From a candidate division FCPU426 bacterium (lineage in GTDB: Bacteria; Oederibacteriota; Muellerivitia; Muellerivitales; Muellerivitaceae), in contig CAVYSE010000006.1 of the NCBI GenBank assembly GCA_963771075.1, positions 102,930 through 166,929 of the forward strand: a stretch of DNA of 64,000 nucleotides. The letters run 5' to 3'. The notes under the pieces are model-generated. The model was not told the origin of the DNA. It did no database searches and was given only the letters and a program-made list of their open reading frames with translations. Both the position numbers and the translations under genes were made by a program. Of this stretch, positions 1-64,000 are shown piece after piece (the stretch's first letter is position 1; every line of letters starts with the position of its first letter).

Positions 1-2
1 AG

Positions 3-1760
3 GTGGTGGAACGGCCCGCTTCCGTCGTGAAGGAATTGGTGGAAAATGCCCTGGACGCGGGCGCGGGCTGGATCGACGTGGAGATCGAGGGAGGCGGATT
101 AAAGCTGATCAAGGTTTCCGATGATGGGGATGGCATGGGCAAGGAAGACGCACGCCTGGCCGTCGAGAAACACGCCACCAGCAAGATTGAGTCGATTCAA
201 GATCTGTCAAATATCGGGACCTTTGGGTTTAGGGGCGAGGCCCTGGCCTCCATGGCTTCCGTATCCCATTTCGAGATCAATACCCGCCAAAAGGGGAACC
301 TTTCGGGCACCCAGATTCGCGTGAGGGGCGGGGGGGAACTCAAAGTCAGCGAGAGCGGTCGGCCTGAGGGCACGACCATGACGGTTTCAAACCTGTTTTT
401 TAACACCCCAGCCCGATTGAAATTCATGAAAAAACAATCCACAGAAGAAAACCATATTGTTCTAGTAATGAATACCTATGCCTTGGCCTGCCCTTCTGTT
501 GGATTTAAGCTTTCAATTGAGGGCAAGCCGGTTTTAAACGCGGCTCAAGGTGATTTTAAAACCCGACTTATCCAGGTTTTCGGCAAAGACACGGCTTCAC
601 ATTTGACCCCCCTTAACTATCAGGCAGGCGACATTAAGATTACGGGGGTTATTAGCACCCCGGCCATTTCCAAACCCACCCGGGAAAATATGCTCTATTT
701 CGTGAACCGGCGTTGGATCATGAACCCATCCCTGGGGCACGCGGTGATGACGGGTTTTCACACCTTGCTTCCCACGAGACGTTTTCCTGTATCCGCGCTA
801 TTCATCGAGATGCCGTCCAGCCAGGTAGATGTGAACGTTCACCCGACCAAGAGGGAAGTAAAGTTCGCCAAAGATAGGGAGGTTTATGACGCCATCGTAT
901 GGGCGGTTCGAAACGCCGTGTTGGAGGCCGACCCCAAATCCGGACCTTCCACCGCCTATATAAGTTCGAATGCACCGCAGCCCTATTCGGTCTTAAGGGC
1001 CGATGAAGCACAGCCTGCTCAGTCCCTTTGGGCCCCCATGTCCACCGCGCCGGACGCTCCCAGCCACACGAAAGATTACGCACCCTCAGAAATCAACCTG
1101 GGCCATTCCTACGTACCCAAAGAGGACTTTTCCAAATCCAACTTCCAGGCGCGGAAGATCGATCCCCAAATTCCCCTTTACCATTTCAGCCAGCTCTTCA
1201 ACACTTTCATCGTTTTTCAGTCAGATGAAGAGATGTTTATCGCCGACCAGCATACCGTGCATGAGAGGTTGAATTACGAGAAATTAATGAGGGGATTAAG
1301 CGAAAAAGCCCTTGAAATACAGCCTCTTTTGATCCCTGTAACCGTGGAACTTTCCGCCAAAGAGGCCCATTGGCTCAGGGATAAATTGGACTTGTTGATG
1401 GAACTGGGGATGGAAGTGGCGGCTTTCGGCGGGAATACTTTTGTGATTCGAACCGTTTTGGCGGACTTGGCGGGAAAGAATTTGGCCAATCTGTTGAGAG
1501 AATTAATTGAAGACCTTTCAAAAAAAGAAGCGGATGGAACGGGAGGGCCGAACCGGATCGATCAAATTCGGGAAAGATCGCTGACCTTTCTTTCCTGCCG
1601 GAGCGCGGTGATGGCGGGTGACCGTTTGAATGAGGAGCAAATGGTTGTCTTGATCGAACGGATGCGAAGTGCCAACCTTCCCTTTACCTGCCCTCATGGC
1701 CGTCCTACCATCCTTTCCATTCCCCTTTCCGAACTATACAAAAAATTCGACCGGCACTGA
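3..1760 (+). CDS. mutL: DNA mismatch repair protein MutL (N-terminus cut by window edge)
   Basis: VERPASVVKELVENALDAGA, GFRGEAL, DVNVHPTKREV, endonuclease motif DQHTVHER and CPHGRP. Confidence 0.97.
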   Translation: MVERPASVVKELVENALDAGAGWIDVEIEGGGLKLIKVSDDGDGMGKEDARLAVEKHATSKIESIQDLSNIGTFGFRGEALASMASVSHFEINTRQKGNLSGTQIRVRGGGELKVSESGRPEGTTMTVSNLFFNTPARLKFMKKQSTEENHIVLVMNTYALACPSVGFKLSIEGKPVLNAAQGDFKTRLIQVFGKDTASHLTPLNYQAGDIKITGVISTPAISKPTRENMLYFVNRRWIMNPSLGHAVMTGFHTLLPTRRFPVSALFIEMPSSQVDVNVHPTKREVKFAKDREVYDAIVWAVRNAVLEADPKSGPSTAYISSNAPQPYSVLRADEAQPAQSLWAPMSTAPDAPSHTKDYAPSEINLGHSYVPKEDFSKSNFQARKIDPQIPLYHFSQLFNTFIVFQSDEEMFIADQHTVHERLNYEKLMRGLSEKALEIQPLLIPVTVELSAKEAHWLRDKLDLLMELGMEVAAFGGNTFVIRTVLADLAGKNLANLLRELIEDLSKKEADGTGGPNRIDQIRERSLTFLSCRSAVMAGDRLNEEQMVVLIERMRSANLPFTCPHGRPTILSIPLSELYKKFDRH

Positions 1761-1767
1761 GGGTACT

Positions 1768-2691
1768 ATGACCCAGGAACCTCCCTTAATCTGCATTGTG
1801 GGCCCTACCGGCGTAGGCAAGTCGGAGATCGCTTTCGAAATCGCCAAGAAATTAGGTTATGAGATCCTTTCGTGCGACGCTTTTCAGGTTTACGAGGGCT
1901 TGGCCGTTGGGACGGCCCAACCCCTGTTGGAGTGGCAAAGGGAAGTTCCACATCATTTGGTGGGCTCGCGAAAACCATCCGACAGCTGGACGGCGGGTGA
2001 TTTTTCGAGAGAAGCTTCCGCGATCTTGGAGGAGAGAAAGAAAAAGAGAATAGGCGTAATATTGGTGGGAGGAGCTGGGTTTTATCTCAAATCTCTTCTG
2101 GAAGGCCCACCGTCCGGCACCGCGGTTGACCCAAAGGTACGGGAGGAAGTGGGGGAAAAGGTAGAAGCCATGGGTTTGGCGGGCGCCCATGAGTGGCTTA
2201 GGAAGCTAGATGCCCCGACGGCCCAAAGGATTCACGCCCATGACCGAATGAGGATATGTCGGGCCCTTGAGAAGGCCCTATCACCCATGGGCTTCACTCC
2301 AAAGGAATTTGAACCCGTTTTCGCCAAACTTTATGGGATTGAATGTGGAAGGGAAGAGCTGGATTGCTTGATTAAACTGAGATGCCAAAAGATGTGGGGG
2401 GAAGGGCTTCTGGAAGAAACCCAAAAGCTATATGCTCATCCTCATTCGGATAGCCTTCTTGCTTGGAAAGCCATTGGATATCTTGAGGCTTTACGTTACA
2501 TGAAACATGAAATGACTGAAGAAGAGTCGTTGGAGCGGATCTTTCGACGCACGCGTCAATATGCGAAAAGGCAATGGACGTGGTTCCGCCGACAGCATAA
2601 GGTGCAGTGGGTTCAAAGGAATATAAAAGAAGGTCATAAAGCTTTAGTTGAGGAACTTATTGTTAAGATCAATGACAAGAAGGAAAAATGA
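1768..2691 (+). CDS. miaA: tRNA dimethylallyltransferase
   Basis: GPTGVGKS P-loop, D-x-x-QVY, TRQYAKRQWTW; follows mutL; ATG at 1768 chosen over the upstream GTG. Confidence 0.95.
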   Translation: MTQEPPLICIVGPTGVGKSEIAFEIAKKLGYEILSCDAFQVYEGLAVGTAQPLLEWQREVPHHLVGSRKPSDSWTAGDFSREASAILEERKKKRIGVILVGGAGFYLKSLLEGPPSGTAVDPKVREEVGEKVEAMGLAGAHEWLRKLDAPTAQRIHAHDRMRICRALEKALSPMGFTPKEFEPVFAKLYGIECGREELDCLIKLRCQKMWGEGLLEETQKLYAHPHSDSLLAWKAIGYLEALRYMKHEMTEEESLERIFRRTRQYAKRQWTWFRRQHKVQWVQRNIKEGHKALVEELIVKINDKKEK

Positions 2692-3128
2692 GCCAAATTA
2701 GGATTAGGGTCGCCGGAATTTTGGTGAAAGATCAAAAGATTCTCCTTGTCCGGCATGAAAAGAATGGTCAAAGCTATTATTTATTGCCAGGCGGGGGGGT
2801 GGAGTTTGGGGAAACCGCGGGACAAGCCCTTACACGGGAATTCATGGAAGAGGTTGGTCTATCGGTTGAGGTAGGCAAATTGGTGATGGTGCAAGATTCG
2901 ATTCCGCCCGACCGCCATCGACAGGTACTCAATTTGTATTTTCTTGTTCAAACGCAGGGGACGGAGATAAAAGTCACTCAAGATAAGGTACTTAAGGGCG
3001 CAGCTTTCTTTGCCCTGGACCAGTTTCAAACCTTGAAAGTTAATCCGAATATTAAAAAAGAAATCTTGGAAGGTGAAATTAATCATTGGCAAGAAAGCTG
3101 CCGATATTTGGGAAATCGGTGGGATTGA
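2688..3128 (+). CDS. NUDIX hydrolase
   Basis: Nudix box GGGVEFGETAGQALTREFMEEVG; ATGA overlap with miaA. Confidence 0.9.
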   Translation: MSQIRIRVAGILVKDQKILLVRHEKNGQSYYLLPGGGVEFGETAGQALTREFMEEVGLSVEVGKLVMVQDSIPPDRHRQVLNLYFLVQTQGTEIKVTQDKVLKGAAFFALDQFQTLKVNPNIKKEILEGEINHWQESCRYLGNRWD

Positions 3129-3233
3129 TAAGTGCTGTAACAATAATCATATAAATTTTTTAAAATCGAAATGATAAAAACGCATTTTTTTCAATGATTG
3201 CAACGGTTTTAGAGGTTTGTTAACATCTACTCA

Positions 3234-4196
3234 ATGCTCCCACAGAATCCTTCACCGAAGAAACACACCCTGCTTTATATTCTTTTGGGTTTGGGTTGTT
3301 TTTTTATATTAACCATTGGTTTTATCTTCTATTCGATACAAAAGACCTTTTCCCATGGAAATTCAGCGATTTTTGCTGGAGATGACGAGATAACGCTCAT
3401 CAATATCAAGGGCCCCATTTATGAAAGCGACGATATTGTCCGAAGGATCAAAAAGTTCAAAAAAAGCGATAAAAAAGCCCTTCTTTTACGTTTGGATAGC
3501 CCTGGCGGAGCCGTAGCGCCATCTCAAGAGATATATACCGAAATTCTGAGGGCAAGGGAAAGCAAAAAGTTAGTTGTTGCTAGCATGTCCAGTTTGGCGG
3601 CGTCCGGAGCTTATTATATCGCCTCAGCCTGTGACCGTATCGTGGCCAATCCTGGCACCTTGACCGGTTCTATTGGGGTGATCGCGGAATTCCCAGATGC
3701 TTCGATCCTACTAAAAAAAGTCGGATTGAATTTTGAGACGATTAAAAGTGGCCAATTCAAGGACACGGGCTCTTTTAATAGGCCGATGACCCCCCGGGAA
3801 CGGCAATATTTACAGGAAACGATTAACGATGTTTATGCCCAGTTTTTACAGTCGGTGGTGGATGGTCGGCGAAAGATTTTTCAAGAGAAACTCTCTAAAA
3901 TTTTAAAGAAACCGGCTGATTCGGTCTCTGATCAGGAGATAATTGCCTATATTAAACCCGTTGCCGATGGCAGAGTATTGACTGGAAGTAAGGCCTATGA
4001 GCTCGGTTTTGTGGATCAATTGGGGAATTACGAGGACGCGGTCAAGGTGACGGCGGAACTCGCCGGAATCAAGGGTGAACCCACCGTGCGGCAAGACGCA
4101 CCCAGTAAATTGGACCAATGGGTGAACGGGCTATTACCCTTTTCGCTCTTTTCTCGCAATAGCGCTGGGTTTCAATTGGAATATCGTTCATTTTGA
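3234..4196 (+). CDS. sppA: Signal peptide peptidase SppA (S49, 36K type)
   Basis: N-terminal TM, RLDSPGG, AASGAYYIA, TGSIGV, KSGQFKD. Confidence 0.93.
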   Translation: MLPQNPSPKKHTLLYILLGLGCFFILTIGFIFYSIQKTFSHGNSAIFAGDDEITLINIKGPIYESDDIVRRIKKFKKSDKKALLLRLDSPGGAVAPSQEIYTEILRARESKKLVVASMSSLAASGAYYIASACDRIVANPGTLTGSIGVIAEFPDASILLKKVGLNFETIKSGQFKDTGSFNRPMTPRERQYLQETINDVYAQFLQSVVDGRRKIFQEKLSKILKKPADSVSDQEIIAYIKPVADGRVLTGSKAYELGFVDQLGNYEDAVKVTAELAGIKGEPTVRQDAPSKLDQWVNGLLPFSLFSRNSAGFQLEYRSF

Positions 4197-4219
4197 TTTC
4201 GAGTTAACTGGAGGACAAA

Positions 4220-6052
4220 TTGGCCGAAGCAAAAACTGCCCCAACCCCCGCGCCCGCGGCCGTACCCGAGGTATCCGCCGCGCCCAAGACCGAAAACGCC
4301 TTTTTAAAAGCCGTCTCCCGGCTTCTGTCTACCACCTTTTTCCTGGTTTCCGGGTTCGTTTGTGTTCTCTTTGGGATCTTGGCGCATGAAAAACACTGGG
4401 ATCTGGGACCGGTCACTCAAATGTTGAACGAACACCAGTGGAAATTGACGTACCTGCTGGTGGGGCTTGGGTTGATTCTCATTGCTCAGGCCAGGATCAA
4501 TGTCTATCGCCTTTACTCGGAAGAGGCTCAAAAGAACCGTAATTCGGCCCATGGTTGGAAGATTCCCCTTGTGGTCGCGCAAATATTGATGTTTCAACTC
4601 GCCGGGCTTTACGGATTTTTGGTCGGGTTTGATGTCATCAAGAATCCTGTTAGAAATTTGATGTTCTTTTTTGGGATTGTGATCTTTATCCTGGCTTACC
4701 TCTTCTGGTATCTCATCGCTCATTTCTTTAACCGATATAAAAACCTCGCGGGACTGCAAATCGCAAGAACCGCTTTGATATTAGCCGTTATATCCTTTAT
4801 CGCCTGGAACGGATTGCAGTTTGTGCTGCTCAGCCTTTTAGCGGGGTTCTTTTCCGTGTTGGCCCTCTTGATATCGTTGGGGATAGCGCCTTTTAAAAAA
4901 GAGGAGACCCGGGGAAATTGGATTCGACCGCTTTATTTAATGTTGTCCGTTTTGTTGTTGCTCCCGGTCGGGCTGGCCGCGAATCCGATCAAGTACAACA
5001 TCGCCCATTTGATCGAGTTGGGTCCGGCTGCTCAAAACCTGACCGGGCAAATCGACAATTTAACCTACACACCCGACAGCAAAAAAATCGCCTTCACTCA
5101 AAAAAACGAGAAGGGATGGTTTTTATGTTTGTTGGACCCCGAGGCGACAGATAACAAAATCGTCAACTATCAGGCGGGGGACGGGGCCTTCACCCCGGTA
5201 TTTGTAAATAAGGGTTCATCGGTTCTTTTGGATATTCTCAAGGGAAGTACGCGCGACCTATATCTTTTAACCTTCAATAACAATGAACCCCAAAAGAGTA
5301 CGCTAAAGGCTTTGACCCATTCGGGCGTCGAGCTCATAAAGGGAGGCATTCCCTGGTCGGAATCGAAACAGCAATTTTTGTACGTGACCAAAACATTGAA
5401 AGGTTTTCAGCTTAACGCTTTGTTTTTGCCGACCGGGAAATCGGTTAAAGTGTTTGAATCGGCCCAACCCATCCTGTCTCCTGCTTGGGTGAGTTCCGGC
5501 TATCAAATCGCATATACGGATGGTATTTGCGAGCGCCCTTATATCTACGATCAAGAATTAAAGATTTCCAAGGCCCTCTTTTCGGACGATGAAAGGGCGC
5601 AGATTGCAGCTTCGGGTGGCAAACTTAGGCTCGGTTTGCCAGCGACGGAGGTTCTTCCCTCCAACGACGCCTTTCGCTATTTATTCAAATGCGTGAAGGA
5701 TGACGTGACGGTCCTGGAAACAGCTTTGGCGGACGGTTCCAAGGCGAACGAGGTTTATCGGTCCTTCCAGCCGATCGATCATCTTTCTTGGATGGATTTG
5801 GGCCAAAAAATCATATTCGAGGAAGCCGGTCGGCAAGCGATGTATTTCCGGAAATCGAAGCAAATCCTAATCGAAGAGGCGAACCAGACCGGTGCCGAAA
5901 TGGAATCCTTGATTTGGCCGCAAATTTCCCACCATTCACCCGCTCCTTCTCCCGATGGGGTTAAAGTAGCCTTCGTGGGAAGTTCTGGCCTTTGGTATCC
6001 GTCTTTTGGTTTACAGGACCATTCCGGAATTTGGGTTGCCGTATTGCATTAA
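4220..6052 (+). CDS. Multi-pass membrane protein with C-terminal TolB-like beta-propeller
   Basis: About 7 hydrophobic segments, then PD40-like repeats (YTPDSKKIAF, SPAPSPDGVKVAF). Confidence 0.7.
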   Translation: MAEAKTAPTPAPAAVPEVSAAPKTENAFLKAVSRLLSTTFFLVSGFVCVLFGILAHEKHWDLGPVTQMLNEHQWKLTYLLVGLGLILIAQARINVYRLYSEEAQKNRNSAHGWKIPLVVAQILMFQLAGLYGFLVGFDVIKNPVRNLMFFFGIVIFILAYLFWYLIAHFFNRYKNLAGLQIARTALILAVISFIAWNGLQFVLLSLLAGFFSVLALLISLGIAPFKKEETRGNWIRPLYLMLSVLLLLPVGLAANPIKYNIAHLIELGPAAQNLTGQIDNLTYTPDSKKIAFTQKNEKGWFLCLLDPEATDNKIVNYQAGDGAFTPVFVNKGSSVLLDILKGSTRDLYLLTFNNNEPQKSTLKALTHSGVELIKGGIPWSESKQQFLYVTKTLKGFQLNALFLPTGKSVKVFESAQPILSPAWVSSGYQIAYTDGICERPYIYDQELKISKALFSDDERAQIAASGGKLRLGLPATEVLPSNDAFRYLFKCVKDDVTVLETALADGSKANEVYRSFQPIDHLSWMDLGQKIIFEEAGRQAMYFRKSKQILIEEANQTGAEMESLIWPQISHHSPAPSPDGVKVAFVGSSGLWYPSFGLQDHSGIWVAVLH

Positions 6053-6082
6053 CGGTCCTAGGCTCTCCTGGGGAGACAGGGA

Positions 6083-9000
6083 ATGGGGGTTAAACCGGTT
6101 ATTTTCTTCGCCTGGTTTCTTTTTCTGTTCTTTTTTCCCGTTTGTTCAAATATTTTCGGTCTCGAATTGGGCTACAACAAGGTTCGATACCATGACCGGG
6201 CCTGGCAAATCCTAGAGAGTTCCCACTTTCAAATTTACTATTACTCCCCTTGCGAGGATTTAGCCAAGGTCGCCGTTCAATATGCCGAAGCGGCCTTTTT
6301 ACCCACCTGCCAGGCTTTCGATTATGTCCCCAAATCCAAAATTCCGCTCTTCGTTTACGCGACCGGATTGGAATTCCAAGAAACCAACATTACCTCCGAA
6401 ATATTGGGGGAAGGGGTAGGGGGTTTCACCGAGGTTTTCAAGAACCGCATCGTTCTGCCAATGGATGGGTCCTACCATGAGTTTGAAAAGGTGCTTCACC
6501 ATGAATTAACCCACGCGTTCCAATACGACGTTATTTACGGCGAAGGCTGGAGATCCATCAACCTCTTTAAGGCGGTTTCGGTTCCAACATGGATGATGGA
6601 GGGAATGGCGGAATGGAACGCGCAACATCTGGACGCCCAGGGTGAAATGGTTTTGAGGGACGCCGTATTAAACGACCAAGTTATGCCGCTTTCCCTTCTG
6701 GACTCGTTCGACCATTTTGAGCAGGTTTACATGGCCTATAAGGAATCCCAGAGCATCCTGGACTATATTTCCCAGGTTTACGGCCGGGATAAGGTTCCCC
6801 AGCTCTTTTTAAAAATGGCGGGGAACCAATCGATGGAGACTATCGCCAAAACGCAAATAGGAATCACATTTCAGGAACTATATCAACACTGGCTTTTCTA
6901 TTACAAATCTCAAGCCTGGTCCCGAATCAAGGGGATGCCGGAGATTGAGCGTTACGGGGAAAAGCTTCTTGATGGTGTGAGCCGGTCGTTTTGGTCCCCG
7001 GACGGAAGCCAATTGGCATGCCTGATGGGGGACCGACTTTTTCTTTTGAATCCCGATACGAAAAAAGAAGAAACGATCCTTCAACGGCATTTTCAAACGA
7101 GGGGAAGAGCGGTTTCCTGGTCCCCGGATGGCAAACGATTGATCTTCGCGGCCGTAGAGGAGGGGGAGTACCGGATTTATCTGTACGACCTGTTTTCCCA
7201 TCGATTGAGCCGGTTGGGTTTTAACGAATTTCCGGAAGTTAATTCTCCGGTTTTTTCCCCGGATGGGAAATACGCCCTTTTTTCCGCTTTCGATTACCGA
7301 TCCACGGATCTATACCGGGCGGACTTATTGACAAGGAAGATCGAAAGATTGACAGACGACGACCACACCAAAGCCTGGTGCCAATATGAACCCAATGGCC
7401 GTTTTATTTATTTTTTGGATGAATGGGAAGGGAAAACTTCGATCAAGCGGCTTGAACTTGATGGAAACGGCCTGCCAACAGGCAAATCCACTGAGTTGGA
7501 TTTGCCGGCGGGAACTGTTTCGTCCTTTTGGGTGAATACTGGTTCGGTTTTTTTTACCTCAAACGCCGCGAAAAAAATATTCAACCTATTTCAAACGGAT
7601 ATGGACGGGGCCCATTGCGTTCAACTGACAAACAGTTTCACGGACGTGGTAGATGCGGAACCGGCAGTGGATGGACAGCGGACGGCAGCTATTGTTTATC
7701 AGAAAGGCAAAGAATCCTTATACCTATTAACTTCAAACCATTATGAAAGCCTTGTTCCAACACCGAGCTCGGTTATAGGCTCAAACGATAATCAGTTCCT
7801 ATCCGATTCCTTTTCAAACGCGGACAAGGTGATCGCCGCAAAATCGCTGGCGGGAATCACTCCGAGCGCAACACCCAATGTCGATGGCACACAGATGGGG
7901 AAGCTTTCCCAAGCGGTCAGTGCGCCTTCGAAGGTCGATCATTTGGAAGTGTCCGACGCTTCCAGTTTGGTGGTCTTGAAATGGACGCCGCTAGACCCAG
8001 ATACCAACACGGTGGAGGGTTACCGAATCTATCGCTCAGCCTCCCCTCAATCCGACTTTGCCTTTATCGGCAAAACGGAAGCCGCCAAACCCTGCCAATA
8101 CGCCGATTTCACAGCGCTAAGGGGAAAAACTTATCAATACTATGTCACGGCTTTTAACTCGGCCGGGGAAAGTCCCCGTTCAAAGACGGTCCAGGCGAAT
8201 CCCCAACTGACCCTCACGAATAAGGATTATGAGTTTACTTTTACACCCGATATCATGCTCTTCCTGGCCGGGTACGACAGTTCTTTCGGTTTCGTGGGTG
8301 GGGGATTGGCTCAAATGAGCGATTATTTGGGGGATCACCGCTTATCCTTGATGGGCGACACCATTCCAAGTGTCCAAACCGGATTGGAGGCGAATTATGA
8401 ATTTTCCCACTGGCGGACCACGGTTGACGCCGATTTTTATTATTTCCAGAATTATTTCCAGGTCTACGACCTTCAATCCGGGAATATCGTGGATCAGTAC
8501 CGCAACAATGAGAACGGTTTTGACCTTAATTTCACATATCCAATCGATTTTTCCACTCGTGTTGAGTACGGGATAGGTAGCCAAAGATTTGAGGGAAGTC
8601 CGCTTTATCTTCAGTTTTCCGAAGGTATTTCCAATTTCTCACTGGATACGAATCAATGGGATGTTGCGAATTTCTACACCCTTTCATTCGTGAAAGACGA
8701 GAGAAAGGCCACCCATTTCTGGGCCTCCAGCGGCTACGCCTTAAACTTCACGTTGCTTCAGGCATTGCCGATCCTGGACGCCAATGTCCAATTCGCAAAC
8801 CTGCTTTTGGAAACGCAATCTTACGCGGATATTGGTTTCTTAAACCATCTCATTTGGGCGAACCGGCTAATCGGGATGACCTCGCAGGGGCCCAATCCCC
8901 AAACTTTTTTTATAGGGAATGACGCCCCGTTCCAAGCTTATTTCACGACCATCCGGGGTTATGGCGGAACTACCTTCTTCGGGAATAATTTGGCGTTATT

Positions 9001-9292
9001 AAATTCCGAGTTGAGGTATCCATTTGCGACCGACCTCAATTTTCCACTTCAACCCCTCTCCTTTTTATTGCTCAAAGATATCGAATTGGCCGGGTTTTTA
9101 GACGCGGGGATGACCAACAACAATATTGAGGATATTTCGACGACGCCGTTATTGTGGAGCCTAGGCACAGGATTGCGATTTTACACTTCCGTTTATCAAA
9201 GGGCGCTCATCATGTTTCGCTTTGACGTTGCCTGGCGCATGGATGGAACATACCCGCCCACCTTTAATTTCAATTTGGCCCCAATGTTTTGA
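6083..9292 (+). CDS. Zinc peptidase (MA-like) + TolB-like propeller + FN3 + Omp85/BamA-like barrel
   Basis: Signal peptide, HHELTHAFQ...WMMEGMAE, WSPDG repeats, FN3 motif (YRIYRS...YYVTAFNSAGES), IRGY and C-terminal Phe. Confidence 0.75.
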   Translation: MGVKPVIFFAWFLFLFFFPVCSNIFGLELGYNKVRYHDRAWQILESSHFQIYYYSPCEDLAKVAVQYAEAAFLPTCQAFDYVPKSKIPLFVYATGLEFQETNITSEILGEGVGGFTEVFKNRIVLPMDGSYHEFEKVLHHELTHAFQYDVIYGEGWRSINLFKAVSVPTWMMEGMAEWNAQHLDAQGEMVLRDAVLNDQVMPLSLLDSFDHFEQVYMAYKESQSILDYISQVYGRDKVPQLFLKMAGNQSMETIAKTQIGITFQELYQHWLFYYKSQAWSRIKGMPEIERYGEKLLDGVSRSFWSPDGSQLACLMGDRLFLLNPDTKKEETILQRHFQTRGRAVSWSPDGKRLIFAAVEEGEYRIYLYDLFSHRLSRLGFNEFPEVNSPVFSPDGKYALFSAFDYRSTDLYRADLLTRKIERLTDDDHTKAWCQYEPNGRFIYFLDEWEGKTSIKRLELDGNGLPTGKSTELDLPAGTVSSFWVNTGSVFFTSNAAKKIFNLFQTDMDGAHCVQLTNSFTDVVDAEPAVDGQRTAAIVYQKGKESLYLLTSNHYESLVPTPSSVIGSNDNQFLSDSFSNADKVIAAKSLAGITPSATPNVDGTQMGKLSQAVSAPSKVDHLEVSDASSLVVLKWTPLDPDTNTVEGYRIYRSASPQSDFAFIGKTEAAKPCQYADFTALRGKTYQYYVTAFNSAGESPRSKTVQANPQLTLTNKDYEFTFTPDIMLFLAGYDSSFGFVGGGLAQMSDYLGDHRLSLMGDTIPSVQTGLEANYEFSHWRTTVDADFYYFQNYFQVYDLQSGNIVDQYRNNENGFDLNFTYPIDFSTRVEYGIGSQRFEGSPLYLQFSEGISNFSLDTNQWDVANFYTLSFVKDERKATHFWASSGYALNFTLLQALPILDANVQFANLLLETQSYADIGFLNHLIWANRLIGMTSQGPNPQTFFIGNDAPFQAYFTTIRGYGGTTFFGNNLALLNSELRYPFATDLNFPLQPLSFLLLKDIELAGFLDAGMTNNNIEDISTTPLLWSLGTGLRFYTSVYQRALIMFRFDVAWRMDGTYPPTFNFNLAPMF

Positions 9293-9382
9293 ATGAAAGG
9301 CTTAAATTCTTTTACCCGGCGGGTTGTAAACGGTATAATATTCAAGTTTCAGGCTGATTTTAGGGGAAAAGAGGTTTTCTCA

Positions 9383-10012
9383 TTGAAAAAGGCAATTTTG
9401 CTTTTTATAACGTTTTTTGCTGGTCCGATCATTTGGGTTTTGGCCGAAAATCAAGGGGATTTATTTTTTACCCACTACGAAGATATCCGGTTAGATTTCT
9501 TGAGGACTCAATATTCCCAGATCAATAACGGAAGGCCGATAAGGATTGAAGGTTATTATAAAGGGGTTCACTGGAAATCACCGATTGCTTATAAGGAACG
9601 GCTCGAAAAAATCGGATTCGATGTTAATAAATACAATGTTTTAGAGATGAGTTTGAAGGAACTGGATAATATCCATTTCGCCTTTCCCGTGATTCTTGTT
9701 CAATCCTCCATTGGCGATTTACATGAATTGAATAATCTGGTGGATGGACAGAAAGTCGCCCTCTATGGCAAATACTACAAATTGGAAAAATCAGAGTATG
9801 CTCTGGAATTAGAAGTCCTTGAGGGAACTTCACCTAGCCGGGGAAGCCACGAAGTAGGAATCGTATTGGATGCAAGGGTCGCTTTTTCACCCACACCTAC
9901 GCCCACAGTGACCTCTACGCCCCAACCAAGTTTATATCAAAAGGTGAATAATTGGATTAATCCCAAGGAATCACCTACTCCCGGGTCAACCGAGACCCCT
10001 ACAAGTAAATAA
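9383..10012 (+). CDS. Hypothetical exported protein with Thr/Pro-rich tail
   Basis: TTG at 9383 with GAGG RBS, signal-peptide-like N-terminus, PTPTPT tail. Confidence 0.6.
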   Translation: MKKAILLFITFFAGPIIWVLAENQGDLFFTHYEDIRLDFLRTQYSQINNGRPIRIEGYYKGVHWKSPIAYKERLEKIGFDVNKYNVLEMSLKELDNIHFAFPVILVQSSIGDLHELNNLVDGQKVALYGKYYKLEKSEYALELEVLEGTSPSRGSHEVGIVLDARVAFSPTPTPTVTSTPQPSLYQKVNNWINPKESPTPGSTETPTSK

Positions 10013-10289
10013 ATTTCCATAAATCTCGTTTTGAAGAAAAGGGAATTAACTTATAAGTTGTTATTAACTCGATTTGACCCCATTCCTTATAAGTTTTATG
10101 GAAAAGCGTATAAGGAAGCCTTAATTTTACAGTTGTTATTAGGCGATCAACAAAGATTGGAACGTTTCAAACCCTTTATTGGGTCTGATCATCATGATGC
10201 CACCAAGGTTAGACTTAAAGTAAAACCGAGCCGTTAAAGTTGATTCTCTTGAATGGGCCTAAAGTAATTGTATAACTGGGGAGTTCGCC

Positions 10290-11057
10290 TTGGGTATCCA
10301 CTTAAGAATTATCGGAGTGGGACAACCAGTCGTCTTGCTTCATGCCTTTCCATTGAATTCCCAAATGTTTCATCTAAATCAATTACCGGGTTATCAGTTT
10401 ATCTTCCCGGATTTTCCAGGTTTTGGGTATTCAACGTTTATAGAACCTGACGTGAACATGGGAGTGATTGCCGAGGCGCTCAACCGGAGACTGAATGAGA
10501 TATTAGATCCCGATAAAATCTTGGTTCTGGGCGGAATATCCATGGGAGGTTATTTAGCTTTTGAATATTTACGTAAGTTTCCCGAAAAGGTGTCCAAATT
10601 AATATTGATTTCCACCCGGGCGGGTTTGGACACGCCTCAAGCCAAACAAAACAGGATCGCCATGGCTGAGAAGGTCGAAAACATAGGTCTGGGTTTGTTG
10701 CCTGAAGCTTTACCTAAGGGTCTTTTGGGTATGACAACGCAAAATAATAATCCTGTGTTGGTTGAGGCGGTGAAGCGATTCATTCTATCTTCCACACCAA
10801 ATGCATTTGCTTCAGCACAAAGGGTCATGGCCAACAGGTGTAATCAAACGGATATTTTACCGAATATTAAACAGAAAACCTTGGTACTGGCTGGTTCCGA
10901 GGATGGCTTAATTCCGGTCGCAGAGACAAAGTTCATGGCGTCATTAATCCCCAACGCGCAATTTAGATTGATCGAACATGTGGGCCACTTGATCCCATTG
11001 GAAGATCCGGAAGAATTCCAAAGCCTAATTGCGGAATTTCTTTTAGCCACATCTTGA
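10290..11057 (+). CDS. Alpha/beta hydrolase
   Basis: LLHAFP, DFPGFG, GISMGG nucleophile elbow, GSED, GHL. Confidence 0.9.
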   Translation: MGIHLRIIGVGQPVVLLHAFPLNSQMFHLNQLPGYQFIFPDFPGFGYSTFIEPDVNMGVIAEALNRRLNEILDPDKILVLGGISMGGYLAFEYLRKFPEKVSKLILISTRAGLDTPQAKQNRIAMAEKVENIGLGLLPEALPKGLLGMTTQNNNPVLVEAVKRFILSSTPNAFASAQRVMANRCNQTDILPNIKQKTLVLAGSEDGLIPVAETKFMASLIPNAQFRLIEHVGHLIPLEDPEEFQSLIAEFLLATS

Positions 11058-11234
11058 TCATAATTCTTCAAGATCGTTTAAAAAATGCCCATTAAATGCA
11101 AAATCATCAAAGGAATTGTTCGTGCGAAGTCTTAGGCGCGGCGAAAATATGAAAGAATGATTCGCACCTTGAAGGATTTTAACTTTGCCGATAATCATGC
11201 CCGGAAGTTTAATTTGCTATAGAATGCATGATTT

Positions 11235-11266
11235 AAATTCGGTATAATTATAGTTATACCGAATTT
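11235..11266. other. Putative dif-like recombination site (13-bp inverted arms, 6-bp spacer)
   Basis: AAATTCGGTATAA-TTATAG-TTATACCGAATTT, ending 2 nt before the recombinase ATG. Confidence 0.65.
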
Positions 11267-11268
11267 CG

Positions 11269-12306
11269 ATGAAAACAAAACCTCAAGTTGAATTGAAAAT
11301 TAATGTTTTAAGTCTTCTGGAGCTAAAGCCTTATTCCGGGTTCTTAGCTCTTTGTAAATCCATTCATACAAAAGCCAATTATCATCAGGATCTTCGGGTA
11401 CTAAAACAATTTCTAGATCAAAGCGGTATAACAGACCCTATAAAAGTGCAACCCATTGATATGACTCGGTTCGCTAGTCATTTAATTAAACCGAACCTTA
11501 CCCCTTCCGGAAAGCCTCGAGCAGCTTATTCCACTCGCTCTGTTAAGCGCATTTTGGCCTCCACACGGTCTTTTTACCGCTATTTGGCCTCTATCCAGCA
11601 TATAACCACGGACCCCACTGCGGTCTTTCACAACTTGGCGATTCGCAGTCCCCAACGCAATCCCCGGCCGCTTCAACCCAAAGACCGCGAGCTCTTAGTT
11701 CGTCACCTCAAAACTGATACCCTGGATGACATACGGATAAGCCTTGCCGTCCTCTTTGGATACCATTGCGGACTTCGGGTCTCTGAAATCTCCCAATTGA
11801 GCTTAAGAGACCTGGATCTTACGCGCGGCCTAGTCACGGTCATTGGCAAGGGCGACAAGGAACGAGTCGTTCCCATGACCGATCCGCTCGTTAATTTGAT
11901 TCAGAAATACATTCAAATTCAAACGGAATACCAGGGCCAATATCTTTTCCCAAGCCCTCGTACCGATGCAAAGCCTATTCACGTGGATTACTTGGAAACC
12001 TGGGTTAAAAAGGCAGCCCTATGGGCAAAATTGGACCATGCGGAAGAATTGACAGTACATGTTTTAAGGCATTCTTTTGGGACCCAATTAGCTGAAGCGG
12101 GCGCAAGCGTTTACGAAATTCGGGACCTCATGGGCCATTCCAGTATCATGGTCAGCGAAAATTACGTGAAGTTGGCTTCCACTAAGGCCCAGCAAGCCCA
12201 TCGGAAAGCCTTTCCAGTCACCTGGACCTCGATGGCGCTCCAACTTCAGGCACAAGACGGGCCTGCGTCGGTTCTAAAGAAACTGCGAAAGTTTAAGGGA
12301 ACTTGA
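11269..12306 (+). CDS. Tyrosine recombinase, XerC/XerD family
   Basis: GLRVSE (R), GKGDKER (K), HVLRHSF (HxxR), MGH and catalytic Y. Confidence 0.93.
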   Translation: MKTKPQVELKINVLSLLELKPYSGFLALCKSIHTKANYHQDLRVLKQFLDQSGITDPIKVQPIDMTRFASHLIKPNLTPSGKPRAAYSTRSVKRILASTRSFYRYLASIQHITTDPTAVFHNLAIRSPQRNPRPLQPKDRELLVRHLKTDTLDDIRISLAVLFGYHCGLRVSEISQLSLRDLDLTRGLVTVIGKGDKERVVPMTDPLVNLIQKYIQIQTEYQGQYLFPSPRTDAKPIHVDYLETWVKKAALWAKLDHAEELTVHVLRHSFGTQLAEAGASVYEIRDLMGHSSIMVSENYVKLASTKAQQAHRKAFPVTWTSMALQLQAQDGPASVLKKLRKFKGT

Positions 12307-12733
12307 AAATTTTATGATGGCTTTGAGGGTTATTTTTTAAAGTACAAGTCTCAAGTCTATATTTACCACTGTATTATTAGGTGATTTAATCCGTATCAAA
12401 AACCAAAATAATGGAATGCAAATTTTTAACGCCGAAACGTCCAATTTTGCGTTTAAAGGGCGTTTTTTTAAAAGATATTATTTTAAAAGTCTTATTGGAC
12501 GTTCATATTTAAAGGCTAAATTGACCTTGAATCGGGGTTCCAAACCATTCGATTCAGCCTTGTAACGCACCTGTAAATTAATACAAACAGTCAATTTTAA
12601 CGAGGTAACTTATCCGCAGAATGCTTTAAGCAGGTTGATAAAGCCCTAGAAACATTTTTTGATAACAAAAAGCTTGTTTTAACAGTAAAAATGACGTTTC
12701 TGGAAAAGTTAAGGTTTTACTTGAGGTGAATTT

Positions 12734-13909
12734 TTGATCGAATTCTCAAAAAAAATTCCGGGCGATTTAACACCGAACCCCATTTCAAGGTTAACTGATT
12801 CCCTGCCAGCGGGTTTTTACATTGATTTGACCGTCTCGAACCCAACCCAATGCGGGTTTGATTATCCTTCAGATTTGTTGTTACCACTTTCAGAACCTCA
12901 AAACATGCTCTATGAACCTGATGCCAAAGGGATGCTTGAGGCAAGGAAGGCCTTGGCAAAACATGTGACAGCGAAAGGGATTCAAGTTTCGGAACAACAA
13001 TTAATTTTGACTTCGAGTACGAGCGAAGCTTATTCCTACCTGTTCAAATTGCTTGGGAATCCGAGCGATAAAGCGTTAATTCCTAGCCCTGGATACCCCT
13101 TGTTGGAGCTTTTGGCTCGCTTGGATTCGATCCAACCCATTCCCTATCCATTCAAAACCCAACCTGGTTGGCCGCTTGACAGGCCCCAATTCATAAATTT
13201 GTTGAAGGAGAATCCCAAGTTTGTTTTAAGTGTTAATCCCCAAAATCCAACCGGCGTGCCTCTTTCAGACGACGATTTAGTCTTTGTTTTAGAACAATGC
13301 GCCCTTAGAAGTATGGCTTTTATATCAGACGAGGTCTTTTGGGATTTCTTAATGCCCACTCGACCGATCCGGCTTTTTCCTAATCCGAATGTACTTACAT
13401 TCCGATTAGGGGGTATTTCCAAAAGCTTAGGCTTGCCCCAACTAAAACTCGCTTGGATCATTGTGGAAGGACCAGCATTGTTAGTTTCCGAATCGATTGA
13501 AAGGTTAGATTTTATATCGGATACCTATTTATCCCTTCAATCGCCTGTTCAAAATTCCTTATCAAAATTATTGTCCACATCAGAGCATTTCCAAAACCAA
13601 GTGATGGTTCGCATAAGTCAGAATAGGAGATTTTTGGAGGCGAAATTCGCTGTTTTTAACAACCGCGTCAAGCTTTGGCCGATGGAAGGTGGATGGTACA
13701 ACTTGATTGAAATCGTTAATTCGCCATTCAATGATGAGGCATGGGTTATCGCATTAATGAATGAAGAGAAGGTGATCATCCAACCAGGATGTTTTTATGA
13801 CATCGAAGAGGGATGTTTTGGTGTCATCAGCCTAATCACAAAACGAGAAATTTTTGAGCTTGGAGTGGACAAACTCATACAATTTCTGAGAAAGAAATTA
13901 CGAGTTTAA
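12734..13909 (+). CDS. PLP-dependent aminotransferase class I/II
   Basis: NPQNPTG, ISDEVF, GGISKSLGLPQLKLAW. Confidence 0.9.
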   Translation: MIEFSKKIPGDLTPNPISRLTDSLPAGFYIDLTVSNPTQCGFDYPSDLLLPLSEPQNMLYEPDAKGMLEARKALAKHVTAKGIQVSEQQLILTSSTSEAYSYLFKLLGNPSDKALIPSPGYPLLELLARLDSIQPIPYPFKTQPGWPLDRPQFINLLKENPKFVLSVNPQNPTGVPLSDDDLVFVLEQCALRSMAFISDEVFWDFLMPTRPIRLFPNPNVLTFRLGGISKSLGLPQLKLAWIIVEGPALLVSESIERLDFISDTYLSLQSPVQNSLSKLLSTSEHFQNQVMVRISQNRRFLEAKFAVFNNRVKLWPMEGGWYNLIEIVNSPFNDEAWVIALMNEEKVIIQPGCFYDIEEGCFGVISLITKREIFELGVDKLIQFLRKKLRV

Positions 13910-14602
13910 CTCACTAAGCCTTTGGGCCGCTTCCTTGCCCCAATTGGTGTCGGCGTATTGCTTAGCTGTTAATTTCAACTCTTCCACAGCCTTATCCTTA
14001 TTCTGATTTTTGAGATAGGCTTCCGACAAACGCAATTGAATCTCGGGGGTCATAAAACCCTGCGGTTGTTCTTTTAAAAAAAGTTCTAGCATATTGATTA
14101 CTTGTGGCCATTGATTTTGGGCTTCCAGGCATAGAATTTTTCCCAAAGCGGCCTCACTTCCCAAAGGACTATCTTTCAAGGATTGAGAAGCGACGTCGAA
14201 TCCAGCATAAGCTTGAGGATATTGTCCTAAAAAGTATTGGCATTTAGCTTCGAAAAAACGACCGACTTTAGCTGTTTTCGTTCCGGCATAATCGGTCGTG
14301 ATGCGATGGAAGGCTTGAAGAGCTTGTTGATATTTCTCGGCTTCAGTTTTGAAGGGACCGTTTTTGGGATCTACCGAAGCTTGAAGATAATATTGGGCCA
14401 AATTCAAAGTGTTTTGAGCGTCTTTTTCACTTTGTTCAAGACTGTGCAGGTAATAGGGGATGCCAAAAGCAACGAGCAAAAGAATAATGACGCCTACAAA
14501 GACTATCTCTTGATGGGCTTTTGCCCAAGCCAAAACCTTTTTAAATTGGTTCTGGTCGGTGTTGTGGGAAACTCCGGGTACAGGGTGGATCGCTTGCGTC
14601 AT
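13898..14602 (-). CDS. Membrane-anchored TPR protein (YfgM-like)
   Basis: Single N-terminal TM followed by TPR-like helices. Confidence 0.7.
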   Translation of the reverse strand: MTQAIHPVPGVSHNTDQNQFKKVLAWAKAHQEIVFVGVIILLLVAFGIPYYLHSLEQSEKDAQNTLNLAQYYLQASVDPKNGPFKTEAEKYQQALQAFHRITTDYAGTKTAKVGRFFEAKCQYFLGQYPQAYAGFDVASQSLKDSPLGSEAALGKILCLEAQNQWPQVINMLELFLKEQPQGFMTPEIQLRLSEAYLKNQNKDKAVEELKLTAKQYADTNWGKEAAQRLSELNS

Positions 14603-14633
14603 TTCATGTCCTTCATTCGTTTTCTCTGAAAGC

Positions 14634-14659
14634 GAAGCCTTCCTCTAGAGGAAGGCTTC
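14634..14659. terminator. Perfect hairpin downstream of tRNA-Arg
   Basis: GAAGCCTTCCTC-TA-GAGGAAGGCTTC. Confidence 0.55.
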
Positions 14660-14665
14660 ATCGGG

Positions 14666-14742
14666 TGGTACCCTCGACGCGAATCGAACGCGTGACCTAC
14701 CCTTTAGGAAAGGGTCGCTCTATCCAACTGAGCTACGAGGGC
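14666..14742 (-). tRNA. tRNA-Arg (CCT)
   Basis: Cloverleaf GCCCTCG...CGAGGGT-A-CCA; anticodon arm ACCCT-TTCCTAA-AGGGT; GTTCGA T-loop. Confidence 0.95.
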
Positions 14743-14775
14743 CCTCAAATATTTTTTCTGTCCAAAAATGAAAAA

Positions 14776-15288
14776 TTAGTATTGGATTATAGAAAAAACA
14801 GGGGTGGAATTCAATTTTTGCTTCCCCTTAAGGAAAAGAAGTTCCATTAAAAAACTGGCTTCCGATACTTTCCCACCCGCTTTCTCCACCAATCGAACGG
14901 CGGCAGCGGCGGTTCCCCCAGTAGCTAACACATCGTCCAAGACCACGACCCGATCACCTGAATTTAGAGCATCCTGGTGAATTTCAAGGGTATCTTTACC
15001 ATATTCGAGTTCATATGTTTCATTGAAAGTTTTCCAAGGCAACTTTCCGGGTTTCCGAACTGGAACAAAACCAATCCCTAAGCGATTGGCCAAGGCGGCT
15101 CCAAAAATAAAACCTCTGGATTCCATCGCGACGATAGCGTTTATCTTTTGGGAGGCGTAACGTTCCGCCCAAAGGGTTAGAACAGAGTTGAAGGCCTCGG
15201 GACTTTTCAATAATGGGGTAATGTCCTTGAAAACAATACCTGGCTTGGGAAAATCCGGAACATCCCGAATAAAAGATTTAATATCCAT
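14776..15288 (-). CDS. apt: Adenine phosphoribosyltransferase
   Basis: DFPKPGIVFKDITPLL, RKPGKLP, YELEYG, DDVLATGGT. Confidence 0.97.
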   Translation of the reverse strand: MDIKSFIRDVPDFPKPGIVFKDITPLLKSPEAFNSVLTLWAERYASQKINAIVAMESRGFIFGAALANRLGIGFVPVRKPGKLPWKTFNETYELEYGKDTLEIHQDALNSGDRVVVLDDVLATGGTAAAAVRLVEKAGGKVSEASFLMELLFLKGKQKLNSTPVFSIIQY

Positions 15289-15353
15289 AAATCCTCCGAA
15301 AGAAAATAAAAATAGGATTTAAAAGTTTTTAAAGGGTGAATTGGAGTGGCATT

Positions 15354-16309
15354 CTACACAAATTCGTTCAGAAGTTCATGATATTCTTGTTGGCGGGATT
15401 TTATCAAAGTACGAATTTTCTGAAGGGCTTTTTCTTCGATTTGGCGAATTCTTTCACGTGTCACTCCCAAGGATTGACCGGTTTGTTCGAGGGTATGGGA
15501 TTGATCGGTGTCGATTCCAAACCTCATTTGAACCACTTTTTGTTCTTTTTCGGATAAGTTTGCGGATCAGGCGATCGAGTTTTTCACGCCGTAATTGATA
15601 AAAAAACGACTGGGCGGGATTGATCGTGTTTTTGTCCTCAATAAAATCGCCGAAATTCTTGGCGTGATTCTCGTCCCCGACCGGATGCTCCAAAGAAACA
15701 TCCCTTTGGGCCAAACGATGGAGTTTATGGATCTTTTCGAATTTGATTTTCGCGGATTTGGATAATTCCAATAGGCTTGGATCACGACCTAATTTTTCCG
15801 TCAAGGTTCGGCTAATTCGTTCAACCCGGCTGATGTCTTCCGAAACATGAACGGGAACACGAACCGTTCTTGAGTAATTGGAAAGTGCTCGGGTTATGGC
15901 CTGACGGATCCACCAAGTGGCGTAGGTGCTAAACTTAAACCCGCGTCGCCAAGAGAATTTCTCGCTCGCCTTGATCAATCCCAAATTGCCTTCTTCGATC
16001 AAGTCCTGGAAAGTTAGGCCATGGTACATGTATTTCTTCGCGACATTAATGACCAACCTTAAATTGGAAGCAATCAAGATGTGTTTGGCTTCTTCGTCCC
16101 CTTTTTCGATCCTTTTGGCCAAGACCACTTCTTCTTTAGCCGTTAACAAGGGTATTTTGGAAATCTCTCGGAAGTACAATTTCAGGCTGTCGGTGGTAAC
16201 TCGCTCGTTTTTAGAAAGGGGTAAATGTTTTACAGCTATGGTGGTTAGGTTGCAGAGTTGTTTGGATTTCAGTTTTAGGTTTGTGTTGCGAGCCTAAACT
16301 TTTGGCCAT
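15354..16309 (-). pseudogene. Sigma-70 factor (RpoD/RpoS-like), frameshifted: pseudogene or sequence error
   Basis: Regions 1.2-3 (NLRLV, DLIEEGNLGL, FSTYATWWIRQAI) in ORF 15454-16179; region 4 (TLEQTG..LGVTRERIRQIE) in a different frame at 15354-15536; upstream ATG 16309 is also out of frame. Confidence 0.8.
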
Positions 16310-16310
16310 T

Positions 16311-16586
16311 TCAGTACCTGATCAAGAAATTCAAACCATCCGGTTCAGCTTGGACCCATTGGGAATGAAACTCGGTTACCTTGCTTCCCAAACAGCCTTC
16401 TTTTAAAACTTGCATAAACTGTTCCAAGTTATTTGCGGACCCAAAAGCCAATACCTCCACCCCGCCATCGGGAGTATTGCGTACCCATCCGGTGATTCCC
16501 CTTTCTACAGCCTTCATTTGCGTGAAATTACGAAAACCAACCCCCTGGACTCGCCCCCTAAGAGTGATGGATATACCCTTCCCCAT
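16311..16586 (-). CDS. acyP: Acylphosphatase
   Basis: GRVQGVGFR, GWVRNTPDG. Confidence 0.95.
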   Translation of the reverse strand: MGKGISITLRGRVQGVGFRNFTQMKAVERGITGWVRNTPDGGVEVLAFGSANNLEQFMQVLKEGCLGSKVTEFHSQWVQAEPDGLNFLIRY

Positions 16587-16751
16587 GCGAATACTCCTTT
16601 TAAAATGTCTTTAAAATCATGGATTTGTCAGTTTTTTGAATAGGCAATAAGGATTTTGACTAGTAAATCTGAAAATTATGATATTTAAGCAATCAAGAGC
16701 CAGGATTTAAGAGAGAGGAAGTTTGAATGATGATGGAAATAAGATGAATAA

Positions 16752-16828
16752 TGGTCGGGGCGGCAGGATTTGAACCTGCGACCTTTTGCACCCCATGCAA
16801 CTGCGCTACCGAGCTGCGCCACGCCCCG
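16752..16828 (-). tRNA. tRNA-Pro (GGG)
   Basis: CGGGGCG...CGCCCCG-A-CCA; anticodon loop ATGGGGT. Confidence 0.93.
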
Positions 16829-16877
16829 ATATTCCGACCATTATGCATTAAAAACCTGTGTTTTAGACAGGATATCC

Positions 16878-16954
<77 letters not shown>

Positions 16955-17072
16955 TCCAAAGATACCTTGCCAAACTTAGTTACAACTTGCGGCAATTGAA
17001 AATGAACTTTTAAAAGGAAACTCATATTATTCTAAAACAGATAAGCCTTCAAGAAAAAGGGTGACCTTTTTA

Positions 17073-17501
17073 TTAAGCCAAATTGTATTTTTGCAGGATC
17101 TTCCTGATTTCGAGGATCAAATTCTTAAACTCGAAACCCTTTTCAGGGTCCATATTAAACTTGCTTTTAGATGGGGTCGGAGCTGTTATCCCCGGAATTT
17201 CGGGTGAAACCGGAGCGGGTTGTGCTAAAACAGGTGGAATATTCGTAAAATCAAAACCGGATTTTTCAAGTTCTTCTAATTTTTGCTTTGCTCCGGCAAT
17301 GGTATATTTTTCAACGTAAAGAAGCTGTTTGATCAATTTGGCAATTTGAATATCTTGATTCCGGTATATTCGTTGGCCTGTTTCGGACTTTTGGGGATCC
17401 AACAAGGTGAATTCAGTTTCCCAATAGCGTAGAACATAGGGTTTTACTTCGATGATCTGGGCGACTTCTCCGATCGTAAAAAATAATTTCGTTTCGGTCA
17501 T
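17073..17501 (-). CDS. MerR-family transcriptional regulator
   Basis: FTIGEVA...[10 protein letters not shown]...GQRIY; usual ihfA-merR-tRNA-Pro synteny. Confidence 0.9.
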
Positions 17502-17532
17502 TCTTTACTCCAGATGATTCGCGACTTAGCCA

Positions 17533-17829
17533 CTAAGGATTCAATTTCTTCTTAAATAGCGGGGCCGGTGTAAAAGATAAAACAAAATGTTTTTTTAATC
17601 GAAGGGTTTTACCGGTTTTTGGATTGCGAGCCCTTCTGGGTTCCCTGATTTTCCATTGCCAGGCGCCTAAACCAACTATAGTTACTTTTTTCCCGGCCTT
17701 CAAGGCGTCCAAAATGGCGTCAAAAAAGGATTCAAGGGCGATTTGAGCCTGTTTTTTTTTGAGACCTAAATCCATCAAGGTTTTGATGAATTGGTCCCGC
17801 TTAAGGGGTTTTTGATCAGTTGTTTTCAG
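17533..17829 (-). CDS. Integration host factor alpha / HU-family DNA-binding protein
   Basis: KVTIVGLG...RRARNPKTG...FTPA; frame is open upstream to a CTG at 17829 (98 aa); start uncertain. Confidence 0.85.
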   Translation of the reverse strand: MKTTDQKPLKRDQFIKTLMDLGLKKKQAQIALESFFDAILDALKAGKKVTIVGLGAWQWKIREPRRARNPKTGKTLRLKKHFVLSFTPAPLFKKKLNP

Positions 17830-18808
17830 GTTTGGCCACCCTTGCCAAAAGACTTTTCACCGCCTCGGCTGGGCTCTTCCTCTTAAATAATACATTATAA
17901 ACTTCTTGGGTGATCGGTATTTCCACGGCTACGGTCGCGGCGAGATCCAGGGCAGCCTTGGCCGTATTCAGCCCTTCGGCCACCATGGTCATTTCGCTTA
18001 AGGCCTGTTCAAGGCTCTTTCCTTGGCCTATTTTTTCCCCAAGGAGGCGGTTACGACTATGTCGGCTGATGCAGGTGACGGTCAAATCGCCCATCCCTGT
18101 CAGACCCGCGAAAGTTTGAGGTTGGGCTCCCAGTGCCACTCCTAATCGGGTCATTTCGTACAACCCCCGCGTCATTAAGGCGGCTTTGGTGTTATCCCCC
18201 AACCCCAACCCATCGCCTATTCCCGCGGCGATAGCGATGACGTTTTTCAAAGACGCTCCCAACTCTACGCCGAGCATGTCGGGTGAGGTATAGACCCTAA
18301 AGTAGTCGGAATGGAATACATCCTGGATCTTACGGGCTAAACCTTCAACATTCGAGGCCGCCACGACCGTGGTTGGAAGCTTGCGGATTACTTCTTCCGC
18401 GTGGCTTGGCCCTGAAAGGACCGCAACAGGAGTCCCGGCGGGAAGATTTTGGTTCAAAACCTCTGAAAGCCGCAGGTGGGTCTGGGGTTCCAGCCCTTTG
18501 CTGACACAAACGGCCCATGCTTGGCTGGGCCAATGGGGTTTTGAGGAAAGGGCGGTGGAGCGAATGGCGTTTGAGGGGACGGCGAAAATAACGCCTTCCG
18601 CCGATTCGAGGCTTTTTGAAATAGAATTAGAGACCGCCACTTCTTTGGACAGGATCAAATCCGGCAGGAGCGAACTACGCCTTTGAATGGATAATTCCTC
18701 CGCTTGTTTGGGATCGAAAGCCCATAAAAAGACCTGATGGCCATTACCTTGCAAATGAGAAGCTAGCGCGGAACCCCAGCTTCCGGAACCTAAAACACAG
18801 ATTTTCAC
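17816..18808 (-). CDS. gpsA: NAD(P)H-dependent glycerol-3-phosphate dehydrogenase
   Basis: GSGSWG, LSGPSHAEEV, LKNVIAIAAG, GMGDLTVTC, SRNR. Confidence 0.97.
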   Translation of the reverse strand: MKICVLGSGSWGSALASHLQGNGHQVFLWAFDPKQAEELSIQRRSSLLPDLILSKEVAVSNSISKSLESAEGVIFAVPSNAIRSTALSSKPHWPSQAWAVCVSKGLEPQTHLRLSEVLNQNLPAGTPVAVLSGPSHAEEVIRKLPTTVVAASNVEGLARKIQDVFHSDYFRVYTSPDMLGVELGASLKNVIAIAAGIGDGLGLGDNTKAALMTRGLYEMTRLGVALGAQPQTFAGLTGMGDLTVTCISRHSRNRLLGEKIGQGKSLEQALSEMTMVAEGLNTAKAALDLAATVAVEIPITQEVYNVLFKRKSPAEAVKSLLARVAKPENN

Positions 18809-19425
18809 TGTTTATCCCCTGTTTTCTTATTTAAGCCGATCTTATTTTCGGTTCCTTCGGCGATGCGTTTCAAGTTGGAACGGTGGGTCCACCAGGCAAG
18901 GACGACCCCCAACATCGCCAGGCCTGTCGAATAGGGGTGCTGGCCCTGGCCAAGCGCGAGGCTTAAGGCCGCCATTGTCGTGACACCCGAGAGGCTCCCG
19001 ACCGAAATCATCCGCCAAACGGCAAGGGCGCAAATAAAAACAAAGGTCCCGGCGAGACTGGGAATTAGAAGAAGCGAATAGAATACGCCAACGCTCACCC
19101 CAATTCCCTTCCCTCCCTTGAAATGCATGAATACCGAGAAAACATTCCCCAAGAGAACGGCAAGACCTGCGGCAACCCGGAACCACTCCGCGTCAGGCAT
19201 TAATGCCTGGGCGCCCTTGACCGCCAAAACACCTTTGGTGATATCCAGCAATAGGGTCAGGACGCCCCATGGGGCTCCCACGACCCTCCAAACATTGGTC
19301 ATGCCGATATTTCCGCTTCCTTGAGTTCGAATGTCGAAACCCTTCACGGCTTTAACCAATAAATAACCCGTCGGTATGGATCCCAACAGGTAAGCGGCGA
19401 TCAGCCAGCAGGCAACAAGGGTCAT
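18805..19425 (-). CDS. plsY: Glycerol-3-phosphate acyltransferase PlsY
   Basis: YLLGSIPTG, GSGNIGMTNVWR, FKGGKG, HRSNLKR. Confidence 0.96.
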   Translation of the reverse strand: MTLVACWLIAAYLLGSIPTGYLLVKAVKGFDIRTQGSGNIGMTNVWRVVGAPWGVLTLLLDITKGVLAVKGAQALMPDAEWFRVAAGLAVLLGNVFSVFMHFKGGKGIGVSVGVFYSLLLIPSLAGTFVFICALAVWRMISVGSLSGVTTMAALSLALGQGQHPYSTGLAMLGVVLAWWTHRSNLKRIAEGTENKIGLNKKTGDKQ

Positions 19426-20876
19426 TTTTTCTTCTTCTTTCTGAAGTTCTTAATGCCGGTCTTATGGACTTGTTTTTTTATCCTGTCTTTTCGGATCTTG
19501 ATGTTCGGGTCGAAATTACGCCTGTAACTTGGCCTTCTAACCTCCCCTTCCTCAGGTTTTTCTTTAAGGGCCAAGTGAAGGGGACATCTTTCCAGGCCCA
19601 GGGCCACCCTCATTTCATCCTCCAAAAATCGGAGATAAGAGGGAGCCATGCATTCGGCGTGGCGGACAAATATCTCAATGGCGGGCGGATGGCCCTTTCT
19701 TTGATACCCATAAAGGATTTTAACCTGGTTGCCCTTGCGGAATGGCGGGTTTTGCTTGCTGACAGCGGATTGGAGGGCGGCATTGACCTTGGAGGTCGAA
19801 ACCTCCTTGCAGCTTTCCTCGAAAACGGAATTCACGGTCGGAAGGACTTTCTCCAAACCCTGTCCGGTCTTGGCGGATATGAACAAAACCGGCGCAAAAT
19901 ATAAAAGTCGCAATTCACGCCGGGTAATCCTCTCCGCCCGTGCCTGTTCCGCGCCCAGGGGATGGATATCCCACTTGTTGATGAGGATCACCACCGGCCT
20001 GAAGGCCTCATGAATGATCCGGCTGATCGTCACGTCCTGGTGGGTAATTCCCTTCTCCCCGTCCACCAGCAAAACGGCCACTTGGCAGGTCTGAAGTTCA
20101 AATAAGGCCTGTTCCACGCTCATTTTCTCGATCCGGCTGTCCTGTTGCTTGGACAAACGGATGCCGGCGGTATCGACGACCGTCATCAAGGAATCGGGGG
20201 TTTCTATTATGACCGGGATCGCGTCGTGGGTCGTACCGGCCAAATCATCAACCAAGAGCCGGTTTTCGCCTAGGAGGGCGTTCGCGAGGGAGGATTTACC
20301 GACATTGGGTTTCCCCAAGATGGCTATCCGGATGGGCCGGTCGGGGTCCTCGGACTGATCATCCAGCGGTTTCGGCGCGGGCAGGTGCAGGATCAATTCA
20401 TCCAAAAAGTCGTCAATTCCTATGCCGTGCAGGGCCGAGATGGGGAAAACCTTCCGAAATCCCAGGGTCGTAAAATCGGAAATCAGCTCGTCTTTTCGGC
20501 TGAATTCATCCACTTTATTGATCACCAGCCAGGGTTGAACGCCTTTTTTTCTCAGGTGGCGGATCACCAGATCGTCCGAAGGGGAAAGACCCTCCAGGGC
20601 GTCGACCAGCATCACCAATACGGGCGCCTGATTGATCTTTTCATCAAGTTTTTGCCCGACCTTGCTGGCGATGGAATCCTTCTCGCCGGGGACCCAACCG
20701 CCCGAATCGGTCAAAAGGAAGGTAACGCCTTGCCATTCCACCTCATGCGTTTTGAAATCGCGCGTAGAACCGGGTTGATTGTCGACCAGGGCCAGGTTCT
20801 TGCCGACCAAACGGTTAAAAAAGGTGGATTTGCCCACATTGGGTCTTCCGATGATCAAAACTTCCGGGTAAGGCAT
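19422..20876 (-). CDS. der: Ribosome biogenesis GTPase Der (EngA)
   Basis: Two GTPase domains (GRPNVGKS, GKPNVGKS, DTAG, NKxD) and KH-like C-terminus. Confidence 0.96.
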   Translation of the reverse strand: MPYPEVLIIGRPNVGKSTFFNRLVGKNLALVDNQPGSTRDFKTHEVEWQGVTFLLTDSGGWVPGEKDSIASKVGQKLDEKINQAPVLVMLVDALEGLSPSDDLVIRHLRKKGVQPWLVINKVDEFSRKDELISDFTTLGFRKVFPISALHGIGIDDFLDELILHLPAPKPLDDQSEDPDRPIRIAILGKPNVGKSSLANALLGENRLLVDDLAGTTHDAIPVIIETPDSLMTVVDTAGIRLSKQQDSRIEKMSVEQALFELQTCQVAVLLVDGEKGITHQDVTISRIIHEAFRPVVILINKWDIHPLGAEQARAERITRRELRLLYFAPVLFISAKTGQGLEKVLPTVNSVFEESCKEVSTSKVNAALQSAVSKQNPPFRKGNQVKILYGYQRKGHPPAIEIFVRHAECMAPSYLRFLEDEMRVALGLERCPLHLALKEKPEEGEVRRPSYRRNFDPNIKIRKDRIKKQVHKTGIKNFRKKKKK

Positions 20877-21013
20877 TTACCTATCTCCTAATCTTCAGCC
20901 ATTCATTGAAAAGGTACTATACCGACCTCAATAAAAATCAAAATGAGGGTCGGCAGTTATCGTTTCTGCTATTTTAAAATTCCCATACAGCCGCTCAGCG
21001 GTAAGAAACTGGG

Positions 21014-21616
21014 TCATTTCATGACGGCGAAATTCTGCAAAGCCAATTTCGTGATCTTCCCCGTTTCGTCGTCCACGATCTGTACTTGATAGTAATAAAG
21101 TCCCTCGGGCACTTTCTTCAAGCTCCAAAGGATATCAAAAACCTTTTCTCCGTCTTTTTCGATCTTGTCAAATGGCTCCAGGTTCCGGTTGTAGATTCGA
21201 ATCTTCACCAAAGCCGGTTTCGGCAACATGATCCGAAAGGACAATTTTGCGCCCCAAGCGGGGTTGGGGATGACGGTGACCAAGGACTTTTCGATCTTGG
21301 ACGAAAGGTCAAAATGGAAAGTGTCCGTCGCGATAGGCGTCACCGTTGGGCAAGGGGTAAAGGGTTTGGAGGAGAAAGCGGGCGTTGGGGTGATCGTGGC
21401 GGTTCGTGTGGGGCTTGCCTTTTTTTTGGTTTTTTTTGCCGGGCTGTCGGCGTATAAAACCGGGGCCAGTCCCAGGGCTACCGCAAAAACAAGAAGGGTC
21501 CATTCAGTAAAATGTTTTTTGGTTTTGGGAGTATCTAGCAAGAGGCCGTTCTTGGCGCTTTCGCGTCGTAGCGATAAAACTTTTGGGGATAAGATAAAAA
21601 AACGGGACGGTTTCAT
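21014..21616 (-). CDS. Exported protein with Lys/Thr/Pro linker and C-terminal FlgD-Ig-like sorting-type domain
   Basis: Hydrophobic signal segment, TPTP linker, IPNP...VKIRIYN...W...GLYYYQV; start uncertain. Confidence 0.6.
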   Translation of the reverse strand: MKPSRFFILSPKVLSLRRESAKNGLLLDTPKTKKHFTEWTLLVFAVALGLAPVLYADSPAKKTKKKASPTRTATITPTPAFSSKPFTPCPTVTPIATDTFHFDLSSKIEKSLVTVIPNPAWGAKLSFRIMLPKPALVKIRIYNRNLEPFDKIEKDGEKVFDILWSLKKVPEGLYYYQVQIVDDETGKITKLALQNFAVMK

Positions 21617-22554
21617 TAACCGGTGACTTTGACCGCGGTCGATAGGCTCTTGGCGTCTTCCACGTTCGTGTTGCGGGTATCCACGTCGATCTTTTTAACC
21701 ATGGTGGTATAGACGCGGCCCGGACCGATCTCCACCCAGGTACGGAACCCACGCAAGATGACCGCCCTTACCGTATCGACCCATTGAACGGGGCTGGAAA
21801 GCTGGCGCACCAGCACATCGCGGACCATATCCGGGTTTGTGACCATGTCCCCGCCCCGGCTGTGGTGGAACGATATCTTAGGCGTCTTCAGCGCGGTCGG
21901 GCCCAGGCATTCCGTCAATAATTTCTCGATGGGTTTTTCCAATTCCTGCGCCAGGGGCGTAAAGAGCGGCCCCCGGGGCAACTGGGGGTTCATCTTGACC
22001 TGTTTGACCCCTTGTAATTCCACTTTCAACGATTCCGCCGATTCCTTGGAACCCCAAACGATAAAGGTGTCGGGGGAAAGGTAATGCGTAATCATGAGTT
22101 CTCCCTCCTCCCGTTGCAAGAGGGGGGTCAACTGTTCCTGGGTGATCCCCGACAAAGAAAGCCCGGCTCCCCCCTGCTTGAGGGCAAAGGCCTGCAAAAG
22201 TTCCGCCCGTTTGGCGACGAATTGGACGGCGTTGGCGAAGGGTATGGCTTCGGAGACCACCAGGGCGGCGATTTCCCCCACCCCCACCCCGGTCACCGCT
22301 TCGGGTTTCCTCCGGTTCTGGACCAAGGGATCGAAAAAGGCCACGTCATTGACGAAGGTCGCCAACTGGGCGTTAAAGAGGGTGTCCTGGTCTTCCTTGG
22401 GCCCCAGGAAACAGACCTTGGCGATCTTGGAACTAATCAGTTTTTCCGTATCGTCGAAGAATTTACGGGCGGAAAGGCTTTTCGCGTAAAAGTCCTTGCC
22501 CATGCCCACATATTGGGCTCCCTCGTTGGGGAAAACAGCGGCGATGCGTGCCAT
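21616..22554 (-). CDS. FabD (malonyl-CoA:ACP transacylase)-like protein lacking catalytic Ser/His
   Basis: FPNEGAQYVGMGKD, QLSSPVQW, VEIGPG; GHSLGE replaced by GVGVGE. Confidence 0.85.
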   Translation of the reverse strand: MARIAAVFPNEGAQYVGMGKDFYAKSLSARKFFDDTEKLISSKIAKVCFLGPKEDQDTLFNAQLATFVNDVAFFDPLVQNRRKPEAVTGVGVGEIAALVVSEAIPFANAVQFVAKRAELLQAFALKQGGAGLSLSGITQEQLTPLLQREEGELMITHYLSPDTFIVWGSKESAESLKVELQGVKQVKMNPQLPRGPLFTPLAQELEKPIEKLLTECLGPTALKTPKISFHHSRGGDMVTNPDMVRDVLVRQLSSPVQWVDTVRAVILRGFRTWVEIGPGRVYTTMVKKIDVDTRNTNVEDAKSLSTAVKVTG

Positions 22555-22610
22555 CGGGCGAAACTCCTGGAAAAAGGATGGGTCGAAAACGCCTTATATT
22601 AACACAGCCT

Positions 22611-24722
22611 TCATGAATGGGTGTTCGAAGAGAGCTTTTCCAGGTCATTGAGATTTTTCAAGATAACCGCCTTGTCGGGCGGGTTCGGCACCAGGGTCAG
22701 GTATTGGTGGAACATCTGAAGCGCGAACAAAGGGTTGGCCTGGAGGGAGGTAAAGGCTAAGTTCCGGTAGGGTTCGGGAAAGGAAGGATTCAACCGGATG
22801 GTTTCCTCCCATTGCACCTGGGCCTCCTCCACCTGATGGGTTTTGAAAAGCAAATAGGCCAGATGGTGATGGTATTGGAAATTATCCGGGTCGAGCCGAA
22901 CCGCTTCCCTTTGGTCATGAAGGGCTTCGGCTTCCCTTCCCTGCGCCAAATGGGCATCCCCCAGCTGGTACCAGGCCATGGCAAACCCGGGATCGCATTG
23001 AATAGCCTGGGTAAAGGTCAATACCGAAGGGTCCAGCAAGCGATTTCCCTTTTCCCAAAGGCCGACATTCAGCAATAACCTCGCGTTGTCGAAGGCCAAG
23101 GTCTTGACCTGGTGGAGGTCGGATTGTTGGAAGGATGGGTCCTGTTCCTGGTTGAGGCGGAAGATATAAAAGCGGGAGGCGGTTTCCCGGGTCAGGTAAT
23201 CCGCCTTTTCCGGGATTCGGGGTGTTATGGCCAAGTCCCAAATTCCCCTTGGGTTCGGGGTTTCATTGGAACTGTCCGCTTGGAATAAAAAACCGGACAT
23301 TTTCAGGGGAAGGTGGATCGCCTCTGCGTTTTCCGAATAGAAGACCGCCGAGGGATGGTTTTTCTTTGCCCAGAATTGCTCCAGCATAAATTGGGGCATG
23401 CCGTCGTTTCCCATCGACAGGTGTTGGAGCAGGCCTCCGGTGCGGTCGAATAAAAAGAGGTCTTTTCTTTTTCCCGAAACCAGGTTTTGGTAGGCCAGGG
23501 GGTAGGTCACCTCGTCTCCCTCGGCAAAAAGGGCGGCTTTCTGGGGAAGTTGCAGAAGGATGTTATGGCTCATGTCGCTGACGCAAAGGTTCCGGGACTG
23601 GTCCTGGTCTCCTCCCGTGACCAAACCCAAAACCAACAGGGCCGCGGTCCAGCCAACCGTCCAAGCCCGGGCATTTACCTGGGTCCGATTAAAGATCCAA
23701 TCCAACCCCCAGGCCAGGCCGGGAAGACACCAAAGGATAAAGGGGGTCAGGAAGGGCAGGATGATACTGTGGAATTCGGTCGTGTCGGGGGTGCGAAGAA
23801 GCAGCGGCGGAAGCAGCAGGGTTGAGCCCAGCCCGATCCAGTAGGCTCCAGGAGCTGATTTTCGGCGGGCCCACCAGCCCAGCAGTGTGATCATGCCAAC
23901 GAAAGCCCAGCCGTTCATGGCCCAAAGCTTTAAATAAAACCAAAGGTCCCAAAAGGCGTCCAGGAAGCGGCCCTTCGGAATGTCTCCCCCATATTGGCCC
24001 CGGGTCACGTGGGTGAAGAACCGCCCCCACGAATCGGGCTCGCCCCAATTCACGGGCGGGTGCAGGTGGGCCCTCAGGGGCAAAAGGAGATAAAGGGACA
24101 ACCCCAATCCCAGGAAGGCGATCCCCCGCGCCGCTTCCGTACGGTCCATCCAGACCTTCCGATAGGCCCACAAAAGCGCGGGCAGGATCAAAAGAGTCAA
24201 ATGTTGGTTCGAAAGTCCCAGGCCCATCGCAAAACAAATAAACGGCCAATTGGATTGGGACGCGTTCAGCACAAAATAAAGGAAGAGCATCGTGAAAAGA
24301 CTATGAAGCGCGAAGACCTCGGGGCTGAGGGACTGATGAAGAAGCTGGGGGGACATAAAAAGCAGGGCGGCTGCGGGAAGAATGACAGGCAAAGGGAGGG
24401 GCGGCGTATCCGGTCCGTTTTTTCCCAAGACAAGGACCGCAAGCAGGAAGGCCATTAAAAGGATCCAGATGGAAAAGAAGGTCAGTCGAAAGGCCGCCGA
24501 GCCCACGGGAAAAAGAAGAAAGAATTTGCCGAGGAGCACGTACAGCGGATAACCGGGCGGGTGGGCCGATCCAAGGTGAAAGGCGGCAGTGGTCAGTTCA
24601 GGCGCGTCTCCCGCCACAATGCCGGGGGCGCATAGGGAAAGTTCCCAAAGAACCAAAATAAGGGCCAGAACCACAGGCCCAAACCATTTCCCGGAAACAA
24701 ATCGGATGGCAAACCCACTCAT
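22611..24722 (-). CDS. DUF2723 (TMEM260-like GT-C) membrane glycosyltransferase with C-terminal TPRs
   Basis: GDAPEL...HPPGYPLY, PEVFAL, NWGEP, many TMs, TPR tail. Confidence 0.85.
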   Translation of the reverse strand: MSGFAIRFVSGKWFGPVVLALILVLWELSLCAPGIVAGDAPELTTAAFHLGSAHPPGYPLYVLLGKFFLLFPVGSAAFRLTFFSIWILLMAFLLAVLVLGKNGPDTPPLPLPVILPAAALLFMSPQLLHQSLSPEVFALHSLFTMLFLYFVLNASQSNWPFICFAMGLGLSNQHLTLLILPALLWAYRKVWMDRTEAARGIAFLGLGLSLYLLLPLRAHLHPPVNWGEPDSWGRFFTHVTRGQYGGDIPKGRFLDAFWDLWFYLKLWAMNGWAFVGMITLLGWWARRKSAPGAYWIGLGSTLLLPPLLLRTPDTTEFHSIILPFLTPFILWCLPGLAWGLDWIFNRTQVNARAWTVGWTAALLVLGLVTGGDQDQSRNLCVSDMSHNILLQLPQKAALFAEGDEVTYPLAYQNLVSGKRKDLFLFDRTGGLLQHLSMGNDGMPQFMLEQFWAKKNHPSAVFYSENAEAIHLPLKMSGFLFQADSSNETPNPRGIWDLAITPRIPEKADYLTRETASRFYIFRLNQEQDPSFQQSDLHQVKTLAFDNARLLLNVGLWEKGNRLLDPSVLTFTQAIQCDPGFAMAWYQLGDAHLAQGREAEALHDQREAVRLDPDNFQYHHHLAYLLFKTHQVEEAQVQWEETIRLNPSFPEPYRNLAFTSLQANPLFALQMFHQYLTLVPNPPDKAVILKNLNDLEKLSSNTHS

Positions 24723-25483
24723 GGATTATTGAGGCTGAAATTGAAGGTCACGACGCCCGATTGGTCCAATTGCGGCAGTTGTTGGGCCAGGGGTTCGAAT
24801 TCCCATTGGATCAGGGCTTCGTAAACATCCCGGTCTAATTCGCGGTATCCGGACGTTTGGACCATTTCCAGGTCGTCGCGCAAAAGGCCGTTGGGCAGCA
24901 CCGTAATGCGGAAACGGACGGTGGCCTCCACGCCCTGTTTCTTGGCCCATTCGGGATAGACGGGTTTGACCTGGCGTTTGATGTTTCGCGCGGCCAATTC
25001 TCCCTCGATGTTGGCGCTTCCGTCGGGGGTGCCCGCCACGCCGGAAAGGCCCAGCCCGGTGGTGGTTTTCACCTGCGCGTCGACCTTCTTGGGATTGGCC
25101 AATCCGATGGGGGCGGTTTTTCGCAAGCTTTCCAGGTATTGCTCCTCGCTTTGCGCGCTGGAATGGGGCTTGACCTTGAGCGGTTTCTGGATGGCCACCT
25201 CGGGTTTGACGTTGTCCGAAACCGATGGGTTGGCTTGGGCCTGTTGCGGGTTCGCGAAGGTCCCCTGGGTTTGGGCCACCGGCAGCGCGCCGGCCGTTTG
25301 GCCGGGCTGGGCGGCGGGGGCGCCCATTCCCTGCCCCTGGGACATTTGGCCGATCAAGGTCAACTCCATCAAGAGAGGGGTGGGGGTCACGAGGAAAGAT
25401 TGATAGATCCAGATAAAAAGCCAAAGCAAAAGCGCGTGAAGAAGCGCGGAGTAGAGGAGAGATTGGTTGAACCTGCGGTCCAT
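24719..25483 (-). CDS. tonB: TonB-family energy transducer
   Basis: SALLH TM motif, Pro/Gln-rich linker, PVYPEWAKKQGVE...TSG...LD...WEFEP. Confidence 0.88.
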   Translation of the reverse strand: MDRRFNQSLLYSALLHALLLWLFIWIYQSFLVTPTPLLMELTLIGQMSQGQGMGAPAAQPGQTAGALPVAQTQGTFANPQQAQANPSVSDNVKPEVAIQKPLKVKPHSSAQSEEQYLESLRKTAPIGLANPKKVDAQVKTTTGLGLSGVAGTPDGSANIEGELAARNIKRQVKPVYPEWAKKQGVEATVRFRITVLPNGLLRDDLEMVQTSGYRELDRDVYEALIQWEFEPLAQQLPQLDQSGVVTFNFSLNNP

Positions 25484-25575
25484 ATTGATCCTTATGGAAA
25501 CTTCTTATTAATCACCGCCAAGACGCGGAGGCGCCAAGGCGGATATTTTGGACGACTACAAAAAACGGGAAACCC

Positions 25576-26133
25576 TCACTGTGTTTTAACCGGATTGGAG
25601 GCAGCCGGCGCGGCCTGTTGGGCAGGCGCGGCCGGTTGGGCTTGCCCGGCGGATGCGGAAGGCGCGGCCGATGAAGTGGGAGCTCCCGGGGCTGGATTCG
25701 TGGTTGAAGCGGCGGGGGCCGATCCGTTTTCTTCGATCTCCACCGCGATGCCCAACTTCGTAACGCCCGCCAGGTAGGCCTTCGACATCACGCCCGCCAC
25801 CGTCCCATGGGAAACATTTTTATCGGCGTTGATCATCACCAGGGCGCCGGGTTTTTGCGACGTTAAGGTTTTCAGGTCGGTCTCCAGGCTATCCAGTGCG
25901 GTTTCCTTGGCGTCCAGGTAGATCTTGTCCCCCTGGGTAATGGTCAGGGTGATGGTTTCCGGCAGGTGGGGCGAAGGCGCGGCGACCTTGGGCAGTTTGA
26001 CCTGGAAATTCCCCTGGAACAGGAAGGGGGTCGTCACCATGAAGATCACCAAAAGCACCAGCACCACATCGGTGAAGGGCACCATGTTGATCTCGGCCAT
26101 GAGACGGGGCCGGGGTCTTAAGCGGCTTTCCAT
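25576..26133 (-). CDS. exbD: ExbD/TolR
   Basis: EINMVPFTDVVLVLLVIFMV, INADK. Confidence 0.92.
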   Translation of the reverse strand: MESRLRPRPRLMAEINMVPFTDVVLVLLVIFMVTTPFLFQGNFQVKLPKVAAPSPHLPETITLTITQGDKIYLDAKETALDSLETDLKTLTSQKPGALVMINADKNVSHGTVAGVMSKAYLAGVTKLGIAVEIEENGSAPAASTTNPAPGAPTSSAAPSASAGQAQPAAPAQQAAPAASNPVKTQ

Positions 26134-26214
26134 GTCAGCCTCCCGGGCAAATCTTCAAATTGGATTTTGAACGCTATTGGCACTTGGCCGGTTTTCCTTA
26201 TCGTGGTTCGCATG

Positions 26215-26829
26215 TTAACTGTCCAGTTTTTCGGCGAGATCGGAGATGAGGATTTCCGCTTCCTGGGCCGCGCGGTTCAGCCGGGCCTGGAAGGAGTTGT
26301 ACATAAAGACCGAAAGAATGGCCACGAAAAGGCCGGTGGCGGTGGCAAAGAGGGCTTCCGCGATCCCCTGGGAAACCACGGCCGCGCCCCCGGCGTTGGC
26401 CTGGGTCAGGTCGCGGAAGGCCTGGATGATGCCCAGCACCGTCCCGAACAAGCCGATAAAGGGCGCGATGGAACCGATGGTGGCCAGAAAGGGCAGGCGC
26501 CGTTCCAGTTCCAAAAGCTGGATCTTGGCTTCCCGTTCCATGGCCTTCACCGGGTCCGCCTTTTCCATCTTCGCCAGGATGCCGGAGCGGGCGATGTGAC
26601 CCAAAAAGCCGCCCAGTTTATCGCAAACCTCCAGGGCTTCCTTGAAGTTGGCCCGGTTCAGGGTGGGCGAGAGGGTTTCCAATAGCACTTGCAGCGACCC
26701 CAATGCCTTTCGGTAAAAGCCGATCCTCTCGATAAAGACGGCCACGACCACGATCGAAAGGATCACGAGTATCCCGATGGTCCATCCGCCCTTGGACATC
26801 ACCTGCAACAAATTAAAATCGTGCGTCAT
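26215..26829 (-). CDS. exbB: ExbB/TolQ/MotA proton channel
   Basis: LATIGSIAPFIGLFGTVLGI, GIAEALFATATGLFVAI. Confidence 0.93.
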   Translation of the reverse strand: MTHDFNLLQVMSKGGWTIGILVILSIVVVAVFIERIGFYRKALGSLQVLLETLSPTLNRANFKEALEVCDKLGGFLGHIARSGILAKMEKADPVKAMEREAKIQLLELERRLPFLATIGSIAPFIGLFGTVLGIIQAFRDLTQANAGGAAVVSQGIAEALFATATGLFVAILSVFMYNSFQARLNRAAQEAEILISDLAEKLDS

Positions 26830-27023
26830 GCGGTTCCTCCGGAAAATTTACTTTAAGAGACTATAACCATACCTAATTTCACCACAGGCCGCCTTTGGCG
26901 GCCACAGAGGCACAGAGAAAAACCTTTCTAAATTCAAGGAATCATAAACCCATTGTCCGGGTTTACGCTTCGAGCTTTCATGAGGCTACCCATCGTAACA
27001 TCCAATCCTGGATTCACCTACCT

Positions 27024-28976
27024 TCAGAAAATCAGCTCGATTCCGCCGCGTATGTGGTATTGGGGTTCCGAATAACCGGGCTGGATTTGGTAAACCTCGC
27101 CTAAAAGGTTTTCGCCCTGCAACCAGAGGGAAAAGGATTTGTTCAGGTGGTAGGTGGCGGATAGGTTCAGTGTGTTGTAACCGGGCAAGGTTCCGCCCGC
27201 CTTGGCGAAGGCGTTGACGGAGGAAACCATCACGAATTCCAACCGGCTCTCCCAGGTGTCGTTCCCACGGTATAACGAAAGAACGCCCCGGTTTTGGGGC
27301 AAGGCGGTGATATTCAAGCCGTCGTTGCCGGTGTTGTCCCCTTGCGAATACTCATAAAGGCCGCTGGCCTGCCAATATTTGGCGAAGTCCCATTGCAGGC
27401 TGGCCCCCGCCTTTTTCAATTGCACCTGGCTCAAGGCGCCGTATTGCTGGATATAGTCGGGCGCCAGGCCGTTCAGGTCCGTCCATTCATGGTATCCGTT
27501 GACTTGGGCGGTGGAACCCGAAAGGGACACGATGATTCGTTCGTTCAACTTCTGCGTCAAGCGGGCTCCCCATTCGGAAGCGACTTCGGTGGGCGAAGGA
27601 AACCCGCTATCGGGGGCCACGTGCTCCCTTTCCATGTAGGTGTTGTGGAATTGGTCCACAAAGCGGTCACTGCGCCAGTAGATATCCAATTGGCTGGTGC
27701 CGAAGACCCTCCACATGAGGTCCACGACCGGATAAAGGTTCACAGGCAGGTTTAAACCGTCTCCGGCCTGGACCTGGGCCGACAGGTTGAGGGAAAGGTT
27801 CTCCCCGGATGTGACGGAAGTTTTGAGGGTTCCCCAATACCAATCGTAGGCACCCGCTCCGTTCCCGGTGAAATCGGATTGGGCGTGACGCCACCCGGCG
27901 TCCAATGAAAGCATCCCCAGGAAGGCGGCGGGGTTTTCCACTTCCCAGCTCAGCCGGCTTTCCAGTTCCTGCGCTTGATGGGTGATCGCGGTCTGGTCCC
28001 AGCCGTCCAGTTGGGTGGTTTGGTAGGCGACCTTCAGGCGGGTTTGGGAAAGTTCCGTTTGTTTCCATTGGGCTTCCCCGTTCAGGTCCAATCCCTGCCT
28101 CGTTTCGGTGATGGAATTCTCGTAGGGCAAATTGGCCTGGTTGTCGTCATAGCCGACTCCCACCCGGAAGTTTAGATTTTTATCGGGATAGAGGCGCAGT
28201 CCCAGGTTGCCGCCCGCCTTTTGGTCCCCATCGAGACCGGGGCCTGCGGTTTCGCCCGCCCAGGTGGAGTAGTAGCCCGATAAAAGGGCCTGGACGTCCT
28301 TGAAGTCGGCGCCCACCAGGCCCCAACCCCCGTAGGTGCCGGGAATACCCCCGCCCAGGTGCAAAACCAGGGCGGTATCCCGCGAGGGGCCCGCTTCCTC
28401 GGTGGATAGCGCGGTCATCGTTTTGTTCAAGCCGGGCAAGTCGTTCATGGACCGTTCGATGCCCGTCAGGTCGTGGGACCCCAAAGTCACGTCATTTTCC
28501 CGGCGGTCGAGCCGGCTGGCTCCGATGGTCAATTCGTTCTCGCCGGTGATGACGACTTCGGGCAGGGAAAATTCGGGAACCGCGCTGGATTTTTCCGGTA
28601 CCGGCGCCTTTTCCCCCTCCCCTTGCGAGGGTACCTGTCCCGGACCTGGCGCCTGGGACAAGGCGGCGGGCTCATTGTTGGCGGGCGCGGGCTTGGAGAT
28701 CGAAACACCCTTGGCCGGGGCCTCGGGGGCGGCCGCCGTGTCATTATCCCCGCTGTTATCCTGCGCCCGGGCGGTACCCATAGACACGACCAAGGCAAGA
28801 ATAAACAAAAATTCTTTGCCACGAAGGCGCGAAGACACAAAGTACGGCAAAGAAAGGAGTAATTTTCGTAAAGAATCTGAAATCTGTGTAGTTGTTGTCT
28901 TTCTTTGTGGCTTTGTGGCTTCGTGTTGGCCGTAGGTTTGCCTGATCGGTATGGGGTGAATCCATTGTTTTCTCAA
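27024..28976 (-). CDS. TonB-dependent-receptor-like outer-membrane beta-barrel
   Basis: LPEVVITG TonB-box-like segment, amphipathic strands, LPGYNTLNL...ENLL...GGIELIF C-terminus; start uncertain. Confidence 0.75.
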   Translation of the reverse strand: MRKQWIHPIPIRQTYGQHEATKPQRKTTTTQISDSLRKLLLSLPYFVSSRLRGKEFLFILALVVSMGTARAQDNSGDNDTAAAPEAPAKGVSISKPAPANNEPAALSQAPGPGQVPSQGEGEKAPVPEKSSAVPEFSLPEVVITGENELTIGASRLDRRENDVTLGSHDLTGIERSMNDLPGLNKTMTALSTEEAGPSRDTALVLHLGGGIPGTYGGWGLVGADFKDVQALLSGYYSTWAGETAGPGLDGDQKAGGNLGLRLYPDKNLNFRVGVGYDDNQANLPYENSITETRQGLDLNGEAQWKQTELSQTRLKVAYQTTQLDGWDQTAITHQAQELESRLSWEVENPAAFLGMLSLDAGWRHAQSDFTGNGAGAYDWYWGTLKTSVTSGENLSLNLSAQVQAGDGLNLPVNLYPVVDLMWRVFGTSQLDIYWRSDRFVDQFHNTYMEREHVAPDSGFPSPTEVASEWGARLTQKLNERIIVSLSGSTAQVNGYHEWTDLNGLAPDYIQQYGALSQVQLKKAGASLQWDFAKYWQASGLYEYSQGDNTGNDGLNITALPQNRGVLSLYRGNDTWESRLEFVMVSSVNAFAKAGGTLPGYNTLNLSATYHLNKSFSLWLQGENLLGEVYQIQPGYSEPQYHIRGGIELIF

Positions 28977-31945
28977 GGTTTCGCCTCCGGCGTCGCCGCC
29001 GCTAACACGGGCGTTAATTTCACTCCCGGCGCGCCTGGGGCCTTCTTCGCCTTCGCGTGCGCCATAATGGCCTTCAGTGCCTTCAAATGTTTCTGCGCCG
29101 CCACCCGGTATTGTTTCACCTTGGTGTATTTGAGGATGCGGTTATAGGTTTCCGCCGCCTTGCCGTACTTTTTCTCGTTCTCGTAACATTCGGCGATGCG
29201 CGCGTAGGCGGTCACGACCCATTGGTCCTGGTCGGGGTACTTGTCCACGAGAGCGTTGAATTCCACGATGGCTTCGGGCACCTTCCCCATATTCTTCAAC
29301 AGGTCGGCGTGGTAAAAGGAAGATTCCGCGGCGATCTTGGGGTCTTTCGATTTCATGCTCGTCGCGTAGGCGACCAGGGCCTCGTCCCGGCGTCCCTGCG
29401 CTTCCAACAGGATGCCCGCGTTGATGGCCGCTTCCTCGGCCAAGGGGTCCTCCGGGTAGTCCTTTGTCAGTTTGCTGAAATCCTCCAGGGCCTTGTCCGG
29501 GTGCTTCAACTGTTTCTCGCAAACCGCGCAGTTGAAGAGGCAATGGGGAGCCAGGCGGTGGTCCGGGTATTTCTGGTAGATCTGGGTGTAGGCTTCCAGC
29601 GCCCTTTTGTAATCCTGCGCCTCGAAATAGAGGGAGCCCAGGCTGAATTGGCCCTCCAGCGACAGGGGGTCGTCGGGATATTTCAGGAGCAATTGCTTGA
29701 AGGTCGCCATGGCGTCCTGCGACTGTTCCAGCTTCACGTAGGCCGTGCCCAGCCAGAAGAGGGCCCGGGGCACCACCTGCGAATCGGGGTGCTTGGCCAG
29801 CAGGTCCCGGAAGGAATCGATGGCTTCCTGGTATTTTTCCTGGTGGAAAAGGCTTTCCGCCAGACGGTATTGGATGTCCGCCGCGAATTTGCTGTTGGGG
29901 TATTGCTCCAAAAAGTTCCTCGAAACCTGTTCCGCTTCCTCTTTCTGCCCCAGCTTCTCGGCGGACCATTGAAGCCCGTAGAGCGCGTCGGGAAGCAGGG
30001 GATGGTCGGGGTAAAGCCCCAGGAAGCTTTGGTAGACCGCCTTGGAATCGGTGTATTTCTGGAGGTTGAAAAGGCAGTCGGCCTCGCGTAAATGGGCCTC
30101 GGGGGCCAGGTTATCCTTGGGGAACTGGGCCTCCACGGCCTTGAACTCGTCCGCCGCCTTGTCGAAGATCTTCTGTCGGAAATAGGCCCAACCGGTCCAG
30201 TACAAAAGCCGGGCGTCCCGCCCCGCCGCCTGGGGGTCCTGCAGCAGCACGTCCCAGTCGTCCACCGCCTCGGCGAATTTTTCCTTCCGGTAATCGCACC
30301 AGCCGATCTGTTCCTGAGCGTCCAGGCCCCTTTCGCTGCCCTTGGAGGCGGCCAGGGCCTTGCGGTAGGTGTCCTGCGCCTTGGGATAGTCGTGCAGGTT
30401 GTAATAACAATCCCCCGCCCTTAAATAGGATTCGGCGGCCAGGGGCGTCTTCGGGGCCAGGGAGGCGGCCTTCAGGAATTTCTCGGAGGCCGTATCGAAC
30501 TTTTCCTGCTGGAAATCGCACCAGGCCAGCCCCGATTGGTCCTGCTGGGCCAATGCCGAGTCGGGCCCTTCGTCCAGGGACTGGGCGTAGAATCCGGCGG
30601 CTTTCTTGTAGTTCTCGGCCTGGTAGCTCGATTCGCCCGCGGCGAAAAGGGCCTTGGCCTTCAACACGCCGGTGGATTTCTTGCTTAGGGCTTGGAACTT
30701 TTCCATGGCATCGGTGTATTTACCCACCGCGTATTGGCTCCATCCTTCCCAATATTGGGCGTCCTTGGCCAATTCGGAGTCGGATTCGGCGACCAGGGAG
30801 TAATTCTCGAGCGCCGCCAGGTAGTTCCCCTGCAGGTAGAAACCGCCGGCCTTGAGGTAGAGGGCGTCCCACTTCAGGTCGCTTTCGGGAGTGAAACGGT
30901 AGACGGCCTCGAACTCCTTGGCCGCCGCCTCATATTGATGGTCGTTGAAATCCAAAAGCCCCAAGCCGAATTGAAGCAGGTCGGCGGGAGGATTGGCCCC
31001 CGCCAAATCGAGGCCCTTTTGGTAATCCCGGCGGGCCTCCACGGGAAGGTTGAGGGAATCCTTGCAAACGCCCGCCCTCACCGCCGCCCAGGGCGCCAGC
31101 GGGTGGCCCGAATTCACGGCGAGCATCTTTTCGTAGACCTTCGCCGCCTCGGATTGGTTCTTCAACTTCTCATAGGACCAGCCCAAGCCGTAGCGGGCGG
31201 CCGGTTCCAGGAAATCCTTGGGGTAGAGCTCGAGGAATTGGTTGTAGGCGACCCGGGACTGGACGAAATCGCCCTTCCGATAGAGGGTTTCGGCCACCTG
31301 GAACTGGCAGAGCTTTTGGAGCGAGAGGTCTTTGGCCTGCTTCAGGGCGTCGTTGAAGCCGGTCAAGGCCTTCTCGTAATCCTTTTGCTGGAACTGGCAC
31401 CAGGCCAGGAGGTAGTGCACGAGGGGGATATAGGGTTCGCTTTCCTTGCGCGAGAGGATGGCGGAATACCGATCCCCCGCCTCGGGGTACTGTTCCATCT
31501 GGAAATAGCATTCCCCTTCCCAGAAGTAGAGGTCGCCCAGGAAATCCGTCTGCTTGAAACGATCCTCCAGGCCCTGGAACTTCGCCAGGGCGGTTTTGTA
31601 GTCCTTCAGGTAAACCAGGGACACGGCGGATTTGAATTCGTAGCCCAGCGCCCCCGGGGCCAGGGGATAAAGCCGGAGGGACTGCTGGTAGGCCTGGTAG
31701 GCGGAGGAATAATCCTTTTCCCGGAACTGGGTTTCACCGATCAAACGCAGGGCCATCGCCCTTTCCAGCATGTTCTCGCTCTTTTCCTCGACCAAAAGGA
31801 AGCGTTCCATGGCCATGCGGTAGGCCCGGGCCTTGAGCAATACCCTTCCCTCGTCCGTGGGGGAAGGCGGGGCGATTCCGGCGCCAAAAGAGGATTGGGT
31901 AACGGCGATCAGGAGGAGTAAGAGATTTAATTTACGCAATTTCAC
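28973..31945 (-). CDS. Large exported tetratricopeptide-repeat protein (~990 aa)
   Basis: Signal peptide then many TPRs with YP-x-x-x-x-A turns; GTG at 31945 chosen. Confidence 0.9.
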   Translation of the reverse strand: MKLRKLNLLLLLIAVTQSSFGAGIAPPSPTDEGRVLLKARAYRMAMERFLLVEEKSENMLERAMALRLIGETQFREKDYSSAYQAYQQSLRLYPLAPGALGYEFKSAVSLVYLKDYKTALAKFQGLEDRFKQTDFLGDLYFWEGECYFQMEQYPEAGDRYSAILSRKESEPYIPLVHYLLAWCQFQQKDYEKALTGFNDALKQAKDLSLQKLCQFQVAETLYRKGDFVQSRVAYNQFLELYPKDFLEPAARYGLGWSYEKLKNQSEAAKVYEKMLAVNSGHPLAPWAAVRAGVCKDSLNLPVEARRDYQKGLDLAGANPPADLLQFGLGLLDFNDHQYEAAAKEFEAVYRFTPESDLKWDALYLKAGGFYLQGNYLAALENYSLVAESDSELAKDAQYWEGWSQYAVGKYTDAMEKFQALSKKSTGVLKAKALFAAGESSYQAENYKKAAGFYAQSLDEGPDSALAQQDQSGLAWCDFQQEKFDTASEKFLKAASLAPKTPLAAESYLRAGDCYYNLHDYPKAQDTYRKALAASKGSERGLDAQEQIGWCDYRKEKFAEAVDDWDVLLQDPQAAGRDARLLYWTGWAYFRQKIFDKAADEFKAVEAQFPKDNLAPEAHLREADCLFNLQKYTDSKAVYQSFLGLYPDHPLLPDALYGLQWSAEKLGQKEEAEQVSRNFLEQYPNSKFAADIQYRLAESLFHQEKYQEAIDSFRDLLAKHPDSQVVPRALFWLGTAYVKLEQSQDAMATFKQLLLKYPDDPLSLEGQFSLGSLYFEAQDYKRALEAYTQIYQKYPDHRLAPHCLFNCAVCEKQLKHPDKALEDFSKLTKDYPEDPLAEEAAINAGILLEAQGRRDEALVAYATSMKSKDPKIAAESSFYHADLLKNMGKVPEAIVEFNALVDKYPDQDQWVVTAYARIAECYENEKKYGKAAETYNRILKYTKVKQYRVAAQKHLKALKAIMAHAKAKKAPGAPGVKLTPVLAAATPEAKP

Positions 31946-32124
31946 TCTCTTTAAATAATCGTTCAGGAAAAGGCAAACCCACATCCACACGAAACACGAA
32001 TGTATTCAGAACTGCACAAGGGTAATAAAGGGGTGGCTTCGTGTTAGTGTTGGTTTTGTTGCTTCTGAACCTATGGGATTTACTGGCAAATGTTACACGT
32101 TTTTAAGCGGGATGTCAGCCAAAG

Positions 32125-32210
32125 GGTTGTCCCTTCTTCCAGACAGTCGAAAGGGAGCCCCAAGGGCGAAGCCCATGGGCGGATGGACTGTCTGGTCGTC
32201 GGGACAAGCC
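32125..32210. repeat. Long imperfect hairpin with REP-like apex
   Basis: TTGTCCC/GGGACAA, CCAGACAGTC/GACTGTCTGG, apex GGGC-GAA-GCCC. Confidence 0.6.
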
Positions 32211-32217
32211 TCTATAT

Positions 32218-32724
32218 TTAATTCGTGATATCCATCTCCACCCGGCGGTTTTGGGCCCGGCCCTCGGGGCTGTCGTTGGTTGCGACGGCGTCCGAATCTC
32301 CCATCCCGTTGGCGGTGAGGTTATCCAGGTTCACTCCCTGTTTCACTAATTCCGCCTTGACCATTCCTGCCCTCTGTTGGGAAAGCTTGAGGTTCCTTTG
32401 GCTATTTCCGCTTGAGTCGGTGAACCCCAGGATTGCGACCTTATCCTCCGGGTGTTTCAACAAGACCGCGGCGATGGCATCGATCTTTTCAATCCCCAAC
32501 TGGTTCATTTTGGTTTTTCCAGGATTGAAAAGCAGGTCACCCTTGAGATAAAGCTGAACCCCCGTTTCGGTGACGGTGGTTTCAGTGATGGGGTTGAATT
32601 CCCTGTTTTGCCGGTCCTCCCAATTCATGATTGCCACAGGGTGGTTTTTAACCGGCGCGGTGCCGCACCCATTTAAAATCCATGCTCCCCCCAAAGCCGC
32701 GATAAATCCAAGAAACTTTTTCAT
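32218..32724 (-). CDS. OmpA-family lipoprotein
   Basis: Lipobox LNGC, GFTDSSG...NLKLSQQRA, GRAQNRRVE. Confidence 0.93.
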   Translation of the reverse strand: MKKFLGFIAALGGAWILNGCGTAPVKNHPVAIMNWEDRQNREFNPITETTVTETGVQLYLKGDLLFNPGKTKMNQLGIEKIDAIAAVLLKHPEDKVAILGFTDSSGNSQRNLKLSQQRAGMVKAELVKQGVNLDNLTANGMGDSDAVATNDSPEGRAQNRRVEMDITN

Positions 32725-32747
32725 GAAAACCTCCCAATATGTAATGG

Positions 32748-32895
32748 AGCCCCACGGGCGAAGCTCGTGGTACTTCTATTGACCCACCAACTAAATGCCT
32801 CGGTGGGTTATCCTCCGACGGAGCGCAGGCGACGATCCGCCATCACCACCCTTCGGCCACGGGCACAGCCCGTGGTGATTTGGCAAAGGCGGATG
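32748..32895. mobile_element. Small non-coding palindromic element (REP / IS200-IS605-derived MITE-like)
   Basis: Two related hairpins CCACGGGC-GAA-GCTCGTGG (32752-32770) and CCACGGGC-ACA-GCCCGTGG (32857-32875); ATCCGCC/GGCGGAT pair. Confidence 0.5.
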
Positions 32896-32921
32896 AATGA
32901 CTGCTCCATCCAAAGGGTTTG

Positions 32922-32951
32922 AATCCGCGCGGGTTGATGCCCACGCGGATT
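32922..32951 (-). terminator. Hairpin after small secreted protein gene
   Basis: AATCCGCG...CGCGGATT stem about 15 nt after the stop codon. Confidence 0.5.
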
Positions 32952-32966
32952 TTCCACCCTCTGCCA

Positions 32967-33146
32967 CTATTTCGCGACAGGTGTGGTGCTGGGCTTGGTT
33001 TTTTTGCCCCCTTTTTTATGGACCTTCTTGTGCTTCATGGTTTTGCTAACCGGCGTGGCCGAGGGCGTGGCAGGGGCGGCAAAAACCGTCCCCGATGTCG
33101 CGGCCAGGAAAAGCGCCACCATCAATGAAACCATCATCTTTTTCAT
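32967..33146 (-). CDS. 59-aa secreted Lys/His-rich peptide (not in ORF track)
   Basis: AAGGAG RBS; MKKMMVSLMVALFLAATSGTVFA-APATPSATPVSKTMKHKKVHKKRGKKTKPSTTPVAK. Confidence 0.75.
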   Translation of the reverse strand: MKKMMVSLMVALFLAATSGTVFAAPATPSATPVSKTMKHKKVHKKGGKKTKPSTTPVAK

Positions 33147-33274
33147 AACCGACTCCTTTTAACGGCTGTTGATAATCCGGGTTGAAACCCATCCCTTTGG
33201 ACAAAAGGGATAGGACCTTCCCGGTTCCATCACCCACGAGAGGGTATGGAACAATCGTTCTGCCTTGCAGCCCA

Positions 33275-33493
33275 TTACCAAAGCTTCCACCAATGTTTTT
33301 CCGGGGTTGGGGTGGGAACGGCCATGGGGGTTGGGCTTCCGGTTGGCCTGGCTTTTTTCCGGGATATTCTTTTTCCCTTTTTCTGGTGTTGGACCGTCAA
33401 AGAACGCCCCGGAGTCGGCTGGTCCGGCCAGGCCACGCCGAAAGCCGAAACCAAAAACAGAAACACCGAGATAACAACGGATAGGCTTCTCAT
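33275..33493 (-). CDS. 72-aa secreted basic Pro/Thr-rich peptide
   Basis: GAAAGGA RBS, signal peptide, HQKKGKRISRKK, PTPTPEKHWWKLW. Confidence 0.65.
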   Translation of the reverse strand: MRSLSVVISVFLFLVSAFGVAWPDQPTPGRSLTVQHQKKGKRISRKKARPTGSPTPMAVPTPTPEKHWWKLW

Positions 33494-33658
33494 TTTTTTC
33501 CTTTCTAGGATGAGGAAGGGGTGAACCGCCCCTATCTATCAAAGGGCGGTCCACTCTTCCCGCTGGGACCCGCGGGACTCAATCGCGGGTTCTATGGCAC
33601 CCGGCGTTCAGCCGGGCGTGGAGCCCGGGGTGGCGGGCCCATTCGAAGGAGGTTGGGA

Positions 33659-34084
33659 TCAGAAATAATCCACCGGCAATGTCGCCCGGGGCGCCGAATG
33701 GGGCGCGTACTTGGGTGTCAGCATCGCGGTCTGTCTCGCGTGGTTCCGTTCCTCTAGGGAGTAACCCTTCTCCACCCTCAGGTCCTGCCGGGGGTAAATC
33801 AGGTCCGGATCATGGATCAGGTCCCGGTTGGCCTTGAAAAGCTCGGGCCATTGGAAAGAATCCCCGTAAATCGAGGGTTTTCCGGCGATGGCCCAAAGGT
33901 TGTCATGTCTTCTCACCCGGTAACTCGCGAAGTGGGCAGGCGTAACCGCTTTCGCGGATTCCGCCTCGCTCCCCATCGGCTTGTCCGGCACCTGCGTGGT
34001 ATTTATGCGCTTCTGCCCGCAACCGCATGCCAACAGGGCGGCCATGACCGGCAAAAGCATCAGTGTCTTGGTAGTTTTCAGCAT
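33659..34084 (-). CDS. LysM-domain lipoprotein
   Basis: GAGGAGG RBS, Cys after hydrophobic stretch, YRVRRHDNLWAIA...IYG...W...ANRD.I.DPDLIYP. Confidence 0.9.
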   Translation of the reverse strand: MLKTTKTLMLLPVMAALLACGCGQKRINTTQVPDKPMGSEAESAKAVTPAHFASYRVRRHDNLWAIAGKPSIYGDSFQWPELFKANRDLIHDPDLIYPRQDLRVEKGYSLEERNHARQTAMLTPKYAPHSAPRATLPVDYF

Positions 34085-34168
34085 GTTCTTCCTCCTCAAA
34101 ATAGATTTTTTTTAAAAGCTTCTGTCTACCGTCCCACTATGCGGGGTGGTACCCTTCCCATCGTTCGG

Positions 34169-34570
34169 TTAAGGTTTAATCCCCACCGCGTAAAGCTGGA
34201 TGAACTCGTCAATCCGTTCGAAAAGCCGCACGAGTTCGCTCCCGGTCAACGGCCTTTCCAACAGCCTGTTCAAGACGCGGAGCGCTTCGGTCGAAAGAAG
34301 GCCACGTAGTGAACCGCTCCATTGCTCGGTATCCACTTTCCGTCCTCCCTCCATCTCATCCAGCAACGCCTTGATTTTTTTGTTTTTGACCAGTTGTTCC
34401 CGGCGTAGGTACCAACTCAAAAAGAGCGAAACGGCGGGAAAAGACTCGGCTTCCGTTTTCCAAGGTTCCGCAACCCGCGGGGACTCGGCCTGGGTGGTTT
34501 TGTCCAGGGTAGGAAGGATCGTTTGAACTGAACCATTGCCGTCTTGGGTTTGATTTTTATGGTTTTTCAT
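34169..34570 (-). CDS. Hypothetical protein
   Basis: AAGGAG RBS, 133-aa ORF co-oriented with neighbours. Confidence 0.6.
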   Translation of the reverse strand: MKNHKNQTQDGNGSVQTILPTLDKTTQAESPRVAEPWKTEAESFPAVSLFLSWYLRREQLVKNKKIKALLDEMEGGRKVDTEQWSGSLRGLLSTEALRVLNRLLERPLTGSELVRLFERIDEFIQLYAVGIKP

Positions 34571-34680
34571 GAAATCTCCTTTCTTTGTCGCGCTGTTGAA
34601 TGGGATTTCGGGCGCGAAAAATAGACTGGTTCCGGGCGTGTTAAAACACGCCGGTTAAGCCAGCTTATGAAAGGAAATTC

Positions 34681-35040
34681 TCAGATTCGGAGGATAAGGA
34701 AAGGCCTGGAGAAGAAGTTGGGGTAAGCGGTGGGGGACGCCCAAGAACGGCCCGAGTCCAGGGAAAGATAGGACTTGGAATACCGGGGCGCTAACGACAC
34801 AAAACTAGAAGATTCTTTCGGGATAAATTTCAGGCTGGAGAGACCGACTTTTCCCTTGGAAATGACACAACTGGAAAGGGGAATCTGGGATTGAAGGGTT
34901 GTTTTTATCGACGAGCAATGATCGTTCCGTATTTGTTGAGGAACGTTATTGCTTACGTCCACCATGACCGGCCGGAGGGCGACCACCGTCATGAGGAAGA
35001 AAAAAACACATTTGAATACCGAGCGAATCGTGTTTTTCAA
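34681..35040 (-). CDS. Hypothetical protein with N-terminal hydrophobic segment
   Basis: 119-aa ORF ending in ILRI; no family recognised. Confidence 0.45.
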   Translation of the reverse strand: MKNTIRSVFKCVFFFLMTVVALRPVMVDVSNNVPQQIRNDHCSSIKTTLQSQIPLSSCVISKGKVGLSSLKFIPKESSSFVSLAPRYSKSYLSLDSGRSWASPTAYPNFFSRPFLILRI

Positions 35041-35281
35041 AGCTCAACACCTGGTTTGATTGAATTGTTTGAATACTAAAATAATCCCCGGGTGGATTTC
35101 AATTCCCGTTCACTGATAAGACGATTAATTCCCGAAAAAGTTTCACCCTTTTCCATTTTTTTCGGGGTGCCCATGAGTGATATTATCAATTTCTTGGCCC
35201 GCTTTAGTTCCGCATTCCACTTCTTTCATGTTTTTGCAATAAAGAAAAAGGCCATGAAGTTAAAAGAATTGGTTTAAACTT

Positions 35282-36670
35282 TTGACCTTATCAATTGGAC
35301 AAAAAGGAACGCAGTTGACCGAACCCAGCAACCCATCGAACCTGGATCAATTGACCGCCTCGCTGAATAAAATCGGCGATGGAATCTCGGACGCGGCCAG
35401 GGACCTGAACCCCATCCATCCCCAAACTTCTATCCAGGCCTCGCTGTTGTTGGCGGCGGTCTTCGTGGGCATTGGCGCTTATCTTTACGCGAAAGCCATT
35501 ACCCTCACCCAACAGGCCTACACCTTTTTTTTCCTGGGGCATCCCTACCTGACCGCGGCCTCGGGACCCCTCTTTTTCCTCCTGGCGGCTTGGCTGGTCG
35601 TGCGGTTCGCGCCAGAGGCCAAAGGCAGCGGCATCCCGCAAGTACTGCAGGCCATCGAGGAAACCTCCCGCAACCCCGAAACCCCCGTCACCAGCCCCCT
35701 GGTCTCGATCAAGACGGCGGTCTGGAAGGTCGTTTCCAGCCTGGTCGGAATCCTGGGCGGGGCCTCCATCGGGCGCGAAGGCCCCACGGTTCAGATTTCC
35801 TCCTCCCTCTTCGCCTTCACCTCGCGCTACGCCCGTAAATACTTCGGCGAACTCGACCTGCAATCCTACCTGGTGGCGGGCGCCTCGGCGGGCATCGCGG
35901 CGGCATTCAACACGCCCCTGGCGGGCATCACCTTCGCGCTGGAAGAGATCGCCGAGAACACCTTCGGTCATTTCAAGCGCACCGTCATGCTGGCGGTCAT
36001 CGTGGGGGGCATTACGGCCCAAGCCATCGGCGGCAATTACCTTTATTTCGGCCATCCCACCGTACTGGTGCCCGAATTGGGCATCCTTCCCCTGGCGGTG
36101 GGCCTGGGGCTCCTGGGCGGGGGTTTCGGGGGCCTATTCGCCCGTTCCATCAGCAAGGCCCGCTGGTCCCTCCTCCCCTCTTCCTGGTGGGCCCGGGCCC
36201 TTTTATGCGGGGTGGTTTGCTCACTCTTCGGCCTGCTTTCCAATGGCGACACGGCGGGTTCGGGCTATGAGGTCACCAAACGTTTCATGGATAACCCCCA
36301 AGGCTCCCTTCCGCCTATTCTTTTCCTGGAAAAGCTCCTCTGCACCATCTTTTCGTACCTCTCGGGCATGGCGGGTGGAATCTTCTCGCCCTGCCTCTCC
36401 ATCGGCGCCGGGATGGGCTTCACATTCGGTCAGCTATTCCATTTCACGGGCCTCAAGGCCTGCGCCCTGCTGGGGATGGTGGCCTTTTTCTCAGGCGTCG
36501 TGCAGGCGCCGCTGACGGCGGTGGTCATCGTGATGGAAATGACCGACCAAAGCTCGCTCCTCATTCCCTTCATGATCGCGGCCTTCCTGGCCCAAGGCAT
36601 CGGGAAGCTGATGATGCCCACTCCCCTTTACCGGCACCTGGCCTTCCACATGCCGGGCGGGTCCAAGTAA
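35282..36670 (+). CDS. ClC chloride channel / Cl-/H+ antiporter
   Basis: GSGIP, GREGP, FNTPLAG, GGIFSP motifs; start may be TTG 35315. Confidence 0.93.
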   Translation: MTLSIGQKGTQLTEPSNPSNLDQLTASLNKIGDGISDAARDLNPIHPQTSIQASLLLAAVFVGIGAYLYAKAITLTQQAYTFFFLGHPYLTAASGPLFFLLAAWLVVRFAPEAKGSGIPQVLQAIEETSRNPETPVTSPLVSIKTAVWKVVSSLVGILGGASIGREGPTVQISSSLFAFTSRYARKYFGELDLQSYLVAGASAGIAAAFNTPLAGITFALEEIAENTFGHFKRTVMLAVIVGGITAQAIGGNYLYFGHPTVLVPELGILPLAVGLGLLGGGFGGLFARSISKARWSLLPSSWWARALLCGVVCSLFGLLSNGDTAGSGYEVTKRFMDNPQGSLPPILFLEKLLCTIFSYLSGMAGGIFSPCLSIGAGMGFTFGQLFHFTGLKACALLGMVAFFSGVVQAPLTAVVIVMEMTDQSSLLIPFMIAAFLAQGIGKLMMPTPLYRHLAFHMPGGSK

Positions 36671-36808
36671 AAAGGAATCACGGGATGATTTTTAAAAATT
36701 TTAGTTTTTTCCGAAATAGGCCAACGGGAAATCGGTTTTGAAAAAGATACGATCGGTAATTATTAACTGACGGAATGGACGATTCCCTGTCGGCCAACGA
36801 AAAGCCGG

Positions 36809-36822
36809 GATGGGTCCCCATC
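36809..36822. repeat. att-like site, copy 1
   Basis: GATGGG-TC-CCCATC palindrome at the GC-to-AT transition. Confidence 0.5.
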
Positions 36823-36863
36823 ACGTACGATTTGCGAACCGTAAAATTTCAAATAATTCGTGG

Positions 36864-37676
36864 TTAAACATCTCTATTTTTACCTAAAAAACGTAAATGG
36901 TCTCTGCGTTTAAACGCTTCTATTTTTTCATAAAAGTTGTCGATTTTCCAAGACTTATATGGGATCGGAATTTTTCCAAGAAGGTATTTATAGTCTGTAG
37001 GGTCAAATAAAAATAATTCCTGTTTTGTTTCACCCCAGGGTTTCGGATCGTCAAATAGTACAAAACCCTTTCTTACGGCTTGATACCAAAGAGAAAAAGT
37101 TAATTCACAATCTCTTTTATTGTGTTCAATGACTTTTTTCTTTTTTCCAGCAATCCATAAAGCAGGCATATTTTTACTTGGATTTTTAGTTTTTTTTCGG
37201 AAATTGGTATAGGACAAAGAATCGAGGGACAAACCTTTCTTGTAACCATTATTTTTCAAAACTAAAGGGATAAACAAATCGACTGTTTTTTTTAGTATCG
37301 GCGAAACATCAAAGTAAGCTTTTAAAACCTTTAAGTCAAATTTGTAAATGTTATATCCGATAATCAAACCTTCAAATTTAACCAGAAACTTGTTTAATCT
37401 TTTTAGCCCTGTTTCTAAATAATATTTATAACCCGACGATTTATAGCCGTTTTTTGTTCGACTGAAACTTTTTGTTCCAACAATGGAAGGTTTTGAATTT
37501 TCCGGGTTTTTAAAATCAGTTTTATATGTCTCTAAATCCAAAACACATAATTGATTCGGAAAATCAATGTGTGTTTCTTTTGAAAGAAGGAATTTTTTTC
37601 CACGACACTTAGGGCAAGTATAATCCCCCACGTAACCTTTCTTATTACACCCGTAACAATCATATTTTTTTATCAC
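36864..37676 (-). CDS. Zn-finger + RNase H-like (YprB/RNase_H_2-type) nuclease
   Basis: CxxC...CPKC, LDLET, GYNIYKFD, SLDSL, HNKRDCELT; AT-rich. Confidence 0.75.
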   Translation of the reverse strand: MIKKYDCYGCNKKGYVGDYTCPKCRGKKFLLSKETHIDFPNQLCVLDLETYKTDFKNPENSKPSIVGTKSFSRTKNGYKSSGYKYYLETGLKRLNKFLVKFEGLIIGYNIYKFDLKVLKAYFDVSPILKKTVDLFIPLVLKNNGYKKGLSLDSLSYTNFRKKTKNPSKNMPALWIAGKKKKVIEHNKRDCELTFSLWYQAVRKGFVLFDDPKPWGETKQELFLFDPTDYKYLLGKIPIPYKSWKIDNFYEKIEAFKRRDHLRFLGKNRDV

Positions 37677-37686
37677 TTATAATCTC

Positions 37687-37700
37687 TCCCCGTCGTAGAC
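37687..37700. repeat. att-like site, copy 2 (right arm only)
   Basis: TCCCCGTCGTAGAC, 13/14 identical to the copies at 56024 and 58665. Confidence 0.55.
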
Positions 37701-37762
37701 CACTCGTATTTCAATCCTGCGGAATATTAAAGGAATCTGAAAAACTGGGGCAGCCTTTGTCT

Positions 37763-38179
37763 TTAAAATGGATTTTTAACCGTAAGTTCACCGAACTTCC
37801 TTCCGGCTTGAAAGTCCTCGGTCAACAGCAGCCGGGCACCACTCCTTTGGGCCGAAACGACGATCAGGGCATCCCAAAAGGAAATCTTGGCCCTTTCCTC
37901 TAGTTGTGCCGCCTCAGCCACCATACTCCCGTGTAGGCTCACCGTTTCCCAGGAGAGATAATGGGAAATCAATTCCAACCCCTGCTTTTTGGTCAGGGGT
38001 TTCGGGATTTTGCGGGTCACATTGACGTAAAACTCCTCCAACACCTGGGCGCTCAAGACCCCGTTATTGTTCTCCCATAGCTCACCCACCGCTTTCCGGG
38101 CCTTTTGGTGCTTCTCCCCCGCTTCCCGGTCATAAGCGTAAAGCAGGATGTCCGTGTCCACAAATGTCTTAACGATCAT
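37763..38179 (-). CDS. PIN-domain (VapC-like) toxin
   Basis: FVDTDILLYAYD, QVLEEFY, SFWDALI, LLTED. Confidence 0.92.
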   Translation of the reverse strand: MIVKTFVDTDILLYAYDREAGEKHQKARKAVGELWENNNGVLSAQVLEEFYVNVTRKIPKPLTKKQGLELISHYLSWETVSLHGSMVAEAAQLEERAKISFWDALIVVSAQRSGARLLLTEDFQAGRKFGELTVKNPF

Positions 38180-38399
38180 GAAGGCTTTCCCGAGAACCCC
38201 GCTTGCCGCCGAAAGACAAACCTTTTTCCATCACCTCAAAAGCCTTCACCTTGGATTTCTGGTAAACCTGGTCCTCCTCGGCCATCTTTTGGATATAGGC
38301 CGCCAATAAACCCGTAATGGAAGTTTCGTGATGGGCGGCGAGTATCTTTGCCTTCTTGATGAGGTCTTTGTCCAGGCTCAAGGTTAAGTTTTGTTTCAC
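38169..38399 (-). CDS. Antitoxin (DUF6364 / RHH-like)
   Basis: KQNLTLSLDKDLIKKAK; overlaps the toxin start. Confidence 0.85.
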   Translation of the reverse strand: MKQNLTLSLDKDLIKKAKILAAHHETSITGLLAAYIQKMAEEDQVYQKSKVKAFEVMEKGLSFGGKRGSRESLHDR

Positions 38400-38410
38400 G
38401 GAAGCCTCCT

Positions 38411-38430
38411 TTACACGTAATTATGTGTAA
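38411..38430. promoter_or_regulatory. Putative TA operator palindrome
   Basis: TTACAC-GTAATTAT-GTGTAA just upstream of the antitoxin RBS. Confidence 0.55.
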
Positions 38431-38583
38431 CACGTGATAAGACTTTTTTCAAGTTCCAAACAAATGGTTAATGGATAGCATTCCATAATCCATTTGTTGT
38501 GACGGACGAATTATCCGTCCAATAGACAGGTGGGATAAGCTTTTGACAGGACGCGGGAGGAAAAATAAGTATTACTGCCTGTT

Positions 38584-38603
38584 CACGATGGGTCCCCGGC
38601 GTG
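38584..38603. repeat. att-like site, copy 3
   Basis: CACGATGGG-TC-CCCGGCGTG. Confidence 0.5.
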
Positions 38604-38698
38604 TCAAAAATAATAATGGACCGAGAAGTTCAGGATCACTGAATTACTGATCAGGGCTAAAGGGGCTCAAAACTTTAAGGAAGATCATCCGGAAAGCC

Positions 38699-38857
38699 AT
38701 GGAACAAGCCCGGGGTAACCAGACCCGGACAGCGGCAATCCTGGGCCTACACCGCAATACCTTGCTCTGGAAATTGAAGGATTTGAACCTCCAGGATGAT
38801 TACAGGAAGCTTGTGAAGGTCAGGCGGGAAAAGGGGATTGGGTTCCAGGGGCTTTGA
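38699..38857 (+). CDS. Minimal Fis-type HTH protein or remnant (52 aa, not in ORF track)
   Basis: (IIRKA)MEQARGNQTRTAAILGLHRNTLLWKLK fits the Fis/HTH_8 pattern. Confidence 0.65.
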   Translation: MEQARGNQTRTAAILGLHRNTLLWKLKDLNLQDDYRKLVKVRREKGIGFQGL

Positions 38858-39715
38858 TTATTTAGACTTTTGATCCCATAATAATTTCCATTCAGTATAG
38901 TTAAATTCATAAAGATCTTGAGATAAGCTCCAAACCATATCCAATAACATCCTTTCAACGTCATTAATAACGGACCCGCTCAAAATAACATTGGCAATAG
39001 TTCCCCGACCCTTATTACCCGTTGTTGATTCACACGCTCTCCGCCATTCGTACATGCTCTTTATACGTTCATTTAAATAGTCTTTTCCTCTAGGATCGCT
39101 CAATGTGGTTGACATGAAATGGGGTTGTTTAAAATATTTTGTTAATTCAGTCATGACATTCTTCAAACCTTCGATAAGAGTTCCATTAGCACCAAGAGTA
39201 TCAGCGGTACAACCCCTATCCCAAATAGGTTGGGCTATCGCGTAGAGTTTTCTTCGGCGAATTGGGATGTCCATTAATAATCTGGCGAGTTTGCCATCTT
39301 CAGTTTCCGCTAAAAGAAGCTTTTTGTGGCGTTCTCGTTCACTTTCGGCTACCCGTTCAATGAAGACTTTTGCTTCTTCGTAACTATCACCGAGTTTCAT
39401 GAATGCGTTGATTAAAAAATTGTCTTTTTGATCAGCGGTCATTGAAGAATGTTTTTTAGCAACCAAAAGAACCCAATCATTTCGATATAACCTAATTTGG
39501 GCGGCATTAAGATGGCGACCAAATAATTTTGTTTTGTTGTGACACTCCAAACAAAGGACAGCCAAATTATCATCATCGTTATTACCAGGGTCGTCATCAA
39601 TATGATGAATCTGTATGGTTTTATTTGGGGCTCTACAAAAACAACAAGTTCTATCTGAGTCAAATTGAACTTTTGCAGAAATGTGATTAGGTATCGGGAT
39701 TCTTTCTTTTTTCAT
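38858..39715 (-). CDS. HNH endonuclease-domain protein
   Basis: CCFC...IHHID...N...NLAVLCLECHN followed by a helical domain. Confidence 0.85.
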   Translation of the reverse strand: MKKERIPIPNHISAKVQFDSDRTCCFCRAPNKTIQIHHIDDDPGNNDDDNLAVLCLECHNKTKLFGRHLNAAQIRLYRNDWVLLVAKKHSSMTADQKDNFLINAFMKLGDSYEEAKVFIERVAESERERHKKLLLAETEDGKLARLLMDIPIRRRKLYAIAQPIWDRGCTADTLGANGTLIEGLKNVMTELTKYFKQPHFMSTTLSDPRGKDYLNERIKSMYEWRRACESTTGNKGRGTIANVILSGSVINDVERMLLDMVWSLSQDLYEFNYTEWKLLWDQKSK

Positions 39716-39728
39716 CTCAAAAACCTCG

Positions 39729-40010
39729 TTATTTCTTTTGCTTCATTTGGAGTTCAACAAATGCTTTTCTAATTTGTTCCAAAAAACCCGTTTCCTCAAA
39801 CGGTCCACAAAATATGTTCATGCCTCCTGGATATTTAATCCTAAAGCTTTCCAGCAAATTACGATTATAAATTTCACCCGGGTAAGTAATAAAAAACCAT
39901 CCAGCTCCCGCGAACAAACAAGAGCTTTTTTCTTCTGATGAACCTATATATGGTAAAGATAAGGGCCATAAAGGCGTATTCGTAGAGATTCTTTGAGGGT
40001 TTTCCGACAC
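39729..40010 (-). CDS. Hypothetical protein
   Basis: 93-aa ORF co-oriented between neighbours. Confidence 0.4.
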   Translation of the reverse strand: MSENPQRISTNTPLWPLSLPYIGSSEEKSSCLFAGAGWFFITYPGEIYNRNLLESFRIKYPGGMNIFCGPFEETGFLEQIRKAFVELQMKQKK

Positions 40011-40071
40011 TCTCTAGGTATTGGAATGCAAACCGGGGGCTAAATTCTCGGAACAATCAACTTATTCATTT

Positions 40072-40314
40072 TCAAGCTGGAACAGACCGCAATTTTTCAT
40101 AAACAGCATCAGGGGCTAAATCAGCTCCGTTGGGCCAGCAAATCGCGCCAAACTCATCGACGCTTACTTGGGCAAACAACTTTGTGTCTTTTAGCGGTTC
40201 AAAAACAGATCCGAATAATCGATCCTTCAACGAAATAACTCCTTTACTTCCATCGGCAAAAACCACTTCCAACCGATACTCGGCTAAGGGTTTAACGGAT
40301 TTAATTTTTTCCAT
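40072..40314 (-). CDS. DUF2442 family protein
   Basis: YRLEVVFADG...FEPLKD...F...V...I.WPNGADLAPD. Confidence 0.88.
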   Translation of the reverse strand: MEKIKSVKPLAEYRLEVVFADGSKGVISLKDRLFGSVFEPLKDTKLFAQVSVDEFGAICWPNGADLAPDAVYEKLRSVPA

Positions 40315-40318
40315 CTTC

Positions 40319-40579
40319 CTACTCCAACGGTGAAATTTTATTTAACGGTTCATGAGCCGATGCTAACTTCCAATCATCCATCAATTCTTCACGGTGCTCT
40401 GATGCCCATTCCAAAACCATCGCCTGGGCTCTTTGGGGTAGATGCCCAACAATAATTTTCAAGGTTTCTATTTCCACAACAATCATATCATCACCGTAAT
40501 AGGCATGGAAATGCGGCGGTCCATGATCATCGAAGTACATTCGAACAAATATCCCGAAAAACATGCTTATTGTTGGCAA
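40319..40579 (-). CDS. DUF4160 family protein (putative TA partner of DUF2442)
   Basis: PTISMFFGI...DHGPPHFHAYY...EWA; TTG start at 40579. Confidence 0.88.
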   Translation of the reverse strand: MPTISMFFGIFVRMYFDDHGPPHFHAYYGDDMIVVEIETLKIIVGHLPQRAQAMVLEWASEHREELMDDWKLASAHEPLNKISPLE

Positions 40580-40824
40580 TCTTGCTTCCCGATTCAAATC
40601 TTAAGATTATTAACTTTCATGACATCCCATCAAGAAAGGGATTATAGCTTCTTTCACTATTGTAAGAACCTTCAAAAAGACACGGCCCTCCACGCTTCCG
40701 CCTCGCGCGGGTGGAATTTGCGGTTATTTCCAAAAAATCTTAGATTTCCAAAACGAAATTTGTGATGTGCCGACCTTCCGTGAAGCATTAGGGCGAGGGG
40801 TTTTAGTCTTCCTTCGTGTTTTCT

Positions 40825-43095
40825 TTACGGAGTGGGTGCGATTAAAACAGTCATCATTCTCGATGGGCTTATGGGCCCGCTTTCGGGATCGGACTGGTTC
40901 TGCTCCGCCTTTTGCCAATCCGCTTGCCGGACGTAATACAGTGGATGCTTCCCCGGGGTAAGGCCTTGAAAGGCCTCCTGCAATTTTTTCCAATCCTGCG
41001 GATCACCCTTGTTTTCCCCAATTCCCCAAATCCGGTCGCCCAGGTTCACCTTGGTTTGGGAAGCCGGGCTGTTTTCCCAGAGGCCGTCCACCTGGTTTCC
41101 CCGGTCCAGCCAAAAGCCCAGGAATAAGTAGGGGATGCCGGCGATGGGCGCGTTCTTCCCGCCGGTGGTTGATCGAATCTTGAATTCCACCGCGCTCACG
41201 AGGTGCCGGATGCCGTCGGCACTGCTTTGGAAGGTCAGGGGCCGCTTGAGGCCTGAAACCAAGAGAGTGCATTGGTAGAAGCCCTTGGGCGCGTTGGATG
41301 CGACATCAATTTGGGAGCAATGGATCGCTTTAACGTCCTCCCAATAAAACTCGCATTTCGAGTTGTCCCCCAGCAGGTTGCCAAAGGTACCCGCAAAGCC
41401 CAGGCTTAAGCCGGATGGGTTCGGCGATGCCGACTGCAGTCTTTGCCGGTCATGCCCCCAAAAGACGGTGTACTTTTCCGAGTCTTGCATATCCGCCAAA
41501 CGACGGTCGGCCATATCCAAGGTGATGGCAGGGTCAGGCTGGATGTCGCAGTTTTTGATGTGGAAGGGCTGGGGCAAACAGGCGATTTCGTCTTCTAAAT
41601 TGGTCCGGTCTTCTAGCGAAGAATCCCAAGGCATCGGCCCGGATGGGACGGGATTGGATTCGAGGTTCGCTTTCGGGGATTCGGGAACGGTGGCAGCCGA
41701 TGGGGCGACTGAATACGAGGATCGGGGCAGGGATTTCGAGGTTAATTTCTTTTTGTTGCCTCTCGAAACAGGTTTAACAGGGGTTGGGTTAGTGATTGGT
41801 ATAGAGATAACGGGTGTCGGCGAAGAGGCTTCGGTTACCTTAGGTTGTTCACTCTTCCCCAGGGCCAACCTGGTCGGAAAGTATCCAATCCAGAGGCTTT
41901 TAAACCACCAGACTGCCACTAAAAGAGCGCCAATGATGATGATTTGAAAGATACCAGGCCTGAAAACTTTATAGATAAGCCTCAAGAGTAAAAGCCCCAG
42001 GACCACTGCCGCCCAGGTGTTCCGAAGGGTATAACCTAAGGCCAATAAAAATAACCGGCCCAGAAGGTTGAAGCCGGACCCGATCAGTCCATCCAACAAG
42101 GGTCCAATGATAGGGATGAAGTGGGTGATAAAGCCAAGCAAGGTTGAATAGACGGCGAATATTGTAAACCCGTAAATAAACCAATAGGCCAAGGACTTAA
42201 GGGGGTTGGCCCCTCGACGTTTCTTCGATTTACCAACCAGCCTATGCGCTACGCTCTTCCCGACCTCTTTTATATAACGATGTAAATATTGAAATCCTTC
42301 TCTAAATCCTGTAATTAGCACACGGTTTAAATTCTTAGACTTAACTTTAGACTTCTTACTTGTTTGTTTTACGGTCTTTTTACGCTTGCTAGGTATGGAT
42401 TTAAACTGATTAAGAAAGGCATCTAATTTTTGCCCCAGGGTGGTTCCTTTCCCCTGAGGCAGCTTATGTGTGCGATTAACTTCTTGTTCTTCAGCTATAT
42501 TTTCTTCTGGCAGGTCATTGGAATCCTTGATTTCAGGTTCATTTACGCCGGGCGAGGTCAAATTTGGGGTTTCTGAACCCGGGTTGGGATGATCCCCTGC
42601 CTTGGTTATGGATTGGGTGTGAGATGGGTCAAAATCCTTAGCAGATTTGCCTGAAATGACCCAAGCCACTAGGTTTGATATTTGTTTAGTGCGAAAGCGG
42701 TGGCTGATGACTTCATCCAGAACCTCATGGACCGCCTTGGGAAGATCCGGGACATTTCCCTTTAGCTTGGTTAAGGCAAGGGCACAATTTAGGGAGAGGA
42801 TATAACCTGGATGGGCTTCGACTTCTTGGGTGACAGCCACGGGCTGTGAAGCACTTTCTGGCAATGCCTGTTGTTTGTGGGATAGGGCCGCCCGACGGAT
42901 CTTGTCGATGGCTTCGGGGTCTAAAATGGCCCTAATGAGCATTAAATTGCCAAGATTACCCTTACTAATGCCAAGGGTTTTAGCAAGAACGGCGTAATTG
43001 GCATTGGGTGCCTTGATAACTTCAATTTCTAATTGGGCCAGGCGGTCCAGCCAACCCAAGGATTCCTTCTTAAATTCACCCATGGATACCCCCAT
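40825..43095 (-). CDS. Membrane protein: ParB/Spo0J-like HTH, ~4 TMs, Pro/Ser/Thr linker, C-terminal PDZ-like domain
   Basis: YAVLAKTLGISKGNLGNL, LSLNCALAL, RTKQISNLV; hydrophobic block ~aa 300-405; FLGF...NSPASQTKVNLGDRIWGI. Confidence 0.6.
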   Translation of the reverse strand: MGVSMGEFKKESLGWLDRLAQLEIEVIKAPNANYAVLAKTLGISKGNLGNLMLIRAILDPEAIDKIRRAALSHKQQALPESASQPVAVTQEVEAHPGYILSLNCALALTKLKGNVPDLPKAVHEVLDEVISHRFRTKQISNLVAWVISGKSAKDFDPSHTQSITKAGDHPNPGSETPNLTSPGVNEPEIKDSNDLPEENIAEEQEVNRTHKLPQGKGTTLGQKLDAFLNQFKSIPSKRKKTVKQTSKKSKVKSKNLNRVLITGFREGFQYLHRYIKEVGKSVAHRLVGKSKKRRGANPLKSLAYWFIYGFTIFAVYSTLLGFITHFIPIIGPLLDGLIGSGFNLLGRLFLLALGYTLRNTWAAVVLGLLLLRLIYKVFRPGIFQIIIIGALLVAVWWFKSLWIGYFPTRLALGKSEQPKVTEASSPTPVISIPITNPTPVKPVSRGNKKKLTSKSLPRSSYSVAPSAATVPESPKANLESNPVPSGPMPWDSSLEDRTNLEDEIACLPQPFHIKNCDIQPDPAITLDMADRRLADMQDSEKYTVFWGHDRQRLQSASPNPSGLSLGFAGTFGNLLGDNSKCEFYWEDVKAIHCSQIDVASNAPKGFYQCTLLVSGLKRPLTFQSSADGIRHLVSAVEFKIRSTTGGKNAPIAGIPYLFLGFWLDRGNQVDGLWENSPASQTKVNLGDRIWGIGENKGDPQDWKKLQEAFQGLTPGKHPLYYVRQADWQKAEQNQSDPESGPISPSRMMTVLIAPTP

Positions 43096-43133
43096 GGTTC
43101 AAAGTTAAATAGACGGTATTTTCTAACCCAACT

Positions 43134-43399
43134 CTTCAAACAAAAATATGATTTAAATCAATAAACGGATACCTATGTCCAATAGTCTTGCGGTTCCGTC
43201 CAATAGAGTATTACCGCCCATCCAATAGATAAGTTTAATTGTCCAATAGATAATAGGATTCTGTTCAATAGGCCTGTCACGCTATCCAATAAAATATTGC
43301 CATATGTCCAATAGTTAGATGGAGTTGTCCAATAAGTAATGAATGCCCGTCCAATAAGCGGAGCCTGCGTGCAAAAACAAATAGCTCTCAGTTCAATAG
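43134..43399. repeat. Phased array of 9-bp motif RTYCAATAR with alternating 12/13-nt variable spacers
   Basis: TYCAATA cores at 43178, 43199, 43221, 43242, 43264, 43285, 43307, 43328, 43350, 43392; degenerate in-phase copies at 43135, 43157, ~43370. Confidence 0.9.
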
Positions 43400-43574
43400 G
43401 CGATAACCAAGGCTTCATATTCCAACGAAAGCGTCCATCCAATCCAATTGAATTCGCCCACTAAATCCAATCCAAAGCGCCCACCCTGTGTTACCGGACC
43501 AATTTTGGCATGCTTATCCGAACAGCGCCCGTTGGTTCATGGACTTTTGTATTCATCCGCAGGCCATACACTGT

Positions 43575-43760
43575 TCTCCCCTTCTGAAAGAGGGGGAAAA
43601 AGGGGGAGTTAGCTTCTCCGCCAATTCAACCGTAACGGCTAATACCCCCCTTCCCCCCTTTTTCACCCCCATTTCACCATTAAGTATTAAAAAATGTAAA
43701 TGGGGACGTCCCCATGCCCCATGTCATTCTTTCAAATGGGGCATGGGGGAAGGGGGGGAA
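43575..43760. repeat. G/C-tract-rich nested inverted repeats
   Basis: CCCCATGCCCCAT (43710) / ATGGGGCATGGGG (43736); G-tracts at 43592-43606 and 43745-43758 complementary to C-tracts at 43645-43658. Confidence 0.7.
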
Positions 43761-43841
43761 ATTAAAAAAGCCGTTATCGCACAACTAGCGGGCGCTCTTC
43801 GGATAAGCATGAAAAAGGACTCTTGCCAAGGGGCCAGGCCC

Positions 43842-45068
43842 TTATCTCACGAGCAAAACCTTCCGCCAGTTCGTTTTTTGGGGGGTCTGCAGGTAGATCA
43901 GGTAGACCCCGCTGGCACAAAGATCGCCACTAAAGTTGGTGCCGTCCCAAGTAAAGCCCTGGTGGACAGGCGCTGTCAGGTTGCCATCCTGTAGGGTCTT
44001 TATCGATTCCCCAGCGCTGTTGTAGACCTTCAGAATGTATTTGCCTGAACCCTGGCAAGAGTCCACAAGTAAAGAGACCGGACCCTGAGATGGAATGAAA
44101 AGGTTCTTGGAAACGGTGAAACCGTCGCAGGGTTGGGGGGTGGCATTAGGGGTTGGACTGGCTGTGGGGGTCAGGGTGGCGATGGGAGTCGGGCTGGCGG
44201 TGGGTGTGGGGGTAAAGGTGGCGCAGGTGTTGTAGGCCCCGTTCCCGCCCGGGTTGCCGCCGGAAACTCCGGCCCCGCCCGCGACTGAATAGGTGCCGGT
44301 TCCCGTCATGGGTAATAGGGTTGAACAGAGCAAGATTAAGCCACCGCCGCCACCGCCGTCACCGCCACCATCATTGCCATTATGATTCCCGGCAGCCCCG
44401 GCGGCGTTCAAGAAACCGTTGAAGGTGATGGATTGGGCGCTAATGGATATCGTACCGCCAGCCCCGCCCCCCCCGCCGTCGTCAAAAGAAATGTCTCCCC
44501 AGTTGCCCCAGGAGCCCGCGCCCATGTCGATCATTCCATTGATCAGGACTGAACCGGAGGGGGCGGTCAAGATAAAAGCTCCACCACCTGGGTAGGGGGT
44601 GGAACAATATGGGAGTGATGTAGAGAGAGTGCAATAACGGCCTCCTGGACTCCCTGGAAGAACCGGGGCCAGCGGGTTGTCGTAGGCTGAGCCACCGCTA
44701 TAGAATCCACAACTTCCACCCGCCCCGCCGTGGCCGCCGCCACTGGACCCACTCCCACCCAACCCAGCCCCTGGGGCTGTCCACAAGTTCAAACCTTCAG
44801 CCCCATAACCATTACTGTTGCCTTCCACCATGCCCTCAATGTCCGTGTTGCCGGTCACGGTCAAGGTCACGGCGCCACCGATGAAGAGCGTGGCCCCGGC
44901 CGAGACCGTGATGGAACAATAGGTGACGGCGGTACTGACCAAGGTCGCCGGTGCGCTGGGAGAAACATTCAGGGCGCAGGCCTGGGAATGAAGGTCAAGG
45001 GGGCAGAAAGAGAACAAGACACCGAAGAGTAAAAGCCGGGTAAAGCCTGAAAAATAGTGAAATCTCAT
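43842..45068 (-). CDS. Secreted Gly-rich protein with TP linker and C-terminal FlgD-Ig-like domain
   Basis: Signal peptide, GGGHGGAGG / GGGAGGTI repeats, TPTPT, LKVYNSAGE..K...WDGTN...ASGVY. Confidence 0.8.
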   Translation of the reverse strand: MRFHYFSGFTRLLLFGVLFSFCPLDLHSQACALNVSPSAPATLVSTAVTYCSITVSAGATLFIGGAVTLTVTGNTDIEGMVEGNSNGYGAEGLNLWTAPGAGLGGSGSSGGGHGGAGGSCGFYSGGSAYDNPLAPVLPGSPGGRYCTLSTSLPYCSTPYPGGGAFILTAPSGSVLINGMIDMGAGSWGNWGDISFDDGGGGGAGGTISISAQSITFNGFLNAAGAAGNHNGNDGGGDGGGGGGLILLCSTLLPMTGTGTYSVAGGAGVSGGNPGGNGAYNTCATFTPTPTASPTPIATLTPTASPTPNATPQPCDGFTVSKNLFIPSQGPVSLLVDSCQGSGKYILKVYNSAGESIKTLQDGNLTAPVHQGFTWDGTNFSGDLCASGVYLIYLQTPQKTNWRKVLLVR

Positions 45069-45253
45069 TGGGCCACAGCCGATAGAACGGAATTTTATAA
45101 CGGAAAAACTATACCACTGGGGCAAGGGAAAACCAAACGACCTATACGAGGAGCGACCTATCTAGTCGTTGTGGTGGGCCTGGGGCCTTATTTATTGTGG
45201 CGAATCAATTGTTGAGACTTGAATAATTGGCCAACCCAAGTTCTTCCCAATGT

Positions 45254-46177
45254 TTACCCTCTTGAACCCTTTAAAACATCCGCTAAAAGTTTGCGGCTGA
45301 AAGCTTCTTCACGAAATGGAAAAAGTGTCGCGTTAGGTGTAAAAGTGAATTCACTAAAATAAACCCCATCCGGTAAATCGTATAAATCCACACGAACGAA
45401 ATCGAAAGGCTTTGAGAGTTCTGAAGCGCGTTGAAGCATCTCATCCCAATGTGAAGGTTTATTTGGCAAAGGATCGGGCATTTTGTGGATATTCGGGATG
45501 GGTATAGGTTCGTGTTCGGGAACGGTAAAAAGGGCCTGGCGGTGGTCAGCAAACCTTCCCTCGTCATATTGGAAGAAGAGAACCTTTCCACGGGAGGAAT
45601 AAAAACGGAAATCAGGAGGCGGTTGAAATCCGCCCCCTTTGGGTTCAGACAAAACTTCGGCAGGAAGACATTCCTCGATGATGACTTTCGGTGTCAAACC
45701 CAGGTACTGGGCCTCGTATTCACGAAAAAAGTAATTGGATTCGGCTATTTGGAACAGGACACCCGTTTGCTGGACAATGGAATTGATGTCCCCGCTTCCC
45801 AAAAATACTGTCCCACCGGAAGCGTGGGAGGGTTTGGCGACAAGGTTTTTTCCAATGAAGGGATACAAGAAACGTCCCAATTGGTCGAGGGTAGTGGTGG
45901 GCTCAATCGCTAGGACCGATATCGTTCGGGCGGTCTTCACCCCCGGAGAAAGACTAACCGCGACCTGCTTCGCGGTTTCCTTGTCGACACAGGTTCGTTC
46001 AAAAGGCGTAAAAGGGCCGGTCATTCGATTGAACACATAATCTTCAAAGGTAGCCCGCCTCGAAGCGGGTTTGCGTGGCCACCGGTTATGTTTTTGAATG
46101 AATTTAGGGATAGCCAAAAGCTTTATGGTCCAATGATTTCCACGCAATGCAAAAAAACATAAAATTTTATTCGTCAA
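45254..46177 (-). CDS. TupA-like ATP-grasp protein
   Basis: VDK, KPSHASG, IIEE, DFRF, FDFVRVDLY...YFSEFTFTP. Confidence 0.85.
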   Translation of the reverse strand: MTNKILCFFALRGNHWTIKLLAIPKFIQKHNRWPRKPASRRATFEDYVFNRMTGPFTPFERTCVDKETAKQVAVSLSPGVKTARTISVLAIEPTTTLDQLGRFLYPFIGKNLVAKPSHASGGTVFLGSGDINSIVQQTGVLFQIAESNYFFREYEAQYLGLTPKVIIEECLPAEVLSEPKGGGFQPPPDFRFYSSRGKVLFFQYDEGRFADHRQALFTVPEHEPIPIPNIHKMPDPLPNKPSHWDEMLQRASELSKPFDFVRVDLYDLPDGVYFSEFTFTPNATLFPFREEAFSRKLLADVLKGSRG

Positions 46178-46247
46178 AATTTACAACCGCCTTCCAATCG
46201 CAGAAAGGTTCCGAATCATTATTTGTCAAAAGAAAGTTGGCGACTAT

Positions 46248-47150
46248 TTATGCGTCCGCGAGGATTTTTTTAACCGGTTGTGTTGAAGAATCCGTTTGAT
46301 CCGATCCACCGGGGGCATAGACCCTCATCTGAAAATTATTTTTACCGTTCATTTTGACCTGGTACATCAACATATCCGCTTCATGCAGGGCTTCTTTGAC
46401 TGCCGGAGGGGCTTCCTGGAAAGTGACCGAGCCCACACTGCTAGAGATGGGTACTTCGCATTTCCCCAAAACACGGTTCAATTTTTCGTGAAATTGGGGG
46501 ACTTCCGTTTTGGCTTTTTCAAACGAAAAATCGGGTAAAAAAATTGCGAACTCGTCCCCGCCAATCCGGGCCCGGAGATCGTCCTTGCGGAAATGACCGG
46601 CGATAAATTTCCCGACTTGTTTCAAAACATCGCTTCCGGCGTTATGGCCTAGTGTGTCGTTCACCGTTTTAAAATCATCCAGATCGATATAGATGATCGT
46701 GAAGGGCCGACCAACGCGGGCGGAAACCTTGAGTTCCCTGTGGGCGTCCCTCAAAAAAGAGCTCGAATTAAGGAGGTTCGTCAGCCCATCGAGGTCAGCC
46801 CTTGCGGTCACATGTTCCAGGTGTTTTTTCAGCAGGTTGAGGACAACGGAAAATGCCGCCAGGAAGACCAGGTTGGCCAGCGCATTAAACAGCTGGACCG
46901 CCGTCGGGTGGGTGATGGCGGGCTGGATGTTGACGAATAAAATGACAATTGTGCAAAAGACGGAGTAACCCAGTCCCGGTATCAGCCCTGAATTCCAGAC
47001 GATTAAAAAAACAGGTATCAGGTGGAAAAAAGAAACATTCAGTTCCGGCCCTGACCGGTAATCGATATATTCGTCCAAGAGAAACAGGAACGTCGCCAAG
47101 GAATAGATGGTTAATTTCGACTGCTTGTAGATCCAATGTCCGATATTCAT
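46248..47150 (-). CDS. Membrane diguanylate cyclase (GGDEF)
   Basis: TM N-terminus, DGLTNLLN, DLDDFKTVNDTLGH, RIGGDEF; GGAGG RBS before ATG 47150. Confidence 0.93.
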   Translation of the reverse strand: MNIGHWIYKQSKLTIYSLATFLFLLDEYIDYRSGPELNVSFFHLIPVFLIVWNSGLIPGLGYSVFCTIVILFVNIQPAITHPTAVQLFNALANLVFLAAFSVVLNLLKKHLEHVTARADLDGLTNLLNSSSFLRDAHRELKVSARVGRPFTIIYIDLDDFKTVNDTLGHNAGSDVLKQVGKFIAGHFRKDDLRARIGGDEFAIFLPDFSFEKAKTEVPQFHEKLNRVLGKCEVPISSSVGSVTFQEAPPAVKEALHEADMLMYQVKMNGKNNFQMRVYAPGGSDQTDSSTQPVKKILADA

Positions 47151-47480
47151 GAAACCCTCCTCGTCCCAGGGCGGGAAAAACCGTCCTTTTTGGGATGAAC
47201 TCACTTTTAATCCAGGGAAGTAAGAGGGGAAAAAATCCAAACGGAATCTTCTCCCCTTGGCTTCATCATATCACCGGTTTTACGGCCTCTACCCCAATGC
47301 GGTGAGCGAATAAAGTAACCTCAACGTAACTTGCCCTGGAATTCTTATCCAAAGCCAATTCTGAAAGACCGTCCTCTTAAGCACTTAAATGGGTTTGATG
47401 TGGGTTCGGTTGGCTAATCCGGCATTCTGGAAGATGAAGATTCATACCCAATTTCCTACAAGCGGGGAGATTGGATGTTT

Positions 47481-48059
47481 TTATTGGGAATTTTCTGACT
47501 TGCTCCACCACATCTCCCATTTCACCGGCACTTCGTTGGAAACGGAGAGGGTCAAAAGCGAAGGCGGGGGGATGTGGAAATCCTTCAGCGTGATTGGGAT
47601 CGTTCCGACAAGATGGACCCGGCCCTCTTTCCAATCCAGTACCTGGAGCGGCACCTGGCCGTAGTGGGCCTTTTGGCCCGCGAAGTTGATATCCAGGTCA
47701 GCCTTCAAGATCTGGGGCGAAAGGCCTTCCTGCATCTTGCCTATTCTCGCCTGGACAGTGACCATGGGATAGAGACCGGCCTGGGTCACTTCCTGCATAT
47801 GCAGGTCACGGTTCGTGTCCCCCGAATCGAAGGTTTTCACAGGTACTCCCACCAGGAATTGCCAGGCGCCGTCGCTTCCCCGCAAACCCTTTCCCCGGGC
47901 CGAATGGCTTACTCCCCGCACCACGTGGAGCGGATGGGTCACGGTGAAGGTGATCTCCGACTTATCGAGTTTCCAGTGAAGGGTGGGTTCGGCATGGACC
48001 GAAGTGAAGGAAAGTATAGAGATCAGACCCCATATCCATATTTTGATGGTCTTTCTCAA
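47481..48059 (-). CDS. YceI-family protein
   Basis: Signal peptide, SEITFTVTH, FDSGDTNRDLHM, DFHIPPP. Confidence 0.8.
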   Translation of the reverse strand: MRKTIKIWIWGLISILSFTSVHAEPTLHWKLDKSEITFTVTHPLHVVRGVSHSARGKGLRGSDGAWQFLVGVPVKTFDSGDTNRDLHMQEVTQAGLYPMVTVQARIGKMQEGLSPQILKADLDINFAGQKAHYGQVPLQVLDWKEGRVHLVGTIPITLKDFHIPPPSLLTLSVSNEVPVKWEMWWSKSENSQ

Positions 48060-48685
48060 AAGGTCATCACCGTGACGGACGATAGATAAGAGACCACCAG
48101 GGCCGTGGCCAGGATACCGTGGAGGGTCCCCAACCCTCCCAGGGGCTGGTGGCTCTGGACCTGGTCATTGGCCATATCGCCCAATAAGGGCACGATGATC
48201 ATGAGCGGGGCGTGAATCCAGGCCAGGTCCTCATGGGTCTGGGTGTTGCCGCTGGCCTTCAGGCCCTTAGGCTTGGGCGCCAGGATGGCGAAGAGGGCAG
48301 TGGTGCCGTAGAGGGCGACGGTGGTAATGCCCAGGGTGGCGTGGAGGCCCGTATCCGTACTGCCGTTGGATACGTTGCCGGCGGTGGTAAGCCCCAGGAC
48401 GTATTCGGTGGTCAGGGGTATGGCGGTGATGAGCCCCAGGGTCTGGTGGATCTGGAGCATATCGGAGCGGGTTTGCAGGTCCTTCTGGTATTGGGGGTCG
48501 CTCTGCAGGTCGGCCGAGGAGAATCCCAGGTCTTCCACCGAGAGGGCGGGCGTGCGCGAACCGGTTTGAGTCGTTGGCCCGGCTTGGGTCGCGAACTCGG
48601 TGTCCGGTTTTTCTTGGGCCAGGATCAGGTTGGGGTGAAAAAGAAGGAGCAAAGATAAAAAACCGAGGGCCCGGATCGATTGCAC
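48056..48685 (-). CDS. Hypothetical membrane protein (4 TMs, His-containing)
   Basis: Signal peptide; His in or near each TM, possibly heme-binding; overlaps the YceI start. Confidence 0.65.
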   Translation of the reverse strand: MQSIRALGFLSLLLLFHPNLILAQEKPDTEFATQAGPTTQTGSRTPALSVEDLGFSSADLQSDPQYQKDLQTRSDMLQIHQTLGLITAIPLTTEYVLGLTTAGNVSNGSTDTGLHATLGITTVALYGTTALFAILAPKPKGLKASGNTQTHEDLAWIHAPLMIIVPLLGDMANDQVQSHQPLGGLGTLHGILATALVVSYLSSVTVMTF

Positions 48686-48872
48686 GGGTGCCGCCTTTCA
48701 CGCCAAGGGTGGTCCACGTCTGAAGCCTAGGGTGAGGTACTTTAAGGAATGGTTTCAGCGGAAAGCAAGATTTATAACCTTGGAAATAGTGCCTGAGAAG
48801 GCCGTTTTGAAAGGCTACCCATGCACGGACCCTTCCCTTTTTTTCCGGGGGCGCCCTGGTTAGACTAGGCCC

Positions 48873-49565
48873 ATGTGCGGACGATTCGCCCAAAAAACCG
48901 AACCGAAGAAGCTGGCGAAGAAATTCGCGGTGGTTGTTCCCGCCGCCCTCCTGGAACACGAGCCCCGTTACAACATCGCCCCCTCCAGCCTCGTTCCCGT
49001 TTTGAGGATTCCCGCTTCCGGTAGCCCGGCCGTCCTGGAAACCCTCCAGTGGGGCCTGGTGCCTTCCTGGGCCAAGGATCCTTCCATCGGCTTCAAGCTC
49101 TCCAACGCCCGGGCCGAGACGGCGGCCGTGAAACCTTCCTTCCGGTCGGCCTTCAAAAGCCGCCGCTGCCTGGTGCCGGTGGACGGTTATTACGAATGGA
49201 ACCAGGAAACCAAACCCAAACAGCCCCATTATTACTTCATGAAAGACGGCGAACCCTTCTGCCTGGCCGGGCTTTGGGAAACCTGGGCGCCCCGCGACCC
49301 CCAGGCCCCGCCCCTCCAGACCTTTACCCTGCTCACCACCGGGCCTAACGCCCTGGCGGCGAAGGTGCACGACCGCATGCCGGTGATCCTGGAGGAAAAA
49401 GATTTCGCCTTCTGGCTCGACCCGGATAACCACGACGTGGAGGGGCTGGTGAAATTACTGGTCCCCTTCGACCCCGGGCGGATGGACAGCTACCCCGTTT
49501 CCACCTTCGTCAGCAACGCCCGCCACGAGGGCCCGCAGTGCATCCAGGAAATTAAACTTCCTTAA
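48873..49565 (+). CDS. SOS response-associated peptidase (SRAP; YedK/HMCES family)
   Basis: MCGRF N-terminus, RYNIAP, WGLVP, NARAE, YYEW, HDRMPVIL. Confidence 0.95.
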   Translation: MCGRFAQKTEPKKLAKKFAVVVPAALLEHEPRYNIAPSSLVPVLRIPASGSPAVLETLQWGLVPSWAKDPSIGFKLSNARAETAAVKPSFRSAFKSRRCLVPVDGYYEWNQETKPKQPHYYFMKDGEPFCLAGLWETWAPRDPQAPPLQTFTLLTTGPNALAAKVHDRMPVILEEKDFAFWLDPDNHDVEGLVKLLVPFDPGRMDSYPVSTFVSNARHEGPQCIQEIKLP

Positions 49566-49578
49566 TTCTTGACCTCCC

Positions 49579-49620
49579 CGGGTGAAAGGTGTAAGTATAC
49601 GCATGTATACCTATCACCCG
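49579..49620. promoter_or_regulatory. Palindrome upstream of umuD (candidate SOS operator)
   Basis: CGGGTGA...GTATAC-GCAT-GTATAC...TCACCCG, downstream of TTGACC at 49569. Confidence 0.45.
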
Positions 49621-49628
49621 AGGCGACC

Positions 49629-50081
49629 ATGTCCGAAACCCAGCCGCTCACCGGCCCCTTCCGGTTCCAGCTCACCGTCCACTCCCTGCTGAAAACCTAC
49701 CTGGCCCCCATCCCGGCGGGCTTCCCCAGCCCCGCCGAGGATTACCTGATGCGCGAACTCGACTTCAACGAGCTTTTATTGAACCCCCCCGAGTCCACCT
49801 TCGGCTTTTTCGTGCGGGGCGAGAGCATGGCGGAGGCGGGCATCCATACCAACGACATCCTGGTGGTCAACACCGAGGCCGAGCGCCAGTTGGGCCAGAT
49901 CGTCGTGGCCGGGGTGAACGGCGACTGGGCCGTGAAGACCCTGGGGGCCGTGGGCGGCAGTCCCGCCCTGATTTCCCACAACCCGGATTACGCCCCCATC
50001 CTCCTCAAGGAATTCGACGAACTGGTGATCTTCGGCGTCGTGCGGGGCTTTGTCCGCCTGTTCCAGCGGGGGAAACCGTGA
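49629..50081 (+). CDS. umuD: UmuD-like S24 peptidase
   Basis: AGFPSPAEDY cleavage motif, VRGESM (Ser), VKTL (Lys). Confidence 0.92.
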   Translation: MSETQPLTGPFRFQLTVHSLLKTYLAPIPAGFPSPAEDYLMRELDFNELLLNPPESTFGFFVRGESMAEAGIHTNDILVVNTEAERQLGQIVVAGVNGDWAVKTLGAVGGSPALISHNPDYAPILLKEFDELVIFGVVRGFVRLFQRGKP

Positions 50082-50286
50082 GCGACACGGCGCTGGTCCG
50101 AAGTGGGCCACTAAGCCAAACCCTTTTATCAGGGGGTTTGGCACATTCAAACCCTATGCCTCGGCTGGAGGCCTCGGCACAGAAGCCCGAAGCCGTGGCG
50201 CTGGGCGCCGATTCCCCTTTGGAATCGGCATTACCAAGACGTGCGCCACGACCTGAAGTCGTGGCGCTGGTCCACCGGTTATAATT

Positions 50287-51591
50287 ATGGAACCGGTGCA
50301 ACAAAACCCTGGGCCACGGCGTGAGGCCGTGGCCCTTGTGGATTGCAACTCCTTCTACGCCAGTTGCGAGCAGGCATTCGACCCCCGGCTTTGGAACAAG
50401 CCGGTGGTGGTGCTTTCCAACAACGACGGCAACATCGTGGCCCGGTCCAAGGAGGCCAAGGCCCTGGGCATCGGCATGGGCGGGCCCTTTTTCATGGAAA
50501 AACAAAAGATACGCGAATACGGCATCCACGTCTTTTCCAGCAACTACGCCCTTTACGGCGACATGTCCAACCGGGTGCGCCGGGTCCTCCAGCGTTTCTC
50601 GCCCCGCATCGAGTTTTACAGCATCGACGAATGCTTCATGGACCTGTCGGGCCTCGACCCCCAGGGACTGACCGCCGCCTGCCGCCGCCTCAAGACCACG
50701 GTGGAAAGGGCCACCCGCATCCCGGTTTCCGTCGGCGTGGCCGAAACCAAAAGCCTGGCCAAGATCGCCAACAAGGTGGCCAAGAAGTCGCGCAAAGCCC
50801 AGGGGGTGGTGAACCTCCTGGCGTCGCCCTTCACCGACCGGGCCCTTCAAAGCGTGCCGGTGGGCGACATTTGGGGCGTGGGAAGCCGGTACGAGGAATT
50901 TTTCCTGGGGATCGGCGTCAAGACGGCCCTGGATTTCAAGAACTGCCCCCCGCCCGTCATCCGGGGGCGCATGGGCGTGGTGGGCGCGCGCATCCAAATG
51001 GAATTCAACCGGGTTCCCTGCCTGCCCCTGGAGGACGTGCCGCCGCCCAAGAAGATGATCGGGTCCAGCAAGGGCTTCGGGGTGCCCGTAACCGGCAAGG
51101 ACGAATTGAAGGAAGCCCTGACCTGCTATGTCACCCGCACCGCCGAGAAGGTGAGGCAACAGAACCAGGCCGTGGCCGCCATGCTGGTCTGGGTGGCCAC
51201 CGATCCCTTCCGCGAGGGGGAACCCCAATACGAGAACTCCGCCACCTATACCCTTCCCGAGCCCACCCGCTATACGCCCCACCTGGTCGCGGTGGGCAAC
51301 CGGGCCCTCGACCTGCTTTACCGCCCCGGGTTCAATTACAAACGCGTGGGGATTTTATACACGGAACTGGCCGATGCCGACGCCATCCAGCAGAACCTGT
51401 TCGGAAGGGTGAACGCGCCCAAGCAACGGGCCTTGATGGAAGCCTTGGACCGGGTGAACGGAAGAATGGGCCGGGGAAAGGTGCGAATGGCCGCGGAAGG
51501 GTTCGCGCACCGCTGGCAGACGAAGTTCGAGTTCAAATCCAGGCGCTACACGACTTCCTGGGATGAACTTCCGATCGCCAAATGCGGTTAG
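50287..51591 (+). CDS. umuC: Y-family DNA polymerase UmuC (Pol V)
   Basis: [33 protein letters not shown]-terminal [12 protein letters not shown]. Confidence 0.95.
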
Positions 51592-51674
51592 AAGTGGCCG
51601 GTCAACTCTTCCCTATCCTGACCGCCAAGGAAATTCACAATAGAAATGGGTTTATTTCTTAACCCGATAGGCTT

Positions 51675-52088
51675 TTACGGAACGAACTCCCGAACGAACT
51701 CGGCTGGGCTGAGAATTTGAATGCCTTTGAATTGTTTCAAGGGTAAAAGGTGTTTCTTGTCACCCGTGATGAGAAAATGGGCCTTTCCCGTCCAGGCGCA
51801 TTCCAATATCCGGTTATCGCTTTCATCTTCCCTGATCACATCGACCGCATGGCGGGGCTTCACTATCTCCGCGATGGCTAAAAGCGAATTCCGCGATTCC
51901 CCGGCGCGGCGAGAATCGAAACCAAATTTCTCCCTCAAAACCTTCCCCGCCTCATCCAAGATTTCATCAGAAAGCAGCAGGGTTAGTTTATCGGCGGCGG
52001 CTAAATCGAGGATTTTGGAGGGATTACCACCCGGAAAAAGAAGATGGGAAACAATCACGTTTGTGTCGATGACAACCCTGAATTTCAT
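51675..52088 (-). CDS. PIN-domain toxin
   Basis: VVIDTNVIVS, DESDNRILECA, ITGDKKHLL. Confidence 0.92.
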   Translation of the reverse strand: MKFRVVIDTNVIVSHLLFPGGNPSKILDLAAADKLTLLLSDEILDEAGKVLREKFGFDSRRAGESRNSLLAIAEIVKPRHAVDVIREDESDNRILECAWTGKAHFLITGDKKHLLPLKQFKGIQILSPAEFVREFVP

Positions 52089-52330
52089 TATTTCTTCCGG
52101 CGAAACTCATGAATCAGCCGGTCCACATCATCCTCGTTCCGGATGCCGAGCTTTTTCGCCTGACGGGTTCCAAAGGATCTCAGGTCTTCCCACTGCCGGA
52201 GAAGATAATATTGTTTTAAAGCCTCACCGACGACTTCGCTTCGGCTTTTGTTTTCGACGTCGGCGATGTCTTGGGCCTGTTGGAGGGTTTCCGGGGAAAG
52301 CGAAAAACTAGCAACGACCGATCGTTTCAT
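52088..52330 (-). CDS. RHH/CopG antitoxin
   Basis: SFSLSPE...SRSEVVGEAL; TAATG overlap with the toxin. Confidence 0.88.
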   Translation of the reverse strand: MKRSVVASFSLSPETLQQAQDIADVENKSRSEVVGEALKQYYLLRQWEDLRSFGTRQAKKLGIRNEDDVDRLIHEFRRKK

Positions 52331-52546
52331 GGGGAACTCCTAATAAATAGTTAATAATATTATATTAATTAATTCCGTTATTTCAATCCACCGGATCCCT
52401 TGGGGAATATTGCAAATCACTCCTTAAAGTGTCTGAGCTCTTCCCCCGGGGTGGATTTTGGTCATTGAAATAACCTATCTCCGCTTCTTCATTCAAAATT
52501 AGGGTGGAAATTTGAAAATAGAAAACCATAATTGGCCTTAAACCCT

Positions 52547-53116
52547 ATGGCAAAATCATTTCCAAACGGATCACGTTGGGGAGCCCAGGAGAAAGCGGCT
52601 TTCAAAGTCGTCGTTTCCTTGCTCACCCTTTTCTTTTTGGTTTTCCTGGCCCTGCGTGTCGTCAAGATGGCCCAGGGGCCCGAACCACCCCCGATCATTC
52701 AAAACCGTTTAACCGAGGCCGCCCATTCCATGTTCAAACCCGGTCAGGTTTGGGCCTATAAAACCCGGCTCGGCGAGGAAAAATCGTTGTTGACGGTCGT
52801 CAAGGTGGATTCCGATCCCCGAATGGGCAATATCGTTTCCGTTTATTTGGATGGATTGCAGTTAATGGATACGTCCGGTAACAGCACATACAGAACGGTG
52901 ATCCCCCACATGGCTTTCGCCGAAAACACCTTGAAGGAAAGCGTGACCCGGCTCATCAAGGCCGGGGCCGACTTGCCCAACTATGAAGAGGGCTACCAGG
53001 CATGGCTATCTGAGTTTAATTCCGGCGGGGGGAGCGTATTTGTCGTTCCTGTTTCAAAAGCGATCGGTACCGAGGAAGATTTGTTAAATAAAAGCTGGGC
53101 AAAACGGCACCCCTAA
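52547..53116 (+). CDS. Hypothetical membrane-anchored protein
   Basis: Single TM then PGQVWAYKTR...IPHM...YEEGYQAW domain. Confidence 0.65.
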   Translation: MAKSFPNGSRWGAQEKAAFKVVVSLLTLFFLVFLALRVVKMAQGPEPPPIIQNRLTEAAHSMFKPGQVWAYKTRLGEEKSLLTVVKVDSDPRMGNIVSVYLDGLQLMDTSGNSTYRTVIPHMAFAENTLKESVTRLIKAGADLPNYEEGYQAWLSEFNSGGGSVFVVPVSKAIGTEEDLLNKSWAKRHP

Positions 53117-53538
53117 ACCCCTGCCCGATTTCGATGCGGACCGAGTGGATGACATCGACCCCCAATAAAGGTTCTTTGCCCCTACTTCCAGGAAGATATC
53201 TAGTAAGAATTTAGGAGTTTACCGGCGAAGCGGCGAGGCGGATGCTATCCGGTAAAGCCTTAAAACGAGCTTTAAACAGTGTTTCTTTCGATTTAATAAG
53301 CGGTCCCCGGTTTTTTGGGGGGGCCCTCCAGATGGACCCTATTTAACAGTGGTCGAAATGACCGGGCCGGGCGGACTGATCGGCCGGAAAATCCTGACCC
53401 TGGTGGTTATCCGCTGATTCGTTCCATGGCACAAAGATACCATTCCCTTGCCTAGAACATTTCCATTATTCAAAACATTCGGGCTCATTTAAAATAAGCC
53501 TGTGGGGAGAATACCAAGAAATCCAGGGGATTTCGAAC

Positions 53539-55449
53539 ATGGGTTCTTCCTTAAAAGTCCATTGCGACTCACCGATGGGTTCCACCCATCCCCTTTCCAA
53601 CCCTCTTCGCATTAAGGTAATGGGCGGCCCGGGAACGGGTAAAACTTTTTTTCTCCGGAACCATGTTCAGGAACTGCTGGAAAAGGGCGTAGCCCCCAAC
53701 CGGATCTTGGTTTTTACTCACTCGGACACCGCCGCCGCCGATTTCACCCGTCTCCTGGGGCACCCGGTTCCGGCCGGCACCCTGCGGTCCTATTGCCTGG
53801 CGGTCTTGTCGAGACCGGAAGTCCAAAGTTACACCAACCGCGTTCCCCGCCCCATGATCACCTTTAGCCACAAAGCCTGCCTGCGGTTCGAAGCGGGCCC
53901 CCTCCTTAAGGACATCAAGAACAAGGGCGTCTTCGGCAACCGGAGGAAAAGGTCCCAAGCGATCCTGGCCTGGGAGCGGTCCTTGGACCCCGATCCGCCC
54001 TCGCCGCAAAGTTTCGAGGAAACGCTCTTGAAATGGCTTCGGTACCACCGCGGCATCCTGTTGGGCGAAATGGCGTCGCTGGTCTTACGCTATTTCAAGA
54101 ACCACCCCGCCTATCCCGAACTCAAGGCCTACACCCATTTGGTCGTGGATGACTACCAGGACCTCAGCCGCCCTGAGCAGGCCCTTCTGGATCTCCTGGG
54201 AAAGGATTGCGAATGGGCGGTCGCGGGGGACCTGGACCAATCCATCCACTGGGCCCGAAACGCGCACCCCCTCGGGTGGGTGGAATTCGGCGAAAACCTC
54301 AAGAACGTCCAGGTGGTTACCTTGACCGAAAGCCGCCGCTGTCCGGGACCGATCGCCCAAGCCGCCAACCTTCTCCTCGAAACCAATGGACCCAGCCTCG
54401 GGTCGACGCGGCTCAACCCCGTGACGGGAAAGGACAAGGGTTCGTTGAAATGGATCCGTTGGGCTTCCCCCCTCGCGGAGGGTTTCGGCATCGCCGACTT
54501 TACCCGGAAATGCCTGCAAAGGGGATACCGTCCCAAGGATATCCTCATCCTGGCCCCGAGCGCGAGGTTGGCCCGCCTGATCCGCGCCGCTTTCGGCAAA
54601 TTGAGGATCAAGGCGGAGGGGTTTTACTGCGAAAAGCTTTTCGAGACCGAGGGGACTCAAAAGGCGGTCACGCTTTTATCCCTCCTGGCCGATCCTTATG
54701 ACCGGATATCGCTGCGTTTCTGGCTGGGGATGACCCAGAATGATTTTTACACCGGCCAATACCTGAACCTGATGGCCTATTGCAAAAAGAACAAGCTGGA
54801 ACCCTTTGACGCCCTTTCCCGGGCCCTCGGGGGCGGGACCCCGATCGGAAACGTCCCTGATCTCCTCAAAAGGTTCGAGGAACTGGTGGCCGGGATGGCC
54901 AGCCTCCAGGGTCTGAAGGGCCATGACCTCATCGGCTTTTTGTTCCCCAAGACCGAGATCTGGGGGCGGAACGCAGGGACCCTTTGCCTGAAATACGCCC
55001 ATCCGGAGGCAGGGCCAAAGGAACTATTGCGCCTCTTACGCTCATGCGCCTGGGAGGAAGGGCTTCCCGAATCACCCGATTCGGTGAGGATTTTAGCCCT
55101 CTCCCGGGCCAAGGCGCTGGAGGCCAAGATCGTGATCGTGACCGGATGCGTCTACAGCATGATCCCCCATACGAACCGGGACCCGGAAACGACGGAGGAG
55201 CACAAGGCAAAACTCAAGCAACAGAGGCGGTTGCTATATGTCGCCATCACCCGTGCGACCGAACAGGTGGTCCTTTCCACTTTCATGGGCATGCCAAGGG
55301 ATTGGAACCCCGACTATATGGTCGAGTTGGCATCGGGTACCGGCAGTTGGGGAAACACCCTTCAAAGTTCGTTCTTGAGCGATATGCGTCCGGTGCTCCC
55401 CAAATCCATCAGCGGCAAAGCGTGGCGGCAAGGAGGCTATAAGAAATAG
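53539..55449 (+). CDS. UvrD/Rep-like superfamily 1 helicase
   Basis: GGPGTGKT, VVDDYQD, GDLDQSIH, SRRC, RRLLYVAITRA. Confidence 0.88.
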   Translation: MGSSLKVHCDSPMGSTHPLSNPLRIKVMGGPGTGKTFFLRNHVQELLEKGVAPNRILVFTHSDTAAADFTRLLGHPVPAGTLRSYCLAVLSRPEVQSYTNRVPRPMITFSHKACLRFEAGPLLKDIKNKGVFGNRRKRSQAILAWERSLDPDPPSPQSFEETLLKWLRYHRGILLGEMASLVLRYFKNHPAYPELKAYTHLVVDDYQDLSRPEQALLDLLGKDCEWAVAGDLDQSIHWARNAHPLGWVEFGENLKNVQVVTLTESRRCPGPIAQAANLLLETNGPSLGSTRLNPVTGKDKGSLKWIRWASPLAEGFGIADFTRKCLQRGYRPKDILILAPSARLARLIRAAFGKLRIKAEGFYCEKLFETEGTQKAVTLLSLLADPYDRISLRFWLGMTQNDFYTGQYLNLMAYCKKNKLEPFDALSRALGGGTPIGNVPDLLKRFEELVAGMASLQGLKGHDLIGFLFPKTEIWGRNAGTLCLKYAHPEAGPKELLRLLRSCAWEEGLPESPDSVRILALSRAKALEAKIVIVTGCVYSMIPHTNRDPETTEEHKAKLKQQRRLLYVAITRATEQVVLSTFMGMPRDWNPDYMVELASGTGSWGNTLQSSFLSDMRPVLPKSISGKAWRQGGYKK

Positions 55450-55453
55450 CGCA

Positions 55454-55996
55454 ATGAAATACTTGAATGGTAACCTAATTGAGATCCACCTGGTTAAAGA
55501 AGGTTCCATCGTTTCGAATAATTCTAAATCGGCCGAAAAGTTCATCCACGGGATTAAGGTCTTAATGGCCAAAAACTACGTGGATAACCTCTCTGAGGAA
55601 ACTCGCAAGGGGATGACTGAAAAGGCGGCGGAAGGGATATGGCCATCCGCCGCTCCCCTTGGTTACAAGAACATTGCCGGGCGTGACGGCAAGCGAACCA
55701 TAAAGCCGGATTCCAAAATGAGCAGGATTATTTATTCACTTTATAAGGACTATTCGACGGGGCGTTATTCCTTCAAGGAAATAACTAAGAGGTACTGGAA
55801 TAAAGGGTTGGTGGTCCGGAAAAGCAAAAAGATTCTTTCCAAGAGTACGGTTTATAAAATACTAACTAACCGGATGTATACGGGGGTGTTCCAATGGAGA
55901 GAGATAAATTACCGGGGTAAGTACAAGCCTATCATTCCGCAAAAACTTTGGGATAAAACCCAGAAGGTAATGGAAAAACACTTCAAGTTAAGATAA
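55454..55996 (+). pseudogene. Fragment of large serine recombinase (recombinase domain only)
   Basis: MAKNYVDNLSEETRKGM...G.WP..APLGY.N...ILTNRMYTG...PII...W; catalytic N-terminus and zinc-ribbon C-terminus absent. Confidence 0.85.
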
Positions 55997-56020
55997 TCAG
56001 TAGTACTGAGTGTTCCTTTT

Positions 56021-56038
56021 GGGTCCCCGTCGTGGACA
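56021..56038. repeat. att-like site, copy 4
   Basis: GGGTCCCCGTCGTGGACA, identical to 58662-58679. Confidence 0.75.
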
Positions 56039-56076
56039 GCTGATATCATTCCGAAACGGCTCCCAACCAATTTCTA

Positions 56077-56637
56077 TCAAGTGCGCATGAACTCTGTTTG
56101 TATTAACTCGTATGCCTTTTTGATGTATGGTTCGAACGGTGACTCTCCTAAGGTAATAACTCCGCCGGATTTCAAACGGATATTAATGACATAGGCCTTG
56201 TACGGAGCGGCCTTGCTGCCCCCCTTTCGTTCCACCATTTCCTGATCTATTGATTTGATTTCATTTTTGGAAACGCAAAGGAGGGATTTTCCGTTTTTAT
56301 GGAAATCAACTGTGTGATCCGGAAGATTGAATATGGCCCTCCAACGAAAGGAATAAAAAATAAGCGTGAGAACTATGCCCCATATGATTACAGCACAAGC
56401 GCCCATGCCGATTTTCTTTGTCATGGTGGCCGCAGCCACATCCTCAGGGAAAAACCAGAATGACAGAAAACCAATTCCAATAAACATAAACAAGACGAGC
56501 CACAATGCTTGGGAAGAAAAAGTCAATCGGCAGATAATTTCATCCCCTTTTTTTCGGCAATAAAAAGGATTAATAGTGTAACCGCCCCCTATAAATGGAT
56601 CTTCGCCCATTGGATATTTTTCGTCTGCCATAGCCAC
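56077..56637 (-). CDS. Hypothetical membrane protein (2 TMs)
   Basis: AAGGAG RBS, two hydrophobic helices, soluble C-domain. Confidence 0.7.
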   Translation of the reverse strand: MAMADEKYPMGEDPFIGGGYTINPFYCRKKGDEIICRLTFSSQALWLVLFMFIGIGFLSFWFFPEDVAAATMTKKIGMGACAVIIWGIVLTLIFYSFRWRAIFNLPDHTVDFHKNGKSLLCVSKNEIKSIDQEMVERKGGSKAAPYKAYVINIRLKSGGVITLGESPFEPYIKKAYELIQTEFMRT

Positions 56638-56672
56638 TTCTCCTTATCGTTGTCTAAAGGGAACTATTTCCT

Positions 56673-58649
56673 GCAGAGTAGAGCGCTGGCGCGTATGCCT
56701 TAGAGTACGGTGGCGAATCCAACCCTTTCGGATTGGGCCTCAGTCCGGCTCTCATCACCACGTTTCCAGCGCCCCCTCATCAAACCGTACGTGACCTTTT
56801 CGATCATACGGCTTTCCGACAACCTTTCAACCGGCAGCATTCAAGGCAAAAGCTGGAATCCAGTTCAAACCAAGGCGTTTCACTTCCTCGATCGACCATG
56901 TTCGTCCTTCCCAGGCGTACTTATGCCTCCGAAACAAAGTCAGCCTTTCGAGTACGTAAAATTGAAGCTTGGAAAAGTATGGCTGGCTGTCCCCAATTCG
57001 GAAATAGTTGGCCCACCCCCTTAACACCGGGTTCAAAGCCTTCGCTACATCCTCCATTGGAGATAAGAGCCGCTCTCGGCCCGCCGTCATCTGCTTCACT
57101 TTCTCGGCGATTTTCTTCATGGCCTTCCGGCTCGGCCAGCTCAGGCAACAGGTCTTACCCAATCCTACCACCGGCATACCTACTCGAAAGTGGAACCCAA
57201 GGAAGTCAAACCCTTCCTTCCCAGGCCCCATTTCCACCAGCCGTGTCTTTTCGGGGTGCAGTTCAAGCCCTAGTCGTCCCATCAATTCCTTGATGACTTC
57301 CAGGCTCTTTTCCGCATGGGCTTGGCTTCCGCACAACACCACAAAATCGTCGGCGTAGCGCACCAGCCTACCCAGTTTCCTGTGCCTCTTATTCCAAACC
57401 TTGTCCAGCAAGTGAAGGTAAACATTGGATAACAGCGGTGAGATCACCCCGCCTTGCGGTGTCCCTCGGAGAGTCGGCGTAAGCCTTCCTTCCTCAAACA
57501 CACCCGCCTTCAGCCACCCTCGGATCAGTTTCAAAACCTTCCGGTCACTGATCCTCTGGCGCACCAGCACCATCAGTTTGTCGTGGTCGATGGAATCGAA
57601 ATACTTCCGAATATCTCCATCCACCACCCATCTGTACCCGCCATTGATCCACTTCTTGATCTCCCGGTGGGCCTGCTGGGCTCCGCGTTTTGGCCGAAAT
57701 CCAAACGAGCCTTCCAGAAAGTCCGCCTCAAAGATGGGTTCCACCACCTTCCGGCAAGCCGCTTGAACTACCCGATCCCGAATTACCGGGATTCCCAACG
57801 GTCTCTTGCTTCCATCAGGCTTGGGTATTTCCACTCGTCTCACAGGTTTAGGCAGATACTTCCCAGCTTTGAGTTCTTCCTGGATGCCCTTCAGGAATGG
57901 AATAATTCCCACCTTCTCTTCGATCCATTCCAGCGTTTCCCCGTCCACTCCTCCTTGGCCTTTATTAGCCTTCACCTGTTTCCATGCCGCTGTCAGGACA
58001 TCCCATCGGGTCATCCTGTCATGCAGTACATGAAATCTCCGGCTTGGGCTCCTCTTGGCCGCTCGGTATAGCGCCCTTTGAAGGGTTCGCGCCTTGTCTT
58101 CGGAGTTGTTGGCCCTTTGGGGCATGCTCCAGCGCCTCCCTTTTGAAGGTTGCTTGGTTGAAGCAGGGGTCCTTCCCTCCAGGTGGTTTTGTTGTCCACC
58201 CTTCACAGGTATTGTGACCCCCTCCGACTTCCTCCCGCCCTTGCCCCTTTTCGGTTTTAGCCTTATAGCGGCAAGTCTTTTGGCGGGTAGGATCTCCCAG
58301 GTTGCTTGCAAAGCCTTTCCAGCATTCCGTTCCCCATACGCCGGAGGACTTGCCCCGCTTGCTCCAGATTCTTCAGCGGGATCGTGGCCTTCGCCGGTAG
58401 ACACGCGGCTCGGCATCCTCTTGCACCTTTCGGTGTCCCATTCACGACGCGGCAGGATTCACTTGATGTTGCGGACTGCTAGATTGTTCCCTCACTGAAT
58501 GAGGTTTATGACCCCGTTTCGGGCAGAACCTCTCGGTCCTACGCCGGGGGCTGACTTCCAGGCTCTCTGGCGATTACCTGGTCAGGATTTGGGCTGGCCC
58601 TCTTCGGCCTACTCCCTCACCTGCTGGCTCTACAAACCTTCGCTGGCAC
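56673..58649 (-). mobile_element. Group II intron (~1.98 kb)
   Basis: 5' GTGCC at 58649; domain V AAGCCGTATG...CACGTACGGTTT at ~56782-56815; domain VI GGGGGCGCTGG...CCAGCGCTCTACTC; RT ORF inside. Confidence 0.9.
56827..58125 (-). CDS. ltrA: Group II intron reverse transcriptase/maturase, no endonuclease domain
   Basis: GVDG, RPLGIP..RDRVVQ, SFGFRP, GTPQGGVISPLL, RYADD, FDFLGF, RGWANYF; ATG 58125 chosen. Confidence 0.95.
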   Translation of the reverse strand: MPQRANNSEDKARTLQRALYRAAKRSPSRRFHVLHDRMTRWDVLTAAWKQVKANKGQGGVDGETLEWIEEKVGIIPFLKGIQEELKAGKYLPKPVRRVEIPKPDGSKRPLGIPVIRDRVVQAACRKVVEPIFEADFLEGSFGFRPKRGAQQAHREIKKWINGGYRWVVDGDIRKYFDSIDHDKLMVLVRQRISDRKVLKLIRGWLKAGVFEEGRLTPTLRGTPQGGVISPLLSNVYLHLLDKVWNKRHRKLGRLVRYADDFVVLCGSQAHAEKSLEVIKELMGRLGLELHPEKTRLVEMGPGKEGFDFLGFHFRVGMPVVGLGKTCCLSWPSRKAMKKIAEKVKQMTAGRERLLSPMEDVAKALNPVLRGWANYFRIGDSQPYFSKLQFYVLERLTLFRRHKYAWEGRTWSIEEVKRLGLNWIPAFALNAAG

Positions 58650-58651
58650 GA

Positions 58652-58679
58652 TGTCCACGACGGGTCCCCGTCGTGGACA
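58652..58679. repeat. att-like site, copy 5 (perfect palindrome)
   Basis: TGTCCACGACGGG-TC-CCCGTCGTGGACA. Confidence 0.85.
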
Positions 58680-58722
58680 ACGCTTGATCTTTTTTCGGGG
58701 TTACCCCATGGCGGGAGTCCGG

Positions 58723-59619
58723 CTATTGCTTTCTTTCCCATTCGTACATCTTGTCCTTCGCGGCTCGGATCTGGGGCGAGTCGGGAGAAAGCTCGATGTA
58801 TTTCTTCATTTCCTTGATGGCTTCCGCATAATTGGCCTCTTGCTCCGCCAGAAGAATCGAAAGGTTGTAATGGGCGTCCGGGTACCAGGGCGCTTGTTCC
58901 AGTCCCTTGTAGAAAAGGTTGATGGCTTCGGTGTAGCCCTTTTCTTTGATGGCGGCCTCGCCCTGCACGAAATATTTTCTCGCGTCTTCCGGCAAATCCA
59001 TTTTTCTTCCGGCGGCTAGATATTGGGCCAGCGCAGCCGGGTATTGGTCCTCATAGGGGTCCACAGTGCCGTAATCGACCGTAGAAACCCGCATCACGCC
59101 GGTGCCGGGGTCGGTCGGGGCAAAGAGGATAATGTCCGTCTGGGCCAAGTCCATCCCGTGGCCCGGGATGGCGTTGGGCGGGGTGTAGCCGGGGTTTTTA
59201 ATGAAGGCGGAAACCGGGACCGTGACTTCCGTAAAATCGGAAGAGGGGATCTTAAAGTAGGCGATGTATTGAACGTGATAAGTGTCGTAGAGGCCCACAA
59301 GGGCCGTTCCTGGAAGGGTACATTTGATATTGAACTTCAGGGTACGCGCCCTCGAAAGGTTGGCTGGATTAGCCGGGCTGAGGTTTACCCAAAAACCCGC
59401 CCAACCGCCCGGAAGAATCGTGTATTTGTGTTTGGCGATCATGCCGTCGGCGCCGTGGTCAAAAGAGACCTCCGATTTGGACCCGAGGGTATCGCTATAG
59501 GGCTGGCCGGTCAACCATATCCAATCCTGAATGGTATAGGGACCGGCCCAAGCCGTGGCCGCGACCAAAATGTAAAAGGCCAACAAGACACCCGCGTAAA
59601 CAGCGTTTAAGCTTTTCAT
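58723..59619 (-). CDS. Secreted CBM11/CIA30-like + TPR protein (paralogue 4)
   Basis: Signal peptide, GGWAG...NLS...LKF...FTEVTVPVSAF, shared TPR tail. Confidence 0.75.
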   Translation of the reverse strand: MKSLNAVYAGVLLAFYILVAATAWAGPYTIQDWIWLTGQPYSDTLGSKSEVSFDHGADGMIAKHKYTILPGGWAGFWVNLSPANPANLSRARTLKFNIKCTLPGTALVGLYDTYHVQYIAYFKIPSSDFTEVTVPVSAFIKNPGYTPPNAIPGHGMDLAQTDIILFAPTDPGTGVMRVSTVDYGTVDPYEDQYPAALAQYLAAGRKMDLPEDARKYFVQGEAAIKEKGYTEAINLFYKGLEQAPWYPDAHYNLSILLAEQEANYAEAIKEMKKYIELSPDSPQIRAAKDKMYEWERKQ

Positions 59620-59649
59620 GCTTCCCTTTCCACTGAGGAACCTGCCCGC

Positions 59650-60570
59650 TTATTTCATGTTCTCCCACAATTGAATATCCTGCTCGGCTTCCGTGTTCCG
59701 GTCCGAATCGGGTGCGAGCTCTATGAATTTCTTCATTTCCGCGACGGCGTCTTCGTAATCCATTTCTTTATCCGCAAAAAGCTTCGCCAGGGGGAAGTGG
59801 GGGTCGGCGTACCAGGGGGCCAGCAGGATCGCCTGGTAGTAAAGGCCTTCCGCCTCGAAAGCGTGGTGTTTCTTCGACTCCGTTACCGCCTGGTCGAAAA
59901 ATTTCCTTGCCTCGGCTGGCAGGGTCAGCTTCCCGTCCGAATCGCGGAAATCCTGCAGGGCTTCCTTGAACTTTTCCTCGTATGGAACGGCGGGGCTGGC
60001 CATGACGGGCCCTACCGTGAACTCCCCTTTTCCAGGAGTGTTTATACCGACCCAGATATATGAAGCCTGGCTCATATCCATGGGGTGGCCGGTCACGGCC
60101 CCCGGGGGGGTGTAACTCGGGTTTTTGAAGAAGGCGGAAAAAGGAACCAGCACTTCCTTGAGATCCGTGGTGCTTTTGAAACCGACCACGTAATTCACGT
60201 GATTCGCGTCATTCATGCACAACCCGGCATCGGCGGGATAGGAGTTTTTGATTTTGAGCTTGAGGGACCGGGCTTCGGAAAGGTTGACCACGTTCTCAGG
60301 GCTGAGGCTTTGCCAGTATCCCGCGTAACCGCCCGAAACGATGTTGTAGGTGAGTTTGACCCATCGTTCGCCCGACCGGTCCAAGAAGGTGACCGAGGCG
60401 GTGGTCCCCGTGGCGTCCATATAGGGGCTCCCCTCCTTCCCGAACCAATCCTCGATGACCAGCGGATGGGCCGGGGAGGTTGTTTTGGGTGAATCCTCCG
60501 CGAGAACCGGCGCCGTTAATCCCGCCATCACCACCGTGAGAAGGCCGATGACTTTATTTGAAAGTTTCAA
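59650..60570 (-). CDS. Secreted CBM11/CIA30-like + TPR protein (paralogue 3)
   Basis: Same architecture: GGYAG...KEVLVPFSAF...APWY. Confidence 0.75.
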   Translation of the reverse strand: MKLSNKVIGLLTVVMAGLTAPVLAEDSPKTTSPAHPLVIEDWFGKEGSPYMDATGTTASVTFLDRSGERWVKLTYNIVSGGYAGYWQSLSPENVVNLSEARSLKLKIKNSYPADAGLCMNDANHVNYVVGFKSTTDLKEVLVPFSAFFKNPSYTPPGAVTGHPMDMSQASYIWVGINTPGKGEFTVGPVMASPAVPYEEKFKEALQDFRDSDGKLTLPAEARKFFDQAVTESKKHHAFEAEGLYYQAILLAPWYADPHFPLAKLFADKEMDYEDAVAEMKKFIELAPDSDRNTEAEQDIQLWENMK

Positions 60571-60618
60571 TTTCGACTCCTATTGATTCCCAGGGTGTGA
60601 AAAGATTGTCAAATTCCT

Positions 60619-61542
60619 TTAATAACGAGACGGCTTACTCGGTCCTGATTCGTCTTGGCTTTTAGAATCCGAACCGGGCTCGGACTCGTTTTTCATTTCC
60701 CAGTCGTAAATCTTGTCCTGGGCGGCCCTCGCGTCCGGGGAGCCGGGGTCAAGTTCGATAAAACGTTTCATCTCAACAATGGCATCGCCGTAGTCATTTT
60801 CCTGCTCGGCCAGGAGGATCGAAAGGTTGTAATGCGCCTGCGGGTACCAGGGGGCGGCTTGAAGGCCCTTGTAATATCTTTTCACGGACTCGCCGTAATT
60901 CTTGCCGTTGAAGGCCGACTCCGCCTGGACGAAATATTTCCTGGCCTCCTCCGGCACGGCCAGTTTCCCATGGGCGGAATGGTATTGCTTCAAGGCGGCA
61001 TCGTATTGATCCTCGTAGGAAAGCGACCATAGGGAAGGGTCCTGGGCCAGGGTGTTGAAATCATCCACGAATTGATGGGCCGCGTTGGCCGCTTCGTCTT
61101 TGCTGGAATAGGAGTATTTTTGGCCGGTTTGATCCTTGTCCTTGAAAAACACAAAACGGATCTTTTCCCCGAACGACTTATAAGTTTCCTTCGGTATTTT
61201 CGCTTCGGCACATTCCCCGTCCCACCAGCCCTCTTCCATTTCCCGTAAATCGCCGCAGGGGATGGAAATGGAGGTCTCCGGGGCATCCACCCATTGCACC
61301 GACATCAAACCTTTCGTGACGGGCCCGAGGGTTCCGCTCTTTTTGGTGTCGGGAAAATACACGAAACTGACGGTTTGGCAAAGCCTGGAGAAATCCCCAT
61401 AGGCTTTCAGGGTGGTTCCGATATTGGAGGCGCCTTCTCGGGGCTGGCCTCTTTGGGGTTTTATGGCCTCGGCGGATAATGCCATCCCCGCGAAGAATAA
61501 TCCCGCCATCACAATCGCGGTGGTTTTATTTAGAAATTTCAT
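60619..61542 (-). CDS. Secreted protein with unrelated N-domain + shared TPR tail (paralogue 2)
   Basis: C-terminal PEEARKYFVQAE...APWYPQAHYNL...RAAQDKIY shared with neighbours. Confidence 0.7.
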   Translation of the reverse strand: MKFLNKTTAIVMAGLFFAGMALSAEAIKPQRGQPREGASNIGTTLKAYGDFSRLCQTVSFVYFPDTKKSGTLGPVTKGLMSVQWVDAPETSISIPCGDLREMEEGWWDGECAEAKIPKETYKSFGEKIRFVFFKDKDQTGQKYSYSSKDEAANAAHQFVDDFNTLAQDPSLWSLSYEDQYDAALKQYHSAHGKLAVPEEARKYFVQAESAFNGKNYGESVKRYYKGLQAAPWYPQAHYNLSILLAEQENDYGDAIVEMKRFIELDPGSPDARAAQDKIYDWEMKNESEPGSDSKSQDESGPSKPSRY

Positions 61543-61551
61543 GATCCCTCC

Positions 61552-62481
61552 CTATTGGCCCTTCGATTCCCAAACATAAATCTTATCCTGGGCCGCCCTC
61601 GCGTCCGACGCTTTGGGGTTAAGCTCCAGGTACTTTTTCATCTCCTCCACAGCTTCTGGATATTTGTTCTCATGCTCCGCAAGGAGGATGGCGAGGTTGT
61701 AATGGGCCTGCGGATACCAGGCCGCCTCCACCAGTCCCTGGTAATAAAAATTCACGGCACCGTCGTAGTTCTTGTCACCCACCGCCGCTTCCGCCTGCAC
61801 GAAGTATTTGCGGGCTTCCTCGGGCAAGGCCATTTTTCCTCCGGAGGCCTGATAGGCCTCAAGCGCCGCCTTGTATTTTTCTTCGTAGGGGTTTTCCGTG
61901 CTGGTCATGATCGGGCCCACCATAATCACTCCCGTCCCCGGCCAAGTTACGCAAAATTGAAAAACGGGGCATTGGCTCAGGTTCATGGGGCGGCCCTGAA
62001 GGGCAGGAGGTGGCACAACATTGGGATCGGTGTCTTTTAAAAAGGAATAGAGGGGGACTGTTACGTCCGTAAAATCGGCCGATGAAATCTGGAAGACTGA
62101 GTACCAATACTGCTGGTTGGCATCCTGCATGAAGATCATGACGTATTGCGGAAGGGTCGCCTTCGCTTTGAATTTCAGTGAGCGGACACCGGATAGATCG
62201 GCGGGATTATTGGGGCTTGGAGAATGCCAAAAACATGCATATCCCCCCTTCGCAACGGAGTAGGTGAATTTAGCCACCCTTCCGCCAGGATTATCAAGGT
62301 AGGACATATCGGCCTGGGAGGCGCCTTGAGTGTTCGTCCACCCCGTCCCGGTGTACCAATCCTCGAAGGTATTAGGGGCGCTGACCCGGGGCGGGAGCGT
62401 CACGCAACCCGTTAAAACCAGACCTCCCGCCATAAGCGCGATGATGCTTTTTGATAATCTCAAGGTTCCCTCCCAAATCAA
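61552..62481 (-). CDS. Lipoprotein, CBM11/CIA30-like + TPR (paralogue 1)
   Basis: Lipobox LTGC, same beta-sandwich-like domain and TPR tail. Confidence 0.75.
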   Translation of the reverse strand: MIWEGTLRLSKSIIALMAGGLVLTGCVTLPPRVSAPNTFEDWYTGTGWTNTQGASQADMSYLDNPGGRVAKFTYSVAKGGYACFWHSPSPNNPADLSGVRSLKFKAKATLPQYVMIFMQDANQQYWYSVFQISSADFTDVTVPLYSFLKDTDPNVVPPPALQGRPMNLSQCPVFQFCVTWPGTGVIMVGPIMTSTENPYEEKYKAALEAYQASGGKMALPEEARKYFVQAEAAVGDKNYDGAVNFYYQGLVEAAWYPQAHYNLAILLAEHENKYPEAVEEMKKYLELNPKASDARAAQDKIYVWESKGQ

Positions 62482-62496
62482 AAATTCAAAAATCTC

Positions 62497-63984
62497 TCAC
62501 GGCACCGGCCAGGTGGGCGAGGTACCCTTTGGGACGAAAAAAGGTTTAGGACCTTTGACCGGTTGTCCGTTATCCGCCCGGATCGCCTCCAGGTAATGTT
62601 GCCCCGGCCGGACGTGGGTGGTGCAAAACCCGTTTGGCATGGCGGGGCCGCATTTGGAACCCCCATCCACGATGAGATAAAGCCAGGTTCCGCTGTTGTT
62701 CTGCATCGAGACCTGGGCCCAACCACTGCCAGGGATCTTGGGATTCTCGGCGATGATGATCCCCTCGACGTATTTGCGCATCATGTCCTCATCGGCAAAG
62801 CTCGCCGCCCGGTCTTCCTTTTCCTCCGTTTTTTCCTCTTTTTCCTTCAGGGCTTCCTTCTTCATCGCCTCTTGGGCCTGGGCTTTTAATACTTTCAACC
62901 GCTCATATTCGGCCTTCGCTTTTTCCAAGGCGGCCGTGTCACCGGGTGCTAGCCCTGAGACGGCTTGGTTATAGGCCGCGATCTTTTTTTCCAGGTCTTT
63001 CACAACCGCCTTAAAGCTTTCCTTATCGATCTCGATATTCGCCACCGCGATCTTCATCGATTCATAGTCGACATGGTCCTTTTCCCGTTTCGCCAAAAGA
63101 TCGTTGTATTGCCGGGCCTGGTCCTCGCTGACTTGGACGCTGTTGACGGCGGGAGGCAAATCGGTTTCCTTCATCTGGGTGATCGTCGGATCGAAAGCTT
63201 CCGAGGATAAAAATTTTGCGTCCTCGTCGCTGGAAGCGCTCGCGGCCTGCTGGGAAAAATAGACCGCCCGCTTGAGCTGATCGAGGCCGCTGTCGCCGAC
63301 CGGCGCGTTTGCGGGAGCCGCGTTCCCAGTGTCCATATCCATTGTTTTCATGCCGGGATCGCTTGAGGTATCCCCGAACATGTCTTTGTGCTGAACATCG
63401 CCTGCCTGCGAAATATTGGACATTTGAACGTTGTCCGCGTTGGAGATGAGCTTGAGCATGCCCTTGATGCGCTGGTACTTTTCCTCCGCCAGGCGGATCT
63501 GCCGCTGGCGTTCCATCTCGGCGGCGATGGCGAGCCGGCGTTGTGCCTCTTGTTCCCGCGCTTCCTCAGCGGCGATCTCAGCCGAGTTATCGGGTTGGGA
63601 AAAGAGACCCGCGATGAAACCCTGGAGCAGGGGGGCGGAGAAGGCCAAAACCCTCTGCTGGGAGGTGGAATGGGGGTCGAGAATGACCTGGGCGGCGAGG
63701 TGATCGAGGCTGTCGGAACTGGAGGTGGAGGAGGAACTAGTGCCGCCGCTACCCTGGCAGGGCGAAACGGCGCCGGGGTCCAGATTTTGGGAGGTGATTA
63801 AATTGCTCCTGGACTGTTCGCAATCGCCATCTGTGGCGAAGGGGCCGACGATATTGTTTCCGCCCAGTTGTTGGGCGCAGATATCGCATCGATATGTGTA
63901 TTGGGCAAGCACGGGATGAAGCGGAAATAACAAGGACAGGGCCGCCCAGCAGGCAACGGAAAGGCGACTCACAAACCTATTCAT
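62497..63984 (-). CDS. Secreted coiled-coil protein with small Cys-containing terminal domains
   Basis: Signal peptide ending VLA-Q, four Cys in the N-domain, E/K/A-rich coils, two Cys in the C-domain. Confidence 0.65.
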   Translation of the reverse strand: MNRFVSRLSVACWAALSLLFPLHPVLAQYTYRCDICAQQLGGNNIVGPFATDGDCEQSRSNLITSQNLDPGAVSPCQGSGGTSSSSTSSSDSLDHLAAQVILDPHSTSQQRVLAFSAPLLQGFIAGLFSQPDNSAEIAAEEAREQEAQRRLAIAAEMERQRQIRLAEEKYQRIKGMLKLISNADNVQMSNISQAGDVQHKDMFGDTSSDPGMKTMDMDTGNAAPANAPVGDSGLDQLKRAVYFSQQAASASSDEDAKFLSSEAFDPTITQMKETDLPPAVNSVQVSEDQARQYNDLLAKREKDHVDYESMKIAVANIEIDKESFKAVVKDLEKKIAAYNQAVSGLAPGDTAALEKAKAEYERLKVLKAQAQEAMKKEALKEKEEKTEEKEDRAASFADEDMMRKYVEGIIIAENPKIPGSGWAQVSMQNNSGTWLYLIVDGGSKCGPAMPNGFCTTHVRPGQHYLEAIRADNGQPVKGPKPFFVPKGTSPTWPVP

Positions 63985-64000
63985 TCGGATGTTCCTTAAC

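Follow-up and report, generated by a model that had tools for sequence, protein, structure and literature searches.

A phased direct-repeat array as the probable private operator of a clampless ParB-like membrane protein

ParB-family proteins are known as CTP-driven clamps that act on palindromes. Here we describe a variant of the ParB kind, in which a gene for a ParB-like membrane protein that has no clamp is paired with a private array of phased direct repeats. We infer that the protein binds this array in cis, represses its own gene, and pins the locus to the membrane, so that the array is probably the private operator of its neighbor. The initial annotation had proposed a binding platform for the adjacent ParB-like helix-turn-helix (HTH) protein, acting as a tether or an autoregulatory array. 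At the level of sequence comparison, this proposal is strongly supported by the phasing of the repeats, by their pairing with clampless genes, and by the way in which the motif tracks the HTH. In this ParB offshoot, a hard-wired row of half-sites together with an integral membrane anchor appears to stand in for clamp and palindrome.

What does the array look like? The window, by which we mean the whole stretch of 64,000 nucleotides that was analyzed, holds ten exact matches to the 9-mer RTYCAATAR (YTATTGRAY as seen on the gene's own strand). They start at 43177, 43198, 43220, 43241, 43263, 43284, 43306, 43327, 43349, and 43391, with successive spacings of 21, 22, 21, 22, 21, 22, 21, 22, and 42 bp. 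The initial annotation had found the same cores, its coordinates being the true starts plus one, and its in-phase degenerate units and its statement that all spacers differ also held up, the latter for the eight 12/13-nt spacers, which are mutually different. Odd and even cores are one motif, and the cores are nonpalindromic direct repeats. The features of the array and of the adjacent gene are as follows.

43177 to 43357, + strand: nine exact matches to RTYCAATAR, 21 or 22 bp apart, separated by eight spacers of 12 or 13 nt that are all unique (motif match)
43391 to 43399, + strand: tenth exact RTYCAATAR core, 42 bp past the ninth (motif match)
43369 to 43377, + strand: in-phase degenerate unit with two mismatches (motif match)
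43134 to 43164, + strand: two proximal in-phase degenerate units, at 43134 (three mismatches) and 43156 (one mismatch)
40825 to 43095, - strand: gene for the clampless ParB-like membrane protein, 756 aa (open reading frame)
42601 to 43080, - strand: predicted ParB/Noc-type DNA-binding domain, aa 6 to 165, with no ParB_N/CTPase domain ahead of it (AF2, Foldseek, and VIA)
42943 to 42969, - strand: turn and recognition helix, I43 to L51 (best covarying window in the family)
41881 to 42180, - strand: hydrophobic region with about three predicted membrane helices, aa ~306 to 405 (by hydropathy only)
40828 to 41628, - strand: predicted PH-like and PDZ-like C-terminal module, aa 490 to 756 (AF2 and Foldseek)

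On both strands of the genome that carries the window (G000, 4.39 Mb), RTYCAATAR has 301 matches, and the window array is the sole spot with at least two of them within 66 nt. The 9-mers are not enriched, and no second phased cluster of the window core was found in this genome. Contigs that run across the whole array come from public DNA runs X1 and X2, which belong to two studies, and partial coverage comes from runs X3 and X5; all show 0 differences. One of these matched runs may be the window's source. Just past the array and out of phase with it, positions 43441 to 43484 hold 1.9 copies of a 23-bp unit with TCCAAT core fragments. Beside the array, at 43504 to 43820, is a dispersed hairpin repeat with nested hairpins and 34-nt terminal arms that are 85% complementary. 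This repeat has 37 matches in G000 at E<1e-10, 16 of them covering at least 140 nt, and is an element separate from the array. An Rfam search of 42900 to 44100 gave only sub-threshold miRNA-like matches, which fell on the hairpin repeat.

Judging from the N termini of homologues and from protein P0001, the gene probably starts at its second ATG (43083), which follows a GGGGG run. Word-indexed protein searches with the single 756-aa protein found P0001 alone, and single-protein and pattern scans of a genome-contig collection that may omit close records gave 0 matches. A PDB sequence search with the head alignment returned nothing meaningful, and Pfam gave no match on the whole protein, including none to ParB_N. 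The head (aa 6 to 165) was modeled with AF2 from 38 homologues at a pLDDT of 85. In Foldseek, ranks 1 to 11 for this model were Noc, ParB, and Spo0J, with probabilities of ~1.0 but E values of just 0.02 to 0.08, and its VIA structure matches were ParB, Spo0J, and KorB (Z of 6.8 to 7.3 across 94 to 102 residues). On these models, the head qualifies as a predicted DNA-binding domain of the ParB/Noc superfamily. The "ParB-HTH" label given in the initial annotation, for which Pfam offered no match, is yet backed by structure and by paralogues that keep ParB_N and link the head to it. The HTH begins at about residue 6, with no ParB-CTPase fold at the N terminus. Next comes a basic stretch, then the hydrophobic region, and then a P/S/T-rich linker. 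The tail (aa 490 to 756) was modeled with AF2 at a pLDDT of 92.6 and had PH and PDZ/HtrA matches in Foldseek, with a low TM for the whole model. This PH/PDZ-like tail is likely outside the cytoplasm, with the head inside. By hydropathy and folds, the protein would therefore combine a cytoplasmic head, a membrane span, and an outer module, as in the ToxR-like class of transmembrane regulators.

In a profile search, the family separated into strong hits, in which the head is N-terminal, and weak hits, which have 100 to 150 extra residues; ParB_N was matched in 21 of the 25 long paralogues scanned. The family is small (95 clusters at E of 1e-10 among 1.8 billion representatives). Within family f1, 9 of 31 genomes have clampless genes, 41 in number, and the 68 other genomes of the phylum have none, a patchy distribution that argues against an essential role or an essential segregation device. 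A genome has up to eight paralogues, nearly each with its own motif. Domain comparison of the members revealed a common core of head and membrane segment, with a tail that is variable and in some members replaced or absent. Several members stop just past the membrane helix but still keep arrays, and some family members are broken or have no predicted membrane helix. G000 also has an ordinary ParB (C25:84079-84354), two parS-like palindromes (C27:5522 and C27:8341), and eleven ParB_N matches overall. Inside the ParB_N region of clamp-bearing paralogues we observed an in-frame repeat peptide in several copies (G000:C18:~237170-237400, row o_C18b).

Are the arrays tied to one form of the gene? 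At least five phased units were found directly upstream of 39 of the 41 clampless genes, across nine genomes, and the count rises to 40 of 41 when the array of L045, with a period of 53 bp, is included. The sole exception, L047, is bordered upstream by IS110 and downstream by another transposase gene. Metagenomes scanned with a pattern yielded 39 loci, all of them family members, and arrays were present in 35/35 of those with at least 400 nt of flank; of the four loci short of flank, L126 shows four units in 145 nt and the three others have no flank. By contrast with the clampless genes, arrays occurred at 0/35 ParB_N-bearing paralogues (3 of them with less than 300 nt of flank), where the chain was four units or fewer, as in 149 of 150 random windows. 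Autocorrelation without a preset period peaked at lags 21, 22, and 43, and the best lag was 20 to 22 in 49 of 55 arrays. Some arrays extend into the ribosome-binding region. Motif discovery upstream of homologues, suggested in the initial annotation with the expectation that both phasing and motif would be conserved, bore out the first part; the motif differs for nearly every paralogue (47 distinct cores among 51 simple arrays) and tracks the HTH instead. Variant arrays also exist: L037 has a period of 33 bp (21+12), L045 one of 53 bp (20+12+21), and L028 and L050 one of 52 bp with an 8-bp sub-period; the periods of L037 and L045 stay near whole helical turns. Strict orthogonality within a genome was considered and rejected, since the cores of same-genome paralogues are no more different from each other than are cores across genomes (4.36 versus 4.22 of 9).

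In the clamp-bearing genes, we observed a different kind of site. An odd palindrome, differing in sequence from gene to gene, lies in the same coding window of 23/34 clamp-bearing genes, compared with 0/40 clampless genes and 114/3,000 random windows, the 1-bp palindrome center having been chosen after a first look at the data (L065, a duplicate of L006, was dropped, and the frameshifted L052 was omitted). The clampless form, with its direct-repeat cores and no intragenic palindrome, shows no palindromic 16-bp site of the parS/NBS kind. Clamp plus palindrome and no clamp plus array are thus in complementary distribution inside one family, which suggests that the array replaces CTP-driven spreading. 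Repeated palindromes were found upstream of just 2/35 clamp-bearing genes: in G018, two clamp-bearing paralogues are preceded by three to four palindromes that are long, related, and centered on TCGCAAWTTGCGA (L070:959-1160 and L069:3076-3170). In clamp-bearing paralogues with Q at the R173-equivalent position (e.g., L083, L084, L058, and L100), the intragenic palindromes start with TTTA. This association is possibly a second code, or else it reflects coding constraint and kinship.

Does the motif follow the HTH? In 37 training arrays, the recognition-helix windows topped all 9-column windows for motif similarity (partial r of 0.215, P of 2e-4, the Mantel P values here and below being too strong because kin are not independent), and the next-ranked window was the LSLNCAL helix. 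The held-out set consisted of 19 arrays, after 20 of the 39 metagenomic loci had been removed as near-training, duplicate, or flankless. In a register-free test of pairs within this set, the recognition helix gave an r of 0.28 (P of 3e-4) versus 0.33 for the rest of the domain, and the top window was the first HTH helix. Among pairs less than 50% identical outside the helix, the helix reached 0.178 versus 0.063 for the rest of the domain, with K45, A38, N50, F8, and Y34 as the top columns. By spacing, Y34, S44, K45, and N50 of the window's protein correspond to Q162, S172, R173, and N178 of Caulobacter ParB, which are named as parS contacts in the available text of PMC7383237. Judged by sequence, motif similarity tracks the HTH beyond overall kinship, and the result was replicated in held-out loci. 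The motif signal resides in the HTH, which would be expected were each protein to read its own array; the covariation bearing on the head's predicted sequence-specific binding to a cognate site is positive but incomplete.

A simple one-residue-one-base code, on the other hand, was not established. Two residue-to-base rules, derived from 32 arrays (five of ambiguous period were omitted) and fixed before the metagenome scan, did weakly on the 19 held-out arrays: rule 1 was correct in 8/12, and rule 2 in 10/13 versus a base rate of 13/19. When cores were predicted from nearest neighbors, the helix gave no advantage over the rest of the domain (4.53 versus 4.44 of 9, P = 0.39), and the test on independent pairs, with two to three usable pairs, was without power. 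A link of R to G (13/14) is post hoc and register dependent, with a P of 0.18 in the held-out arrays alone. The alignment of the cores to the parS half-site in the register used was not the best alignment and is unsupported.

We then asked whether selection acts on the repeats. Five orthologous array pairs differed at 9 of 330 core positions and at 115 of 504 spacer positions, a contrast that is overstated because cores were defined on one partner per pair, L039 occurs in two of the pairs, and the two arrays of one pair are identical. The units stay collinear; spacers drift by point change and keep their order, with no turnover. By this comparison, the cores appear to be under purifying selection. 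Could the array nevertheless be a neutral, decayed 43-bp tandem duplication, the outcome that the initial annotation had named as counting against it? In L008, L009, L018, and L034, the array is simply a 43-bp unit repeated in tandem, its spacers alternating, and such repeats in several relatives make duplication the likely origin of the arrays: a 43-bp (21+22) unit would have been duplicated, with the spacers decaying afterwards. In the window, however, the cores are intact but same-parity spacers are no more alike than shuffled ones (0.364 versus 0.347, P = 0.29). Moreover, unrelated motifs share a fixed period, and arrays accompany a single form of the gene. Both the contrast between cores and spacers and the link to the gene contradict neutral decay, to which we give almost no credence.

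A near-consensus sigma-70 promoter lies just past the array, facing the gene, at 17 of 50 loci (partly kin), compared with 3/50 on the opposite strand, 2/45 in a farther window, and a mean of 3.3 in shuffles; a second count gave 18 versus 2 of 50. With a promoter in this position, the array falls between it and the start codon. No promoter was found for the gene in the window itself, even at 7/12 matches. The hairpin repeat at 43504 to 43820 occupies the position of the relatives' promoter region and may have displaced the promoter.

Where a promoter is seen, the array is likely transcribed as a leader, which raises the question of whether it acts as RNA, either as a structured leader or as a processed guide array of short repeats and short spacers similar to TIGR arrays. 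Better folding than that of shuffles was seen in 16 of 54 arrays (z of less than -2), and the window core contains CCA; the RNA of the window array itself folds no better than shuffles (z of -0.14). Like the module described here, TIGR-Tas systems have short repeats and short variable spacers beside a gene (PMC12045711). According to the available text of that report, they combine two distinct alternating 8- to 12-nt repeats, an adjacent Nop-domain protein, and ~36-nt RNAs. Here, unlike in TIGR-Tas, odd and even cores are a single repeat, the unit is 21.5 or 43 nt instead of 36, and the adjacent gene is ParB-like, with a predicted DNA-binding fold. The Nop model PF01798 had 0 matches in G000 (96.7% complete), with positive controls in 4/14 and the qualification that the model may miss remote Tas proteins. 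The family cores vary without a kept box motif, orthologous spacers are collinear and drifting, and the window array is identical in other assemblies. The TIGR-like branch of the initial annotation thus found no support, and we consider a role as RNA highly improbable.

Could the array instead be the iteron origin or the centromere of a mobile element (plasmid, prophage, or integrative and conjugative element) that carries the gene? Iterons are spaced at two helical turns, as are the repeats of the array. Members are patchy and lie among IS elements, toxin-antitoxin genes, proteases, other variable genes, and housekeeping genes. In period, the array looks like sopC of the F plasmid, 12 direct 43-bp repeats bound by the ParB protein SopB (PMC3177203): both are tandem arrays of about a dozen units with a 43-bp period, next to a ParB-type protein. 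In the account available from the same source, each sopC unit has a 16-bp inverted repeat and the system works with SopA. The clampless arrays, unlike sopC, have two nonpalindromic half-sites per 43 bp and lie upstream of the gene, in its leader, with no recurring ParA nearby. Indeed, no recurring Rep, ParA, or integrase family was found among the neighbors of the 41 members (71 neighbors scanned by Pfam), and no ParA within positions 33000 to 54000 of the window (25 open reading frames scanned), so the linked ParA of a ParABS system is missing there. No Rep initiator family, as expected of an iteron replicon, was recognized among the scanned neighbors, although an unrecognized Rep would escape. 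The remark in the initial annotation that no Rep or Nop gene is nearby therefore stands. Members are on contigs of up to 1.6 Mb, and their neighbors include housekeeping genes, among them argS and a secY-like gene. A pattern scan of viral contigs, with a pattern that catches 23/38 known members, gave 0 matches, and one query of plasmid and phage collections gave no match. Together, these data make a mobile-element origin or centromere very unlikely. Divergent SecY-like genes directly adjoin two members, away from an evident ribosomal operon (L148:5482-6900 and L161:6231-7856).

No recurring partner gene was found beside the 41 members, and the orientation of the upstream gene varies; the module is the gene plus the array and nothing else. 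This bears on another possibility, that the protein is a one-component sensor of the ToxR/CadC kind, whose PH/PDZ tail senses an envelope cue and whose head regulates other genes through the array, tethering being incidental. Like ToxR-type regulators, the protein has an N-terminal DNA-binding head, a membrane span, and a predicted outer module. ToxR, while in the membrane, binds multiple tandem sites near promoters, and this multiple binding ties DNA to the membrane, as far as described in the available text (PMC10629549). Unlike ToxR, the protein has a ParB-type rather than a winged-helix head, its array is long and strictly phased, and the only evident target is its own gene, toward which the promoter faces where one is seen. 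As for targets beyond it, G000 has no second phased cluster and no enrichment of the 9-mers, although single sites cannot be judged. The members that end just past the membrane helix yet keep their arrays also argue against a sensing tail, and we regard such a sensor as unlikely.

We therefore favor a private operator that serves self-repression and membrane pinning. Each 9-bp core would be a half-site bound by the ParB-type head. The protein would be made and inserted into the membrane near its own gene, and about ten copies would align on one face of the DNA in the leader. Once the array is full, the loaded leader would block RNA polymerase by roadblock or occlusion, so that output would stop, and about ten anchors would keep the locus at the membrane. 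Clamp-bearing paralogues would gather many copies through loading at one private palindrome; the clampless paralogues, unable to spread, would use the row of direct repeats in place of spreading. The tether may itself be what was selected for, or it may come as a by-product of a membrane protein that limits itself.

How does this module compare with known systems? On the features tested, it belongs to none of ParABS, Noc, TIGR-Tas, and iteron replicons. It is like Noc-NBS, the nucleoid occlusion system of Bacillus, and chromosomal ParB/Spo0J-parS in that the predicted DNA-binding fold is the same and the covarying residues map onto the parS contacts of ParB. Noc recruits DNA to the membrane with CTP-driven spreading (PMC8429893), and CTP-driven spreading is likewise described for ParB (PMC12704722), each as given in the portions available. 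By analogy with Noc or ToxR, the clampless protein may hold DNA at the membrane by means of many copies. Unlike ParB and Noc, it has no CTPase clamp, has predicted integral membrane helices and a PH/PDZ-like tail where those proteins have an amphipathic helix and a dimerization domain, and is paired with nonpalindromic direct repeats in cis instead of 16-bp palindromes, with up to eight paralogues per genome and nearly each with its own motif. KorB of RK2 and VirB, both among the structure matches, are also ParB-family heads that serve transcriptional control (PMC12704722), but they are soluble and keep the CTPase clamp. RocS of Streptococcus pneumoniae similarly binds DNA, connects the chromosome to the membrane, and depends on multivalency; unlike the clampless protein, it has an amphipathic helix and a coiled coil, and the available text mentions no cognate cis array (PMC11500499).

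A broader reading is tentative, and we offer it as a possibility with the odds against it: the lineage may run a multipoint chromosome-to-envelope anchoring system built from ParB offshoots, in which the private address of each paralogue (palindrome or half-site array) pins its locus, the PH/PDZ tail docks on an envelope structure, and array saturation limits copy number. If this anchoring proposal is true, the more than 50 natural head/site pairs would amount to a ready-made recognition code of the ParB fold and supply a tool set of small tethers between DNA and membrane. To our knowledge, the dissection of ParB specificity covers essentially two sites, parS and NBS. With the site written beside the gene in ~50 natural head/site pairs, the code of the ParB fold is directly testable, and a short array plus one gene would be a defined tool for the effects of membrane pinning on transcription and segregation. 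We found no description of the clampless gene and array module in the literature searched, which was mainly open-access texts. In the available main text of the ParB-fold survey PMC12704722, "PDZ" does not appear and five of the six mentions of "membrane" concern Noc or methods; clamp-bearing paralogues could be listed in its supplements.

Two other gene blocks were observed in the window. Downstream of the gene, at 37763 to 40597, is a low-GC block with a DUF4160/DUF2442 pair, an HNH-like protein, and a DUF6364/PIN pair. At 48873 to 51591 is a mutagenesis cassette consisting of SRAP, an S24 peptidase (UmuD-like), and a Y-family polymerase (UmuC-like).
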